This document shows positions 1 through 64,000 of a DNA stretch of 64,000 nt, piece after piece. The DNA lies in NCBI RefSeq assembly GCF_030684315.1, contig NC_081383.1, positions 42,288,979-42,352,978 on the forward strand. Direction: 5' to 3'. Position numbers and translations under genes: made by a program. Under the pieces are notes generated by a model that saw only the letters and a program-made list of their open reading frames with translations, was not told the origin of the DNA and made no database searches. The DNA comes from Stegostoma tigrinum. Taxonomy: Eukaryota. The number at the start of each line of letters is the position of its first letter. Positions within the stretch are counted from its first letter, which is position 1.

Positions 1-3000
1 TGCCTGTAGGGAAGACAATTGCATTGTCAAAAAACAAAGGACATCTGAACCTTTTGTTTTAAGAGATCAGCAGGGGGCTGGTACTTGTACAGTTTAACTG
101 TTACCAGGAGTTTCATGTCAGTGACAAATTTTAATCACATTCTAAGTTTTTAAAAAGCTGTACCAAGTTGTAAGCTGCTGTGCATTACTGAACAATAGCT
201 ACAATGTTTTTGTGGGACTGCAGTATGTCTCAAGCAGAAGACTGACTTAAATTTTATATTAACAATCAAGTGCATTCTTACCCTAGCCCATTCAGGTTTA
301 ATTTCCTGGACAATCATATGGAAGGAGGACTTCAACTTTTAAAAACCCTAACAAGCCATTAGGTAAACCAGTCAACAGCTAATATGGACTTTGACCCAAC
401 TATTTTCACTTGTGCAGAAGGTCCTCTAAACTCAAATGCTGACAGATGTCTTGAAGGGAAGGAAAGGAGGAATTGGCAGCATAACCTGCAACCCAATTAT
501 GAGCGTTGAGAATTGCAGAGTTTAGAGTCAATCACATTCTAGAACAAGCTTAGCAAAGGCTGAACATATACTTCATATTGCATAGCATTGTAGAAATTCA
601 ACAGGTCTGACAACAATATCAATTCAGGACTCAAGAGATTGTGTTTCCCTTGTTAATGTGCCAGACTCCGGTTTCTTCAGTGGTGTTTGATTAACACTGA
701 GCATGTCACAGTATTTTGCTTTAGGAGGTCTGCAATATGGAAGCAGTGTGATTTTCCACAATCAAATCACTATCTACATTTTACCTCTTCCGCTGCCAGT
801 TTTCAATAACTTGTGGGTAGAAGGAGATGGACCAGGCCACGAAGTAAATCCATCCAATCACTTGGTTTATTATCAGCAGAATATTGCTGTGTACCACTAG
901 AAATCGCATTTTCACTGGAGCCCTGCAAAATAATTCGGACCATCAGACTGGCTGAGGAGAAATTAAGTTACATACAAATTAGTGTAAAAACAGGACCCTC
1001 AAGCATAGGCCTGTTCAACTATTCTAGGAAGCTTCAAATTTAAATCTCAACTTTAGAAGGGATTATGGGAGGGGGAAGAAGTTTGCAGGCAGGTGATATT
1101 TGTAAGTTGTAGTCTGTTGGACCTAGCTGAGAAAATTCATGAAGGTGAGCCATGATATTGATGGACAGTCTTTTAAGCAAAGGGTTAAATAGGTTGGAAC
1201 TCCTCAGTGGAGTTTCGAACACATATCAAAAAGGATTCCAAATACCCTTGTAAGGTAAATACTGAGGTGGTTTCCTTTCTGGGAGAGTCCAGCATCAGGA
1301 TAAGGGGACACCAATAAGACAGACAAAACAAGTATCTACTCAAAAGGGTAGAGGGTCTTGAAACTCCTTGTCCCCTCAGCTTAGAGTCCTTGTGTACATT
1401 TAAGGTTGAGATTCTTAATTAGTACAGAAGGCAAGATAACAGGAAAAATGCAGACAAGTGGACTTGAAGTGTTGGATCAGCCACAGTCCCATTGAATGGG
1501 AAGAGAAGCTGAACTGCCTAATCCTATAGTATTTATACAGTTATCATATTGCACCATTGTGTTAGAGACAAGATTGTTAATTTAGTTATCAAGTCATTGA
1601 ACTTTAATTCTGCTCTTTCCACAGGTGTGCCAGATCTTGAGTCCCTCCAATTTGTTACTTTTCATCTTCCTCTGGAAATACTGACCTACATTTCAAAAGC
1701 TCTTACTACAAAGAAAGACAAGCCTGATTCGTTATGAAGTTTTACATCTAGACATTTTCATAATAAAGAGTAGTTAAAACTTGGGTGCTTCTTAAGCAGA
1801 GCAATGACTGTACTGACAGGCAAGAAATGATTCAAAGTTGCAAGTGTTTAGAGCAACAACCCAGCCTGGAGATGAGTTAGTGTACCTGATCAGTTTGCTG
1901 CTGTTGGTCTGGAGGTGGGCAGTCACCTGGCCAACTTCAACTCCTCGAATGGTGAAACTTGTTGAATTTACATCTTTTGGAACCCTTATCTGAACAGAAA
2001 ATTCCAGTTATTGAGGAGATGATTTAGGAGGGAGCCAAACTCCCAGTCACATTAGACATGCTTTGCAATGAGCTTCAGGTAAAGAATGCTAAAGATTAGG
2101 GTCAGTCCGGCAGTCAGTGTAAAAAAAGTAGGATTTAGGGATTGTATTTTAATCAGGGAGGGGGAGAGAGTGCGAGTATTTTAAGTTATTAGAACAAGAA
2201 TGAACACAGATTGACAAGGACAGCCAATGAGATGGATTCATGAAGGATGTTAGCAACCGGGTTTGGATGAGCAGATGATGGGCTGGTATCCAATACAGAA
2301 TTAAATAGGGGAGCAATGAAGTTTAGCAAGAGAGGGAGGAGCACAAGTTGTCAACTAAAAAGGGCCAGATTGTTAATAAATCATACAAAGATTTAGTATG
2401 GAAATTGTGACAAGGAGTGTGATTAGAGGCCAATTCAATCAACTGGGGAAAACTTTGTTTCTTTGGCAGAGACGTTTTAGCGTAGGGTGCAGATGAAGTA
2501 AAGCTTGGCAGTGATGTTAGTTGCCTTGTCTTTCACAATGAACTCACATTGCTGAAGAGTCACTAGACTCAATTGTTTTTTTTGTGGATGTTGACCCCTG
2601 CTGGGTTTCACCAGTAATTTCAGCTTTTGTTTAAAATCCCAGTGAAACCATGTCTGCAGCACATCCTGCTCCACGGCAGGGAGCCGATGTAACAGAAACA
2701 CTGCACAACATTCGTGCCAAATCTGAGATTTGCCAGTCCCTAACCCCATGTTTCCTACACTACATACCAACAGGCTACAGCAGAAAAAAAGATATGTTTG
2801 ACAAGAGATTGCAGAATATAAAACCAGACCAGGATCATTTTCTGATAAGACAATCTCATGCTTGAGCAGCATGCTAATAAAATAGTCTTATTGAGTCACC
2901 AGCTTCAGAATCTGTGCTTCCTGACACTAAATACTCAAACTTTTGTTGGAGACAATTGGCCTAAAGAGTCACTATTGACCAGCACAGCTATATTTATTGT

Positions 3001-4508
3001 ATAACTGAAGAGCTGGCCAGCTGTAAATATTGTGGCCTTCTCTAGTTAGAACAGCTAGCTTCAGGTTTGGTCAGTCGAGTACCTATGTCATAAAAAAGGT
3101 AATCAGTTACTTGTGACATGTTACACTACAGATTGCATCATCAGTTGTCACTCAAGTAAATTGAACCAGGTGCCTTGGTCAATGAAGCATTCATCACCTG
3201 CTATTACCAGTGTTTGCATTGGTAGTGAGGGCTTAGTGCTACCCAAAAGCACCAAGTAGAACCCAATGGAAGATCTTAGCCTATGGAATGGCTAGAACAG
3301 GAGGTGTTCCCATGAGTTTCCCCACCATCTTGTTCTGCCTTTTTGTAAAGAGCAGCCCTGACCAGCCCCAAAGAGATGCCAGTCTGATTTCTTTTCTTTA
3401 GCTAACAGCACCTTGCCTTTACATCTGATAGTCCTTCTGCTTAGAAATCAGCTACAAATTACATTTCAGTGATATGTAAATGAAACTCAGGCAACCAGTT
3501 TGAGAAACATGACTAGATCACTCACCAGCTGCAAAGAGGAGATATTGTGGGCACATGGTTGTGAACAGTCCCAACATACCCTGTTTTATGCAGATGGAAC
3601 ATGATTATCTGCAGAGTCTCCAGCCAAAAGTTCAAGATTTGGTCCAACATTTCCCAGGGTTGGGGGGGGGGGGGTAGCAGTGGTGGTGGTGAATTATTTC
3701 CTTTGTAGGCATTGTGATTCAGTGTGGAAGTGGGCCATTTGTCTAATCAAGTCCATGCCATCCAGACACCACTGCCATCCCTGCACCCCCAAACCGTGTC
3801 CTGGTAATCCTGCATTTCCCTAGAGCTAAGCCACCTAGCCTACACACTATGGACAATTTAGCCTGGCCTGTCCACCTAGCTTGCCTATCTCTGTCCATGT
3901 AGGTTTCTTCCTAGTCCACAGAGAAACTCCAGACAGATGCCCAGGGGTGGACTTGAACCCAGGTTCTTAGTGCCATGAGGCATCAGTGCTAACCACCATG
4001 CAACCCTTTTGTCACCACATTTTTGCACTGAATATTTTTACTTACTTGCTCAGGTAGTTGAACAATACAAGTTTGTTTTGATGAGAAGCTCACATTGAAT
4101 GTAATGATTATAGTCTCCTGCAAGGGTGCACTGGGAGAGATGAACAAAAACCAAACCATTGTTACTAGGAACCATACCATATGGTTGTGAAAATAGCCAG
4201 TTTTTTTAAAACTAAGAACACTTGCTCCCAAGTGCTTTAGGACTGCAAGTGGCACTTTAGCAGGACCTACCTCAAAGCAATATCAACATCCTTCACACTG
4301 TTGATTTCTAGGCTCACCACCTCTGGCACACTCAGCTTCACAGAGGCTTCTGTGGAAGCAATGTGACAACAATCATTCATATGTAGCCCATTACACAAAG
4401 CACTGTGGAAACTCAAAGGCTACTTAGAGTTCCTTCCAAACCAACCAGCTGGTGGACAGGCCAGACCCTTTCCCGTAACTATTCTTGTTGGAACTACACA
4501 TTGTATCA

Positions 4509-5075
4509 AAAGAACAAAGAATTACAGCACAGGAACAGGCCCTTTGGCCATCCAAGCCTGTGCTGATCCAGATCCTCCAAACCTGTTGCCTATTTAAGGA
4601 TCTGTACTCGTCTGCTCCCTGCCCATTCATGGATCTGTCTACATGCATCTTAAGGCACACTATCATGCCCACCTCTACTGGCAACACATTCTAGACACCC
4701 ACAATCCTTTGTAGGAAGAGCTTCCGCATATCTCCCTTAACCTCCATCCCACCCACCTTGAAATTGTAATCCTAGTAATTGAGTCACCCACTCTTGGCCG
4801 GGGGGTGGGGTGTGGAGAGCAGGCTTTTTCTATCCACTGTCTATACTCAGCATGATTTTGAAGCCCTCAGTCTGCCACACCTCCCACCCTCCCGGCCCAC
4901 CCAGCTATGTCTAAGACAAATAATCCTAATCTAATCTACTCAACATCTCTTCATAGAGAGTGTCCTCGATACCAGGCAACATCCTGATGAATCTCCTCCA
5001 CACCCTCTCCAAAGCTTCCACATCCTTTTGTTAATGTGACAACCAGAACTGTACACTATTCCAAATGTGGTTGAG
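4509..5075 (-). mobile_element. CR1-like LINE 3' fragment
   Basis: Reverse complement of the same RT C-terminus and 3' tail. Confidence 0.7.
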
Positions 5076-6199
5076 CCAGTCCTATACAGTTCCAATATAG
5101 AGCTTGAATGTATTTCCAGTTGAGAAATAGTGTTTGAATTTGGTCAAGATGTTGAGGGAGAGTCTTCAGTTTTGTTCTATTTATTCTAAGGCTAGATTCT
5201 CACTGGGACAGTATCCCCAGTTAGACATACTCACTGAGGTCAAAGTGGAGTTGGGACCTTGCCTACATTCGGGGCCCTTTTTAAAAAATGGGCTTCATGG
5301 ATTTTTGTAATCTGACTCATACTAGATTTGTCACATGTAGTCATGCATGCAGTGAAAATTGTAAAGTCACCATTTACAGCACTGCCTTGGATACAAGAGT
5401 ACTAGGTACAGCTCAAGTACAAGTATTAGCAAAGAGGCCAGCATTACAGATCACAAGATTAAATTAGAAGAAATAAGTTCAGAATTGCATTCCTTTCACT
5501 CCAGCCCACAGCATGAGTGGAGTTTGAGTGTTCAGGACATTAGGAAAGAATAAAAATTCAAGGAAACAAAAAGGTTGCAGTGGGCAAGCACCAGTTGAGG
5601 AGTTCTACTGCACTGCTATCTCGGAGTAGGCAAAATACCTATTTAGTCAGAATCTACAATTTAAAAAAAATTGAAAAAAAGAGGTAAAGTTGCCCCTAGT
5701 CCTAGCAGACCACAGGTCTGCTCATTAATGGTTGCCATACCTCAGGTAAAAGGGTGGCACTGAGGAAGAGGGGCCTTCCTGAAAAAGTTAGCTAGTGCAG
5801 TAATTGAACCCCTGCTATTGGATCACTATTACATCTCACTGTCCAGCCATCCAAGCTAACTGATAGCCCCCACTCAAGTACTAAACAACACTAGAGTATC
5901 AAAGTGACATTGTTGTTTGTTTCCAAGGTCAGCCTCTACCACTGAAAGCAAAAAAAAAGTGTTCCTTGTCCCATGTCGGAGTCTGTTTCTATGCTAACAG
6001 AGTATAGATACTGAAGCACTTGAGCCAGATGGCAAACACTTGCCTTTTCAGCCAGTAGTCGGCATATCCCCATTGTCAGGTGATAACAGCATGGAACTGG
6101 AGGAAAATAGCAGGAACGTTGATTATTTTAGTCAGGAGTTGGTTTTGTAGGGGCACCTATGCTCTAGTCGTGACAAACACCACCTTCCGGCCACAAGCC

Positions 6200-6560
6200 A
6201 TTTTGACTGCCCCCTCCCACTCCCTGGGTGGGATGTCCATCCTGGGCCACCTCCAGTGTCACAACACCATTTCAGGAGCCTACAGCCTGATGGCCTTAAC
6301 TCATTTCAAGAGCTCCCCACCCCCAGCCTCATCCCAGATCCAACCGTCCCTCTCATCCCCACCTCCTTGACCTGGCTTTTTGATCTTCTCTCCCACCTTA
6401 CTGACCAATCCTGACTACTGCCTACATGCACTCACTCACCACCCCACACACCTTCCCAGCCCCAACCCTCCTGTCCCCTCCATTTCTGAAGGGTCCCAAC
6501 CCAAAAGTGTTAGCTTTCCTGCTACCCCAGCTCCATACTTCTGACCATCCGATAGCCCCT
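6200..6560 (+). mobile_element. Decayed Penelope 3' fragment
   Basis: MSILGHLQCHN matches MSIMSLLQCHN of the 60865 ORF; C-rich tail follows. Confidence 0.65.
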
Positions 6561-9500
6561 TCATTCTGAATGAGAGAAAGATCAGCTTTGTCAATACAAA
6601 AAAGTAACCCTATTTCTGTATGTATGCAATGTTCCATGAAACAATCTGAAAAATATTTACAACAGGTTTGTGGACAAGTTTCCAGAGGTTCAAATAAATG
6701 CAAACTGCATTGTCAGTTAGACTAATAAAAGCAAAAGATGGAATGGGACATACAAAAATTGTAGTTTAGTTTAAAGAGGAGAGACACCTTAATAGCTTTG
6801 TCAGTGATAAACAGCATCACTAGGGGCCAGGGCAATTTCACAGCCATTGGGTTTAATCTTGAAAACTTACCACATTGTAGCAAGTTGATCAGGCTGTAAG
6901 AGAGAGTCAAAAGGAATACCAGGAGCCTCATACTGCCAATTTTCAACCTATAGCAAAAGGAGAGGTGTTAGTGGAGATGAACTTCCCCAACTAAATCGAT
7001 ACCTAGCAAGAGATGTGACCAAAGGCTTGGCTGTATACATTGGAGTGGATTAGATTAACAGATCATGCACAGTCAATGTTACAAATTTCATACAACCAAA
7101 TAATAATTCAACCATTTGCTGAACGTCAGCTTTTGTGCTCCCAAGGCACTGCTTGGCCTGCTGTGTTCATCAGCTCCACTCTTATAATCAGATTCTCCAT
7201 CATCTGCAGTTCTCATTATCTTTAATTGGAGAAAGTGTTTTCAGTGCTAAGTGAGAAGATGATAAAATATCACTTCTAAACATTAGAAACAAGTTATGCT
7301 ATCAAATTTTGAAAGTATGATGATGGAACATTATGGCAGTTAGATTAAATGATACTAATATTGACTGGATTGTAGGCCAGGATTCTTTTGTTCTGTTAGC
7401 TTTATCCTGGCTTTGATCCTGTGTGCTTCTTGACAGGAATTTCACTGGTTTACCTGGCTTTTTGCCAGGAGTGAGCAACAGTTGGTCTTGATCTGCAGCA
7501 CAAGATTGTTTACTTGCTGTTACTTTTCAGTGCATGCCAACTTAGTCACCAATGACAACAAAGTGCTGACTTTTAGGGCATAATTCCCCAGAGGTTTTTG
7601 CTGAGAAGTGCTGTCTGTTTTTTGTCTTCATTGCTTCCTGTTCATCTGTATTTTTCTGTTTGCAGGAGGAAAAAATCCAAGCCCTGAGACACCATGGACC
7701 AGTTACAGTTCCAGGACAAAATAAACGTGGCCTGGCTACTATTGTCCAACTTACTGCTGTCAGCTGGGCAGACCAACTGGTTAAATTTGGCTCCAGTGCC
7801 TTTAGACTGCAACACATCAAGGGAATGGGCCCTTCCTGAAGAGGCATTGTTGCACAGACCCATGGGGGTTTGGGAAAAGTGAGTAAAGACAGAGACAAAC
7901 CCTCCTCACCCAGGAGGTTAGTAAAAAATGGGACACCCCAAATGGCTACATAGCAAGTGGTATCCTCATCTAATGAGGATCAGTGCTGCTTTATAGGCTT
8001 GAGCCCAGTTTTGACAGAAGTCTTCTTCCTTGGCCTATACAATAGGATCTATGTACAGCAAAGCTTCAAGTCAATGCCACCTAAGATTGAGCATGTTACA
8101 TTGCTGGAGGACAAACTAATGGCTGGCGTTGTTTTTTCATACTGGAGTGACACTTTATCATGATCCAGCATTATCCTGTATCATACTTTGAACATCTGGG
8201 AGTGGGTGGAAACTTAACCTCCACTTACAAGCTCAGTCAGCAAGTAGCTCTTCATGATTAAGTGAGAATTTGAGATGAATCAACCTAGACTGGATTGGCC
8301 AGGGGTATTTTGTTGCAGCATTCTTTTCCAAATTGAGACAATTGGATCCCCAAAATCTCTAACTGTATCCAGATTAAGAAACTGAACTAGAACTATCACA
8401 ACAGCTGTAGAAAACTAGTGGGGTTTAAACCTGGGCCTTCTGGCCCTGAGGTAGGAAAATCCCATGAGGTTCTCATGACCTAGTACAACCTAGATCCAAA
8501 CAGCCCATTTATGTTTGCTTCTCAAATCACCAGAGTTCAGGCACCATTGCCATTCTTACCTAATGCTACCATCAGTGCACCTTTGTGGCTCTGCTGAGGT
8601 AAAAGTAGGTTTTTGAAGAGCTGCTCACAAGATACTATCTTCATTTTGGCCACTGTCAATTGGCAAGTTACTGTTTACATGGACCAGGCGTTTACAATCC
8701 TCCCACTAAAGCAGATCAATTATTCACGTTTGGGCATAAAGAGTTACACAGTGGCTCTTTGCAAAGTCCTTTTAAAAACCTAAAAGATCAAATCTCAGCC
8801 ACATTCTGAGTTAAGTGTGAGCCAGTGCCACCTCAACCTTGGCTGATTGAGGAAGGTGGTTTAATGTTCTTTTTGTAAAAGGGGTAAGATATTAACTGGG
8901 ACATGACCTTCCAGCTGCAGTCAGGCTAACTGAATGGTAGTGTGAGTAAAGAGAATGTTTGGGCATGTGGTGCCACTCAAGTGGGCTGCTTTGTCCTGGA
9001 TGGTGTCAAGCTTCTCAGAGCTGCAGCCATTCAGGGAACTAGAGTGTATTCCTCACACTGCTAATGCATTCCTTGTCAGTGGATGGTCAGGCTTTAGGGC
9101 AAAGTCAGGTAGAGAGTTATTCACCAAGATCTCTAGCCTGATCTGATCTTGTCTCAACTGTAGTTAGTCCAGTTTCTGGAAAATGGCAACATCTAGGATG
9201 CTGTGACTGGTGATTCCAATTTAATAGTGAATAGGAGGAGCAATAGTTAGAATTATTTGCTGGCAGCAGTGATTAACTGCCATTCGTGTTCATTTCCATT
9301 CATCACTCCCAGTGTGGATCATTCAGGTCTACCTGTGAGGCAACTGCTGATTGCTTCAGTATCTGAGACATCATGAATATACAATTACTCCCATTTCCAA
9401 TCTCAGAGGGATGGCTTTTTAGAGAAGTTGGTTGGATCTCAGACACTTTACTTCTGGACCAGGACTGGCAGGTCCAAGTCCTAACAGCTGACTGGATTGA

Positions 9501-11931
9501 TTTGAAAGTGTACCAATCTGTCAGATGTTACCAACACATACTTCCAGTTCTATGGAAGGACTTTCAGACAGTTCCCTGCCAGAGATACAACTATAATAGA
9601 GCATGTAGTGAGGAGAACTAATGGCATTAGATGACCAGCCCAGCATTCTGTATTAACTTCCTAAGGTGCATAGATTCAAATCCCAGAGTGGCAGGTGAAA
9701 TTTTCCTTTCACTTAGAGGCTCTTGTGCCACAATGGAGGAGTACCTACCTCTGGACTAGGAGTCCCAAGTTCAGACATGAGTAGTAATAGCTGAACAGGT
9801 TGATTAAAACCCCCATCTTGAGAAACTCCAGCAGCATTGTTCTTGTGCAGGAGGGCTGGTCTGAAATAACTGCAATCAGGCTGTGTGCTAGGCATGACTT
9901 CAGCTATTGAAAAACTTCCCTCCAGTTCCCAGTGACACCAGTTTCTTGATACCATTCCTGTCCCAATATTTGAACCAAAGCTGTAAGGAGATTAGGAGCT
10001 GAATGGCTCTGGTGGAACCTAAACTGCACGCTGATCAGGTGCTGCTTGATGCTTTGTTGAGGACATTCCATCACTACTGATGATTGAGTAGACGGGGTTG
10101 GATTCATTGTTTTGTGTACAGAGGACATACCTGGGTAATTTCCACATTTCTGGGTAGACGCCAGTGTTCTAACTGCACTGGAACAGAATACTCAGTCTAG
10201 GTGAGAGTTTTAAGTTGTGCCGAGCCTCGGTTTACTCAACAATCTAATTAAAATCCAAGTATCACACACCTTGATCAGGTCATCCATTAAAACCTGTGGC
10301 CAAAGGGACTTGAAGCCTCAACAATGCAACTTGTTCTCAATTAAACTCAGGAAGCACATTCCATACAGTGAATCAGCACTGCTCCTTTAAAGTCAGTACA
10401 TTCTCTTCCAGGGAGCTAAGAAGAGGCATTATCACCTCAGTGGGGATTCAAATAACTTCCATCCTTTGGATTTGGTTTTCCTCTAATCTAAGAGGAAAAT
10501 GTCATTAGCCACTTCCATTTTGTAGCAATAGTTTAGTGACTTATTGAAAACCAAGTCACCTCTAAAGAAAACTGATCTTTCTACATAAGCTCCAAAAACC
10601 TTTGTACCATGAAGCACCAGGCCCAACAGCATGCAGGTCCAAAATCTACTGCAGCTGCAGAAGCTCAACACAGACCAGTTAGACCTAAAGATTAACAGAT
10701 TACTATTTAGCATCAAGATTTAAGGCATGTCATGAAGTAGAATTTACCACCACATGTGGAAAATCAGACCAAAAAGGTAAGTCAGAGCACCACAAAAGGA
10801 GCATTTTGAAGGCTTAGAATTAGAAAGGCTTAAGCAGTGAAGATTTTTTTATTCCTGCCAAGATAAAGCAGTGAGTAGAGGTAATGGGGATTGTAGGAGG
10901 TCAAAGATAAGGGGAGGCAGGGGACAATGCCACTCAACTTCCATTGCCAGAAAAGGGACAGTCAGACCAAGGAACTGATTTTATGGCAGGAACCTACAGT
11001 TGGCTCAATCTGTAGTATAGGATTCTGATCAGGTCATTGTTGGAATACATACCAGCCTCTGAAGACAACTCAGGACAAGTTGTATTGAGGTAGAGCAGGA
11101 AGTCATTTACACATTTAGAAATTTCTAGCAATACCAGATTTTTCTTTAAAAAGGAGGCCTCAAGAGGGGAAAGCATTTTGTAATTGTCCTGAAGACACTC
11201 AATGGACTTCCAAAACAGCCAATAGCTAGGGATCTAATTCCTCAATGGCTCAAAAACACTTAATATGCAACCAGTACTGAAAAAAGTAAAAGCAGAAGTA
11301 GGGCTTTTAGCAATCCCCTTTCAGCATTACAGCTATGTCCCTACCCCTGGGCCAGAGGCCTACATTCAAGTGCCATCTGCTCAAGAGGCATGGAATACCA
11401 TCTGAACAGGTCAGTTAGAAAGAGGAAAAAACCCCAATCTAAACATTTCAGAGAATCAGCATGAATCCAAACTGGCCAGAGGTGTTATTACACAACTCTG
11501 GAACAAAGCAGGACTTGAACCCAGGCCTCATGTCAAATATTAGGACATAGTTAACACCTGGCACTAACTCAGGTTAAATAGCAAGGAAATTAATCAATCA
11601 ATCTTCTCACTAGCCATTGGCTTCAATGGAAGAAAGAATCAAGTTCAATAACTATTCCCCATATAGCCACAAGTCACAGTTTTAAAAAACTGAGCACTTG
11701 CCAATTCATTCAAAAAAAAAAGAGAACTTATCAAGCCACAGACTACAAAGAACAAGCAGAGAAGTAAGAGAAATAAAAAAAACTTTTCAAATGGGATTAA
11801 AGGACTGCAAACACCCAAGAACATGGGGTTAAAGAAGGGCAGTACATCAAAGAGTAAGTAAATAGCCTCTGAAACAGTCTACAAACTATTGACACACAGA
11901 GGAATATACTATGGGGAAAAACTCTCAATTT

Positions 11932-12021
11932 GGGGGAGGGGGAGGGGGAGGGGGAGGGGGAGGGGGAGGGGGAGGGGGAGGGGGAGGGGGAGGGGGAGGG
12001 GGAGGGGGAGGGGGAGGGGGA
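11932..12021. repeat. (GGGGGA)15 perfect microsatellite
   Basis: Direct reading. Confidence 0.97.
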
Positions 12022-13232
12022 GTAAGAAAACCAGCACCAGCCAAAACCAATCTCTCCAAAAACACATGACAAACCCACCTGATCAAGCCAGTAATCTCCA
12101 GATCCCTATTGGTTCAGCTTTTATATCAACTTACTTAATGAAGCCCACAGGCTCCTCCCGTAGGCGGAGACAGGAAGGTTGCCTTCCAATGGGATTGTTT
12201 GGATTTTCATTGCCTAAGTGGTGGAGGTAAGAGACACTGATGGGGTGGCGGCAGCTGGGGAGTGGGATAGTAAATCTCAATGGGTGAGTGACCAAAGTGA
12301 GAGTGATAGGGATACAGTGATAGTTCCTGGATCCAACTCTGCTTGAACACAAACTCAACATCGTGCCAGTGGTAGGTGACAAATAGTTGAGGATTATTTG
12401 TGTATGGGAGAGTGGACCAATTCACCCAGGAAAAGCTCACTGTCTCCACCCAGCACCACAGGAGTCAATTTCATGAGTCGGTCACTAAATGTATTCCCTT
12501 TGGGATATGGGTGAACCCACAATGCAGTTTGGTATCCCTGGGAAAGTAGTGGTGAAACAAAGTTTGAACTAGCTGAACACCCCATGAAGAAAACCAATCA
12601 GCAGATGGATCAAAGGAGATCCCAGATTTTTAAGAGAAGCCCAGCAGCATTCTCCTCCTCCCATTCCCCTCAGATGAAAGTGATCAGTGTGAATCACATG
12701 TTTTGAAGGTATAGCCCCACAGTGTTGGCAGAGATCTGGGACCTTGACCAGCAACAATTTATTATGATAATTGTGCGAGGTGGAATGATGGTGATAAATT
12801 TGGGAGTTTTTAACTCACCTCCCTCCATGTGGATTGTGACCTGTTTGGATCTGGTCCTCAGGCCATTAAGTTCAGGATGGTTGTAGAATGACTGAAGCCA
12901 TCACCTTTTGTCCTGATCATGATCTCTACTGCCCCTCCAGCAGCAATGTTTTTTCAATCCATATCCACCTTTTCAGTCTGGACCGTGTCCATTGCTTTGT
13001 ATCCTGCTTGGCCCTGAGCTGAGTTGTCAACCCAATGGACTCTATCATAAGTCACACCATTTATCTAACCAAACACATCTACTCCTCAAATGCTTCATTT
13101 GAACCAAAAACTCCAGTCTCACATACTCTAACCTGTCCAGCCTCTTATTCTTCACCCTCTATAAGCTGGGATAAAAATCTATTTAATTTTCTATGTCCAC
13201 GCACGCTGCAGAAGCTCACAGCCTGGAGAGAT

Positions 13233-14141
13233 TGTAACATTCAAGGTACACAATGGTTGCTGTGTTTGATTTTTACCGAGAAGTGGGGACAGAACCATGT
13301 CAGAGTATTTGAGTAGGTCAGTCAGATATTTTGAAGGGTCAGTGAACAGCAGGCAGCGTCAACCAGTTTTGGAAAGTCAGAAAGCAACAACTGAAGATGT
13401 TTGCCATCTCATGGTGCTGCTAGCCATCTCCATTCAGCTGGAACCCAGTCAGCTCTGGAGGGCTGGGGGCTCAGTGGACCTCCTGGACAGTTGGAATTGT
13501 GATAGTGACTAGACGCTGGAGTGCAGTCATATGAAGCCCACAGGGATACTGGCTCAGAGAAGAGTTGGGAGGTGAGCAATAGTTACCTGCTGTGTGGCTG
13601 AAGAGCTGGGGAATCGTGTTTAGACACTGGAGTTCAGTTTGGTCATAACAGGGTGAAGAAGTTTCAGTGGTTGGTCGGCTCAGCTAGGAAAGAGGACAAA
13701 GAAGATTTGTTCTGGGAGCAAATATTAGAGAGATTTAGAATTATGTGCCTTTTGATGAGAATCAGCTCTACTCCAGTGGAGCTAAGAGTTAGGACTTAGT
13801 CCAGCTCTGAATGAGAGAGGCTGAGCTTTCTCATGAAGGAGAAAGAGGTTTTAAAGAATTTTTGTGACTCCAGGTAGTCACTTTCACCTCAGGAGTTGCA
13901 GACTAATCTGAAATCTGATTTAATGCCTCTCCTTAAGTGAGATTTGTCTGTTAACCCATGTTTACCTCTTGTTAACTCTAGTCAAATTTACTTGGTTTTC
14001 AGAAAAGCTATGAAATCCTGAGGCTTTATTCGCTTAGTAAGTACTTAGGATTTCAAACTTCCTCTATTTTAAACAAAAAGAGTAACTGATCTTTCACCAG
14101 ATTCTAAAATAAATTTGGTGGGATCATCCAGAATCGTAAGA
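13233..14141 (+). mobile_element. Possible solo LTR
   Basis: Starts tgtaaca and ends cgtaaga (degenerate TG..CA), with AATAAA near the end. No TSD found. Confidence 0.25.
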
Positions 14142-14439
14142 AAGCTCCAATCCATTGCTTATGTCCATTTCTCACCAAGTCCAACTTACTCAAGACAACA
14201 AAGTGTGGAGCTGGATGAACACAGCAGGCCAAGCAGCATCTCAGGAGCACAAAAGCTGACATTTCAGGCCTAGACCCTTCATCAGAGAACTTCATCAACT
14301 TACTCATTGCTGATTTACATTGACTCCTGATCCCTCAGCTTTAAATGTGGTCTTAATTGATTATACAGTGGTACTATTACTTCATGAAGGAAAGTATTGA
14401 TTTCAGGAGGAGGATTATTGATCAAGGGTAAGATTAATC

Positions 14440-14985
14440 CTTTAGAATATTGCGTACAGTTCTGGTCATGGCATTACAGGACGGACGTGGAGGCTTTGAA
14501 GAGGGTGCAAAAGTGGTTTACCAGGATGCTGCCTGGATTAAGGGATATGAGCTACAAGGAGAGGCTGGAAAAACTCGGGTTGTCTTCTCTGGAGCGGTGG
14601 GGGCTGAGGGGAGACTTGGCAGAAGGCTATAAAAGTGTGACATGCCTAGATAGGGTTGATAGTCAGAATCTTTTCCCCAGAGTTGAAATGTCTAATAATA
14701 GGAGACACGCATTTAAGGTCAGAGGGGGAAAGTTCAATAGAGATGTGAGGGGCAAGTTTTTTTTATACAGAGAGAGGTAGGAGTCTGGAACATGCTGCCA
14801 GGAGAGGTGGTGAAGGCTGATAAAATTGGGGTGTTTAAAAGACTTTTAGATAAGCACAGGGATATGCAAGGAATGGACAGATATGGGCCTAGCGCAGGAA
14901 GAAGGGATTAGTTTAAATTGGCGTCATGTTTGGCACAACTTTGTGGGTCAGAGCGTCCTTTCCTGTCTGTACTGTTCCATTTTCA
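14440..14985 (+). mobile_element. CR1/HER1-like LINE 3' fragment
   Basis: LEYCVQFW...VQKWFTRMLPGL..MSY.ERL..LGL.SLE...LRGDL. Confidence 0.85.
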
Positions 14986-15009
14986 CTGTTCTATTATTGT
15001 TCTGTGTAT

Positions 15010-15220
15010 GAAGTCAGAAATCACACAACACCGTGTTATAGTCCAACAGGTTTATTTGAAATCATAAGCTTTCAGAGCATAGCCCCTTCATCAGGTGCTG
15101 ACGAAGGAGCAATATTCCAAATGCTTGTGATTTCAAATAAACCTGTTGGGCTATAACCTGGTGTCATGTGACTTCTGACCTTGTCCATCCCAGTCCAACA
15201 TGGGCACCTCCACATCATGT
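15010..15220. repeat. Fold-back element (inverted Penelope-type pseudo-LTR pair)
   Basis: ttatagtccaacaggtttatttgaaatca...tgatttcaaataaacctgttgggctataa inverted arms. Second copy at 24718-24925. Confidence 0.75.
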
Positions 15221-15481
15221 TCTGTGTATGATTTTTTTTAACAGTGTGTTGGGAGTTGGGTGAGTGATAGGCATCTTAGTGTCTTTCTAAAAATCTAACC
15301 TTCACATTTATTGTTTAAAACCTAAATTTTATCTAAGTTTAAACATGCATATTCAAACATTCCGGAGAGAACAACTGAAGTTTGTTAATTAAGAAAATTT
15401 GCTAACCCTGTTTTTTTTCTGTACCAGGTATAAATGAACTCAGTTTAAGTAAAATTAGGCATCTTAGTACAACAGAATGGA

Positions 15482-15810
15482 TGGCACAGTGGCTCAGTGG
15501 TTAGCACTGCTGCCTTATAGCACCAGGGACTAGGTTTGGTTCTACCCTTAGGTTACCGTCAGTGTGGAGTTTGCACATTATCCTCATGTCTGTGCGGGTT
15601 TTTACTGGGTGCTCGGTTTCCTTCAAAGTCCAAAGACATGCAAGTTAGATGGTTTGGCAATGCTAAATCAGCCATAATGTCGAGGGACATGCAAGTCTAG
15701 GTGGGCTAGTAGGGGAAATGAGGGGTAGAGCTGGGTGGGATGCTCTTTGGAGGGTCAGTGTGACTTTGATGAGCTGGATGGCCTGATTCCACCCTGTAGG
15801 AATTCTATGA
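15482..15810 (+). mobile_element. HE1-type V-SINE
   Basis: tRNA-like head ggcacagtggctcagtggttagcactgctgcc and V-domain gtgtggagtttgcac...gtccaaaga. Confidence 0.85.
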
Positions 15811-15954
15811 AAAACTGTGTGCAATTTTGAATAGAGTGCAGGCAGTTGGGTGAGTGAGGGGAGTTGTAATCTTGGTCAAAAAATCTTGTTTGTCTTTCAT
15901 AATTAAGACAGAACTGAAATATACTTGGATGAGGAGAAGATAGGTGGAGACAGA

Positions 15955-16088
15955 CTCTCCCTATTTACTTCAGAACCCTCTCCCCAACCCCTTTTCTGAT
16001 GAAGGGTCTAGGCCCGAAACGTCAGCTTTTGTGCTCCTAAGATGCTGCTTGGCCTGCTGTGTTCATCCAGCCCCACACTTTGTTATCT
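15955..16088 (+). mobile_element. Penelope pseudo-LTR fragment
   Basis: Near-identical to 61885-62020. Similar fragments at 7110-7222(+), 14192-14287(-), 21510-21635(+), 22500-22628(-), 41490-41630(-), 58518-58580(-). Confidence 0.8.
15996..16023 (+). ncRNA. Minimal hammerhead ribozyme motif (Penelope-type)
   Basis: Identical to 61926-61953: ctgatgaagggtctaggcccgaaacgtc. Confidence 0.55.
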
Positions 16089-16529
16089 ATGTCGCTGTTG
16101 TCCTTTAGGGTAGGAAACTGCCATCCTTACTATGTCAGGTCTATATGTGACTCCAGACCCACAGCAATGTGGTTGACTCTTAATTGCCCTCTGGCTAATT
16201 AGGGTTGGGTAATAAATACTGGCCCAATCACTGATGTCTGCATCCCATGAGTGAATTAAAAGAAACTTTGCTCTGCAAGCAGAATGCTGCAGGTTGGGTG
16301 AATGCTGCAAATAAGGAAGCAGCTGCTTCTTCTGCTTTTTCTAATTTTATTCCCCATAAGAATTGTTTCTTATTCTGTTACAGGAGAAGAAGCCACAGGA
16401 GGGATAGGATAGGAGTTAAGGTCTATTCTATTGCAGAAATTTAAAACTGGTGGTGAGGTTAACAAGATACGCAGTAAAGGAAAACAAATAACTGAAAAAA
16501 AACCTAAGTCAATCACACTAAGGATAACA

Positions 16530-16970
16530 GAAGAGGTGACGTGTTGTGCTGCAGTATGTGGAAACTTCTGGATGCCAGGGTGAACACATCTGCGGTGGCA
16601 TCTTGCAACTCCAGAAACTTTCAGTCATTGAGCTGAAGGCAGAAACTGCAACACAACAAGGAAGGGGAATGTCACCTGGATATTTAGTAACTGGAGTTGG
16701 TCACATCCCTTAGGACAGCCTCTACAGATAAGACCGGGGGTGCGGTGCTGTGGATGACCCAACTGATCAAGTCATTCTCAAACAAGAAGCCACTTAATTG
16801 GCTGAAGCGATGGGAAATGTAGTTGTAGCTGAGGGCAGTATATTGGGAGGCATCAACACTCTCTGCAGTAACAGTGAGAATTCAGATTGCTTTTTGCCTG
16901 CCTGATGCCAGGTTTCTGGACATTTATTCATGACTGGTGAGGAAATTACAGTTGGGGGGGATCCAACTGT
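16530..16970 (+). mobile_element. Decayed CR1 ORF1-like fragment
   Basis: Remnant of the CLPGAR-type esterase motif (tgcctgcctgatgccagg) and an upstream Cys-rich segment. Confidence 0.4.
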
Positions 16971-16971
16971 T

Positions 16972-18150
16972 ATAGAGTCAGAATCATAGAGCAGTACAGC
17001 ACAGAAACAGACCCTTTGGTTCAACTCATCCATGCCGACCAAATATCCTAAACTAATCTAGTCCTATTTGCCAGCATTTGGCCCATATCTGCCTAAACCC
17101 TTCCTATTCATGTATTGATCCAGATGCCTTTTAAATGTTGTAATTATACCAGCCTCCAGCACTTCCTCTGGCAGCTCATTTCATACATGCTTCACTCCCT
17201 ACATGAAAAAGTTGCCCCTCAGGTATTATGTATTAGTCTTAATCTTAATCCTCTTTGAACTGCTCCAATGCATTTAGATCCTTCTTCAAGTAATGTAACC
17301 AATATATTAATTCACAATACTCCAAATATGGCCTCATTAATGCCCTATACAACTTAACCTCCCTGCTACTTTATTCAATTCCCCTCACAATAAACAATAA
17401 TATTCTGTTAGCTTTCCTAATTACATCTTTCTTTCTTGTTCGAATGTGCCTGTTCTGTTTATGATGTATGGACCTGAACACCTATCTCTCTCAGCTCAGA
17501 GGTCTGCAATCTTTCATCATTTAGATGTTATGTTTCTTTTCTAGTCTTCCAACAAAAATGGACAATTTCATTCTTTCCACACCATTTTCTATTTGCCACT
17601 CATTTAATGTATGTATATTTTTCTCTAACTTCCTTTTGACCCCTTCATAATTTACTTTTTTATCTATCCATGTGTAGTCATTAACCCATTTGGCAAACAT
17701 ACTTTCCCTCCCTTCATCAGTGTAATTTAAATAATTGCACACAGTTGAGGCTCCAGCACTGATACCTGTTGCACATTACTAGTTATACCTGTCCAGCCTG
17801 AAAATGACCCATTTATGCCCACTCTCTTCTTCCTGTTAGCCAGCTAATTTTTTTCCCATGCCAATATGTAACCCTATGAACCATGACTTTCTATTTCTGC
17901 AGTGACAGGGAACGTTATCAAATGCCTTCCGGAAATATAAGTACAGTCTACCAGTCAGTTCCTCTTTGTCCACAACACATGTTCCTTCTTCAAAGAACTC
18001 CAGCAAATTGGTTGAACAAGAATTCACTAAATCCTCTGACTCTTAGTTTCCTGTAATAATGTCCTTAACAAAAGTTTCTAATATCTTCCCCATTACAGGT
18101 GTTAAGCTAATTGGCCTGCAGTTTCGTACTTTCTGTCTCCCTTTTTGAAT
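16972..18150 (-). mobile_element. CR1-like LINE fragments (HER1-type 3' end plus older RT)
   Basis: ORF 17836-18027(-) SCSTNLLEFFEE...YLYFRKAFDNVP; 3' tail at 16972-17225. Confidence 0.75.
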
Positions 18151-18154
18151 AAGC

Positions 18155-19082
18155 GAGTTCTTCAGGGTAGTGTAGTTAACCCAACCCAACCATCCTCAGC
18201 TGTTTCATCAATGACCTTCTCTCCATCGTAAAGTAAGAAATGGTGACGTTCACCAATGATTCACAATGTTCATCATGTACTGAAGCAGCCCATGTTCAAG
18301 TGCATGAAGATCTAAATAATATCCAGGCAAGTAACATTTACACCACACAAATATTAGGCAAAAGCCATCTCTAATAAGAGACTATCTATCCATTGCCTTG
18401 ATGTTCAATGGTATTATCATCACTGAATCCCCCACTATTAACATCCCGGGGCTTATCATCAATCGGCAACTCAACTAGGCTTGCAGTATAAATACGAAGG
18501 CTATAAGAGCAAGTCAGAGACTAGGAATACTGAGGCGAATATCTCACTCCCTGATTCCCCAAAGCCTATTCACTGCCTACAAGGCATAAATGAGGAATGT
18601 GATGGAATACTCCCCATTGCCTGGATGAGTGCAGTGCAAACAGCACTCAAGAAACTTGACACTACCGAGAACAAAGAAGCCCACTTGATTGGCACCACAT
18701 CTAAAAGCATCCACTTCCCTCCATCACTGATGCTCAGTAGCAGCCATGTGTACTGACTACAAGATGCACTGCAGAAATTCACCAAATGTCATTAGACAGC
18801 ACCTTCCAAACCCACAACCACTTCCATCTAGAAGGACAAGGGCAGCAGATACATGGGAAAACTACATCTGCAAATTCCCCTCCAAGCCACTCACCATCCT
18901 GACTTGGAAATGCCATTCCCTCACTGTTGCTGGAATTTCCTCCCTAATGGTATTATGGTTCTACCTACAGTGGCATGGACTGCAGCAGTTGAAGAAGGCA
19001 GCTCACCATCACCTTTTCAAGGGCAACTAGGAACATCCTGACTCAACCAGCAATGCCATTGCTCTATGAATAAATAAAAAAG
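18155..19082 (+). mobile_element. Second LINE family 3' fragment
   Basis: Aligns by eye with 47843-48596 (AWMSA..TALKKLDT). Minus-strand relics near 8965-9365, 9830-10185 and 27530-28105. Confidence 0.75.
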
Positions 19083-19099
19083 TTATTTTCCGATGTAAT

Positions 19100-20990
19100 C
19101 AAACCTTTAACAACTTGGTCAGTCCCACTTCCTTAATAATTGTCATCTTCTTGAACTCCTCCATCCCTTCCATTTACTGACTTGCAGCTATTTCAGGATG
19201 TTACTTATATCTTTTACAATGAAGACAAATCACGATTCCTGTTCAAATGATTTGCCATCTCCGTTTTTTACATTATTTATTCTCCAAACTCATACATTCA
19301 ATGGCCATTTTTCCTTCACAATTATAGAAATGTTACTGTCTGTTTTGATATTTCTAGCTAGCTTTTACTCACACTCTAAATTTTCCATCATCGTTAATAT
19401 TTATTTTCGGTATTTTATATACTACTGTATCTTCTTTCTTGCCATTTATCTTTATAAAATTATATGCTATATCTTTTAGTTTGATACTATCATTTTTTTT
19501 AAGTGAACCACAGATTGAGGGCCCTTCCTTGACATTTTTCTTACTTTCTTCTTGGAATGTGCCCATTCTGAGTATTCAGATATATCCCCTTGAATAACAC
19601 TGCATTACATCAGTTCACTTTACTCGCTCCTTTTTCTTGCCCTCTTAATTGTCTTCACTTAAGTTTAAAATACCACCCTCAGACCCAATCCTCTCTCCCT
19701 CAAACTGAATTACGCTCACCGCTAGTTGGAGCACCTTCACAATAAGGTCATTAATAAATCCATCTCATTGCACAGTGCGGGCTTTATTACAGTCCACTCT
19801 CTGTTAGCATCCCAAAATGTTGTTCTTAGAAACTATTGCAAAAACACTCTGTCAACTCCTTGTTTAGGTTGCCTTTACACACCTGATTTTTTTCTGTCTA
19901 TTTGTATATTGAACCACCACCCTCACATGATTATCTCTGTACATTCTTGAAAAGGTCCTATTATTTTTTCCTGTATATTCCACCCTACTGTGTGGACACT
20001 CCCTCACTCCCACAAGTAGCCTCTTATCTTTATCGTTTTTCATTTTACCCAAACCAGTTCTATATCCTGTTTCCCTGACCTTAGATTCTTCTTCTGTACT
20101 GTGGTAACACTAGAATTAATGAACAGAGCCAAACTTTTCCTACTTTCTGTTCTTTATAAATGTCATTTTTGATTTGATTTATTGTTGTCACATGTGTTCC
20201 AAGTACAGTGAGAAGTTTTGTTTAGCATGCAGTAAACGCAGATCATATCATACAAAGATCAAAGGGTGAATAATTGTAAGAAATATCAGAATAAGATCTG
20301 CTGTAGATAGCTCACAAAGAGTCCCCCAGCATCACTGCTGCCTTGAAATCAATGATTCAATACTCAGATCCCAACTTATGTCCTCCCCAAGGTATGTCAC
20401 TGTAATGTTTATCAGATCGCACTTCCTTATTTCTATTTGTGCTCTCAGCTTTGTTTTGAAAGCTATGTGGATTCAGATACAGAGGCTTTCATTTCGCCCA
20501 TTTATTATTTTTGAACCCATCACCCTTACCCGTTGATTAACACTTCATGGTCTGTTTGTCATTTTCCCTTATTAATAACTTGCTCACTTGCCTTCATTGT
20601 ACTCTTTGATTTATTACATCTTCCTAAACTTGATCCCTTGCCTCACCATTTAGTTTAAAACTTCGCTACTTCCTTTTTAAGTGGCTCATTAGAACACTTG
20701 TCCAGCAAGGTTCAGTTACTTTCCTGTATTAATGCTCTCATTTTCCCCAGTAGTGGTGCCAGTGCTCTATGAACTGGAATCCATTTCTCTCACACCAGTC
20801 TTTGAGTCACACATTCAGTTCTCTAATATTATTTGCCCTCTGCCAATGTACACAGGGCCCTTGTAATAACTCATAGATTATCTCATTTGAGGTTCTGTTT
20901 CTTAATTTTGTGTCTAACTCTTCATACTGATGACACAAAACCTCTTTCCTTTTCTTGCCTATGTGATTGGTACCTATCTGGACAACAGCC
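19100..20990 (-). mobile_element. Old CR1 LINE remnants including ORF1 SGNH-esterase segment
   Basis: ORF 20807-20992(-) VVQIGTN.IG...; ORF 19864-20052(-) resembles the CR1 endonuclease LLVGV. Confidence 0.55.
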
Positions 20991-20994
20991 ACTT

Positions 20995-21500
20995 CTGGAA
21001 TACTGTAAACGTCTCAATTTTTTAGGGAAGATGTTGTTAAACTTGAAAAGGTTTAGAAAATATGTAAAGTTTGTTGCTGGAGTTGGAGGGTTTGAGCTGA
21101 ATAAGTTGGGGCTATTTTCCCTGGAGAGTCGGAAGCTGAGGGGTGACCCGACAGAGGTTTATAAAATCATGAGGGGCATGGATAGGGTGAATAGCCAAGG
21201 TCTTTTCCCCAGGGTAGGGGATTCCAAAACTAGAGGGAGACAGTGAAAATATTTAAAAGGGACCTAAGGGGCAGCTTTTTTACATAAAGGGTGGTGGGTG
21301 TATGGAATAAGCTGCCAGAGGAAGTGGTGGAGGCTGGTACAATATAACATTTAAAAGGCAACTGGACGGGCACATGAATAGGAAGAGTTTAGAGGGACTT
21401 GGGCCAAATGCTGGCAAATAGGACTAGACTAAATAAGGATATCTGGTCAGCATGGACGAGTTGAACCAAAGGGTCTGTTTCCATGCTGGACAATTCTGAA
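20995..21500 (+). mobile_element. CR1/HER1-like LINE 3' fragment
   Basis: LGLFSLESRKLRGD.TEVYKIMRGMDRVNSQGLFPRVG. Confidence 0.85.
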
Positions 21501-21921
21501 CCTTTTAGTGTCTTACTAGACTTGAAATGTTAACTCTATTTCTTTCTCTACTGATGCTACCAGACCTCCTGAGCTTCTCCAGCATTCTCTGTGTTTGGTT
21601 CAGATTTCCAGCCACCACAGTATTTTGCTTTTTATTATGGCTGATCATCTACCTGCACATCATTTCCCCTGTGTGGTTGGATACCTTTCATGTCTAGAAA
21701 CCTGTCTTGAACATACTCAATAACAGGGTTTCCCCAGCCCTCTAGGGTTTGACCTCCAGCTATTCCCTTAGTCAAAGGATCAACAATTAGGAGTCACATC
21801 TTTAAAGTGAAAAGCAGGAGGTTTAGAAGTGATTTGAGAAAAACATTAACAAAATCAGAAATTACTGGAGAAACTTGGCAGGTCTGGCAGCATCAGTGGA
21901 GAGAAAGCAGAGTTAACGAGG

Positions 21922-22222
21922 CATCCCTACAATTGGAAGCAGGCCATTTGGCCCATTGAGTTTTCACCAACCCTCTGAAGAGCATCCCACCCAGACCCTC
22001 CCTCTGTAACACCACATTTACCATGGATAATCCCTGCACACTAGGGGTAATTTCCCATGGCCAGTCTACTAACCTGCACATCTTTGGACTGTGGGAGGAA
22101 ACCAGAACACCCAGAGGAGACCCACATAGACACAGGGAGAACATGCAAACAGTCACCCAAGGGTGCGATTGAACCGAGGTCCCTGATGCTACGAGGCAGC
22201 AGTGCTAACCACCAAGCCACCT
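21922..22222 (-). mobile_element. HE1-type V-SINE
   Basis: Reverse complement of HE1 head and V-domain; nested in a Penelope pseudo-LTR. Confidence 0.85.
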
Positions 22223-22885
22223 TGCTACGCCATTTTGGTTCTAGTGACCCTTCTTCAGAAGTGAGGAAGGAATTTTTCACCTGGAGGGGTGGTCGGGGTC
22301 TAGAATGCATTTCCCGAGAAGGTAGTAGAGGCAGGAAACCTGACAAACTTCACAAAGCACTTGAAGGTGTCACAACATTCAAGGTTAGAGCTGGAAAGTG
22401 GGGCTAGTGTAGATTGTCGTATATTTTGAGCAGTATGGACTCGATGGGCAGAAAGTCCCCTTCTGTATGAATCTGTGACTGAGTAAAGTATTATCTAAAA
22501 ACTGAAACACCTGCGATGCTGTAAATCAGAAACAAGAACAGGAATTAGTGGAAAAGCTCCGTAGGTCTGGCAGAATCTGTGGAGAGAAATCAGAGTTAAC
22601 CTTTCTGGTTGGGTGACCCTTCCTCGGAAGAGTCAAGTGCTGACTAGCCTGCCCCTGAGACACACTGGTCTTCGGAGCAGTAGAACTGACTGGGAACTCC
22701 ATGCGAGTTACTGGGCTGTGGGTAGGCTGTGTGTATCCGGAGGATTGCGGACATCCACCCATTAGCCCCTGTGAAAGAGATGCTGGAGCAGCGTGGTGTG
22801 GTTTGGAGAGAGTGCAGCCTGCTAACACTGAGAACGTACAAGTTTGGTGGCTGTGGAAGCGTCAGAAGCCACATTGCTGGTGTTT

Positions 22886-22925
22886 TATAATTTATAACCG
22901 CCCTGCCTTGCAGCTGCAGCTCAGT
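22886..22925 (+). promoter_or_regulatory. Candidate TATA-Inr core promoter of the TRIM gene
   Basis: TATAA at 22886 and 22893; TCAGT initiator-like motif with its A at 22923, 30 nt after the second TATAA. No splice acceptor directly ahead of the ATG. Confidence 0.45.
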
Positions 22926-22985
22926 GTCGATGAGGTCTGTGTCTAACACAGAGACTTTGCTTTCTGTTCTATTCTGGGCTACACC

Positions 22986-23525
22986 ATGGCAACTGCCTCA
23001 TCTCAGTCATGGTTAGACGAGGAGCTGACCTGTTCTATTTGCCTGCAGGTCTACACCGACCCAGTGACCCTGGCGTGCCAGCACAGTTACTGCCGTTCTT
23101 GCATCGAGGAGTTTTCGCCCCAGAGCTGCCCGGAGTGCCGGGCCGAGCTGCCCGGCTTTAGGAGGCTGCACCTGGCCAAGGGCGCTGGAGATTACCTGGC
23201 GGTGGGCCCAGCGGCAGCGGCGGCTCCGAACAGCGCGCTGTGCAGCTATTGCAACCGCAGGCAGGCTGTGAAAACCTGCCTGAAGTGTGAAGCCTCCATG
23301 TGCCCCATTCACCTGAAACTGCACACGGCCAACAGGGTGTTCAAAACCCACCCCCTGGTGGATACATCGGCGGATCTGTCCGTCTGGAGATGTGCTGAAC
23401 ACGAGAGGCTCCTGGACATTTACTGTAAAGAGGACAAGGTGTGCATCTGCACCCTCTGCACCTTGATAGGCAAACACAAGGGGCACAACTGTGGCAGCAT
23501 CAGCGAAGGGGAGCAGGAGCTCAGG
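22986..23525 (+). CDS. TRIM E3 ligase (TRIM25/TRIM16/finTRIM-like), coding exon 1: RING, B-box1, B-box2
   Basis: Strong Kozak acaccATGG. C3HC4 RING (CSIC...CQH..CRSC...CPEC), B-box1 (CSYC...CLKCEASMC..HL..H....H), B-box2 (CAEH....IYCKEDKVCICTLC....HKGH). Donor AGG|gtaagt at 23526, phase 0; 540 nt. Confidence 0.96.
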
Positions 23526-23554
23526 GTAAGTGGCTTGCCTCTCTGCACCCTTTC

Positions 23555-23898
23555 ATTGCTGGACCAGGCTAAGCCCCATCCCCATCTCCTACCTACTGAC
23601 CTCATCCTGCCCCCTTGACCTGTCCATCCTCCCTGGACTGACCTATCCCCTCCCTACCTCCCCACCTACACTCACCTTTACTGGCTCCATCCCCGCCTCT
23701 TTAACATGTCTGCCTCCTCCCCACCTATTTTCTCCTCAATCCATCTTCTATCCGCCTCCCCTTCTCTCCCTATTTATTTCAGAACCCCCTTCCCCTCCCC
23801 CATTTGTGAGGAAGGGTCTAGGCCCAAAACATAAGCTTTCCTGCTCCTCTGATGCTGCTTGGCCTGCTGTGTGCACCCAGCTCCGCACCTTGTTATCT
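23555..23898 (+). mobile_element. Penelope pseudo-LTR filling most of TRIM intron 1
   Basis: Close match to 61730-62020 (cctcatcc..ccttgacctgtcc...gaagggtctaggccc...gatgctgcttggcctgctgtg). Confidence 0.85.
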
Positions 23899-23927
23899 CT
23901 TGGTTTTCTCTCTTTCGTTCTTGTTAG

Positions 23928-24023
23928 GGCAACTTAGACCATCATCTGAAAAACATCCAGCAAAATGTTGCATCCATCCAGACATCTCTCCGTGATCTTC
24001 ACACACAAAAGCTGAATACTCAG
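23928..24023 (+). CDS. TRIM coding exon 2 (coiled coil, 96 nt)
   Basis: Acceptor ttctctctttcgttcttgttag, donor CAG|gtgggt. Encodes GNLDHHLKNIQQNVASIQTSLRDLHTQKLNTQ. A 96-nt phase 0-0 exon is typical of B30.2 TRIM genes. Confidence 0.92.
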
Positions 24024-24717
24024 GTGGGTTCAATTTCTGAAGTTTAACCTTTTATCTTCACCAGCCCCCTTTCCGCTGGGGTTCCTCTGCTTTCCCAACC
24101 ACATGGGCATTGTCACCTCTACCCAGTTTCATTTCCCCTGCCAGCCTCTGCCTCCTCCAAGTCCTGTCCCCTCCTTTCTTACCTCCAAAACCAAATTTTG
24201 AGAAGCACAATGTTTTTGCTTCCAGCTGGTTCTACTGTTTGTGTCCCTTACCCAGCTCGATGCAAACAAAACTTTCCAGAAGGTCTGACCCCTAGGGATG
24301 CTTGGGAAACATTAAAATTACAAAATCTTTGATACGAGCTCCAATCGTGTTAAGCTTTGATCCAGGTCCAACACTGGTTTCCTATTCAACACAAAGTGAT
24401 CTTTTCTACTTCATATCCTTCAGAAGGTCACCTAGCTTCTTTACTGAGCTCAGCCTATCTGCAAGCTCAGTCTTTGCCATTTCCACTGTTGATAACTCCA
24501 CTGCTGTTTTCTGTTCCTCCTTTCTACAACTTCTACTCATCTGATTGTGCTCATCCAAAAGACTCCAGATGTGTGAAATGTCACCTGTTTGTTGAAATCC
24601 TTATAAAGGTCCAGCCTCTTTTCTTGGTCTTTCTTAGAATTGTATTCACACATCACGGCCACACTTAGCGAAAGTCCCTCTTTGAACACCTTTCATTGAA
24701 TCCCTACAGTGCCCAAA

Positions 24718-24925
24718 GAGTTAGAAGTCACATGACACCAGGTTATAGTCCAACAGATTTATTTGAAATCACAGGCTTTCATAGCACAGCCCCTTCATCA
24801 GATGCTGACGAAGGGGCTGCAATCCAAAAGCTTGTGATTTCAAATAAACCTGTTGGATGATAGCCTGGTGTCGCATGACTTCTGACCTGGTCCACCCCAG
24901 TTCAACACCGGCACCTCTACATCAC
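24718..24925. repeat. Fold-back element, same family as 15010-15220
   Basis: Inverted arms around cttcatcag/ctgacgaag; interrupts an HE1 SINE. Confidence 0.75.
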
Positions 24926-25638
24926 ACGCAGAAAGAGGGCATTTGGCCAATGGGTCAACACTGACCCTCTGAAGAGCATTCCCCAGCCCCAGCCCTCTAC
25001 CCTATGTCCATAACACCTACACATCTCTGGATACTGTGGGCAATTTACCATAACCAATCCACATAACCTGCACATCCCTGGTCTGTGGGAGGAAGTCCAT
25101 GCAGACACGGGGAGAAGGTGCAAACTCCACACAGACAATTACCCAAGACTGGAATTGAACCTGGTGCTAATCACTGAGTTCTTTGGTCCATTGATTCCCC
25201 TTTCTTAACTCTCACACTTGGCATTTATTGATCCTTATGTCTCTAAGAAGTGAGACCAGCACATCGGAAAGCCTGTTGCTACCAAAGTTAAATTTCTGAT
25301 TTGTCATATTATAAAAAATTCTATTTGCTGATTTATTCTGAGAACTGGTTCATTAGCTCAAATTATTTTCAGCTGGGGTTGGTTACGATGCCTGTTATAG
25401 TCAAATAACCTGCTAGCATTGCAAAGGTTTGCACATGAAGGATGGCTGTTTGAGCCTGGTAATTGGAGTAAACCAGTAAATTGAAAAAGGAAAGAAGAAA
25501 CTTGCAGATCAAAACCATCAGATATGCCCCTTTCTTTAAAAGGGCTGATGTTTGCAGTTAGAGCAAAGTGATTTATTATTGACGTGGACTTACCACTAAA
25601 TAATGAAATGAACAATCAAAGCTAACCTGTCTCTTTAG

Positions 25639-25872
25639 AGCCTGATAACAGAAACAAAGAGAGAAGTGAAAGAAAAGTATGATGCATTGAGGAAACACAT
25701 TGAAAATGAAGAGCAAGATGTTTTCCATTGTCTGGATAAGGAACAGAGCCGCGTGACAGCAGCTATTGACAGCCACATTCAAAAGCTGGAAAAGGAAATC
25801 AAATTCTTTGAGATGTGTCTGGTTAACCTCACAGACCTTTCACAGAAGAGGGAGAAACATGCATTTATACAG
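25639..25872 (+). CDS. TRIM coding exon 3 (coiled coil, 234 nt)
   Basis: Branch-like gctaac, acceptor ctgtctctttag, donor CAG|gtaaca. Encodes SLITETKREVKEKYDALRKHIENEEQ...KHAFIQ; size typical for this exon. Confidence 0.93.
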
Positions 25873-28109
25873 GTAACACTACATTTATACAGGTAAACTG
25901 CTAATTTTTTCTTTTATGGGACATAGGTAACAGTCATTGTCCACCCGTAATTGCCCATGAATAAGGGCTACAGAGTTGTGAGAGAGGCTTCAGAATGGGA
26001 TGAAATACTTTACTGAGAGAGTGCCTGCAAGGCAGTGAAGAGCTGCGAAATAGAGCAATTTTAAATCATTCAACAAAGGAAGTTTTAGCTAAATGCACAA
26101 TCGAGAGAACTAAGGTGCTGAACTCCTTTAAAGTGAATGTGGAGGCTCTAGCTTAAGGCTGCAGGAGTTTAGCAACTAATCTATGGGGGAAAATGTTACG
26201 GATGCTATTGTAATAAACTCTGTCTCAATTGAGTAACTACATTAAACAGTTTTATTTCTTAAAGATTCACATCAAGGTGTTATCACATTTCAAAATATCT
26301 CACATATTGTGGAATTATTTGAGGGGCAGTGACTGTGTTATTGCAACAGTTTAGTTGTGACCTTAACAGTCTGTCTGTTTTCGTGTCATGTATAGAAGTG
26401 GGTTAGTTCTTTAAAAACATTGTTGATAACTTATAACTGATGTCTCGTGCTGATTTCAATATTGTGACATTTGAGAAATAAATGCTTCCCTTACGTGCTG
26501 TAGTTTTCAGTTTATTGGAGATGTATTGGTTAATGAGGATGTTGGTGAATCCTCCAATTCTCCTTCAGTTTGAGTTCCAAACCCCGACACATGCCAAAAC
26601 CCGTAAAGAAGGTATTGTTAGTACAAGACTGCAGCACCAAGTGAAGAAGTTAGTGAAAATGAGGAAGGACCCCAGTAAGACCAAAAGGTGGCCGCTGAAT
26701 TCAAAAAGTAGTCTTCAAAAGAAACTCAAGGCCTCAGACAGGCGTGGGATCTATTTTGACCCCCTGCTGTGCATGAATTAGGAGGCTGCGACTAGGGGTG
26801 ACACAGTAGCTCAATGGTTAGCATTGCTGTCTCACAGCACCAGGGATCTGGGTTCAGTCCCACCCTTGGGCAACTGTCTGTGCGGAGTTTGCACATTCTC
26901 GTTGTGGATGGGTCTTCCCACCGTCCAAAAATGTGCGGGTTAGGTGTATTGGCCACGCTAAATTGTTATGTATGTCCAGGGATATGCAGGCTAGATTAGC
27001 AATGGAAAATGGGTCCTATTGGACCGCTATGTGTAATACAGTGCCCATTATGAAGCAGGTAGGTCTCTGACAATCAGTGTGATTTACAACCACCAGCCCA
27101 TAACGATGCAGGTTAGTGATTGGTCCCCAAGGAAGCACAGTCCCAGTTTTAAAGCAATCATCAATGGTACCTTTAAAGGGAGGAAGACTCCTGGGAGATG
27201 AAAGATTGACTCACTCATCGAAATAAAGATGTGACAAACCTTACACTACAAGCAGAATAATGATTAAACATGCATTGACGGTGGTGCTTCAAGTATCATG
27301 GGATGTGTGTGCTTTTTTGTTTAATCTTGGAATATGGGCTTGGTCGGTAACAGCAGTGTTTAATACCTATCAGTAGTTATGACCATAAGATATGGAAGCA
27401 GAATTAGGCCATTCAGTCCAATGGGTCTGCTCCACCATTCAACCATGGCTGATATGTTTCTCAACCCTATCCTCCTGCCTTCCTCATAATCTTCGATCCC
27501 CTTGCTAATCAAGAACCTATCTATCTCAGTCTTACTCTTAAGAAGGTGGTAGTGAGTGGCCCATTAAACTGCTGCAGTCCATGTGATGTAGATACATCCT
27601 CAATACTGAGAAAGCCTGTTCACGAGTTTTAATCTAACAACAACAATATTGTTTCAAATCAGAATGGTGATTTGTAAGGGAATCTTCAGATGCTGATGAT
27701 ATCCCCATGGCAATATTTCACTACACTCCGGTTTATGCCTTCAAAATGGTTGAAAAGCTCTAGTGCCATTAGGAGGCAAGTTTCTCATCACAGAATTCCC
27801 AGTGTCCAGCCTGCTTTAGCAACCATAGTATTTATTTAGCTGGCCCAGTTATATTTCTAGTCACTGGTAAGGTCAGAGTGATGATGATGAATGTCAGTGG
27901 GAGATGGTTAGATGTTCTTGTTGTGATGGTCATTGCCTGGCTGTGTAGAGTGAATATAATTTGTCTATCATCTGGCTAAACCTTGAGGTCTTGCCACACT
28001 TGGGCACAGGCTGTTTCAGTATCTGAGAAGTTGAGAAACATCCCTACTTCTGCCTTTATGATGGGGAGAAGTTTATTTGGTGAATTACTGAAGTTGATTT
28101 GGCCTGTGG

Positions 28110-28720
28110 CATTAAGAAGGCACATGGGATACTTACCTTCAATAGTTGAGGTATAGAGTTTAGGAGCAGGGAGGTTATACTGGAACTATATAAAATGTTG
28201 ATAAGTCCATAGCTAGAAGATTGTGTACAGTTTTGGAATTCACATTACACGAGAGATCTGATAGCACTGGGCAGGATGCAGAGGAGGTTTACTAGGATGT
28301 TGCTTGGGCTGGAGAATTTCAGTTATGGGGAGAGATTGGACAGACTTGGGTTGTCTTCCATGAAGCAGAGGAGATTGAGAGGGGTGTAGATAGACGAGTA
28401 GGAACCTTTCCCTTTGATGGATCTGTACCAGAGGGCATAGATTTGAGGTAAAGATCAGGAAATTCAGAGGAGATGTGAGAAAGAACTTTTCCACCCAGAG
28501 GGTAATGGGAATCTGGAACTGGCTGCGTGTGAGGATCTTGGAGACAGAAACCCTTAGGACATTTTTAGATGTGTATTTGTGATGCCAAGGAATATATGGC
28601 TATGAGTCAAGTTCTGGAAGATGGGATTAGAAGAGGATCTGGTTGTTTTTTGATTGGCTTGAACACTGGCATGAAATTGGCTGAAGGGCCTTTGTTCTGT
28701 GCTGTAAACCTCTCGCTGAC
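28110..28720 (+). mobile_element. CR1-like LINE 3' fragment
   Basis: Same RT C-terminal and 3' tail motifs, decayed. Confidence 0.75.
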
Positions 28721-30309
28721 TCTGGTACCCTGAGGAGCTCCTGGAACAACAACCCTGGCCTGACACCATCCTCCTTTGTGTTAGTTATGACTCCACCAAG
28801 GAGCTGCTGCTTGACAGCTCAGTTGACGACACTTCCCATCGCTTAGCCGTTTGAGAATAGGCAGATGAGGAGGTAATTGGCTGGGTTTGAGTTGTCTTGC
28901 TTTTTTTTTGGTGTACATGATGCACCTGGGCAATTGCCTATATTGTTGGGTCAGTGCAAGTATACCAGTTGGACAGGGAGGGACGCAGCTAGTGCCGGAG
29001 CACAAGCCTTAAGAACTGCAACCGTAATGTGGTCAAGGCCCGTAGCCTTTCACACCATTCCTGAGAGGTTGGGAGGATTTTGCAGGATTGACTGGGCCAA
29101 ATATGTTATTGCTATTACTGGTGCCTAGGTTGATGCTGAATGTTCCGAGGTTGATGTGTGGCACCAGTTTCTAGAAAGCGAAAGCTAACGTGTGGGCATA
29201 TTAGTTGGCATGAGCACAGTCTCTGAATGGCCGTGTGGCTGCGCTATATGATGTGAGGTGCCATTGCATAGAGCACAGGGAAAGGACACAAAAGTCCTCA
29301 ATCATCGAGGCACAAATGGCCTCCGCTGAGCTCTGATTGAGATATTAAAAAACTGTCCAATTATCTTCCTGCTCTCTCAGGTCTCACTGAGGGAATTCAA
29401 GCTTAAAAATGGGGTCACAGGGGGCAAAGATTTATCCAATGGTTTGCCTTGATTCTAGATAGCTGGAACTGAGTGAGAAAATGCCCCAATGATTTTCATC
29501 TCATAGGAACATCCATGAGATTAACCTTTAATTTGTGTCGAGTCTCTGACACACTCCTGAGCGTTGGCACTAGTAGTAGTGTAGACCAGTGTTCAGAGGG
29601 GGCAGAGTTGGGTTGTGTGCTGTGCTGCAGTTTTTCCCAGAAACAGCAGTGTGTTTTTCACAGACGCATATTCAGTCCAAGCAGCGACGTCCGGCTGTGA
29701 GCAGGTCCTGGGGGGATGGCAGTGCCTCAGAGTTACAGCACAACCCCCTGCCAGTAAGTGCCTGACTTAGAACAGTGAGCCACTCGCTGATCGACAGAAG
29801 CACACAGTGACTCACTGCTGCACCAGCTCTTTTTAACCTGACTGTTTACATTCTTCGTGCTGCCTGATGTGTGGGTTATGACACAGTCGGCTAAAAGCAG
29901 ACATTCTGTTCATCATGCGCTGCAGCACAGGAGAGAACAATGTTTCAAAATCAAGCCTTGGCCACCCACATATTTCCACGACACCAGAAACTGGCTAATT
30001 TGCCTCTGTTCTAGTATGTAACGTGTGGCACTTATTTGGTAGGGAGACATTACAAGGTGTGAGAGCCCAGATACCTTTAGGATTCTGGGTAATCCAAGAT
30101 GGAAGATGGGATAAAATTCTGGCTGTAAGAGCTGCTCCTTTTTGGAAGTATTTTCAGTGTGGAGCTAATTTCCTGAAATTCTAGGAGAAGTAATTAATTT
30201 GTTATAAGTTGTTGCAATGTTTTGAAACTTTGGGGAAAAGAGATCAAAACAATGGCACTAAAAAAAGGAGGAAGACAGACGAATGCAGTGCCAATGACCA
30301 CATGGCAAG

Positions 30310-30552
30310 CGCAACATTTAAAAGGCAGCTGGATAGGTGTATGAATAGGAAAGGTTTAGAGGGATACAGGCCAAATGCTGGCAAATGGGACTATGCTTAT
30401 CTAGGATATCTGGATGATTCTATGAATAGGAAAGGTTCAGAGGGATATGTACCAAAGGCTGGCAAATGGGGCTACATTTATCTAGGATATCAGGTTGACA
30501 TGGACAAGTTGGACCAAAGGGCCAGTTTCTGTGCTGTACAGACCTATGACTG
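30310..30552 (+). mobile_element. CR1/HER1 3' tip with internal tandem duplication of about 81 bp
   Basis: atgaataggaaaggtt..gagggata...ggcaaatggg...tatctaggatatc occurs twice in tandem. Confidence 0.75.
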
Positions 30553-32819
30553 TATAGACCACAGTCTGACACCATGCTCACAGGGCAATTGGGTCACAGG
30601 GCAAGTCACTGATGGACCCCAATTTCCTCCTCCAGGTTCTTTACAGATGTGGCTATACTGTTTGGCACAGGGGAGCTCAACAGTGTCTGGATATTGTGGT
30701 ATGGGCCATGAGTTCTGGATATTCTTGCCATCCTCCAACTCTCCCCATTTCCCTCAGGGCTTCTCCAGTAATCTCAGGGAGCATGCACTGAGATTTTTCC
30801 CCTTTATTACAGTATGTTTTTGAAAGAAAGATGTGTATCTGCATGGCATCATCCATCTCCTTCAACCAGCCCAAAGAGCTGTACAACAAATTGAGATTTA
30901 GCCAGTGTTGGAATGAAGCCCACAGCTAATGTGTGCACAGAAAAGGTAGACACACACGAGTGGTTGATCTGCGTCTGTTGCGGTCTTTTTATTCATTCAA
31001 GGTATGTGGACATTGCTGGTTAGGCCAGCAGTTATTGCCTATCCCAAGTTGCCCAGAGGGCAGTTCAGAGTTAATCATATTGCTGTGGGTCTGGAGTCAG
31101 TAGGCCAGACCAGGTAAGGATGGCAGATTTGTTACTTGAAGAACATTAGTAAACCAGGTAGGTTTTCCTAACAATTGACAATGGTTTTATGGTCGTCGAT
31201 AGACTTCTAATTCCAGATTTTTTAAACTGTAATTCAGATCCCACCATCTACCATAGTCAGATTCAAACCTGGGTCCCTAGAGTGCCATCTGGGCCTCTGA
31301 ATTAATAATTTGGTGATATGGTGCATGGAAAATTGAGAGATAAATATTGGCTGGGTGAAGGTGGAGAATTTATATTGACTCTGTGGCATATAAACAGGCC
31401 ATTGTGCCCTATTCTAAGGATTATGCTTCAAAGGAGGTACAGCCTGATCCTGAATCTATGTCTGTCTACCTTGAGAATGAGAATACTACCACTGAACAGC
31501 AGCTGACCCCTGCACTTGCACAGACATTGCTGATATGCCAGCTGCGCTGGGTTTCCAAAACAACATATACTTTATGATCAGTCAGTAGGACATAACAAGT
31601 TTAATTTTCAAGGGATACCCTTGCTATGACAATCTTGTGGCTACCTTTCTCCCAGAATAAAGGAATTGTTTTAAAAGAATCCCAATTTAGCCAGGCTTTC
31701 TTGAGTTAATAAAAATATGAGTTTATTCGTGATAAAGTGCAGGAGGAAATAATAATGTAACACACATCCAGGCAGATTAAAAATGAGAGATGAGTCAAAA
31801 GAAATATATATGTATATTAGTTACTGGAGTAGATTGTGGATCATTGATTGTAAAACAATCAACTGTTGACCTTTGTAGGTAAATTGAAATTCATTTGTTT
31901 TGGCTCCTTTTGACATTTATTAGCTAGCAGCACTTTGAGCAAACGAGCTCTTCTTTTGATCTCTTTTCTTTTGATTGGCTAGTTGGCTTCTAGCGTTAGG
32001 GGTGAGAGAGCCCTTTACCTGCAATGCAGGGGTAACTAGTGATGATTCTCCGACTGTGACCTTCACAGCACACTAGCACTCAAACCCGCTCTAGACCACA
32101 CAAGCGGCTCAGTTCACTTCGTACCACCTACCAACTTGCATACACAAACCAGGGCTGGAATGGCTTATGACTCCTGTTCTTGTGTATCTTTAAGGGAGGG
32201 TCACAAAACATGTCTCTTGCTCTGAGATGTTTCTCTTCCAATATGTCCATAGTCTGTAATAATGCCCAGGAAATTACAGTTCCATTTTTATGCATTTCTC
32301 CCTTTTGAAGTTCATCACTTTGAAATTTCCTTGACACCTTCATGAGGTGTAACATTCCAGAATCTCTCTCTCTGTCCCCCTCTCTCTCTCTCGCTGTCTT
32401 CAGACAGCTACTGTGCTTACATCACAGTTCTCTGCCGGCCATGTGCCAATTTTTACAACTAAACATTTGATATTGCTGTAAGTACCTCAAGGTTCCTGAA
32501 TCGGCATGGCGATTGATCTTCTTGTTCACTTGGATGACTTATGGTCCTCCGAGGTAGGATTTCTGTTTTGGTTTGGTACGCCCCAGGGAAAGAACTCAGC
32601 TCAAAAAAAACAATATTTCTGGGAAGCAAATGTACTGTTCACATTTACAGTCCATTTTGTGGAATAGAAGATGAGTCATAAGACCGGAATGGCTCATTTA
32701 CCATTTTTACTAATTTCTGCTTCTGGGCGATGTTGGGATTAAATGTAGCTATGAACTCTACTTCATGTCAGAAGCAGCCACCTGAATCAGTTTTAACTGG
32801 ATCGGCAAATTAGTGGCCA

Positions 32820-33490
32820 GAAACTAAAACAGAAATTGCCAGAGAAACTCAGCACGTCTGGCAGCATCTGTGGAGAGAAAACCAGAGTTTACCTTTATAG
32901 TCCCGTGACTCTTCTTCAGAACTGATGGTAGCGAGGAGAAAGGGCTGTATATGTTGATGATGGGTGAGGCAGGAAAAGAGTAAGTGAAAAAATGGGTATG
33001 GAGCCTAGAGAGAAAGAAAGAAAGTTAGTCAGATAAATGAGATGATGTTCTTCCAGCTTGTACTGAGCCTCACTGGAGCACTGCAGGAAGTCTGAGACAG
33101 AGATGTTAGCCAGAGATCACAGTGACGTGTTGAATTGACAGGCAATTGGATGCTAAGCATCATTTTTACAGACAGAATGTAGGTGCTCTGCAAAACTGTT
33201 GCCCAGTCTAGGTTTCGTCTCCTCATTGTAGAGGAGGCCTCATTGTGAGCAGTGAATACAGTAGACTAGACTGAGTGAAGTGCCGGTAAATCACTGCTTT
33301 ACCTGGAAGGTGTGCCCTGGGCCTTGGATGGTGAGGGAGGAGGAGCTAAATCAGCTGGTATCACACCTTCCGCGATGGCGTGGGAAGGTACCAGGCAAGT
33401 GTGATGAGGAATGGACCAGGGTGTCCCAGAAGGAATGGTCTTTGCAGAATGCTGATAGGGAGGGGAGGGGAATATGTGCCTGGTGGTGGC
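32820..33490 (-). mobile_element. Penelope-like 3' fragment
   Basis: Reverse complement resembles the GIY-YIG region and pseudo-LTR of the 60340-62052 element. Confidence 0.7.
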
Positions 33491-33964
33491 AGCAATAGAG
33501 GCTAGTGATCTTCATGGCCACAAGGTGCACTTGATCAAGCTGCAGACCTGTTGGAGAATCTAGGACTGTTGTAGTGCAATGGTGGTGTCCCTATCAATGA
33601 CACTAGAATGTCGTTCCTGCCCCAGACATATAACAGTATATCTGAGCTCATTGTTTACAAAATGTCTATAGATGAACCTAGGGCTCCTGTGACGCAGTAG
33701 TTGTGTGCCACTGTGCTAGAAACACCAAGCACCAATGCCACCTGTTCCAGAGGTGTGTGAAAACATCCCTGAACAGATTAATTATCTATTGGAGAATCTC
33801 CAGCCTGCTCTTTCAGAGAAGGGAGAGAGATGGGTCTATCAGCAATTTCAAAACATTTGAAATACAAAGTGGCCAGACCTAATGAACCAATCCCTCCCTG
33901 GGCTGGCCGGTGGATGGATCCCATAATCAGGTAGACAAGGTAGGCCTCAAAGCCTGCTTGGAGC

Positions 33965-34495
33965 ACTGGCCTCTTGGTGCCACGCTACAGGAAGGATCTG
34001 AAGGATTTGGGAGAGGATGCAGAAGACGTTTACCGGGATGCTACCCAGATTAAAGGGTATGAGTTATGAGGCTAGAAAATCTCAGATTGTTTTTTTCTGG
34101 AATGGCGAAGGCTGAGGGGAGACCTGATAGAAGTTTATAAAATTATGAGAGGGATAGACAGGCTTGACAGTCAGAATCTTTTTCAGGGTTGAAATGTCTA
34201 ACATTAGAGGGCATGCTTTTTGACGTGAGAGAGGAATAAGTTTGAAGGAGTTATGGGGGGCAAGTTTTTTACACAGGGAGTGGTATGTGCCTGCAGTGCG
34301 CTGCCAGGGGTAATGGTGGAGGCAGATACTAAAGGGGCATTTAAGTGACTTTTAGATAGGCACGTGAATAAACAGGAATGGAGGGATATAGACCATAGGT
34401 GGGCAGAAGGGATTAGTTTAACTTGGCATCATGTTCAGTACAACGTCATGGGCTGAAGGCCCTGCTCCTGTGCTGCACTGTTCAATATTCTACTG
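33965..34495 (+). mobile_element. CR1-like LINE 3' fragment
   Basis: Similar to 14440-14985 along its length. Confidence 0.8.
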
Positions 34496-35914
34496 GCTGC
34501 TGTAGTTTTCTCAACACTGTAGAGATGTGCTGGCCAAGTGAACACCAATAGTTGGCCTCTGATCACAAACCTTAATTGATTTTTTAAATTATTTTAACTC
34601 AGCGACTGATCCAGCTTTTCAGAAAATGGGTTGAAGGCAGAATAGTGCCAATGAACCAGGATGTTAGCCAGCAAAATTATGTGCCCGCCTGTCTCAGTGT
34701 CCCCCTGCCACTGGCTGGCAAGCATCTGCCAATGGTAATAATACAGGCCAGGAGAACAGCCAAGCTCTGGAGTAGGGATGATCCTTGACAATAAAGAGTC
34801 ATCTCCACTCGTTTAACAATTTCTAGCTTTAGGCTTTTGAAGTTCCTTACTAACTAAACAGACAAATACTAATTAGATCAATTAGGATCAAGGACAATCC
34901 TTTATGGTTTAAAAGCTTGAAGATTTGGGAAGCTGGAATTATTAATTATGGGGATTTGACTACACATATATTACATGAAGGTGTTTGTGCAAATGTGGTA
35001 GCATCCCTACCTCTGAGCCAGGAGGCTCAGGTTCAAGTCCCACTGCTCCAGAAGTGTGTCATAACATCTGTGAACAATGTGATTAAAAGTACCCATATTT
35101 GCATGACCTCCTTTATTATGTTTCCTTTGTTGCAATTTCACACACGATATTGTCAAAAACACTCACAATTCTTTATTTTTAGCCACTAATGCAAACCAAG
35201 ACAATCTGACATGTTTGGCAAGATGTGATACCCAATAATTTGATACATTTGGACAACAGCAATGACCAGAGCTTGGATTCTGGACTGCTCCATCACTTTC
35301 CTACAAGCTCACAATTCTAGTTTGAGTTTCCTGTGTATTTATTATATCTTCCTTTTTTCAGAACTTCATTCTTTGCAAAGAAATGTCAGTGGGATGTAAG
35401 ACCTGAAAGCTTTGAATAATTATTGGCAAATTGTATGTATTAGCCATTGCTAACCTGGCTGGATTGTGTCAGATTTCAATCATCCAGAACTGGGTTGTAC
35501 AGAAATTGACAAAAATTGATTTCCTGGTGTCTTCATCAGCCCTAAATCTAAGTCAATACGAAACCTGCTCAGAATTTCTGTAAATACATGAGCGGGAGCT
35601 TCAAACTCAATTGTATTAACAAGAAGTGTCCTTTATTGTTTTCAGTTGCCTATCTATCGTAACTTCATGAGGCCTGGATATTTACTGTTCCATCCCATTG
35701 CCTTCCAAAAGATGCTGCTACTAACTGTCCTAAAGGAGATGCTGACCCTGCAACTTTCTTTCCTACTCTCCCATTCACCACTTTTAATCTCTGTCTCCAT
35801 TGTTGCAAGCTGTTAACTGTTTGTATCTAACACAAGTTATCCCCAGAAACTCTGAATCATTTGGCGACAAAGTCTAACCTCTTCTCGCCCATCACCCTTA
35901 AAACCAAGCAAATC

Positions 35915-36680
35915 AGGGCAGGACATATACGCTTAATGGTAACATCCTGTGGAGTGTTGCTGAACAAGGAGACCTTGGGGTGCAGGTTCCTTGAAAGTGG
36001 ACTCGCAGGTAGACAGAGTGGTGAAGAAGGCATTTGGAATGCTTGCGTTTATTGGTCAGTGCATTGAGTATAGGAGTTAGGGGGTCATGTTGAGGCTGTA
36101 CAGGACATTAGTTATGTCACTTTTGGAATATTGCATTCAATTCTGGTCTCCCTGCTATAGGAAAGATTTTGCGAAACTTGAAAGGGTTTTGTAAAGTTTT
36201 ATAAGGAAGTTGCCAGGGTTGGAGTGTATGAGCTATAGGGCGATGGTGAATAAGCTGGGGTTATTTTCCCTGGAGCACCAGAAGCTGAGGGCTGACTTAT
36301 TAGAGGCTTATAAAACCATGAGGGGCATGGATAGGGTGAATAGTCAAGGACTTTTCCCCAGTGTGGAGGGTTCCAAGACTAGAAAGCGTACGTTTATGGT
36401 TTGATGGGAAATATTTAAGGAGCAGTCTTATCAGGTGGTGTGTGTATGGAATAAACTGTCAGAGGAAGTGTTGGAGGTTGGTACAATAACAACTTTAAAA
36501 GGAGATTTCAAAAAAACATTTAGAAGTCATCTAAATGGGTGCATGTATAGGTAGGATTTAGAAGGATATCGGACAAATGCCAGCAAATAAGAATAGATTA
36601 ATTTAGGATACCTGGTAGGCATGAATGAGTTGGATCGAAGGGTCTGTTCCTGTGTTGTACATCTCAATGATTGTATGACC
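35915..36680 (+). mobile_element. CR1/HER1-like LINE 3' fragment
   Basis: LGLFSLEHQKLRADL.EAYK.MRGMDRVNSQGLFP; similar to 52140-53222. Confidence 0.85.
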
Positions 36681-37564
36681 CTATTGAAATCGATGCTGTC
36701 TGTATGGTTTCTGTTTCATTTGTACAGTCTGCTGTTATAGAAAGTACTTATTAAACAGTATTCATGTTAAGTTTGAGCTTCATTAAACACGCTACATTTC
36801 TTATCATTGAAACCCATTGCATCATATATCCCCATGAATGTGCACAGGTAAAGCAAGTACATATTGGGACTTCTAGATCTGAAAACCCCAGGGCCAACTG
36901 GTTTTCAGACAAAGAATGCTTTTGGGATGTTGGATACACTTACTGTTATAGGTCTTTCTGGGTCCCTTTGGATAAATACTTTGCATTTAGGTCTGGTTGG
37001 GTCCTTTTGGGTCACGTTCAATAGACCTTTGGTTTTTAGCTCTTTTTGGTTTTCGGTCTTGACCTGTAAGCTTATGTCACTGGCAAAGTACACATACGGG
37101 AGAACTTCTGAAATAATCTTTGAAGGCAGTAAGTGGCCAACACACACAGGCTAATGCAAATTATTCAGGTTTATTTAGAGCCAAAAGGCTGTACAGAAAA
37201 ATATTTTACATGGAAGAAGTTATGTTGGTATGATGCTCAAAAATTAGTAGAATGTTGAAAAAAAGCCAAGTTTCGAAACAGAAATTTGTGTTTCCATATT
37301 CAATTATACATCAAAATGTAATCTAAATTAAAGTTGTTCAGGTGATTTCCAGTTTTTTTTCTGTACTCTTTCATGGGTTATGGGCATCAACAGCATTGTT
37401 GCCCGTCCCTAATTGTGTTTGAATAGAGTGGTTTGTTAGAGCATTTTTAAGAGGGTAGTTGTGAGTCAACAACATCACTGTGGATGTGGAGGCACATAAA
37501 TTCCAAGTGGTAGACATTCTTCATGAACCAGATGGGTGTTCACAACAATCAACTCCCAAGAGAT

Positions 37565-37905
37565 TAAGAACAAAAACAAAATTGCTGGAAAAGCTCTGCA
37601 GATCTGACAGCATCTGTGGAGGAGAAAATGGAGTTAATGTTCCTCGTCCGGTAACCCTTCCTCAGAACTGAGCTCTGAGGAATGGTCACCGGACCCGAAA
37701 CGTTAACTCTGTTTTCTCCTCCACAGATGCTGTCAGACACAATGGTAACCAGGTAAGTGGCAATAACGTCCAAAACGTATTAATCCTTATATTATGCAGA
37801 CAATATCTGGTGTTCATGAAAATTGATTTCCAGGTGTCTTCATCAGCCTTACATTCCAAGCAACTTTGCTTTTGTTCCTGATTTACAGCATCTGCAGTTC
37901 TTTTG
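37565..37905. repeat. Fold-back Penelope pseudo-LTR pair carrying a 124-bp captured host segment
   Basis: tctgacagcatctgtggaggagaaaa ... ttttctcctccacagatgctgtcaga inverted arms. 37737-37860 copies 38689-38813. Confidence 0.85.
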
Positions 37906-38681
37906 TTTTTTTTTCCCCCAAGAGATTATCTTTTAATTCCAGATTCATTCATTTGAAGTTAAATTTGATCACAGTTACAGTGGGATCCAAACCTCTGTCC
38001 TCAGAATTTTAACCTCAGCCTCCGGATCACTAGAGACAGACAATACCACTAGACCACAATCTTGTTTTGGATAAGGAGATAGATATAGTCCTTAGGGCTA
38101 AAGGGATCAAAGAGTATGGGGAGATAGCAGGGATAGGGTACACGTTGGATGATCAAACATGATCCTATTGAATGGTGGAGCAAGCTTGTGGGACTGAATG
38201 GCCTACTCCTGCTTCTCTTTTCCCCATCTTGGTTTGGTAATTTGGCTATTTCTGAATCTGTCATTTCCATGCTTGAACAATTTGCTGTCTAAACATCACG
38301 ATTTGGCATAAAAAGTCCTCAAACATGGTAATATTTGATTTCTGTGTGTTGTCAAATCTGTCATTATATCATGCAATTTATATCTTTGCATCTGCTGTTG
38401 TAAAAGGCCAGTTTGGCAAGTTCAGGACTGAACTCCCTGAGGGAGGAATTAGCATGTCACACCAGAGCTGTCATTTATATTTGAAATAGAGTAAATGTTT
38501 ATGTTTTATTGTAGGTAGACAAGCAAACGAGGGCAGTGCAATTCTCATTTGCATCTCGCGTTCTATGATAACCTATTCGACATGACAATCTAATTGCCTG
38601 GACTTTCTTGATGTATTTGCAAGGATTACAGTCCCAAACTTATACCATGCAAATATACTAATGCAATTTTGTCTTTTGCAG

Positions 38682-38704
38682 GGATTCAACACAATGGTAA
38701 CCAG
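38682..38704 (+). CDS. TRIM coding exon 4 (23-nt micro-exon)
   Basis: tactaat branch-like motif, acceptor ttttgtcttttgcag, GGATTCAACACAATGGTAACCAG, donor gtaagt. A 23-nt phase 0-2 exon is characteristic of B30.2 TRIMs and joins exon 3 to exon 5 in frame (GFNTMVTR). Confidence 0.88.
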
Positions 38705-40879
38705 GTAAGTGGCAATAACATCCAAAAACATATTAATCCTTATATTATGCAGACAATATCTGGTGTTCATGAAAATTGATTTCCAGGTGTCTTCATCAGC
38801 CTTACATTCCAAGTCAACGTAAAACCTGCTCATAATTTCTATAAATCCATGAACCAGAGCTTCAAACCTGAATGTATTAAAGCCTTACTTTGACTTGCCT
38901 TTGGCACTTACAAGGTCCCAATTTCATACAATAAAGTCATTATTTAGTGTGATTTCTTGTTTTTATGTCGTTGCTGTTGAATACACAATACAGCCATGAT
39001 TCAAGCTCTCCTTTTTTATATTTATTCATGGGATGAGGGTGTTGATGGTCATCATTAGACTCTTAATTCCAGATTGTTGAAAACTTCAAATTTAACCATA
39101 TGCCATGGTGGTATTCAAACCTAGGTTTTTGTCTTTATTTATTTACAGGATGAGGGCATTGCTGGCTTGGCAGCATTTATTGTCCAGAAGGCAGTTCAGA
39201 GTCAACTGCATTGCTGTGGGTCTGGAGTCAGATATAGGCCAGACCAAGTAAAGATAGAAACATACAAGATTGGGGCAGGAGGAGGCCATTTGGCCCTTTG
39301 AGCCTGCTCTGCCATTCTTCACGATCATGGCTGATCATCTGACTCAATTGCAGCATGGCAGCTTCCTTCCTGAATAATATTAGTCAACCATAGGGGTTTT
39401 TCCATCAATAGATAGTGGATTCATCATTAGATTCCAGATATGTGTTGAATTTAAAGTCCACCGTCTGCTGTGGCAGGATTTGAACCCGGATCCCCAGAAC
39501 ATTATCCAGGTGTACAGATTAATGTCTCAGCGACAATACCTCCAGGGTATCACTTCCCCTGTTTGAGAGTCTATTTTCTAAACCTTTATTATTGATATAC
39601 TTCAGCTTTATCATTGCAGTCCTGTAGTCATGTCTGGATTTAGAGTATTTAACCTATGAGTCTGTCCATGCAGTCCTTATTGAATCAGCTGCTAAGCTGT
39701 CTCCTAAATTGACAGTATGGTAGGAATGCAACATACAATCATTACAGATCAGAGTTGCACTGCCTACTGGTAAATAGTAAAGCAATAATATTCTGGGCGT
39801 GACTGTGCTCACACCTGAAGAAGGTATCAAACACTTTGGACTTAAGAATATGGAGCCTAAAGGTGTTTGTGATCTGCTATAAAATTTGCAAGATGTGAGG
39901 CAGCTGAGACAGATTTCTTGAATTTCTAAGCATTTGTTTGAAATGATACAACAGACCTATAAATCAATGTTTAAAATATTAGCACTGATTCTGTGGTTTA
40001 AAATATTCCATATTTAATGATTAATTCACATATACTGTTGAGATTTATTTCTTTTCACTTGTGTTGGATCAAAGTAGATCTTGGGCTGATTCCTAATGAC
40101 TTAGATCAGCCAGTATTTGAAGAAATAAAGCTAGCAGACTTTAGGTTAGCATGTGTGTCATAACAGTCCACAGCAACAGTGCTGCAGGTATATGTAACAT
40201 GTGATGCGTTATGTAACAATCCTTTAAGTTTCATCTCTCAGTATGAGTGTGTGATATGCAGAAGACTTCCAACAGTGTGTTGTTACATAAAACATTCACA
40301 GGGTCTGCAGTTACCTAGTAACAGAAACAAAGTTAGCACTTTGACAAAGTGATGCTTTCAGATTAGATCATGTGATGTGAACTGTCATTTTTACCACCTA
40401 CAGCTACTAAAGTGAATAATTGTTTAAAATCTACCTCCGCAGAGCTCGCGTATTTTTAAAGAAAGGAAGTAAATTGGTTTTCGTGCAGAAGTCATAATTA
40501 ACAGATCTTCGGTCTCCCACTCCCACTCCCATTCTCGAAACCACACCCACCCAACACACGCACATCTCAAATTGATCCACCCACACATCCTGCATTGCTT
40601 AGGGCATAAGTGGGAATGGAAAACCTAGAGAAGATCATTCAGCCACTCAAACCTGTTCCATCATTGTTAGATTATGGCTCATCAGTGCATTATTGTGTGC
40701 ATCTTCCATACTAATTGTTCACATCCACACACACACCACTGATCATCCAGGGGATGGACAAAGATTCACTTCTTTAAACAAGAAGGGCTTGACATTCTGA
40801 CACTATTATTCAATACTCTTCCAACACTTAACACATTCCTGGCACTGCTTCTTTCACACTTGCACTCGCTTTTGCTTCT

Positions 40880-41478
40880 CTGTGCCTCCCCCACTCTATT
40901 CCAAATCCCAGCACCATCATCAACCAACCAAAACAGTCCATACCTGGTACTCCACTATGCTGCAGCCTGGAACATCTTCACAGTCTTACTGTCAAGTCCT
41001 ATTTGTCCATCTTCCCTATGCTCCTAGCATGACAGTGCCTCAATGTAAAATCACCATCCTTACATTCAAATTCCCCCATCTCAGTGTTTCCTATTCGGTA
41101 AGCTCCTTTGGCTCTAAAATCCTCCTGGATCTCTGTGCTTCTCCGTAGAAACATGGAGGATAGGAGCAGGAATGCACTGTTTGAGCCTGCTCTGCCAAAT
41201 GACTAGAATATGGCTGATTTTCTGCCTGAATGCCATTTCCCTCAACTATCCCCACATCCTTTAATTTCTTGAGTATACAGAAATCCATCTCTACCTTCTG
41301 ACTTTTGCACATTTTTCAATTACCTCACCCCATTATTGATGAGCTTCTCTTCAGCTTCCTGGGCCTAAACCCAGGAATTCGCTCCCCTCCATTAAGAAGC
41401 TTTTAAAAATGTATATTCCATGTAACATTTTATTACTGTGAAACTCTTTGGGATGTTTTTAACTTTGATAAAGCTATG
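40880..41478 (+). mobile_element. Old L2-like LINE 3' remnant
   Basis: KITILTFK-type RT tail motif and an L2-like 3' end (tgtgaaactctttgggatgttt). Confidence 0.4.
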
Positions 41479-41991
41479 ATGTTAGTTCCAATACAAAAAC
41501 AAAGTTGCTTGAAAAGCTCAGCAGGTCTGGCAGCATCTGTGAAAGAAGAAACAGAGTTAACATTTCGAGCCTGGTGACCCTTCCTCTGAACTGATGGTGA
41601 CTGGGAAAACATCAGTTTATATGCAGAAAATAGGAATGTAAGTTCCAGTTGTGTTTTGAAAAGGGAAAATTGTACTTGACAATCATGGCTTCACCTTTAC
41701 AATAACCTCTCTCGCCCATGCAACATTGTCACTATCAACACGTGGGCACTGCATAAAATTATGGGGGGATATCTTGAACCCTAGGCTGTCTGCCTAAGGG
41801 GGTCTAGGTGCAATTTTCTCAATTTTTATCTCCAAACTGGTCAGGGGTTTTAATCTGGACTGTCAACTGTTCCAAGAGGTTGGGATGGGGGATTGTTTAT
41901 CGGGACATGCAAGGTGTCACAGCTGTGAGACAGGACCCTAGTTCCAGTGGATCTTTTCTGTTTAATGTTGCAATGTGCATTTATGTTTCAG

Positions 41992-42140
41992 GATAAAGAA
42001 TGCATCGGAGCAGTTAACGTCCTCTCAGCCTGGCCCTTGTCTGGATAAAATAAAACTGGATAGAATAAAAAACCATACACAGAAAAACTTCGAGCTGGTT
42101 TCCCAGGTGAAGAGGGACAGAGATCGTTTGATTTCTCTCT
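41992..42140 (+). CDS. TRIM coding exon 5 (linker, 149 nt)
   Basis: Acceptor ttatgtttcag, donor T|gtaagt. Open in the required phase 2-1: (R)IKNASEQLTSSQPGPCLDKIKLDRIKNHTQKNFELVSQVKRDRDRLISL(Y). Confidence 0.88.
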
Positions 42141-42504
42141 GTAAGTAAGACTTCTTGAGACGGAATGAGCTAGATGCAATGGGTTGTACTGTTTTTGTTT
42201 GTAATAATGCCACCTTACAACACTGGAGGAGTTTATTTGGGTCATCGTGCTTGTGCTGGTTCATTGAAAGAGCTATCCAGGGAATCTCATTCCTTCACTC
42301 TTTCCCTGTTTGTTACCTTTGAGTGCATATCTAATTCTTTCAAAAAAAAGCTATTTTTAAAAATTTTGTTTACTTATTTATTTGAAACCTGTTTGAACAT
42401 TAAATATTAAAAGAATGATGGTGGTGGCAGGGGGGGCATGTGAACCAAAGCAGCAGAGCAGGATGGCAGAGGATATTAGGATGAACAAGCTGGGCTAGTT
42501 TTTT

Positions 42505-42845
42505 GTTTATTCATTCATGGGATGAGGGTGTCGCTAGCTAGGCCAGCATTTATCGCCATCCCTAAATGGGAATTAAGAGTCAATCACTGCAGGTTTGGAG
42601 TCACATGTAGGCGAGAACAAGTAAGGACGGCAGTTTCCTTATGTAAAAGACATTAGAGAACCAGATGGGTTTTTCCTGACAATCAACAATGGATTCATGG
42701 TCGACATTAGACTCCTAATTCTAGATTTTTATTGAATTCAAATTCCACCATCTGCCATGGTGGGATTTGAATCCAGGCCCCAGAATACTACCTGGGTCTC
42801 TGGATTAATAGATCATTGATAATACTCTACACTGTGCCTCTCCCA
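42505..42845 (-). mobile_element. SINE-like repeat sharing its 3' tail with the second LINE family
   Basis: Recurrent ggagtcacatgtaggc...gtaagga.ggcag...gaaccagatggg core. Copies near 16095-16260(+), 30985-31315(-), 37370-37550(-), 39010-39560(-), 62850-63095(-). Confidence 0.7.
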
Positions 42846-45800
42846 ATGAACACGACAGGGCTGTAAAAAGGTTCATTGAGTAAGCCAGGAGGGAAAAGTA
42901 ATAAAAAGATGCTGAAGGACAGGATGGAGTGTACAGCCAAAATTAGAGTTCTCTACACAGATGCACAGAGTGTAAAAGGAACAAATTAAATGAGTTGCAT
43001 GCACAGATTCAAATTGGAAACTATGATACAGTAGCCGTTACGGAGACATGGCTGCAGGATGGTCAGACTAAACATGACATGTTGTAATGTTTACAGGAAG
43101 GATAGAGAAAATGGAGGAGTGTTATGGATTAGAAACAGAATCACTTCTGTGGTGAGGGAGGATGCAATGAGAGGAAAATACCCAGTACAGATCCTGAGTT
43201 TCTCTGAGTCTCCATAAAGGAACTAAAAACCACGGTAGGTGTTATAGAAAGGTCACCTAATAGCAGCTCAGAAGTGCTATGTTATAAAAATGTTGGAAAT
43301 AGGCAACTCTGCAGTAAAGGCAGAGGAGGAATGGGGGATTTAAAACTTAACATCGACTGGGGGAGGCAGACAAGGACCTGCTCGAAAGTTTGTGAATTTC
43401 TAGAGTGTGTCCAGGATAGTTTCCTACGGCAATGTCTTGGATGTGATAAGGGGACAAGCAGTATTGGATGTACTAATGAGCAATGAGCCTGATTTAATTA
43501 GTGGTGAATATGAAAGGTTTGAAGGGATATGGGCCAAATGCATGCAAGTGGGCTTAGTTTAGTTTGTGAAATTTGACCGGCATGAAGGAGTTGGACTTAA
43601 AGTTCTGTTTCTGTGCTGTATGGATGTATGACTCTGTGACCTAGTAATTCATGAGTATTTGTCAAACAGTGATCATAATGTGATCCCGCGTCATGTTATG
43701 TTTGTAAGAGATGTATAAAGATTGGCTACTAGAATTGTGGATTCAGGTAAGGCAGACTTTAATGAGAGGAGACAGAGACTGTCATTAGTAAGCTGGGAAG
43801 CTCTGTGAATAGATAAAAACAACTTAGGATGGTGTTCAAAGAAAAATTTAATGCCATTCAGAAGCAGTTTGCACCCATGAGAAGGAAAAGCTCAACCTCA
43901 CAAAAAAGAACAGCTATGGACAGCTAAGGAGGTAAAGGACAGCATAAAATTAAAGGAAAGGGCTTGTAAAAATGCAAAGAACAATACAGATCCCACAAAA
44001 TGGGACAAATATATAGATTAACAAAGGCCGCAAAGTGACTTGAATGAGTGACTAAAAAGGATTATGAAATAAAACTTCCAAGGGACATAACAGACAATAA
44101 GAAGAGATTTTGTAGTTATATAAAGGGAAAGCAGCTGGCAGTGTACTAGTGGCCCACTGACGGCTGGGAGTGAGGACATAGTCAGTGACCATGGGGAGAC
44201 AGCAGACATGATAAATGGCTATTTTGCTTTGATATTCACAGCAGAAATGGAGGATAACTTGCTGGAAGTGCCAAAGAAATTAACAAAGGATCAGAAACAG
44301 GGTAAACAGGGTAAGCAGCATAAGTAAGCTATCAACAATAGGGAATTGAATGGAACTGAACAGTGACAAATTCCCAGGACCTGCCGGCTTCCATCTGTGG
44401 GGTGTTAAAGGACGTAGGACAGCACATTGCCAATGCCGTAACCATAATCTCAGAAGTAGAATTGTCATGTGTAGTCAAGTACAGGGATACAGAAGTACAG
44501 TGAAAAGTTTACAATGTTGCCATTCATGGTGCCATCTTAGGTACAAAGTATCTAGGTACAAAATCTTAAGCAAAAAGTAAAAAAAAAGAAATAAGTTATA
44601 AGTTCCAAACTGCAAATCTTCCCTGGATTTGGGAGTTGTGCTTCTGGATTGGAAAGTTGCTCATATTACTTGCTCTTTAAGAAAGATGACAGAGGGAAAC
44701 CAGGGAATTACAGAGCAGTGAGTATAACATCTGTGGTGGGGAAATCACAGGAGTCAATAATTAATGGTAACTGATCACCTTGGAAAATGACAATTCGTCA
44801 GGGAGAGTCAGCTTTGATTCATAAAGAGTCGGTCATACCCGACAAACCTGAATTTTTTTTGAAGAGGTGACATGTCAATGGATGTTGTTTTTTCTATGGA
44901 CATCCAGAAGGTTTTTGATAAAGTCCTGCACAAGGTGGAAACCCACAGAACTGAGGGAAAATTACTGACATGGATGGGAAATTGGTTGTGTGGCAGAAAA
45001 CAACAACTTGGAATAATGGGAAATTGGAAGGACGTGACTAATGGTGTCACACAGGGATCTCTGTTGGAGACTCAGTTATTTGCAATATTCATTAACAACT
45101 CAGATAATGGCATTAAAAAGCCAAATATACAAATTTACTGACAACATAAAATTGGGTAGCATTGTAGGCAGTGTTAACGATAGTATTAAGTTACAACAGG
45201 GTGTTGATAGATTAGGTGAGAGCTGTGGCAGAAGGATTTTAACATTAGCAAGTGTGAGGTTATCTATTTCAAATTGCTAAGGGACAATCCAGGGTTATTT
45301 AAGGAGGCTGTCCAATGAGATGTGGGGTTCAGGTGGAGAGCTCTTTAAAATGCTGTAAAGAGCCGCAGAGAATAGGCAAGAAGGCTAATGGAATGCTGGC
45401 CTTTATATATAAAGGGCTGGAGTGTAGGGGTGGACACATTATGCTGCAGTTATGCAACATCCTACTTAGACCCCACTTAGAGTACTGTGAGCAGCTCTGG
45501 GCACCACACTTTTGGAAGGATGTTTGGACACAGGAAGGACTTCAACACAAGTTTACAAGGATGATACCTGGACTTCAGGGGTTAAGTTATCACAGAATCA
45601 TAGAATCCCTACAATGTGGAAACAGGCTCTTCGGCCCAACAAGTTCACGCTGACCCTCTGAAGAGCATCCCTCCCAGACCCATCCCCCTATAACCCACCT
45701 AATCCACACATCACTGAACGCTATGGGCAATTTAGCATGGCTAATCCATCTAACCCGCACGTCTTTGGACTTAGAGGAGAGATTAGACAAATTAGGCCTA

Positions 45801-45907
45801 TATTCTCTAGAATTTAGAAGGCTAAGGGGTGATCTGATCACGGTCTTCAGGATGTTAACAAGGTAGATGAAGGTAAACTATTTCTATTGATGGAAGATTC
45901 TAGAACT

Positions 45908-46770
45908 TTTATAGATGTTGCAACATATTGGTAGCTCAGGTAAATTGGTTGGCTGTTGGTTTGTTCGTCGAGCTTGGCAAATGAATTTCAAATGTTTCAT
46001 CTCCAGTCAAGAAGACATCATCAGTGCATAGGTGGGTGATTCCTCTGGTGCTCGCATTTATATAGGTTGCCTAAGAGCAGTTAATGTTCTCGATTTTTGA
46101 TTGGTAGATATTTTAGTGGTTAATGTTCTCGATTTTGATTGGTAGATATTTTTTAGTAGTTAATGTTCTCGATTTTGATTGGTAGATATTTTTTAGTAGT
46201 TAATGTTCTTGATTTTGATTGGTAGATATTTTAGTAACCTAACTCAAGTTTGTGTTATGGTTTGTCAAGTCGCCATTTGATTGGTTGTTTGGAGGTTGTT
46301 TGAATCGTTTCTGCGCGCCTCGGATTTGTGGTGTTTGGTCTCTTCCGCAGTTCCGCTGAGTTCGTTGCTCCCTTGTCCATAATGGCTGGTAGGCTGGATC
46401 GATTTCGATGTGCTTGTTTATTGCTTCTTCAGATGAGTACCATGCCTCGATAAATTCCTGTTCTTGTTTGGTATTTCCTTGTGCCAGTACCTTCACGTTG
46501 TTCCAGTCAAACTGGTGTCCCTTTTGGTCCTCATGGATGGATACCAGTGACATTGGGTCGTGCCTTCGGGCAGTTACTAAAATATCTACCAATCAAAATC
46601 GAGAACATTAACTACAAAAAAAATCCACCAATCAAAATCGAGAACATTAATTACTCTTAGGCAACCTATATAAATGCGAGCACCAGAGGAATCACCCACC
46701 TGATGTCGTCTCGACTGGAGACGAAACGTTTGCAATTCATTTGCCAAGCTCGGCGAACAAACCAACAGCC
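45908..46770 (-). mobile_element. Penelope (Poseidon-like) 3' fragment with inverted termini and 12-bp TSD
   Basis: ORF 46239-46592(-) has GIY-YIG C-terminal motifs (GHQFDW..VKVL...FIEAW...INK). Ends are reverse-complementary. Direct repeat gattctagaact at 45896-45907 and 46771-46782. Confidence 0.85.
46081..46232. repeat. About 40-bp tandem repeat x4 inside the Penelope element
   Basis: ttaatgttctcgattttgattggtagatatttt(t)agt repeated; inverted copies at 46575-46650. Confidence 0.9.
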
Positions 46771-47309
46771 GATTCTAGAACTGGGGATGTGGTCTGAGAA
46801 TTGGGGCCAGCCCTTTCAGGAGAAATGTTATGAGTAGTGGAGATTTGGAACTCTTTTCCTCAAACGATGATCAATGCTAATTCACTTGTTAAATTTAAAT
46901 CTGAGATACCCTTTTTTAATTAAAAAATTGTCTATCATGGGGTGAGGGCCCAAGGCAGACAGATGGATTAAGGCCACACGTTACCCATGATCCTATTGAA
47001 CTGTGGAACAGGCTTAATGGGCTGAACAGCCTACTCCTATTTCTATGTATTTCTGAATTTCAAACCATCTGCCAATTTCAAAATTATGGCTTCTCAAGGC
47101 AGATCTGTGAGGAGGCCTTGCAGTGCAGAAGTTCCAGGTTTAAGTCCCACTCCAGGACTCAGTGCATAAATAAAAACTAGGAGCAGAAGATTACATTCCT
47201 GCCTTTCCCGGTTAAACTTCACCCCCTCCCCCAGTCAGGAATTATTCAGCCTCTACCTCAAAAATGTTCAACTATGTTTTCCCTATGGCTTAATGAGTTC
47301 ATGAACCAA

Positions 47310-47840
47310 GTACAAGATGTTGATGAGGCCTTTTCTGGAGCACAGTTCTGGTCACCCTGTTATTGGAAGGGTATTATCAAGCTGGAGAGAATTCAGAAAA
47401 GATTTACTAGTCTGTGGCTGGAAGTGTAAGGTTTGAGTTATACGAAGAGGCTGGCTAAGCTGGGACTTTTTCCCATGGAGTGTAGGAGGTTGAGGGGTGA
47501 CCTTATTTTATAAAATCATGACGGATATAGTTAGAGTTAATAGCTGGTGTCTTTTCCCTAGGGTGGGGAATTTCAAGACTGGGGTGCATACTTCTAAGGT
47601 GAGAGGAGAAAGGTATAAAAAGACTTGGGGCAATTTTTCTTTTACACAGACAATGGTTCGTGTGTGGATTGAAATGCCAGAGAAAGTTGTGGATGTAGGT
47701 ATAATTACAACATTTAAAGGACATTTGGTAAGTGTCTAAACAAGAAAGGTTTGGAGGGATATGGGACACAAGCAGGTAGGTGGGGGATTAGTTTAGTTTG
47801 GAATTATGGTCAGCATGGACTGGTTGGGCTGATGGGTCTG
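47310..47840 (+). mobile_element. CR1-like LINE 3' fragment
   Basis: YKIM....RVNS..LFPRVG and CR1-type tail ctgtatgact. Confidence 0.75.
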
Positions 47841-47842
47841 TA

Positions 47843-48596
47843 TCTGTGCTGTATGACTCCATACCCAATAAGAGAGAATCTAATCACCATTCCTTGACAT
47901 TCAATGGTGTTACCATCCCTGAATTCCTGGGGGTTGCCACTGACCAGAAACTCAACTGGTCCCATCACATTAACAGAATGGCTACAAGAGCAGACCTGAA
48001 GTTAGGAATACTGTGGCGAGTAACTCACCTTCTGATTCCTCAAAACCTCCCCACCATCTACAAGGCACAAGTCAGGAGTGTGACAGAATACTCCCCACTT
48101 GCCTGGATGAGTGCAGCCCCAACAACACTCAAGAAGCTTGACACTATCCAGGATAAAACAGCCCGCTTGATTGGCACCACATCCGCAAGCATCCACTCCC
48201 TCCACCACTGATGTTCAATATCAACAGTGTGTTCCATCTACAAGATGCACTGCAGAAATTCACCAAAGATCCTCGGACAGCATCTTCCAAACCCATGACC
48301 ACTTCCATCTAGAAGGACAAGGGCAGCAGAAATATGGGAACATCACCACCTCCAAGTTCCTCTCCAAGACACTCACCATCCTGAGTTGGAAATATCTCAC
48401 TATTCCTTCACTGCCACTGAGTCAAAATCCTGGAATTCCCTCCCAAATAGCATTGTGGGTCAGCCCATAGCAGGAGGACTGTAGCAGCTCAAGAAAGCAG
48501 CTCACTACCACCTTCTCAAGGAGGGTGACTAGAGATGGGCAAAAAATGCTAGCCCAGCCAGTAACGCCCACATCCCACACATGAATAGAAATAAAA
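47843..48596 (+). mobile_element. Second LINE family (CR1/L2 group) 3' fragment
   Basis: YKAQVRSVTEYSPLAWMSAAPTTLKKLDTIQDKTARLIG; tail cccacatccca..tgaata. Confidence 0.8.
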
Positions 48597-48904
48597 AATG
48601 CCTCAATTGTCTTTTGAGGAAGTGAGTTCCAAAGACTTGTGATCCTCCGAAAGAAAAAAAACTCTTCATCTCTGTCTTAAATGGGTGCTCCACTAATCTT
48701 TAAACAGTGACCCACAGTTCTAGATTTTCTCAAAGTCCCTTCTACTTCCACACTGTAAAGATCCCTTAGGATCTTATGTTTTAATCAAGCCACCTCATAT
48801 ATTATAAACTCTAGCCTATCCAACCTTACCCTATTAGACAAACTGCCGTTCCAGGTACTGAGGAGCAAGGAGGTTGAGTTCCTAACACAACCAATGAATG
48901 AGGT

Positions 48905-49325
48905 TATTGACTTGCTCGCCAAGCTGGCTTGTTTTTGTTTTAATGTTTTGTCACCATGCTAAGTGACATCATCAGTGGAGGCTCCACTTAGGTGATGTTA
49001 TTCTACTCCGCTCGGAATTTATACTGTCCAGTCTTTTAAGGTAAGTACTGTCATTTGGGGGTTTTGATCTGTATGGGTTTATAAATGGGGTCCGTTTCTA
49101 TATGTTTGTTGATTAAAGTATGGGTAGAGAGCCATGTCTCTAGGAATTCCTGCGTGTGTTTATGTTTGGCTTGGGCTACTATGGTTACATTGTCCCAGTT
49201 AAACTGATGGGCTTCATTGTCTGAATGTACAGATATTAAGGAGAGTTCATCGTGCCCTTTTGCTGCTAGCTAATGTTTGTGTATTCTGATGGTTAGGTTC
49301 CTTCCTGTCTGTCTGATATAATGTA
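48905..49325 (-). mobile_element. Penelope (Poseidon-like) 3' fragment
   Basis: Minus strand reads YIRQTGRNL..RI..H...HQFNWDNVTIVAQ, followed by a degenerate hammerhead motif. Confidence 0.75.
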
Positions 49326-49339
49326 ATACCACGCATAGA

Positions 49340-50810
49340 TTGCCACAAACATTACATCGGACAGAGAGGTGTGTGGCATGTGCCCATGGTAACCCCCTGG
49401 ATTTCGAGAAAGTGGGAAGAATTGAGTGAAAAGTTATTGAGAGTGAGGACTAATTCAGCGAGGCGGAGGAGGGTTTTGGTGGGAGTGGGGGTACTTTAGA
49501 GAGGTAAAAACTGAGGGCCTGCAGACTGTCTTGTTGGGTGTGGATGTGTATAGGGACCGAATGTCCGTAGTATAGGTGAAGCACTGGAGGCCAGGGAACT
49601 GGAAGTTTCTGAAGAGGTGGAGGGTGTGGTTTGTGTCCTGGATCTAGTTGGGGAGTGACTGGACCAAGGGAAGAGAATGGAGGTAGGAAGAGATGAGTTC
49701 CATGGGGCAGGAGCATGCAAGCGACGATGGGTTGGCCAAGGTATTTGGGTTTGTGGATCCTGGGGAGCAGGTAGAACTGGGCAGTGTGAGGCTGGGGTAC
49801 TGTAAAGTTGGGGTGGGGTGGAAGGGAGGTCACCATTTGCAATGAGGTCATGGGCAGTTTGGGAGAGTAGCTTGGTGGGTCATAGTGGGGTCATAGTCAA
49901 CGGGGAGGTAGAATGTGATATTGGAGAGTTTGCGTTTGGCCTCTGCAACATAGATGTCCATCCTTCAGACTACCATCGCCCTGCCTTTGTCAGTGGGTTT
50001 GATGGTGAAATGGAAATTGGTTTGGTGAGAGTGGAGAGACCCACGTTCAGAAGGGGAAACGTTGAAGTGGGTGATGCTAACTGCCAACATGACAATGAAG
50101 AGGTCCAGTGCGGGTAAGAGGCCGTGATGGGGTGTTCAAGAGGAGGAGGAAGGTTGGAGGTGGGAGAAGGGGTCCCTAGAAGGTAGCTGGGAGTTTTTAA
50201 TCGAAGAAGAAGGCATGGAGGTGCAGACGGAGGGAGTAAAGCTCCACATCATGGCAGGTACGGTACTCATTTCACTGATCATCTTCAGCTGGCCCAAAAC
50301 AGCCAGCCTATCCTGTTGGTCACCACCTGTTTCAAATCCCTCCTCCCCATGTCCATCCTCTGCTTTCTCCAGTGTCGCAGTGAATCAGAGCACACGTTTA
50401 AGGAACGATTAAGGAACGATACCATATCTTCTGCCTGGGCACCTTACAGCCCAGAGGACTTAATATTGAGTTCTCCAATTTCAAATGACCTTCCCACCCA
50501 TCCCCTGGCTCCTTTTCCAGCCCCGTCTCCTCCCTTCCATTCTACCTATTCACCCTTCCTTTCAGCTACCAACCAGATTTGTCCCTCCCATTGACCAATC
50601 AGGTCGTACCTACCACCCATGCCCACCTATCACCATAATTCCACTACTCTCCGCACTCCCTTTATCTGCAGCTCCCCCTCCCCACCACCTCCAGCCCTGA
50701 AGAAGGGTAATACCTGAAACATTAACTGCTCCTTTCCTCCAGATGCTGCCTGGCCTGCTGTGTTCTTCCAGCCTCCTATTAGTCTACCTTGGATTCCAGA
50801 ATCTGCAGGT
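49340..50810. mobile_element. Penelope-like element: RT part on minus strand joined to 3' end/pseudo-LTR on plus strand
   Basis: ORF 49450-49851(-) FYLLPRIHKP...PIV. 50310-50810(+) resembles the 3' end of the 60340-62052 element. Confidence 0.75.
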
Positions 50811-52139
50811 TTTTTTTCTCTTGTGGTGAACATCAGTGGCCAGCCTATCCCCAGAAATGGAACAGAGATGCTGAGGAAGGAATTTGATATGATTTGATTT
50901 GATTTATTGTAGTCACATGTACAGTGAAAAGCTTTGTTTTGCAAGCAGTTCAGGCAGATCATAACCAACAAGGATATACAGTCCATAGAGCGTTTAGACA
51001 GGTGAGGAATAGAAGGTTACAACTGCACAGGAGATGCACAAAGCAAGATCAACAATTATCTGAAGTCAGAGCGGTTCATTCAGCCTCCTAATAACAGCAG
51101 AAGGGAGGAGTCAGAGATGGGCCAAATGAAGGTGAAGGCAGGTTGGAAATTAGAATTAATTCCTGGATTCCTAATTGCAAATGAGAGACAGAAGCTGCAC
51201 CAACAATGTCAGAAAGAGTTGTGGGTGGGGGCTCAAGTAGGATTGGAACAATGAATGTTCCACCTACCCCACAAAGAGGCAGGCATAACTGGTCTTAATT
51301 TAAGTGGCAGCCCATTGCCCGCAGGGATGGATCTAAAGGTGGAGTGGAGCCAACAAGCTGGCATGTTCAGACCACCCATCTCCACGTATGGCCAATCAGA
51401 GCCTAAACATTGTGTTCCATTACTCAACTGGGAATAAAAACTGTTCAATCAGTTACCCTATAATAGCTTCAAAACCAAAACTTGGCAGAAGGGCATTTCA
51501 CCATTTTCTGAAGCCAATGAGAGTGATGTCAAGTTAACAAGTGCTTCTCAGCATCAAAGAACTTTGACCTTTCTTGAACAACCAATAACAATTGAAGCTG
51601 GATCGAATGTCACGTATTAATTAATGATTGATAGATTTTGTTTTCCAAATGTATTAAAGAACATGGAGCAAAAGAAAGGCTCAATTTCAGCATTGTCTCT
51701 TTAAATAGACACAAAGGACTCTTTGGCCTTTTCCTGTTCCTATAATGTTGAAATAACACGGGATTAAAAATGAAAAATATCCCAAAATCTTTCCTGATAA
51801 ATGTGATGAACTAATATGGAGCAAAAACGACCAAAGATTAGAAAGAAAATCTACTACCAGTTAGGAGCAGGAAAATGAAACTGATTGGACAGCAATTTCA
51901 AAGTGCAAGTGCGGTGAAAACCGACCATTTGGCCTGCTTCCATCCGGTAAGCTTCTAGGATTCTAATAATCCTATCATCAAGATGAGAGACCACAAATGG
52001 TGATCTAGATCTTGTTCTGTGCACCAAGACACAAGCAAGCCTTTGCAGACTATACAGAGAAGAAGCATGAGACTAAACCCTAGAGTTGGGCTTATGTTGT
52101 AATGGAAGGTGAGGGATTTTCCTTTGAATCCCCCAGTAG

Positions 52140-53222
52140 TTTAATCTAGATAAATGTAAGATGCTACATTTTGGAAAGGCAAATTAGGATAGGAATTATA
52201 CACTTAATGGTAAGGTCCTGGGGAGTGTTGCTGAACAAAGATACCTTGGGGTGCAGGTTCATTGTTACTTGAAAGTGGGGTGGCAGGTACACTGGATAGT
52301 GAAGAAGGCATTTGATTTGCTGGCCTTTATTGGTCGGTGCATTGAGTATGGGAGTTGGGAGGTCATGTTGAGGCTGTACAGGACATTGATAAGGCCTGTA
52401 TTAGAATACTGCGTGCAATTCTGGTCTCCCTGCCATTGGAACAATGGTGTTTAGACTTGAAAGAGTTCAAAAAAGATTTTAGAATAGATTCCCTACAGTG
52501 TGGAAATAGGCCCTTTGGCCCAACAAGTCCACACCGCCCCTTGAAGCATCCCACCCAGACCCATTCCCCTATAACCCATGCACCCCTGAACACTATGGGC
52601 AATTTAGCATGGCCAATCCAACTAGCCTGCACATCTTTGGACTGTGGGAGGAAACCGGACCACCCAGAGGAAACCCACGCAGACACGGGGAGAATGTGCA
52701 AACTCCGCACACACAGTTACCCCAGGCCGGAATCGAACCCGGGTCCCTGGTGCTGTGAGGCTGCAGTGCTAACCACTGAGCCACAAGGATTTTGCCAGGA
52801 TTGGAGGGTTTGTGTTACAGAGAGAGGCTGAATAGGCTGGGGCTATTTTCCATGGAGCATCGGAGGCTGGAAGCTGAGGGGTGACCTTATAGATGTTTAT
52901 AAATTCATGAGGCTCATGGATAGGGTGAATAGTCGGGGTTTCTTCCCTGGGGTAGGGGAGTCCAAAATTAGAGGGCATAGGTTTAAGGTGAGAGGGGAAA
53001 GATTTAAAAGGAACCTAAGGGGCAACTTGTTCACACAGAGGGTGGTGCGTGTATGGAATGAGCTGCCAGAGAAGGTGGTGGAGGCTGGTACAATTACATT
53101 TAAAAGGCACCTGGATGGGTATATGAGTAGGAAGGGTTTAGAGGGATATGGGCCAAATGCAGGCAAATGAGACTAGATTAATTTAGGATATCTGGTCAGC
53201 ATGGACGTGTTGGACAGAGGGT
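52140..53222 (+). mobile_element. CR1/HER1-like LINE 3' fragment interrupted by HE1 SINE
   Basis: LYRTLIRPVLEYCVQFWSP...; RGHRFKVRGERFK...FTQRVVRVWNELP. Confidence 0.88.
52481..52784 (-). mobile_element. HE1-type V-SINE (well preserved)
   Basis: Full head, V-domain and tail; CpGs retained. Other copies near 3715-4005(-), 24695-25179(-), 26797-27005(+), 45590-45771(-). Confidence 0.88.
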
Positions 53223-54255
53223 CATCTTTAAATGCGGCACTATCTGCCACAGTGAGATTTGAGTACATACCTCAGAACATTAGTCTGGATTACTAATACT
53301 GTGATATTACCACAATGCCAGCACTTCAATAAGGTGATTTTAAAATGGGTATTAAATCAAAAAGCAGCAGAGCTTATTTCTAGAGGGATAGAATAGAAAT
53401 TAAAGAATTTATAATACAGCTATATAGAATAGTAGTTCAACCTATTGAAGTATTATATGTGATTCTAGTCTCTCTGAAACTGCCTTTCTCACTGCACTGT
53501 ACATGTCTGTACACTGTATAAACTACAGTGGCTCACCACTCTGCTTAGGGATGGGTAGTAAATGCTGGTTCAGCCAAAACGTTCACATCCTGTCAATGAA
53601 CTTTTTTCTAAAAGGGGGAATAACAAGCACTGGAGAAACTGTAAAAAAAATGATAAAGATTATATCAGAAATGCGAGCTAATACCTACCAGGTAATGATT
53701 GATGGTCTCGATTTCTTTTCCTTTGAAAATTATAAGATGTGAAATGATCATATAGAGGTCTTTTAAAATTGTGAAAGATTTTAATCGTGTGGTAATAGAG
53801 AATGTTTCCTCACGTTGGGAAGAACAGAACTAGAGGCCATCAACAGAAGGTAGTAACCAAGAAATCCAATAAAGAACTTGGAAGAATACACTTTAGATAA
53901 CAAGCTATGAGGAAACAGAACTTGTAATCTCAAAGATAATTACACAGTTGCACTGAAGGAGTGGCTTAATGAGCCTATGATAGTGATGGATTGAAGTGAG
54001 GAAGAGTGAGAAAGTGGAGCATATCAGCTTGTGCTAGTTGGCCTGAATGGCCTATTTCTGTGCCATATATCTAACCTAATCCTTACTTTGTCTCAGACCT
54101 CACATTTATTCAGATTAAGTAGTGCAATGGAAATTAGATAAATACAATCAAATTATCATCGCATTGCAGGACTAGTTGACTCCAGCTTGGTGCAGATACA
54201 TTCACAAATGCTCAACTAAGGGCAGGATCACTGAAATATTTCTTTATGTTCATAG

Positions 54256-54800
54256 ATGGACAAAAACTGAGCCTGGACCTCAACACAGCCCATCCCCAGT
54301 TCATCCTGTCTGATGGAAACAAGACTCTGACTCTCTCACCGAAGAGGCAGTCTCTACCCAAGAATACCGAGAGGTTTGACTGCTGCCAGCAGCTTTTATG
54401 TGCCGAGGGAGTGAAAGCCGGCCGCTCCTACTGGGAGGTGGAGGTGCTGGGAGACAGCGGTGTGTGGAAAATTGGCCTCTGTTACAGGAGCATCAGCCGT
54501 AAGGGCAAAGGAACAGAGTGTTTACTGGGGAGGAACTGCAATTCGTGGTGTCTGTACTCATTGGTGGGCACTGTTTTAGCCCTTCATGATGACAATGATA
54601 CGAAGCTAACAGTGGGAAACATTTCCAGGGTGGGAGTGTATGTAGACTTTGAGGCTGGGACCATCTTGTTTTACAGTGTCTCTGACAGGAAGCTCACCCT
54701 GGTGCACACTTTCCAAGAGCAAAACTTCACCGAGGCTCTCTACCCTGCCCTGCAGATTGGTGACTTCACCACATCGCTGTCTCTATGTACGCTGAAATAA
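54256..54800 (+). CDS. TRIM coding exon 6: PRY/SPRY (B30.2) domain and stop
   Basis: Acceptor tttctttatgttcatag, phase 1 (T|AT = Tyr). Motifs LDLNTAH, ERFD, GRSYWEVEV, LGRNCNSWCL, RVGVYVDFEAG, LYPA; TAA at 54798-54800. Confidence 0.96.
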
Positions 54801-56111
54801 TTTCCAATCTGTGATTGGTACAACACATTCAGGAGGCCATTCAGCCCATTGTGCCTGAGCTGGCTCTCTGAAAGTGCTATCTGAAACCCACATGTTTCTT
54901 TTAATTAATAGCTGGGCACATTTTCCCCATCAAGTATTTATCAAAATTATGATTAGACTTGGGAATTTATAACTTTACTCCCTGCTTTATTTTCATTATA
55001 TAAAGTACTTCCACTCAAACAGCCTCATTGAGAACTGTGGGTACGTTATCCCTTTCAACTAAGTGTACTTTAAGTTGAGAGGAATCCCTTACGACAGGGT
55101 TTGTCAATTTTAGTTTGCAGGGGTTACCCTTTGCAGCATGAACAGAGAGACCCCGAGCTGTTAATGAGGACAACGTGATTGGTAAAGGATGTGGCTTTTG
55201 GAAATAGCCATGGCCAACCTTGTGAGATCATTGTGACTCTCAGCTGCCCTGTGCTCAGGTTTTGGGTTAATGGGCCTCCCAGAAATCTTGGTTCACTCTC
55301 TGGGGTTATTAGGATTGCATTTCCCAACATCTACCCCATTCTAGTTATTTCTTCAGTCAGTGAAATATCCATGGATAGCTTGTTGAATCTAGGATCACTT
55401 TTTGCTTCTTGCCCCAGTTCCCACCTCTCCATCTCATCTGGAGTTGGTCATCACTCAGATGTCATGGCACTTGGCTTCCAGAAAGTCACAATTCCACTTT
55501 CATGAGCCGTAGAAACGGTTTAGCATCCTCTTCCAAGCAGTGCTGCCCCACCTACCAATTAGAAACGCCTGAGGAAAAAATGGTAGGTTCCTGGAGCCAT
55601 GATGAGCCTGGACAGTGGACATGCTAACTTGACAATCAAAGGAAAGTCCAGTCCTGTGTACTCCCACATTTCAGATCCATATTTCTTCAGTGCTCTTGGC
55701 GTTTTGATTTGCCTTCTTTGGTTGACTCCCCCTCCCCATTTAACCCTTTGACCATTTTGCTTTGATTAGGACAAGTGCCACTCAGCTTTCTGTTCAGTAT
55801 TCCTGTTGTGGCTATTCTAAAATTGATATCTGTTTGCTGCTGCTGTTGCGCTGGAGTCTGCAGAATCTGAAAATAATGTTGATACTTTCTGCAATCTGTT
55901 GGTGCCTGTGGAATAGTTTGTTTAACAATTCCTCGGATTCCAGTGTTGGTACCTGTTACGTGCTTATTCTGTGATAGAATAACCTGAACGCCAATGTTAA
56001 TCTTGGGTACTTTGCTAATGGACAAAGAAGCTGCTGAAATGTGAAACATCTTGCATTGTTGAAACATAAAGCATTTGTTGTAATTAGAAACTTGATGTGT
56101 CATCATCTTTT

Positions 56112-56271
56112 GAAAGACTTGCATTCATGTAAACACCTCAGGACATCTCAATATACTTAAGGAACAATAAAGTACTTCGAATTGTCGTCACTGTTCAAGA
56201 TGGCAATGTGGCTGCCATTTTTCACACAGTAAGATGTAACAGATCATTAGCATTAACAAACTCATAATCTG
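56112..56271 (-). mobile_element. DeuSINE (SacSINE1/AmnSINE1-like) 3' remnant
   Basis: gaaagacttgcatt...cctcaggac...aagtactt...gtcactgtt...ataatctg resembles the antisense DeuSINE tail as recalled. Weaker copy at about 30822-30970. Confidence 0.55.
56166..56171 (+). terminator. Candidate poly(A) signal of the TRIM gene
   Basis: First canonical AATAAA found by eye after the stop codon (about 1.4 kb downstream). Confidence 0.35.
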
Positions 56272-56829
56272 ACAATAGGCTGTGACATTTAGACATTATA
56301 ATTAGGAAAAATTTAGTCTTTGATTTTGAGTTGTCCTATTGTATTGATCATACGTAAAGGAACAAAATCACCAACTTTTGATCATTATCCACTGGTCCTA
56401 GGCTAAGTGGCGAGAACATGACTGAATGGGGAAGCACCAATACCAAAGTCTCTCTCTTCAATTAATCAGCATGTCAATGGGAATATACATATAAAAGTAA
56501 ATCAAATAGTCCTTCAGTCTCTTCTGTTTCAATCCAATCCCTGAAACACTTGTGGTTAACACAAGACTTTCAATTTCAATCTAACATTAGTGTTATGAAC
56601 TAATGGCATTCCCTGAGAGTGAGCAGTATACTTGTCCAGAGTAGTGGAATATAGAGAGCAGGAGAAGCCCTGTAAGAGTGAGGGATGACGTAGTGAAAGG
56701 TAAAGGAGGTGGAAAAAGAACAATAAGCGGCTAAGGGTAAAAAATTAGTATTGCTAGAACACCCATTTTCCACATCAGCAGTTGGTCATTTAGCAGTGTG
56801 CTTGTCATTGGTGGTAGATGGGGCCTTCT

Positions 56830-57800
56830 TGAGTTTTTTTTAAAATCTCCTCACATCTACAACTTTAGTTATCCATGCGGCTTCAAAACCAACGATACAT
56901 TGGTGAAGCAAGCTTATCATTGTGGATGATCCTGTTCTCTTCCCAGCTAAGTGCAATTGCAAAGGAATGAGGACAGAGTTGGCTGGAGTGGACTGGGAAA
57001 GGAGTTCAGCGGCAGCAGCAGCAACAAAGATGATTGAGGAAACATGACAGACATTTAAAAAACAATCCATGAGTCAAAACAAAAATATATCTCAGTGAAA
57101 AAGAAGACTTCTAGGAAGGGAATCAGCCAGCCAATCTTCATCAGGGAGGTTGAATCAAACTGCATCAAATTGAAATAAAAATATATAATGTGACAAGGAT
57201 TAACAGTAAGACAGGGGATTGGGAAAGTTTTAAAAACCTACAAAAAAAAGACCAAGAATCCTAAATTCAAGAAAAGGGTCTGAGAATTGGAAAATTGCCG
57301 ATGTAACACTTCAATTCCAAAACGGGAGACACGGAGCATGTTACTCATTGGTCAATTGGCTTAAAATCTGTTAGTGGGAGAAAGTAGGGAATCTGTGATA
57401 AAAGATGTAATAACAACATTTAGAAATGCATATTATGATCCGGCAGAGTCAGTATGGCTTCATGAAGGGAAGATTAATGCTTTACAAATTTGTTAGAATT
57501 CCCTAAAGAAGGAATAAGCAGTGTAGGTAAAGAGAAAGCATGATATACATATTTTTGGATTTCCAAAAGGCATTTGAAAAGGGATTGTATATGAAGATAC
57601 TTAATGATTGTGTGATGTTGGAGCAGTATGTTAACATGGATTTTGGACTGGTTGACGAATAGGAGACAGAGAGTTGGGATAAGGGGGTATTTCCATGATG
57701 GCAATCCGTAACCAGTGGAGTGCCACGGGGATGAGTCTGGGGCCACAAATGTCTTCCGGACATATTAATGACTGGGATGAGGGAAGTGAAGGTTGCAGAT
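56830..57800 (+). mobile_element. Decayed CR1 RT fragment
   Basis: Remnants of SQYGFMKGR, LTNLLEF, LDFQKAF and VTSGVPxG motifs. Confidence 0.65.
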
Positions 57801-58189
57801 GGCACAGAAAAAAGAGGGAAGGCAATCGGTGAGGATGACACAAAGAAATGCCAGGGAATAGAGACAGGTGAAGCAAATGGGGGAAAGGAATGGATGGATG
57901 GAATACAACGGTGGATAATATCCCAGGAAGAAGAGGAACTGTATTATTTGTGTGAGGGGAGACACCCAAAAGGGGATTCTCCCTGTCTGGGGGATTTATC
58001 TCACTCATTCACACTCTCTCACTGTCACACACTGTGCCTCCCTCTCCCCCCACCGTCACAGACACACTCTGTGCCCCGGGGGGAGGGTGAAGGGGTGGAG
58101 CACTACCCTGCCCCTCTCTGACGGTGTGGGCGGGCGGTTCCGGTCCGTCTCTCCGTCCCAGTCTGTGCCTGCGGGGGTGAGGGGAGGCG

Positions 58190-58260
58190 ATGGCCGAGTA
58201 CCGGGAAGTGCAGGGCGGCGCGCTCAAGCTCAAAGGAGTCTCCGACCAGGGAGCGAAGAG
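58190..58260 (+). CDS. FAM32A: FAM32A coding exon 1
   Basis: ggcgATGG inside a CpG island. MAEYREVQGGALKLKGVSDQGAK(R) resembles the FAM32A N-terminus as recalled (human MEAYEQVQKGPLKLKGV). Donor AG|gtgagg, phase 2. Too short for the ORF track. Confidence 0.9.
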
Positions 58261-58382
58261 GTGAGGCGGCGGGCAGAGCGAGCTGGGGATGCGGCCTCCT
58301 TCACACCGGGGCCCGGGCCCGCACTCCCGTGAAGGCCGCAGGATAGGCCTCGGAGAAAGTGATCAGCCCCGGGAACTGTGCC

Positions 58383-58444
58383 CTGAGGGAGCGGGCACTG
58401 TCGGAGGGTCAGCGCTGAGGGAGCGGGCACTGTCGGAGGGTCAG
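58383..58444. repeat. 32-bp tandem repeat x2
   Basis: ctgagggagcgggcactgtcggagggtcag at 58383 and 58415. Confidence 0.9.
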
Positions 58445-59718
58445 GTCTAATTATGAAGCCCTCACTGGCTCATTATTTTAAACGTACACGTAATGTGTTG
58501 TGAAGCACTTTTATCCCAAGATAATAAAATGTGAGGCTGGATGAACACAGCAGGCCCAGCAGCATCTCAGGAGCACAAAAGACAAATATCCCAATCCGAC
58601 TAGCCCCATTCATCCTTCTGCTAAATCTATATTACTTTTCCAGACCTCATTCATTCAGCCAAGTCACATCAGCTGTTACTTTTCTGTTACTTGTCTATCC
58701 ATTTTGCTTGTTTGCCTTTTTTTGTTGGAAGTGTTTGAGGTTTTCTCACTGTTTGTCTCATCTCCGAAAGTATAACAATACATAAATGACAATCACAGTG
58801 GGTGATTTAGGGCCAGTCCACACCAATGCAATGTCCAATCTCATTGTCCAAGGACGGTATTTATTTTACTGCATTGCTATGTACATTCTTTTAAAAAAGT
58901 GCTGTTTTCAGGAAACGCTGTTTTAAGGCAACATTGTTTTTGTTCAGTCAAATTTCGGACGCTGCCTATGTTCTACTATTCATATTACTTACGAATACCA
59001 GAATAAACATGATCTTAACTGACCCTAAACACCACTATCATCCCCTTTTCTGAAATACAATAACTTAGTACAGTCTGCTGTTTTAAACAAATGTTTTTAT
59101 TCAAGCTGATGCTGATTCTGTCATTCCCTTCACCCCAAAACATTTTTATCTGAAATCAAAACAGTAACTTATGGGGATCCGATGGAGGGAAGAACAGAGT
59201 TAGGTCATTAAGCTGTCATCAGCACTGTTGAACTAAAGAATTCAGTGTAAGCCCCAGAAAAACCAGTACCTTTCATGAGATTGTTATCTGTACCGAATTT
59301 AATTGATTGCTGTTCATAGAAATTCAAAGTTTTAATACTCTGTCGCATTCCTTCAACCTTTGGCACGTGGACAGAAATAGTTAAACATTTCTGTTTTGTG
59401 TGGCAATGCATCCAGTGAGGTTTATCATGAAACCAGCCTTTGTACATTTAGATTTTCTTTTTTTTTGCAGAAAGTATGAGCTGTCATGTTTCAGAAGCCG
59501 GTCAGGGCATCTTAAGTAAATAAAACAAACATCCATATATCTTCTTAACCAATTAGATTGGACCTTTTTGGAACTAACATTTTATGAATTCAGAAGGAAG
59601 AAAAGTGGGTGAAATTAATTCTGAATGAGACACAGAAATAAACCAAGGTAATTAAAAATAATTAAGATTGAGAGAGAGGGAAAGGAACAGAAAATATAAA
59701 ACATGATCATATAAGTTA

Positions 59719-59930
59719 GAGATAACAACATGTGAAGCTGGATGAACACAGCAGGCCAACCAGCATCTCAGGAGCACAAAAGCTGACGTTTTGGGCCTAG
59801 ATTCTTCATCAGAGTCTAGGCTTGAAACGTCAGCTTTTGTGCTCCTGAGATGCTGCTTGGCCTGCTGTGTTCATCCAGCTTCACACTTTGTTATCTTGGA
59901 TTCTCCAGCATCTGCAGTTCCTATCATCTC
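59719..59930. repeat. Fold-back Penelope pseudo-LTR pair in FAM32A intron 1
   Basis: About 80-bp near-perfect inverted arms: gaagctggatgaacacagcaggccaa / ttggcctgctgtgttcatccagcttc. Confidence 0.85.
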
Positions 59931-60339
59931 TCTCCATCTAAGGTAGAGATTCCATTTTGCAAATCAAACCGCTGTGTGGTGCGATTTTGTTAACTGTTAA
60001 CTGTTTCTCTTAGCTGCCATCTGATATTGTATCATTTACGCATTATTTACAAATATTCACCCTAACATTTTGATAGGATAATCTCACCTGTCATTTTTTT
60101 GTCCCCTTTTTTATTCTGTTTTCGATGTCTATAACAGTTTAATTAAAGTTTTACAAATATTTGGCAAAAGAAAAGCCACTTTTGGGGTTAGTCTGTTTAC
60201 TACATTTAGACCTTGAATTGCTGGCTGAAATGCTGAGAAGAAACATTGTAAACAATTAATGCTGCCTTCCTAAACGCACATCTTCACATTTACTTCGTCC
60301 ACAGGAAAACTGCTTAGTTAGGGATGGCTCTCCAGCAAA

Positions 60340-62052
60340 GGCAGTTCTCCACCGACACCCTCATCCGCCTAGTCGAACTCGTCCTCGCCCTCAACAACTT
60401 CTCTTTCGATTCCTCCCACTTCCTATAGACTAAGGGTGTGGCCACGGGCACCCGCATGGGCCCCAGCTATGCCTGCCTCTTTGTAGCTTACGTCCTTCTT
60501 CCGCACCTACACAGGCCCCAAACCCCACCTCTTCCTCCGTTACATTGATGACTGTATCGGCGCGGCCTCTTGCTCCCCAGAGGAGCTCGAACAGTTTATC
60601 CACTTCACCAACACCTTCCACCCCAACCTTCAGCTCACCTGGGCCATCTCCAGCACATCCCTCACCTTCCTGGACCCCTCAGTCTCCATCTCAAGCAACC
60701 AGCTTGTAACTGATGTCCATTTCAAGTCCACCGACTCCCACAGCTGCCTAGAATACAACTCCTCCCACCCACCCTCCTGCAAAAATTCCATCCCCTATTC
60801 CCAGTTCCTCCGCCACCGCCGCATCTGCTCCCACGATGAGGCATTCCACTCCCGCACATCCCAGATGTCCAAGTTCTTCAAGGACCGCAACTTTCCCCCC
60901 ACAGTAATCGAGAATGCCCTTGACCGCGTCTCTTGCATTTCCCGCAACACATGCCTCACACCCCGCCCCTGCCACAACCGCCCAAAGAGGATCCCCCTCG
61001 TTCTCACGCACCACCCCACCAACCTCCGGATACAACGCATCATCCTCCGACAGTTCTGCCATCTACAATCCGACCCCACCACCCAAGACATTTTTCCATC
61101 CCCACCCTTGTCTGTTTTCCAGAGAGACCACTCGCTCCATGACTCCCTTGTTCGCTCCACACTGCCCTCCAACCCCACCACACCCGGCACCTTCCCCTGC
61201 AACCGCAGGAAATGCTACGCTTGCCCCCACACCACCTCCCTCACCCCTATCCCAGGCCTCAAGATGACTTTCCACATTAAGCAGAGGTTCACCTGCACAT
61301 CTGCCAATGTGGTATACTGTATCCATTGTACCCGGTGTGGCTACCTCTACATTGGGGAAACCAAGTGGAGGCTTGGGGACCGCTTTGCAGAACACCTCCG
61401 CTCGGTTCGCAACAAACAACTGCACCTCCCAGTCACAAACCATTTCCACACCCCCTCCCATTCTTTAGATGACATGTCCATCATGAGCCTCCTGCAGTGC
61501 CACAATGATGCCACCCGAAGGTTGCAGGAACAGCAACTCCTATTCAGCTTTGGAACCCTGCAGCCCAATGGTATCAATGTGGACTTCACCAGCTTCAAAA
61601 TCTCCCCTGCCCCCACCACATCCCAAAACCAGCCCAGCTCTTCCCCTTCACCCACTGCATCCCAAAACCAGTCCAACCTGTCTCTGCCTCCCTAACCGGT
61701 TCTTCCTCTCACCCATCCCTTCCTCCCACCCCAAGCCGCACCTCCATCTCCTACCTATTAACCTCATCCCACCTCCTTGACCTGTCCGTCTTCCCTGGAC
61801 TGACCTATCCCCTCCCTACCTCCCCACCTGTACTCTCCTCTCCACCTATCTTCTTTTCTCTCCGTCTTTGGTCCGCCTCCCCCTCTCTCCCTATTTATTC
61901 CAGAACCCTCACCCCATCCCCCTCTCTGATGAAGGGTCTAGGCCCGAAACGTCAGCTTTTGTGCTCCTGAGATGCTGCTGGGCCTGCTGTGTTCAGCCAG
62001 CGTCACATTTTATTATCTTGGATTCTCCAGCATCTGCAGTTCCCATTATCAC
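60340..62052 (+). mobile_element. Penelope-like element, 5'-truncated (RT, GIY-YIG endonuclease, pseudo-LTR), in FAM32A intron 1
   Basis: RT motifs LNNFSF...GVATGTRMGPSYA and RYIDD; GIY-YIG NVVYCIHC..C..LYIGET..RL..RF.EH (ORF 60865-61695). In-frame stop near 60426, so defective. Confidence 0.9.
61926..61953 (+). ncRNA. Minimal hammerhead ribozyme motif (Penelope-type)
   Basis: CTGATGA, stem II (gggt ctag gccc), GAAA, CGTC. Conserved core with palindromic ACGT stem III and GUC triplet; stem I very short. Confidence 0.6.
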
Positions 62053-62459
62053 TCCCATTATCTCTCGTCAGGAGTTGGATATTTAAGATGGAGGTGAGAG
62101 AGGGCCCTCTTGTGGCACAGAGGTCTTAACCCTGTTCCAAGAGGCTTGGGTTCGAGTTCCACCTATTCCAGAGGTGTGTTGTAACATCCCTGAGCGACTG
62201 CTGTTCCTGCTCCTGATTCAAATGTCTGTTTGTATATTGTTCTGCTCTCTTCTTCACTGCTTTCCATAGGGTTGTTTCTGGGGCTTAAGCTGAAGTCTGA
62301 GCTCCTTCCCCCAGCCCCTTCCACTATCTCTGCCCTCTGTCCATCCACTGCTCCCTCATCATTATAACCCCATCTCTACCGATCTGTGTACTTTTTTTCC
62401 CTCATAATCAAAGACAGGTGCTAAAAATCTGCATCCTTTGTCCTTTTTTTTAATAAAAG

Positions 62460-62619
62460 GAAGAAAAAGAAGAATAAGGAAAGTAAAAAAATGCTGGAAC
62501 AGATCATCTCAAATCAGAAACAGCACATGGTGAGAGAGGAGGCAGGAGAACATAAGCGAGTGGCTGTGGACAAAAGAACTCCAGCACAGAAAGCGTTTGA
62601 CAAGATGCAGGAGAAGCGG
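62460..62619 (+). CDS. FAM32A: FAM32A coding exon 2 (remaining exons beyond window)
   Basis: T-rich acceptor ending aag. (R)KKKKNKESKKMLEQII...VDKRTPAQKAFDKMQEKR contains the FAM32A signature DKRTPAQxAFxKMQEKR. Donor CGG|gtgagt; in frame with exon 1. Confidence 0.92.
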
Positions 62620-63367
62620 GTGAGTTGTTGCACCCTTCAAGTAAAGAGGAATTCAGAGACTTATTGGCAGTTCACCGCTCTTCATTGTGTGTCTGCACAG
62701 CATTAGTGTTTCAGTTCTAGGCCCTTCGTTAGAATGAAACACAGTAGAACAGAAGAAGAATAAAACACAGTAGGGGAAGGGAGCGCATTCGGTAGAAAAT
62801 GCACAAGAAAAGAGACTGTGTCAATTGCATAAATTCATCTCCTGAAGGAATCATTTTATTCCAGGATATGGATGTTGCAGGCAGGGTCAGCATTCTTAAT
62901 TTCCCTGAATTAAATGGTTTGCTTGGACATTTTTTGGAATCAATTATATTAATGTTGGTCTGGAATGATGTATTGGCCAGACCGTCAAAATATCAAGGGT
63001 GGTAGGTTCTCCTCTTGTAAAGACACTAACAAAGATGGGATTTTGATGACAGTTCAGTAATTTCTGATCTTAGTTTTTGTTTTAATTCCAGGTTTATTTG
63101 ATCTCATAGGATCATTGAATCTGTACAGTGTGGAAGTAGACACTTGGCACATCGAATCTGCACTGCCCATGCGAAGAGCATCCCACCCAGATTAATTAAT
63201 TGAATTTGACATTAATTAACTTTAATTAACTAGATTTAAGTGTCACAGTTGTAGTGTTACATTGTAAGCTCCAAGCTTTGGGTCATTGGCCCAAGCCCCT
63301 GGATTCTTAGCTTAGTTGCAGAACGATTTTCCTTTTGTACCTTCTAAAATGGAAAGACTCGAATAAG

Positions 63368-63780
63368 TCATAGAGTCATAGGGATATACAACATGGAAAC
63401 AGACCCTTTGGTCCAACTTGTATATGCCAACCAGATATCCTTTATAAATCTAGTCCCTTTCGGCCCTTATCCCTTTAAACCTTTCCTATTCATATACCCA
63501 TCTAGATGCCTTTTAAATGCTGTAATTGTACCAGCCCCCACCACTTCCTCTGGCAGCTTATTCCATACTCGCAACACCGTCTGTGTGAAGAAGTTGCCCC
63601 TTAGGTCCCTTTTTAAATCATTCCCATCCCCTCAAACCTATGCCCTGTAGTTTTGGACTCCTCCACCCCAGGGAAAATGGCCTTGGCTATTCACCCTATC
63701 TATGCTCCCCATAATTTTTTAACCCTCTATAAGGTCAGCCCTCGGCCTCTGATGTTTCAGGGAGCATAACCCTCACCTGC
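63368..63780 (-). mobile_element. CR1/HER1-like LINE 3' fragment
   Basis: Reverse complement of 52860-53220-type sequence. Confidence 0.85.
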
Positions 63781-64000
63781 CTCACAGGCCTGGTTTCTTG
63801 ATTGAAGTGAATGCTTTAAAGATGGTGAGGATCTGGAAAAGAGAAGGATTTTTAGGCTGTGAGGTTCCCTGTCATTGAATCTCTTGGTAATTGGGTTCTC
63901 AGGTGAACTTCAACTGGAATAGGTTGGGTGTGTTCCCTCTGTTGGCAGCTTTCACTTCCAATTGCTAGCTGATTTCAAAAGCAAACAGCAGCATGGATTT

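Follow-up and report, generated by a model that had tools for sequence, protein, structure and literature searches.

Templated insertions, exonized repeats, duplicated mutually exclusive exons and PLEs are the closest known systems to the locus described here, and the comparisons below refer to what the excerpts of the cited papers contain. Class 2 TSIPs (PMC5110952) resemble it in the copying of an intact donor site, a micro-deletion, microhomology, and the lack of a target duplication and of poly(A). Their templates are distant, however, whereas the template here lies 950 nt away in the same gene, and the excerpt deals with polymorphism and an RNA intermediate, whereas the present copy is known from two samples' contigs and sequence only. 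In exonized intronic retroelements such as Alu exons (PMC2639721, PMC11263572), as in this locus, the repeat gives the pyrimidine tract and the AG, and stable structure goes with non-use: according to the excerpt of PMC2639721, exonizing Alus have weaker structure than silent ones. In Alu exons the donor arises by a point mutation, whereas here the host's own donor was transplanted as a copy; moreover, the sequence predicted to mask the acceptor here is the inverted arm of the element itself, at a distance of 7 nt.

Tandem duplicated mutually exclusive exons (PMC5740500, PMC9741552) share with this locus a homologous neighbour exon, the same phase, and a frame shift on joint inclusion; in 60% of the human clusters of this kind, according to the excerpt of PMC5740500, the lengths are no multiple of three. 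In contrast to those systems, 16 of 23 nt were copied here, the native acceptor was left out, and the exon is young, not conserved, and a candidate only. EN+ PLEs, with inverted pseudo-LTRs and minimal type I hammerheads (excerpts of PMC8557442 and PMC7761336), are alike in the place of the arm, which a longer copy has 3' of an RT/GIY-YIG frame, and in the truncated inverted pair, the tail and a hammerhead-like motif. The present copy differs from them: it is a remnant without coding sequence, its hammerhead stem is broken, and it carries foreign DNA. Taken as a mechanism, the locus resembles repeat exonization with a transplanted donor, but its acceptor is predicted to be inaccessible. Searches of the open-access literature turned up neither a description of this locus nor a case of a fold-back PLE capturing a donor. 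We consider it probable that a later copy sits in an older Penelope fold-back, likely as a repair patch, and that the resulting 26-nt pseudo-exon is silent, with the hairpin lying over its acceptor.

The host gene and the copied segment

The window (i.e., the whole stretch of 64,000 nt that was analysed) contains the six exons of a TRIM25-like gene of Stegostoma tigrinum, which were set by orthologue alignment and tblastn. These are listed below together with the copy, its template and the candidate exon.

22986..23525, + strand: exon 1 (RING, two B-boxes); the joined model is identical to P0048
23928..24023, + strand: exon 2 (96 nt)
25639..25872, + strand: exon 3 (234 nt, coiled coil); the RNA-like run X4 covers it with sharp edges
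37727..37752, + strand: candidate pseudo-exon, 26 nt (10 nt repeat-derived and 16 nt from exon 4), donor CAG/GTAAGT; none of its joints is among the joints listed
37737..37860, + strand: probable templated copy of the exon-4 3' end, its donor and 108 nt of intron 4, with 15 nt of the arm lost; runs X1 and X2 both show a contig fork where it ends
38682..38704, + strand: native micro-exon 4 (23 nt, GFNTMVTR)
38689..38813, + strand: template of the copy
41992..42140, + strand: exon 5 (149 nt)
54256..54800, + strand: exon 6 (PRY/SPRY)

The joined six-exon model yields 528 aa, the same residue for residue as P0048, whose source name is E3 ubiquitin/ISG15 ligase TRIM25-like (Stegostoma tigrinum), and Pfam finds RING, B-box, PRY and SPRY in the protein. 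The length of exon 4 and its G-F are kept in all ten aligned orthologues, from shark to chimaera (alignment A3, taken without the mis-modelled P0002 and P0005 and also without P0003 and P0006). The public orthologue models P0002, P0003, P0005 and P0047 look mis-annotated near micro-exon 4, exon 5 or the C-terminus. An extra exon at 53615-53691 was rejected, as orthologues splice exon 5 straight to exon 6. Exon 4 encodes residues 291-298, which the initial annotation had placed at the hinge between coiled coil and linker; the AlphaFold model (mean pLDDT 80.5) puts them instead in the middle of a predicted helix, 285-303.

The same annotation had described a near-identical copy of 38689-38813 at 37737-37860, and coordinates and sequence hold to the base. 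The two segments differ by 2 substitutions in 124 aligned nt and by a single 1-nt indel within a run of A (blastn E 2e-56). The copy contains 16 nt of exon 4, then the donor, then intron; it is sense-oriented, unspliced and in direct orientation, and lies about 1 kb upstream of its template, in intron 3. A genome search with exon 4 and its flanks gave 3 matches among 3 candidates, all inside the window.

Contigs from the DNA runs of the species speak to the reality of the duplication. In both of them (X1 and X2), a contig ends at 38813 and the next begins at 38784, and a 30-nt overlap of this kind marks a fork of the assembly graph where the copy ends, a sign that covers the right junction only and comes from two samples of one study, possibly the assembly's own (contigs do not give zygosity). 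Loose contig ends at 37859 show normal arm sequence. The duplicated segment is thus very likely present in the reads. That it is an assembly artefact absent from the genome could be argued from the possible common origin of runs and assembly and from the fact that none of the listed contigs spans both junctions; given the fork in two of two runs, and a copy that differs from its source at 3 places, we regard this as extremely unlikely. At position 38830, the window has T and all three runs of the species have G, an allele or assembly difference.

The candidate exon is bordered by cag/ATG...CAG/gtaagt and reads MLSDTMVT(R). Frame arithmetic bears out the earlier description of a stop-free exon of 26 nt and phase 0-2, with either exon alone keeping the frame and both together shifting it. 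In place of exon 4, it leaves an open frame of 529 aa; together with exon 4, it brings a stop after residue 304, with the last junction 153 nt further downstream. Under the 50-nt rule, a stop at that distance makes the message an NMD target. Same phase, homology and freedom from stops, as in mutually exclusive duplicated exons, are all found here. Steric or splice-type exclusion is not, since the spacer between candidate exon and exon 4 is 929 nt and both have ordinary GT-AG ends, so that exclusion of double inclusion could be enforced by NMD only, and double inclusion followed by decay would be the default if the exon were used. An isoform with the exons swapped would also need exon 4 to be skipped, and is predicted to add one residue in mid-helix.

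The fold-back element and the origin of the insert

The copy lies in the right arm of a fold-back repeat with the following parts.

37555..37566, + strand: left copy of a 12-nt target-site duplication
37567..37666, - strand: left (inverted) arm of a fold-back terminal repeat, probably Penelope-type; 37603-37641 is predicted to pair with the acceptor region
37671..37738, + strand: right arm, 5' part, with a degenerate minimal hammerhead motif, a branch-point-like TTAAC, a pyrimidine tract and the AG at 37725-37726
37671-37708, + strand: the degenerate minimal hammerhead motif in the right arm, with the stem II closing pair broken at 37683
37859..37914, + strand: right arm, 3' remainder and tail; loose ends at 37859
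37917..37928, + strand: right copy of the 12-nt target-site duplication

The arms (37603-37669 and 37671-37737) are 87% complementary, and belong to a high-copy family (4469 candidates, of which 40 were scored). Examination of 28 arm loci, one of them without tail and two of them duplicates, left 25 distinct family copies, picked as best matches, and the insert at this site is absent from all 25. In an intact copy, L012, 15 nt stand where the window has 120 foreign nt, in agreement with the initial annotation's view that the copy had replaced a short piece of the right arm.

A longer copy at 32.8-33.6 kb links the arm to an RT/GIY-YIG frame. In it, the arm copy 32923-32818 sits 62 nt 3' of a degenerate frame that corresponds to residues 177-379 of the ORF at 60487-61692 (E 1e-27), a link seen in one of the 24 arm matches within 464 kb. 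The ORF itself matches GIY-YIG PF01541 with an E of 0.0025, below the cut-off, and its relatives carry PF00078, PF26215 or PF01541; the name "Penelope" is on none of the listed relatives, and a PDB search with the RT/GIY frame gave no matches. As expected of a Penelope-like terminus, a repeat thus lies 3' of an RT ORF with C-terminal GIY-YIG, in the 32923-32818 copy, and adjoins a 5'-truncated inverted copy with an unpaired tail, the layout given in the excerpt of PMC8557442. A minimal hammerhead-like core occurs at the arm site in 14 of 24 copies, with a 5-bp stem II in 9 of the 14; the window copy has the core and a broken stem II. Rfam gave no hammerhead match in the arm. Identity as a miRNA hairpin was rejected, the Rfam scores being far below gathering and reflecting the stem only. 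Together with the inverted truncated partner and the 12-nt target duplication, the RT/GIY-YIG link supports reading the arm as a Penelope-type terminal repeat matching descriptions of PLE ends, as had been proposed.

Elsewhere in the window, 60487-61970 holds a 402-aa open RT/GIY-YIG frame of a second Penelope-type family, with an intact-looking minimal hammerhead motif near 61920. The fold-back element is itself nested in an older repeat, 37403-38060, which resembles 42640-42810 (by eye; partial blast matches).

The relative age of element and copy can be read from their divergence. Arm against arm, the inner stem has 8 mismatches in 64 (1 CpG-type), whereas copy and source differ at 2 of 124 positions, both CpG-type (CG in the copy, CA in the source); the Fisher test gives p=0.0004 for non-CpG sites and 0.003 for all. 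Given that the copy-source pair is far more alike than the two arms, the copy appears younger than the element, i.e., capture would have followed insertion of the element, unless later conversion homogenised copy and source.

The features of the insert match those of a class 2 templated insertion: an intact source, a 15-nt micro-deletion, 2-nt overlaps, and no TSD or poly(A) at the insert. The exact microhomology of 2 nt at each junction is not significant (reached by 0.13 and 0.15 of random sites). When gaps of 1 nt are permitted, 11 of 3000 random sites equal the imperfect homology of the right junction, and that of the left is unremarkable (0.12 of random sites). The break may have been induced by the hairpin, as the initial annotation had it; the scar lies 67-82 bp from the hairpin tip, in one arm only. 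These junction features and the later date of the capture favour templated repair, as the initial annotation had suggested, and the insert is likely a class-2-like repair patch. The alternative is capture during the element's own insertion, with the Penelope reverse transcriptase switching onto TRIM pre-mRNA, or later capture from nascent RNA. This origin would suit the sense orientation of the copy and its lack of splicing, as well as the ability of PLEs to retrotranspose host sequences with introns in trans (excerpt of PMC8557442). Yet copy and source are far more alike than the arms, so that capture at insertion needs a later gene conversion, and we hold this origin to be improbable.

On the repair reading, a truncated element inserted as an inverted pair, with its 12-nt target duplication, and the copy, judging from divergence, arrived after it. 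A break or stalled fork in the right arm may then have cost 15 nt, and the gap may have been filled from a template 950 nt downstream and rejoined on about 10 nt of imperfect homology.

Local copying is not exceptional here: 464 kb held nine low-copy local duplicates of at least 40 nt, two of them more than 95% identical; several others look like repeat fragments. Scaled to 3.2 Gb, a rough inference gives thousands of young copies, some tens of them taking a donor by chance. The sole other young copy in the 464 kb (82 nt, 98.8%; L061:7174-7255 and 8677-8758) lies in introns at both sites and has stops in each of the three frames, so the idea that local copies prefer splice donors is unsupported. 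Between those two 82-nt copies, at about L061 8151-8275, lies an exon that resembles one of an adaptor mu-1 subunit.

The exon-3 donor of the TRIM25-like gene is also duplicated (25862-25896), with a 15-nt exact copy after a 5-nt spacer and a second GT 20 nt downstream, which is in frame only with exon 4 skipped (527 aa). Outside minisatellites, the 464 kb contain only 3 isolated spaced duplicates, of which this is one. Two young donor copies in one gene are suggestive. The contig of organism B over 25537-26155 is 15 nt shorter, with a difference at 25896, hence this donor copy is likely absent there; none of the listed pieces of organism B lies over the hairpin or exon 4. An older, locus-specific direct copy (83%), 35512-35619 against 38772-38880, gave 2 matches genome-wide; it overlaps the part of intron 4 that also served as template, and the region is covered in organism B.

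Predicted masking of the acceptor and use of the candidate exon

The initial annotation had credited the repeat with a strong acceptor. This stands for the linear sequence, with 16 of 18 pyrimidines, but not for the predicted fold, in which the acceptor is fully paired with the left arm. The predicted pre-mRNA helix (37699-37737 with 37603-37641) has 39 unbroken pairs, 3 of them G-U, and spans the branch-point motif, the pyrimidine tract, the AG and the first 11 exon bases. Its fold has a z of -13.6, and none of 200 shuffles was as good. Opening positions -25..+3 of the candidate acceptor is predicted to cost 52.4 kcal/mol, against 7.4-10.3 for all five real acceptors, and 13.3 kcal/mol when the left arm is left out; the predicted unpaired probability over -20..+10 is 0.00. 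Masking is common to the family, as 22 of the 23 copies having the AG cost more than 25 kcal/mol. The copied donor, in contrast, is perfect and accessible (3.7 kcal/mol). The stem is a folding prediction, and helicases or heavy A-to-I editing could open it. When editing was mimicked by unpairing 2-6 of the 12 left-strand A's, the cost was still 30-45 kcal/mol; with all 12 facing A's unpaired, it falls to 15.6 kcal/mol.

Since the gene's sense strand reads the left arm first, this arm would be transcribed before the acceptor and zip with all of the acceptor region, from the branch point over pyrimidine tract and AG to the 11th exon base, and U2AF and U2 are predicted to be unable to bind there. 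The allele would then be near neutral, with native exon 4 used, and any leak would mainly be double inclusion targeted for decay.

Run X4 has no RNA label on record and is called RNA-like from its coverage; exon 3 is covered, and depth is zero at those positions of the two flanking introns that are listed; contig matching extended over 17 kb at 90% likeness, with many repeat matches. One X4 contig of 2685 nt has no break at exon 3, where its piece ends at 25869. If joints are placed leftmost, such an end is what an acceptor with CAG in common (exon 4, or exon 5) would give, and it speaks against the pseudo-exon, which shares ACAG and would give 25868. Joints into or out of the pseudo-exon are not among the 15 joints listed (there are 3433 further), and contigs drop minor forms, so that dominant forms are what can be read. 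The protein cluster has one protein for Stegostoma tigrinum, the native 528 aa (4/4 members), and MLSDT is in none of the proteins retrieved. This evidence on RNA is thin, and points in the same direction as silence. The initial interpretation is hence partly supported: the duplication, the frame, the Penelope origin and the templated repair hold, while the birth of a working exon is unsupported, given the predicted pairing of the acceptor and an X4 contig and single annotated protein that fit the native exon.

Other outcomes must be weighed against a silent exon. The stem might open at times, through a helicase, editing or fast splicing, so that the pseudo-exon, or a longer exon, joins exon 4 and leads to NMD or to a TRIM without PRY/SPRY. 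The perfect, accessible donor would allow this, as would the 929-nt gap, in which nothing steric opposes double inclusion, and the stop after residue 304; moreover, an upstream AG at 37353 is open (4.8 kcal/mol, 11 of 18 pyrimidines) and could define a 400-nt exon with a stop. Against such leakage stand the masking of 52 kcal/mol, an X4 in which no such form is visible, and the cost of more than 15 kcal/mol for four of the five candidate acceptors within 500 nt, and we consider it rather unlikely. A related outcome, in which the fold-back stays shut until dsRNA editing or unwinding (e.g., by interferon-induced ADAR on the 12 A's facing the pyrimidine tract) and the TRIM25-like message is then degraded, or lacks PRY/SPRY, in an immune response, would be very unlikely.

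A functional alternative micro-exon, with MLSDTMVTR for GFNTMVTR, seems highly improbable. The common phase and the stop-free 529 aa are compatible with it, M at position 1 and L at position 2 are each present in paralogues, and NMD can clear double inclusion (compare the excerpt of PMC5740500). It needs, however, an unmasked acceptor and the skipping of an exon that is conserved in 10 of 10 aligned orthologues, it would put one extra residue into the middle of the predicted helix, and no such protein is on record.

What the locus may mean

A probably silent pseudo-exon makes this locus a snapshot of the raw material of exon birth and of why it can be tolerated, in that one and the same repeat provides the acceptor and is predicted to conceal it. 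If gating of the kind described above were true, the fold-back ends of Penelope elements would form a large stock of acceptors that mask themselves and that captured donors can make into conditional exons. Should unmasking by editing or a helicase be shown, an immune E3 ligase would have a switch specific to this lineage, and there would be a path, open to testing, by which fold-back repeats become regulated poison exons.
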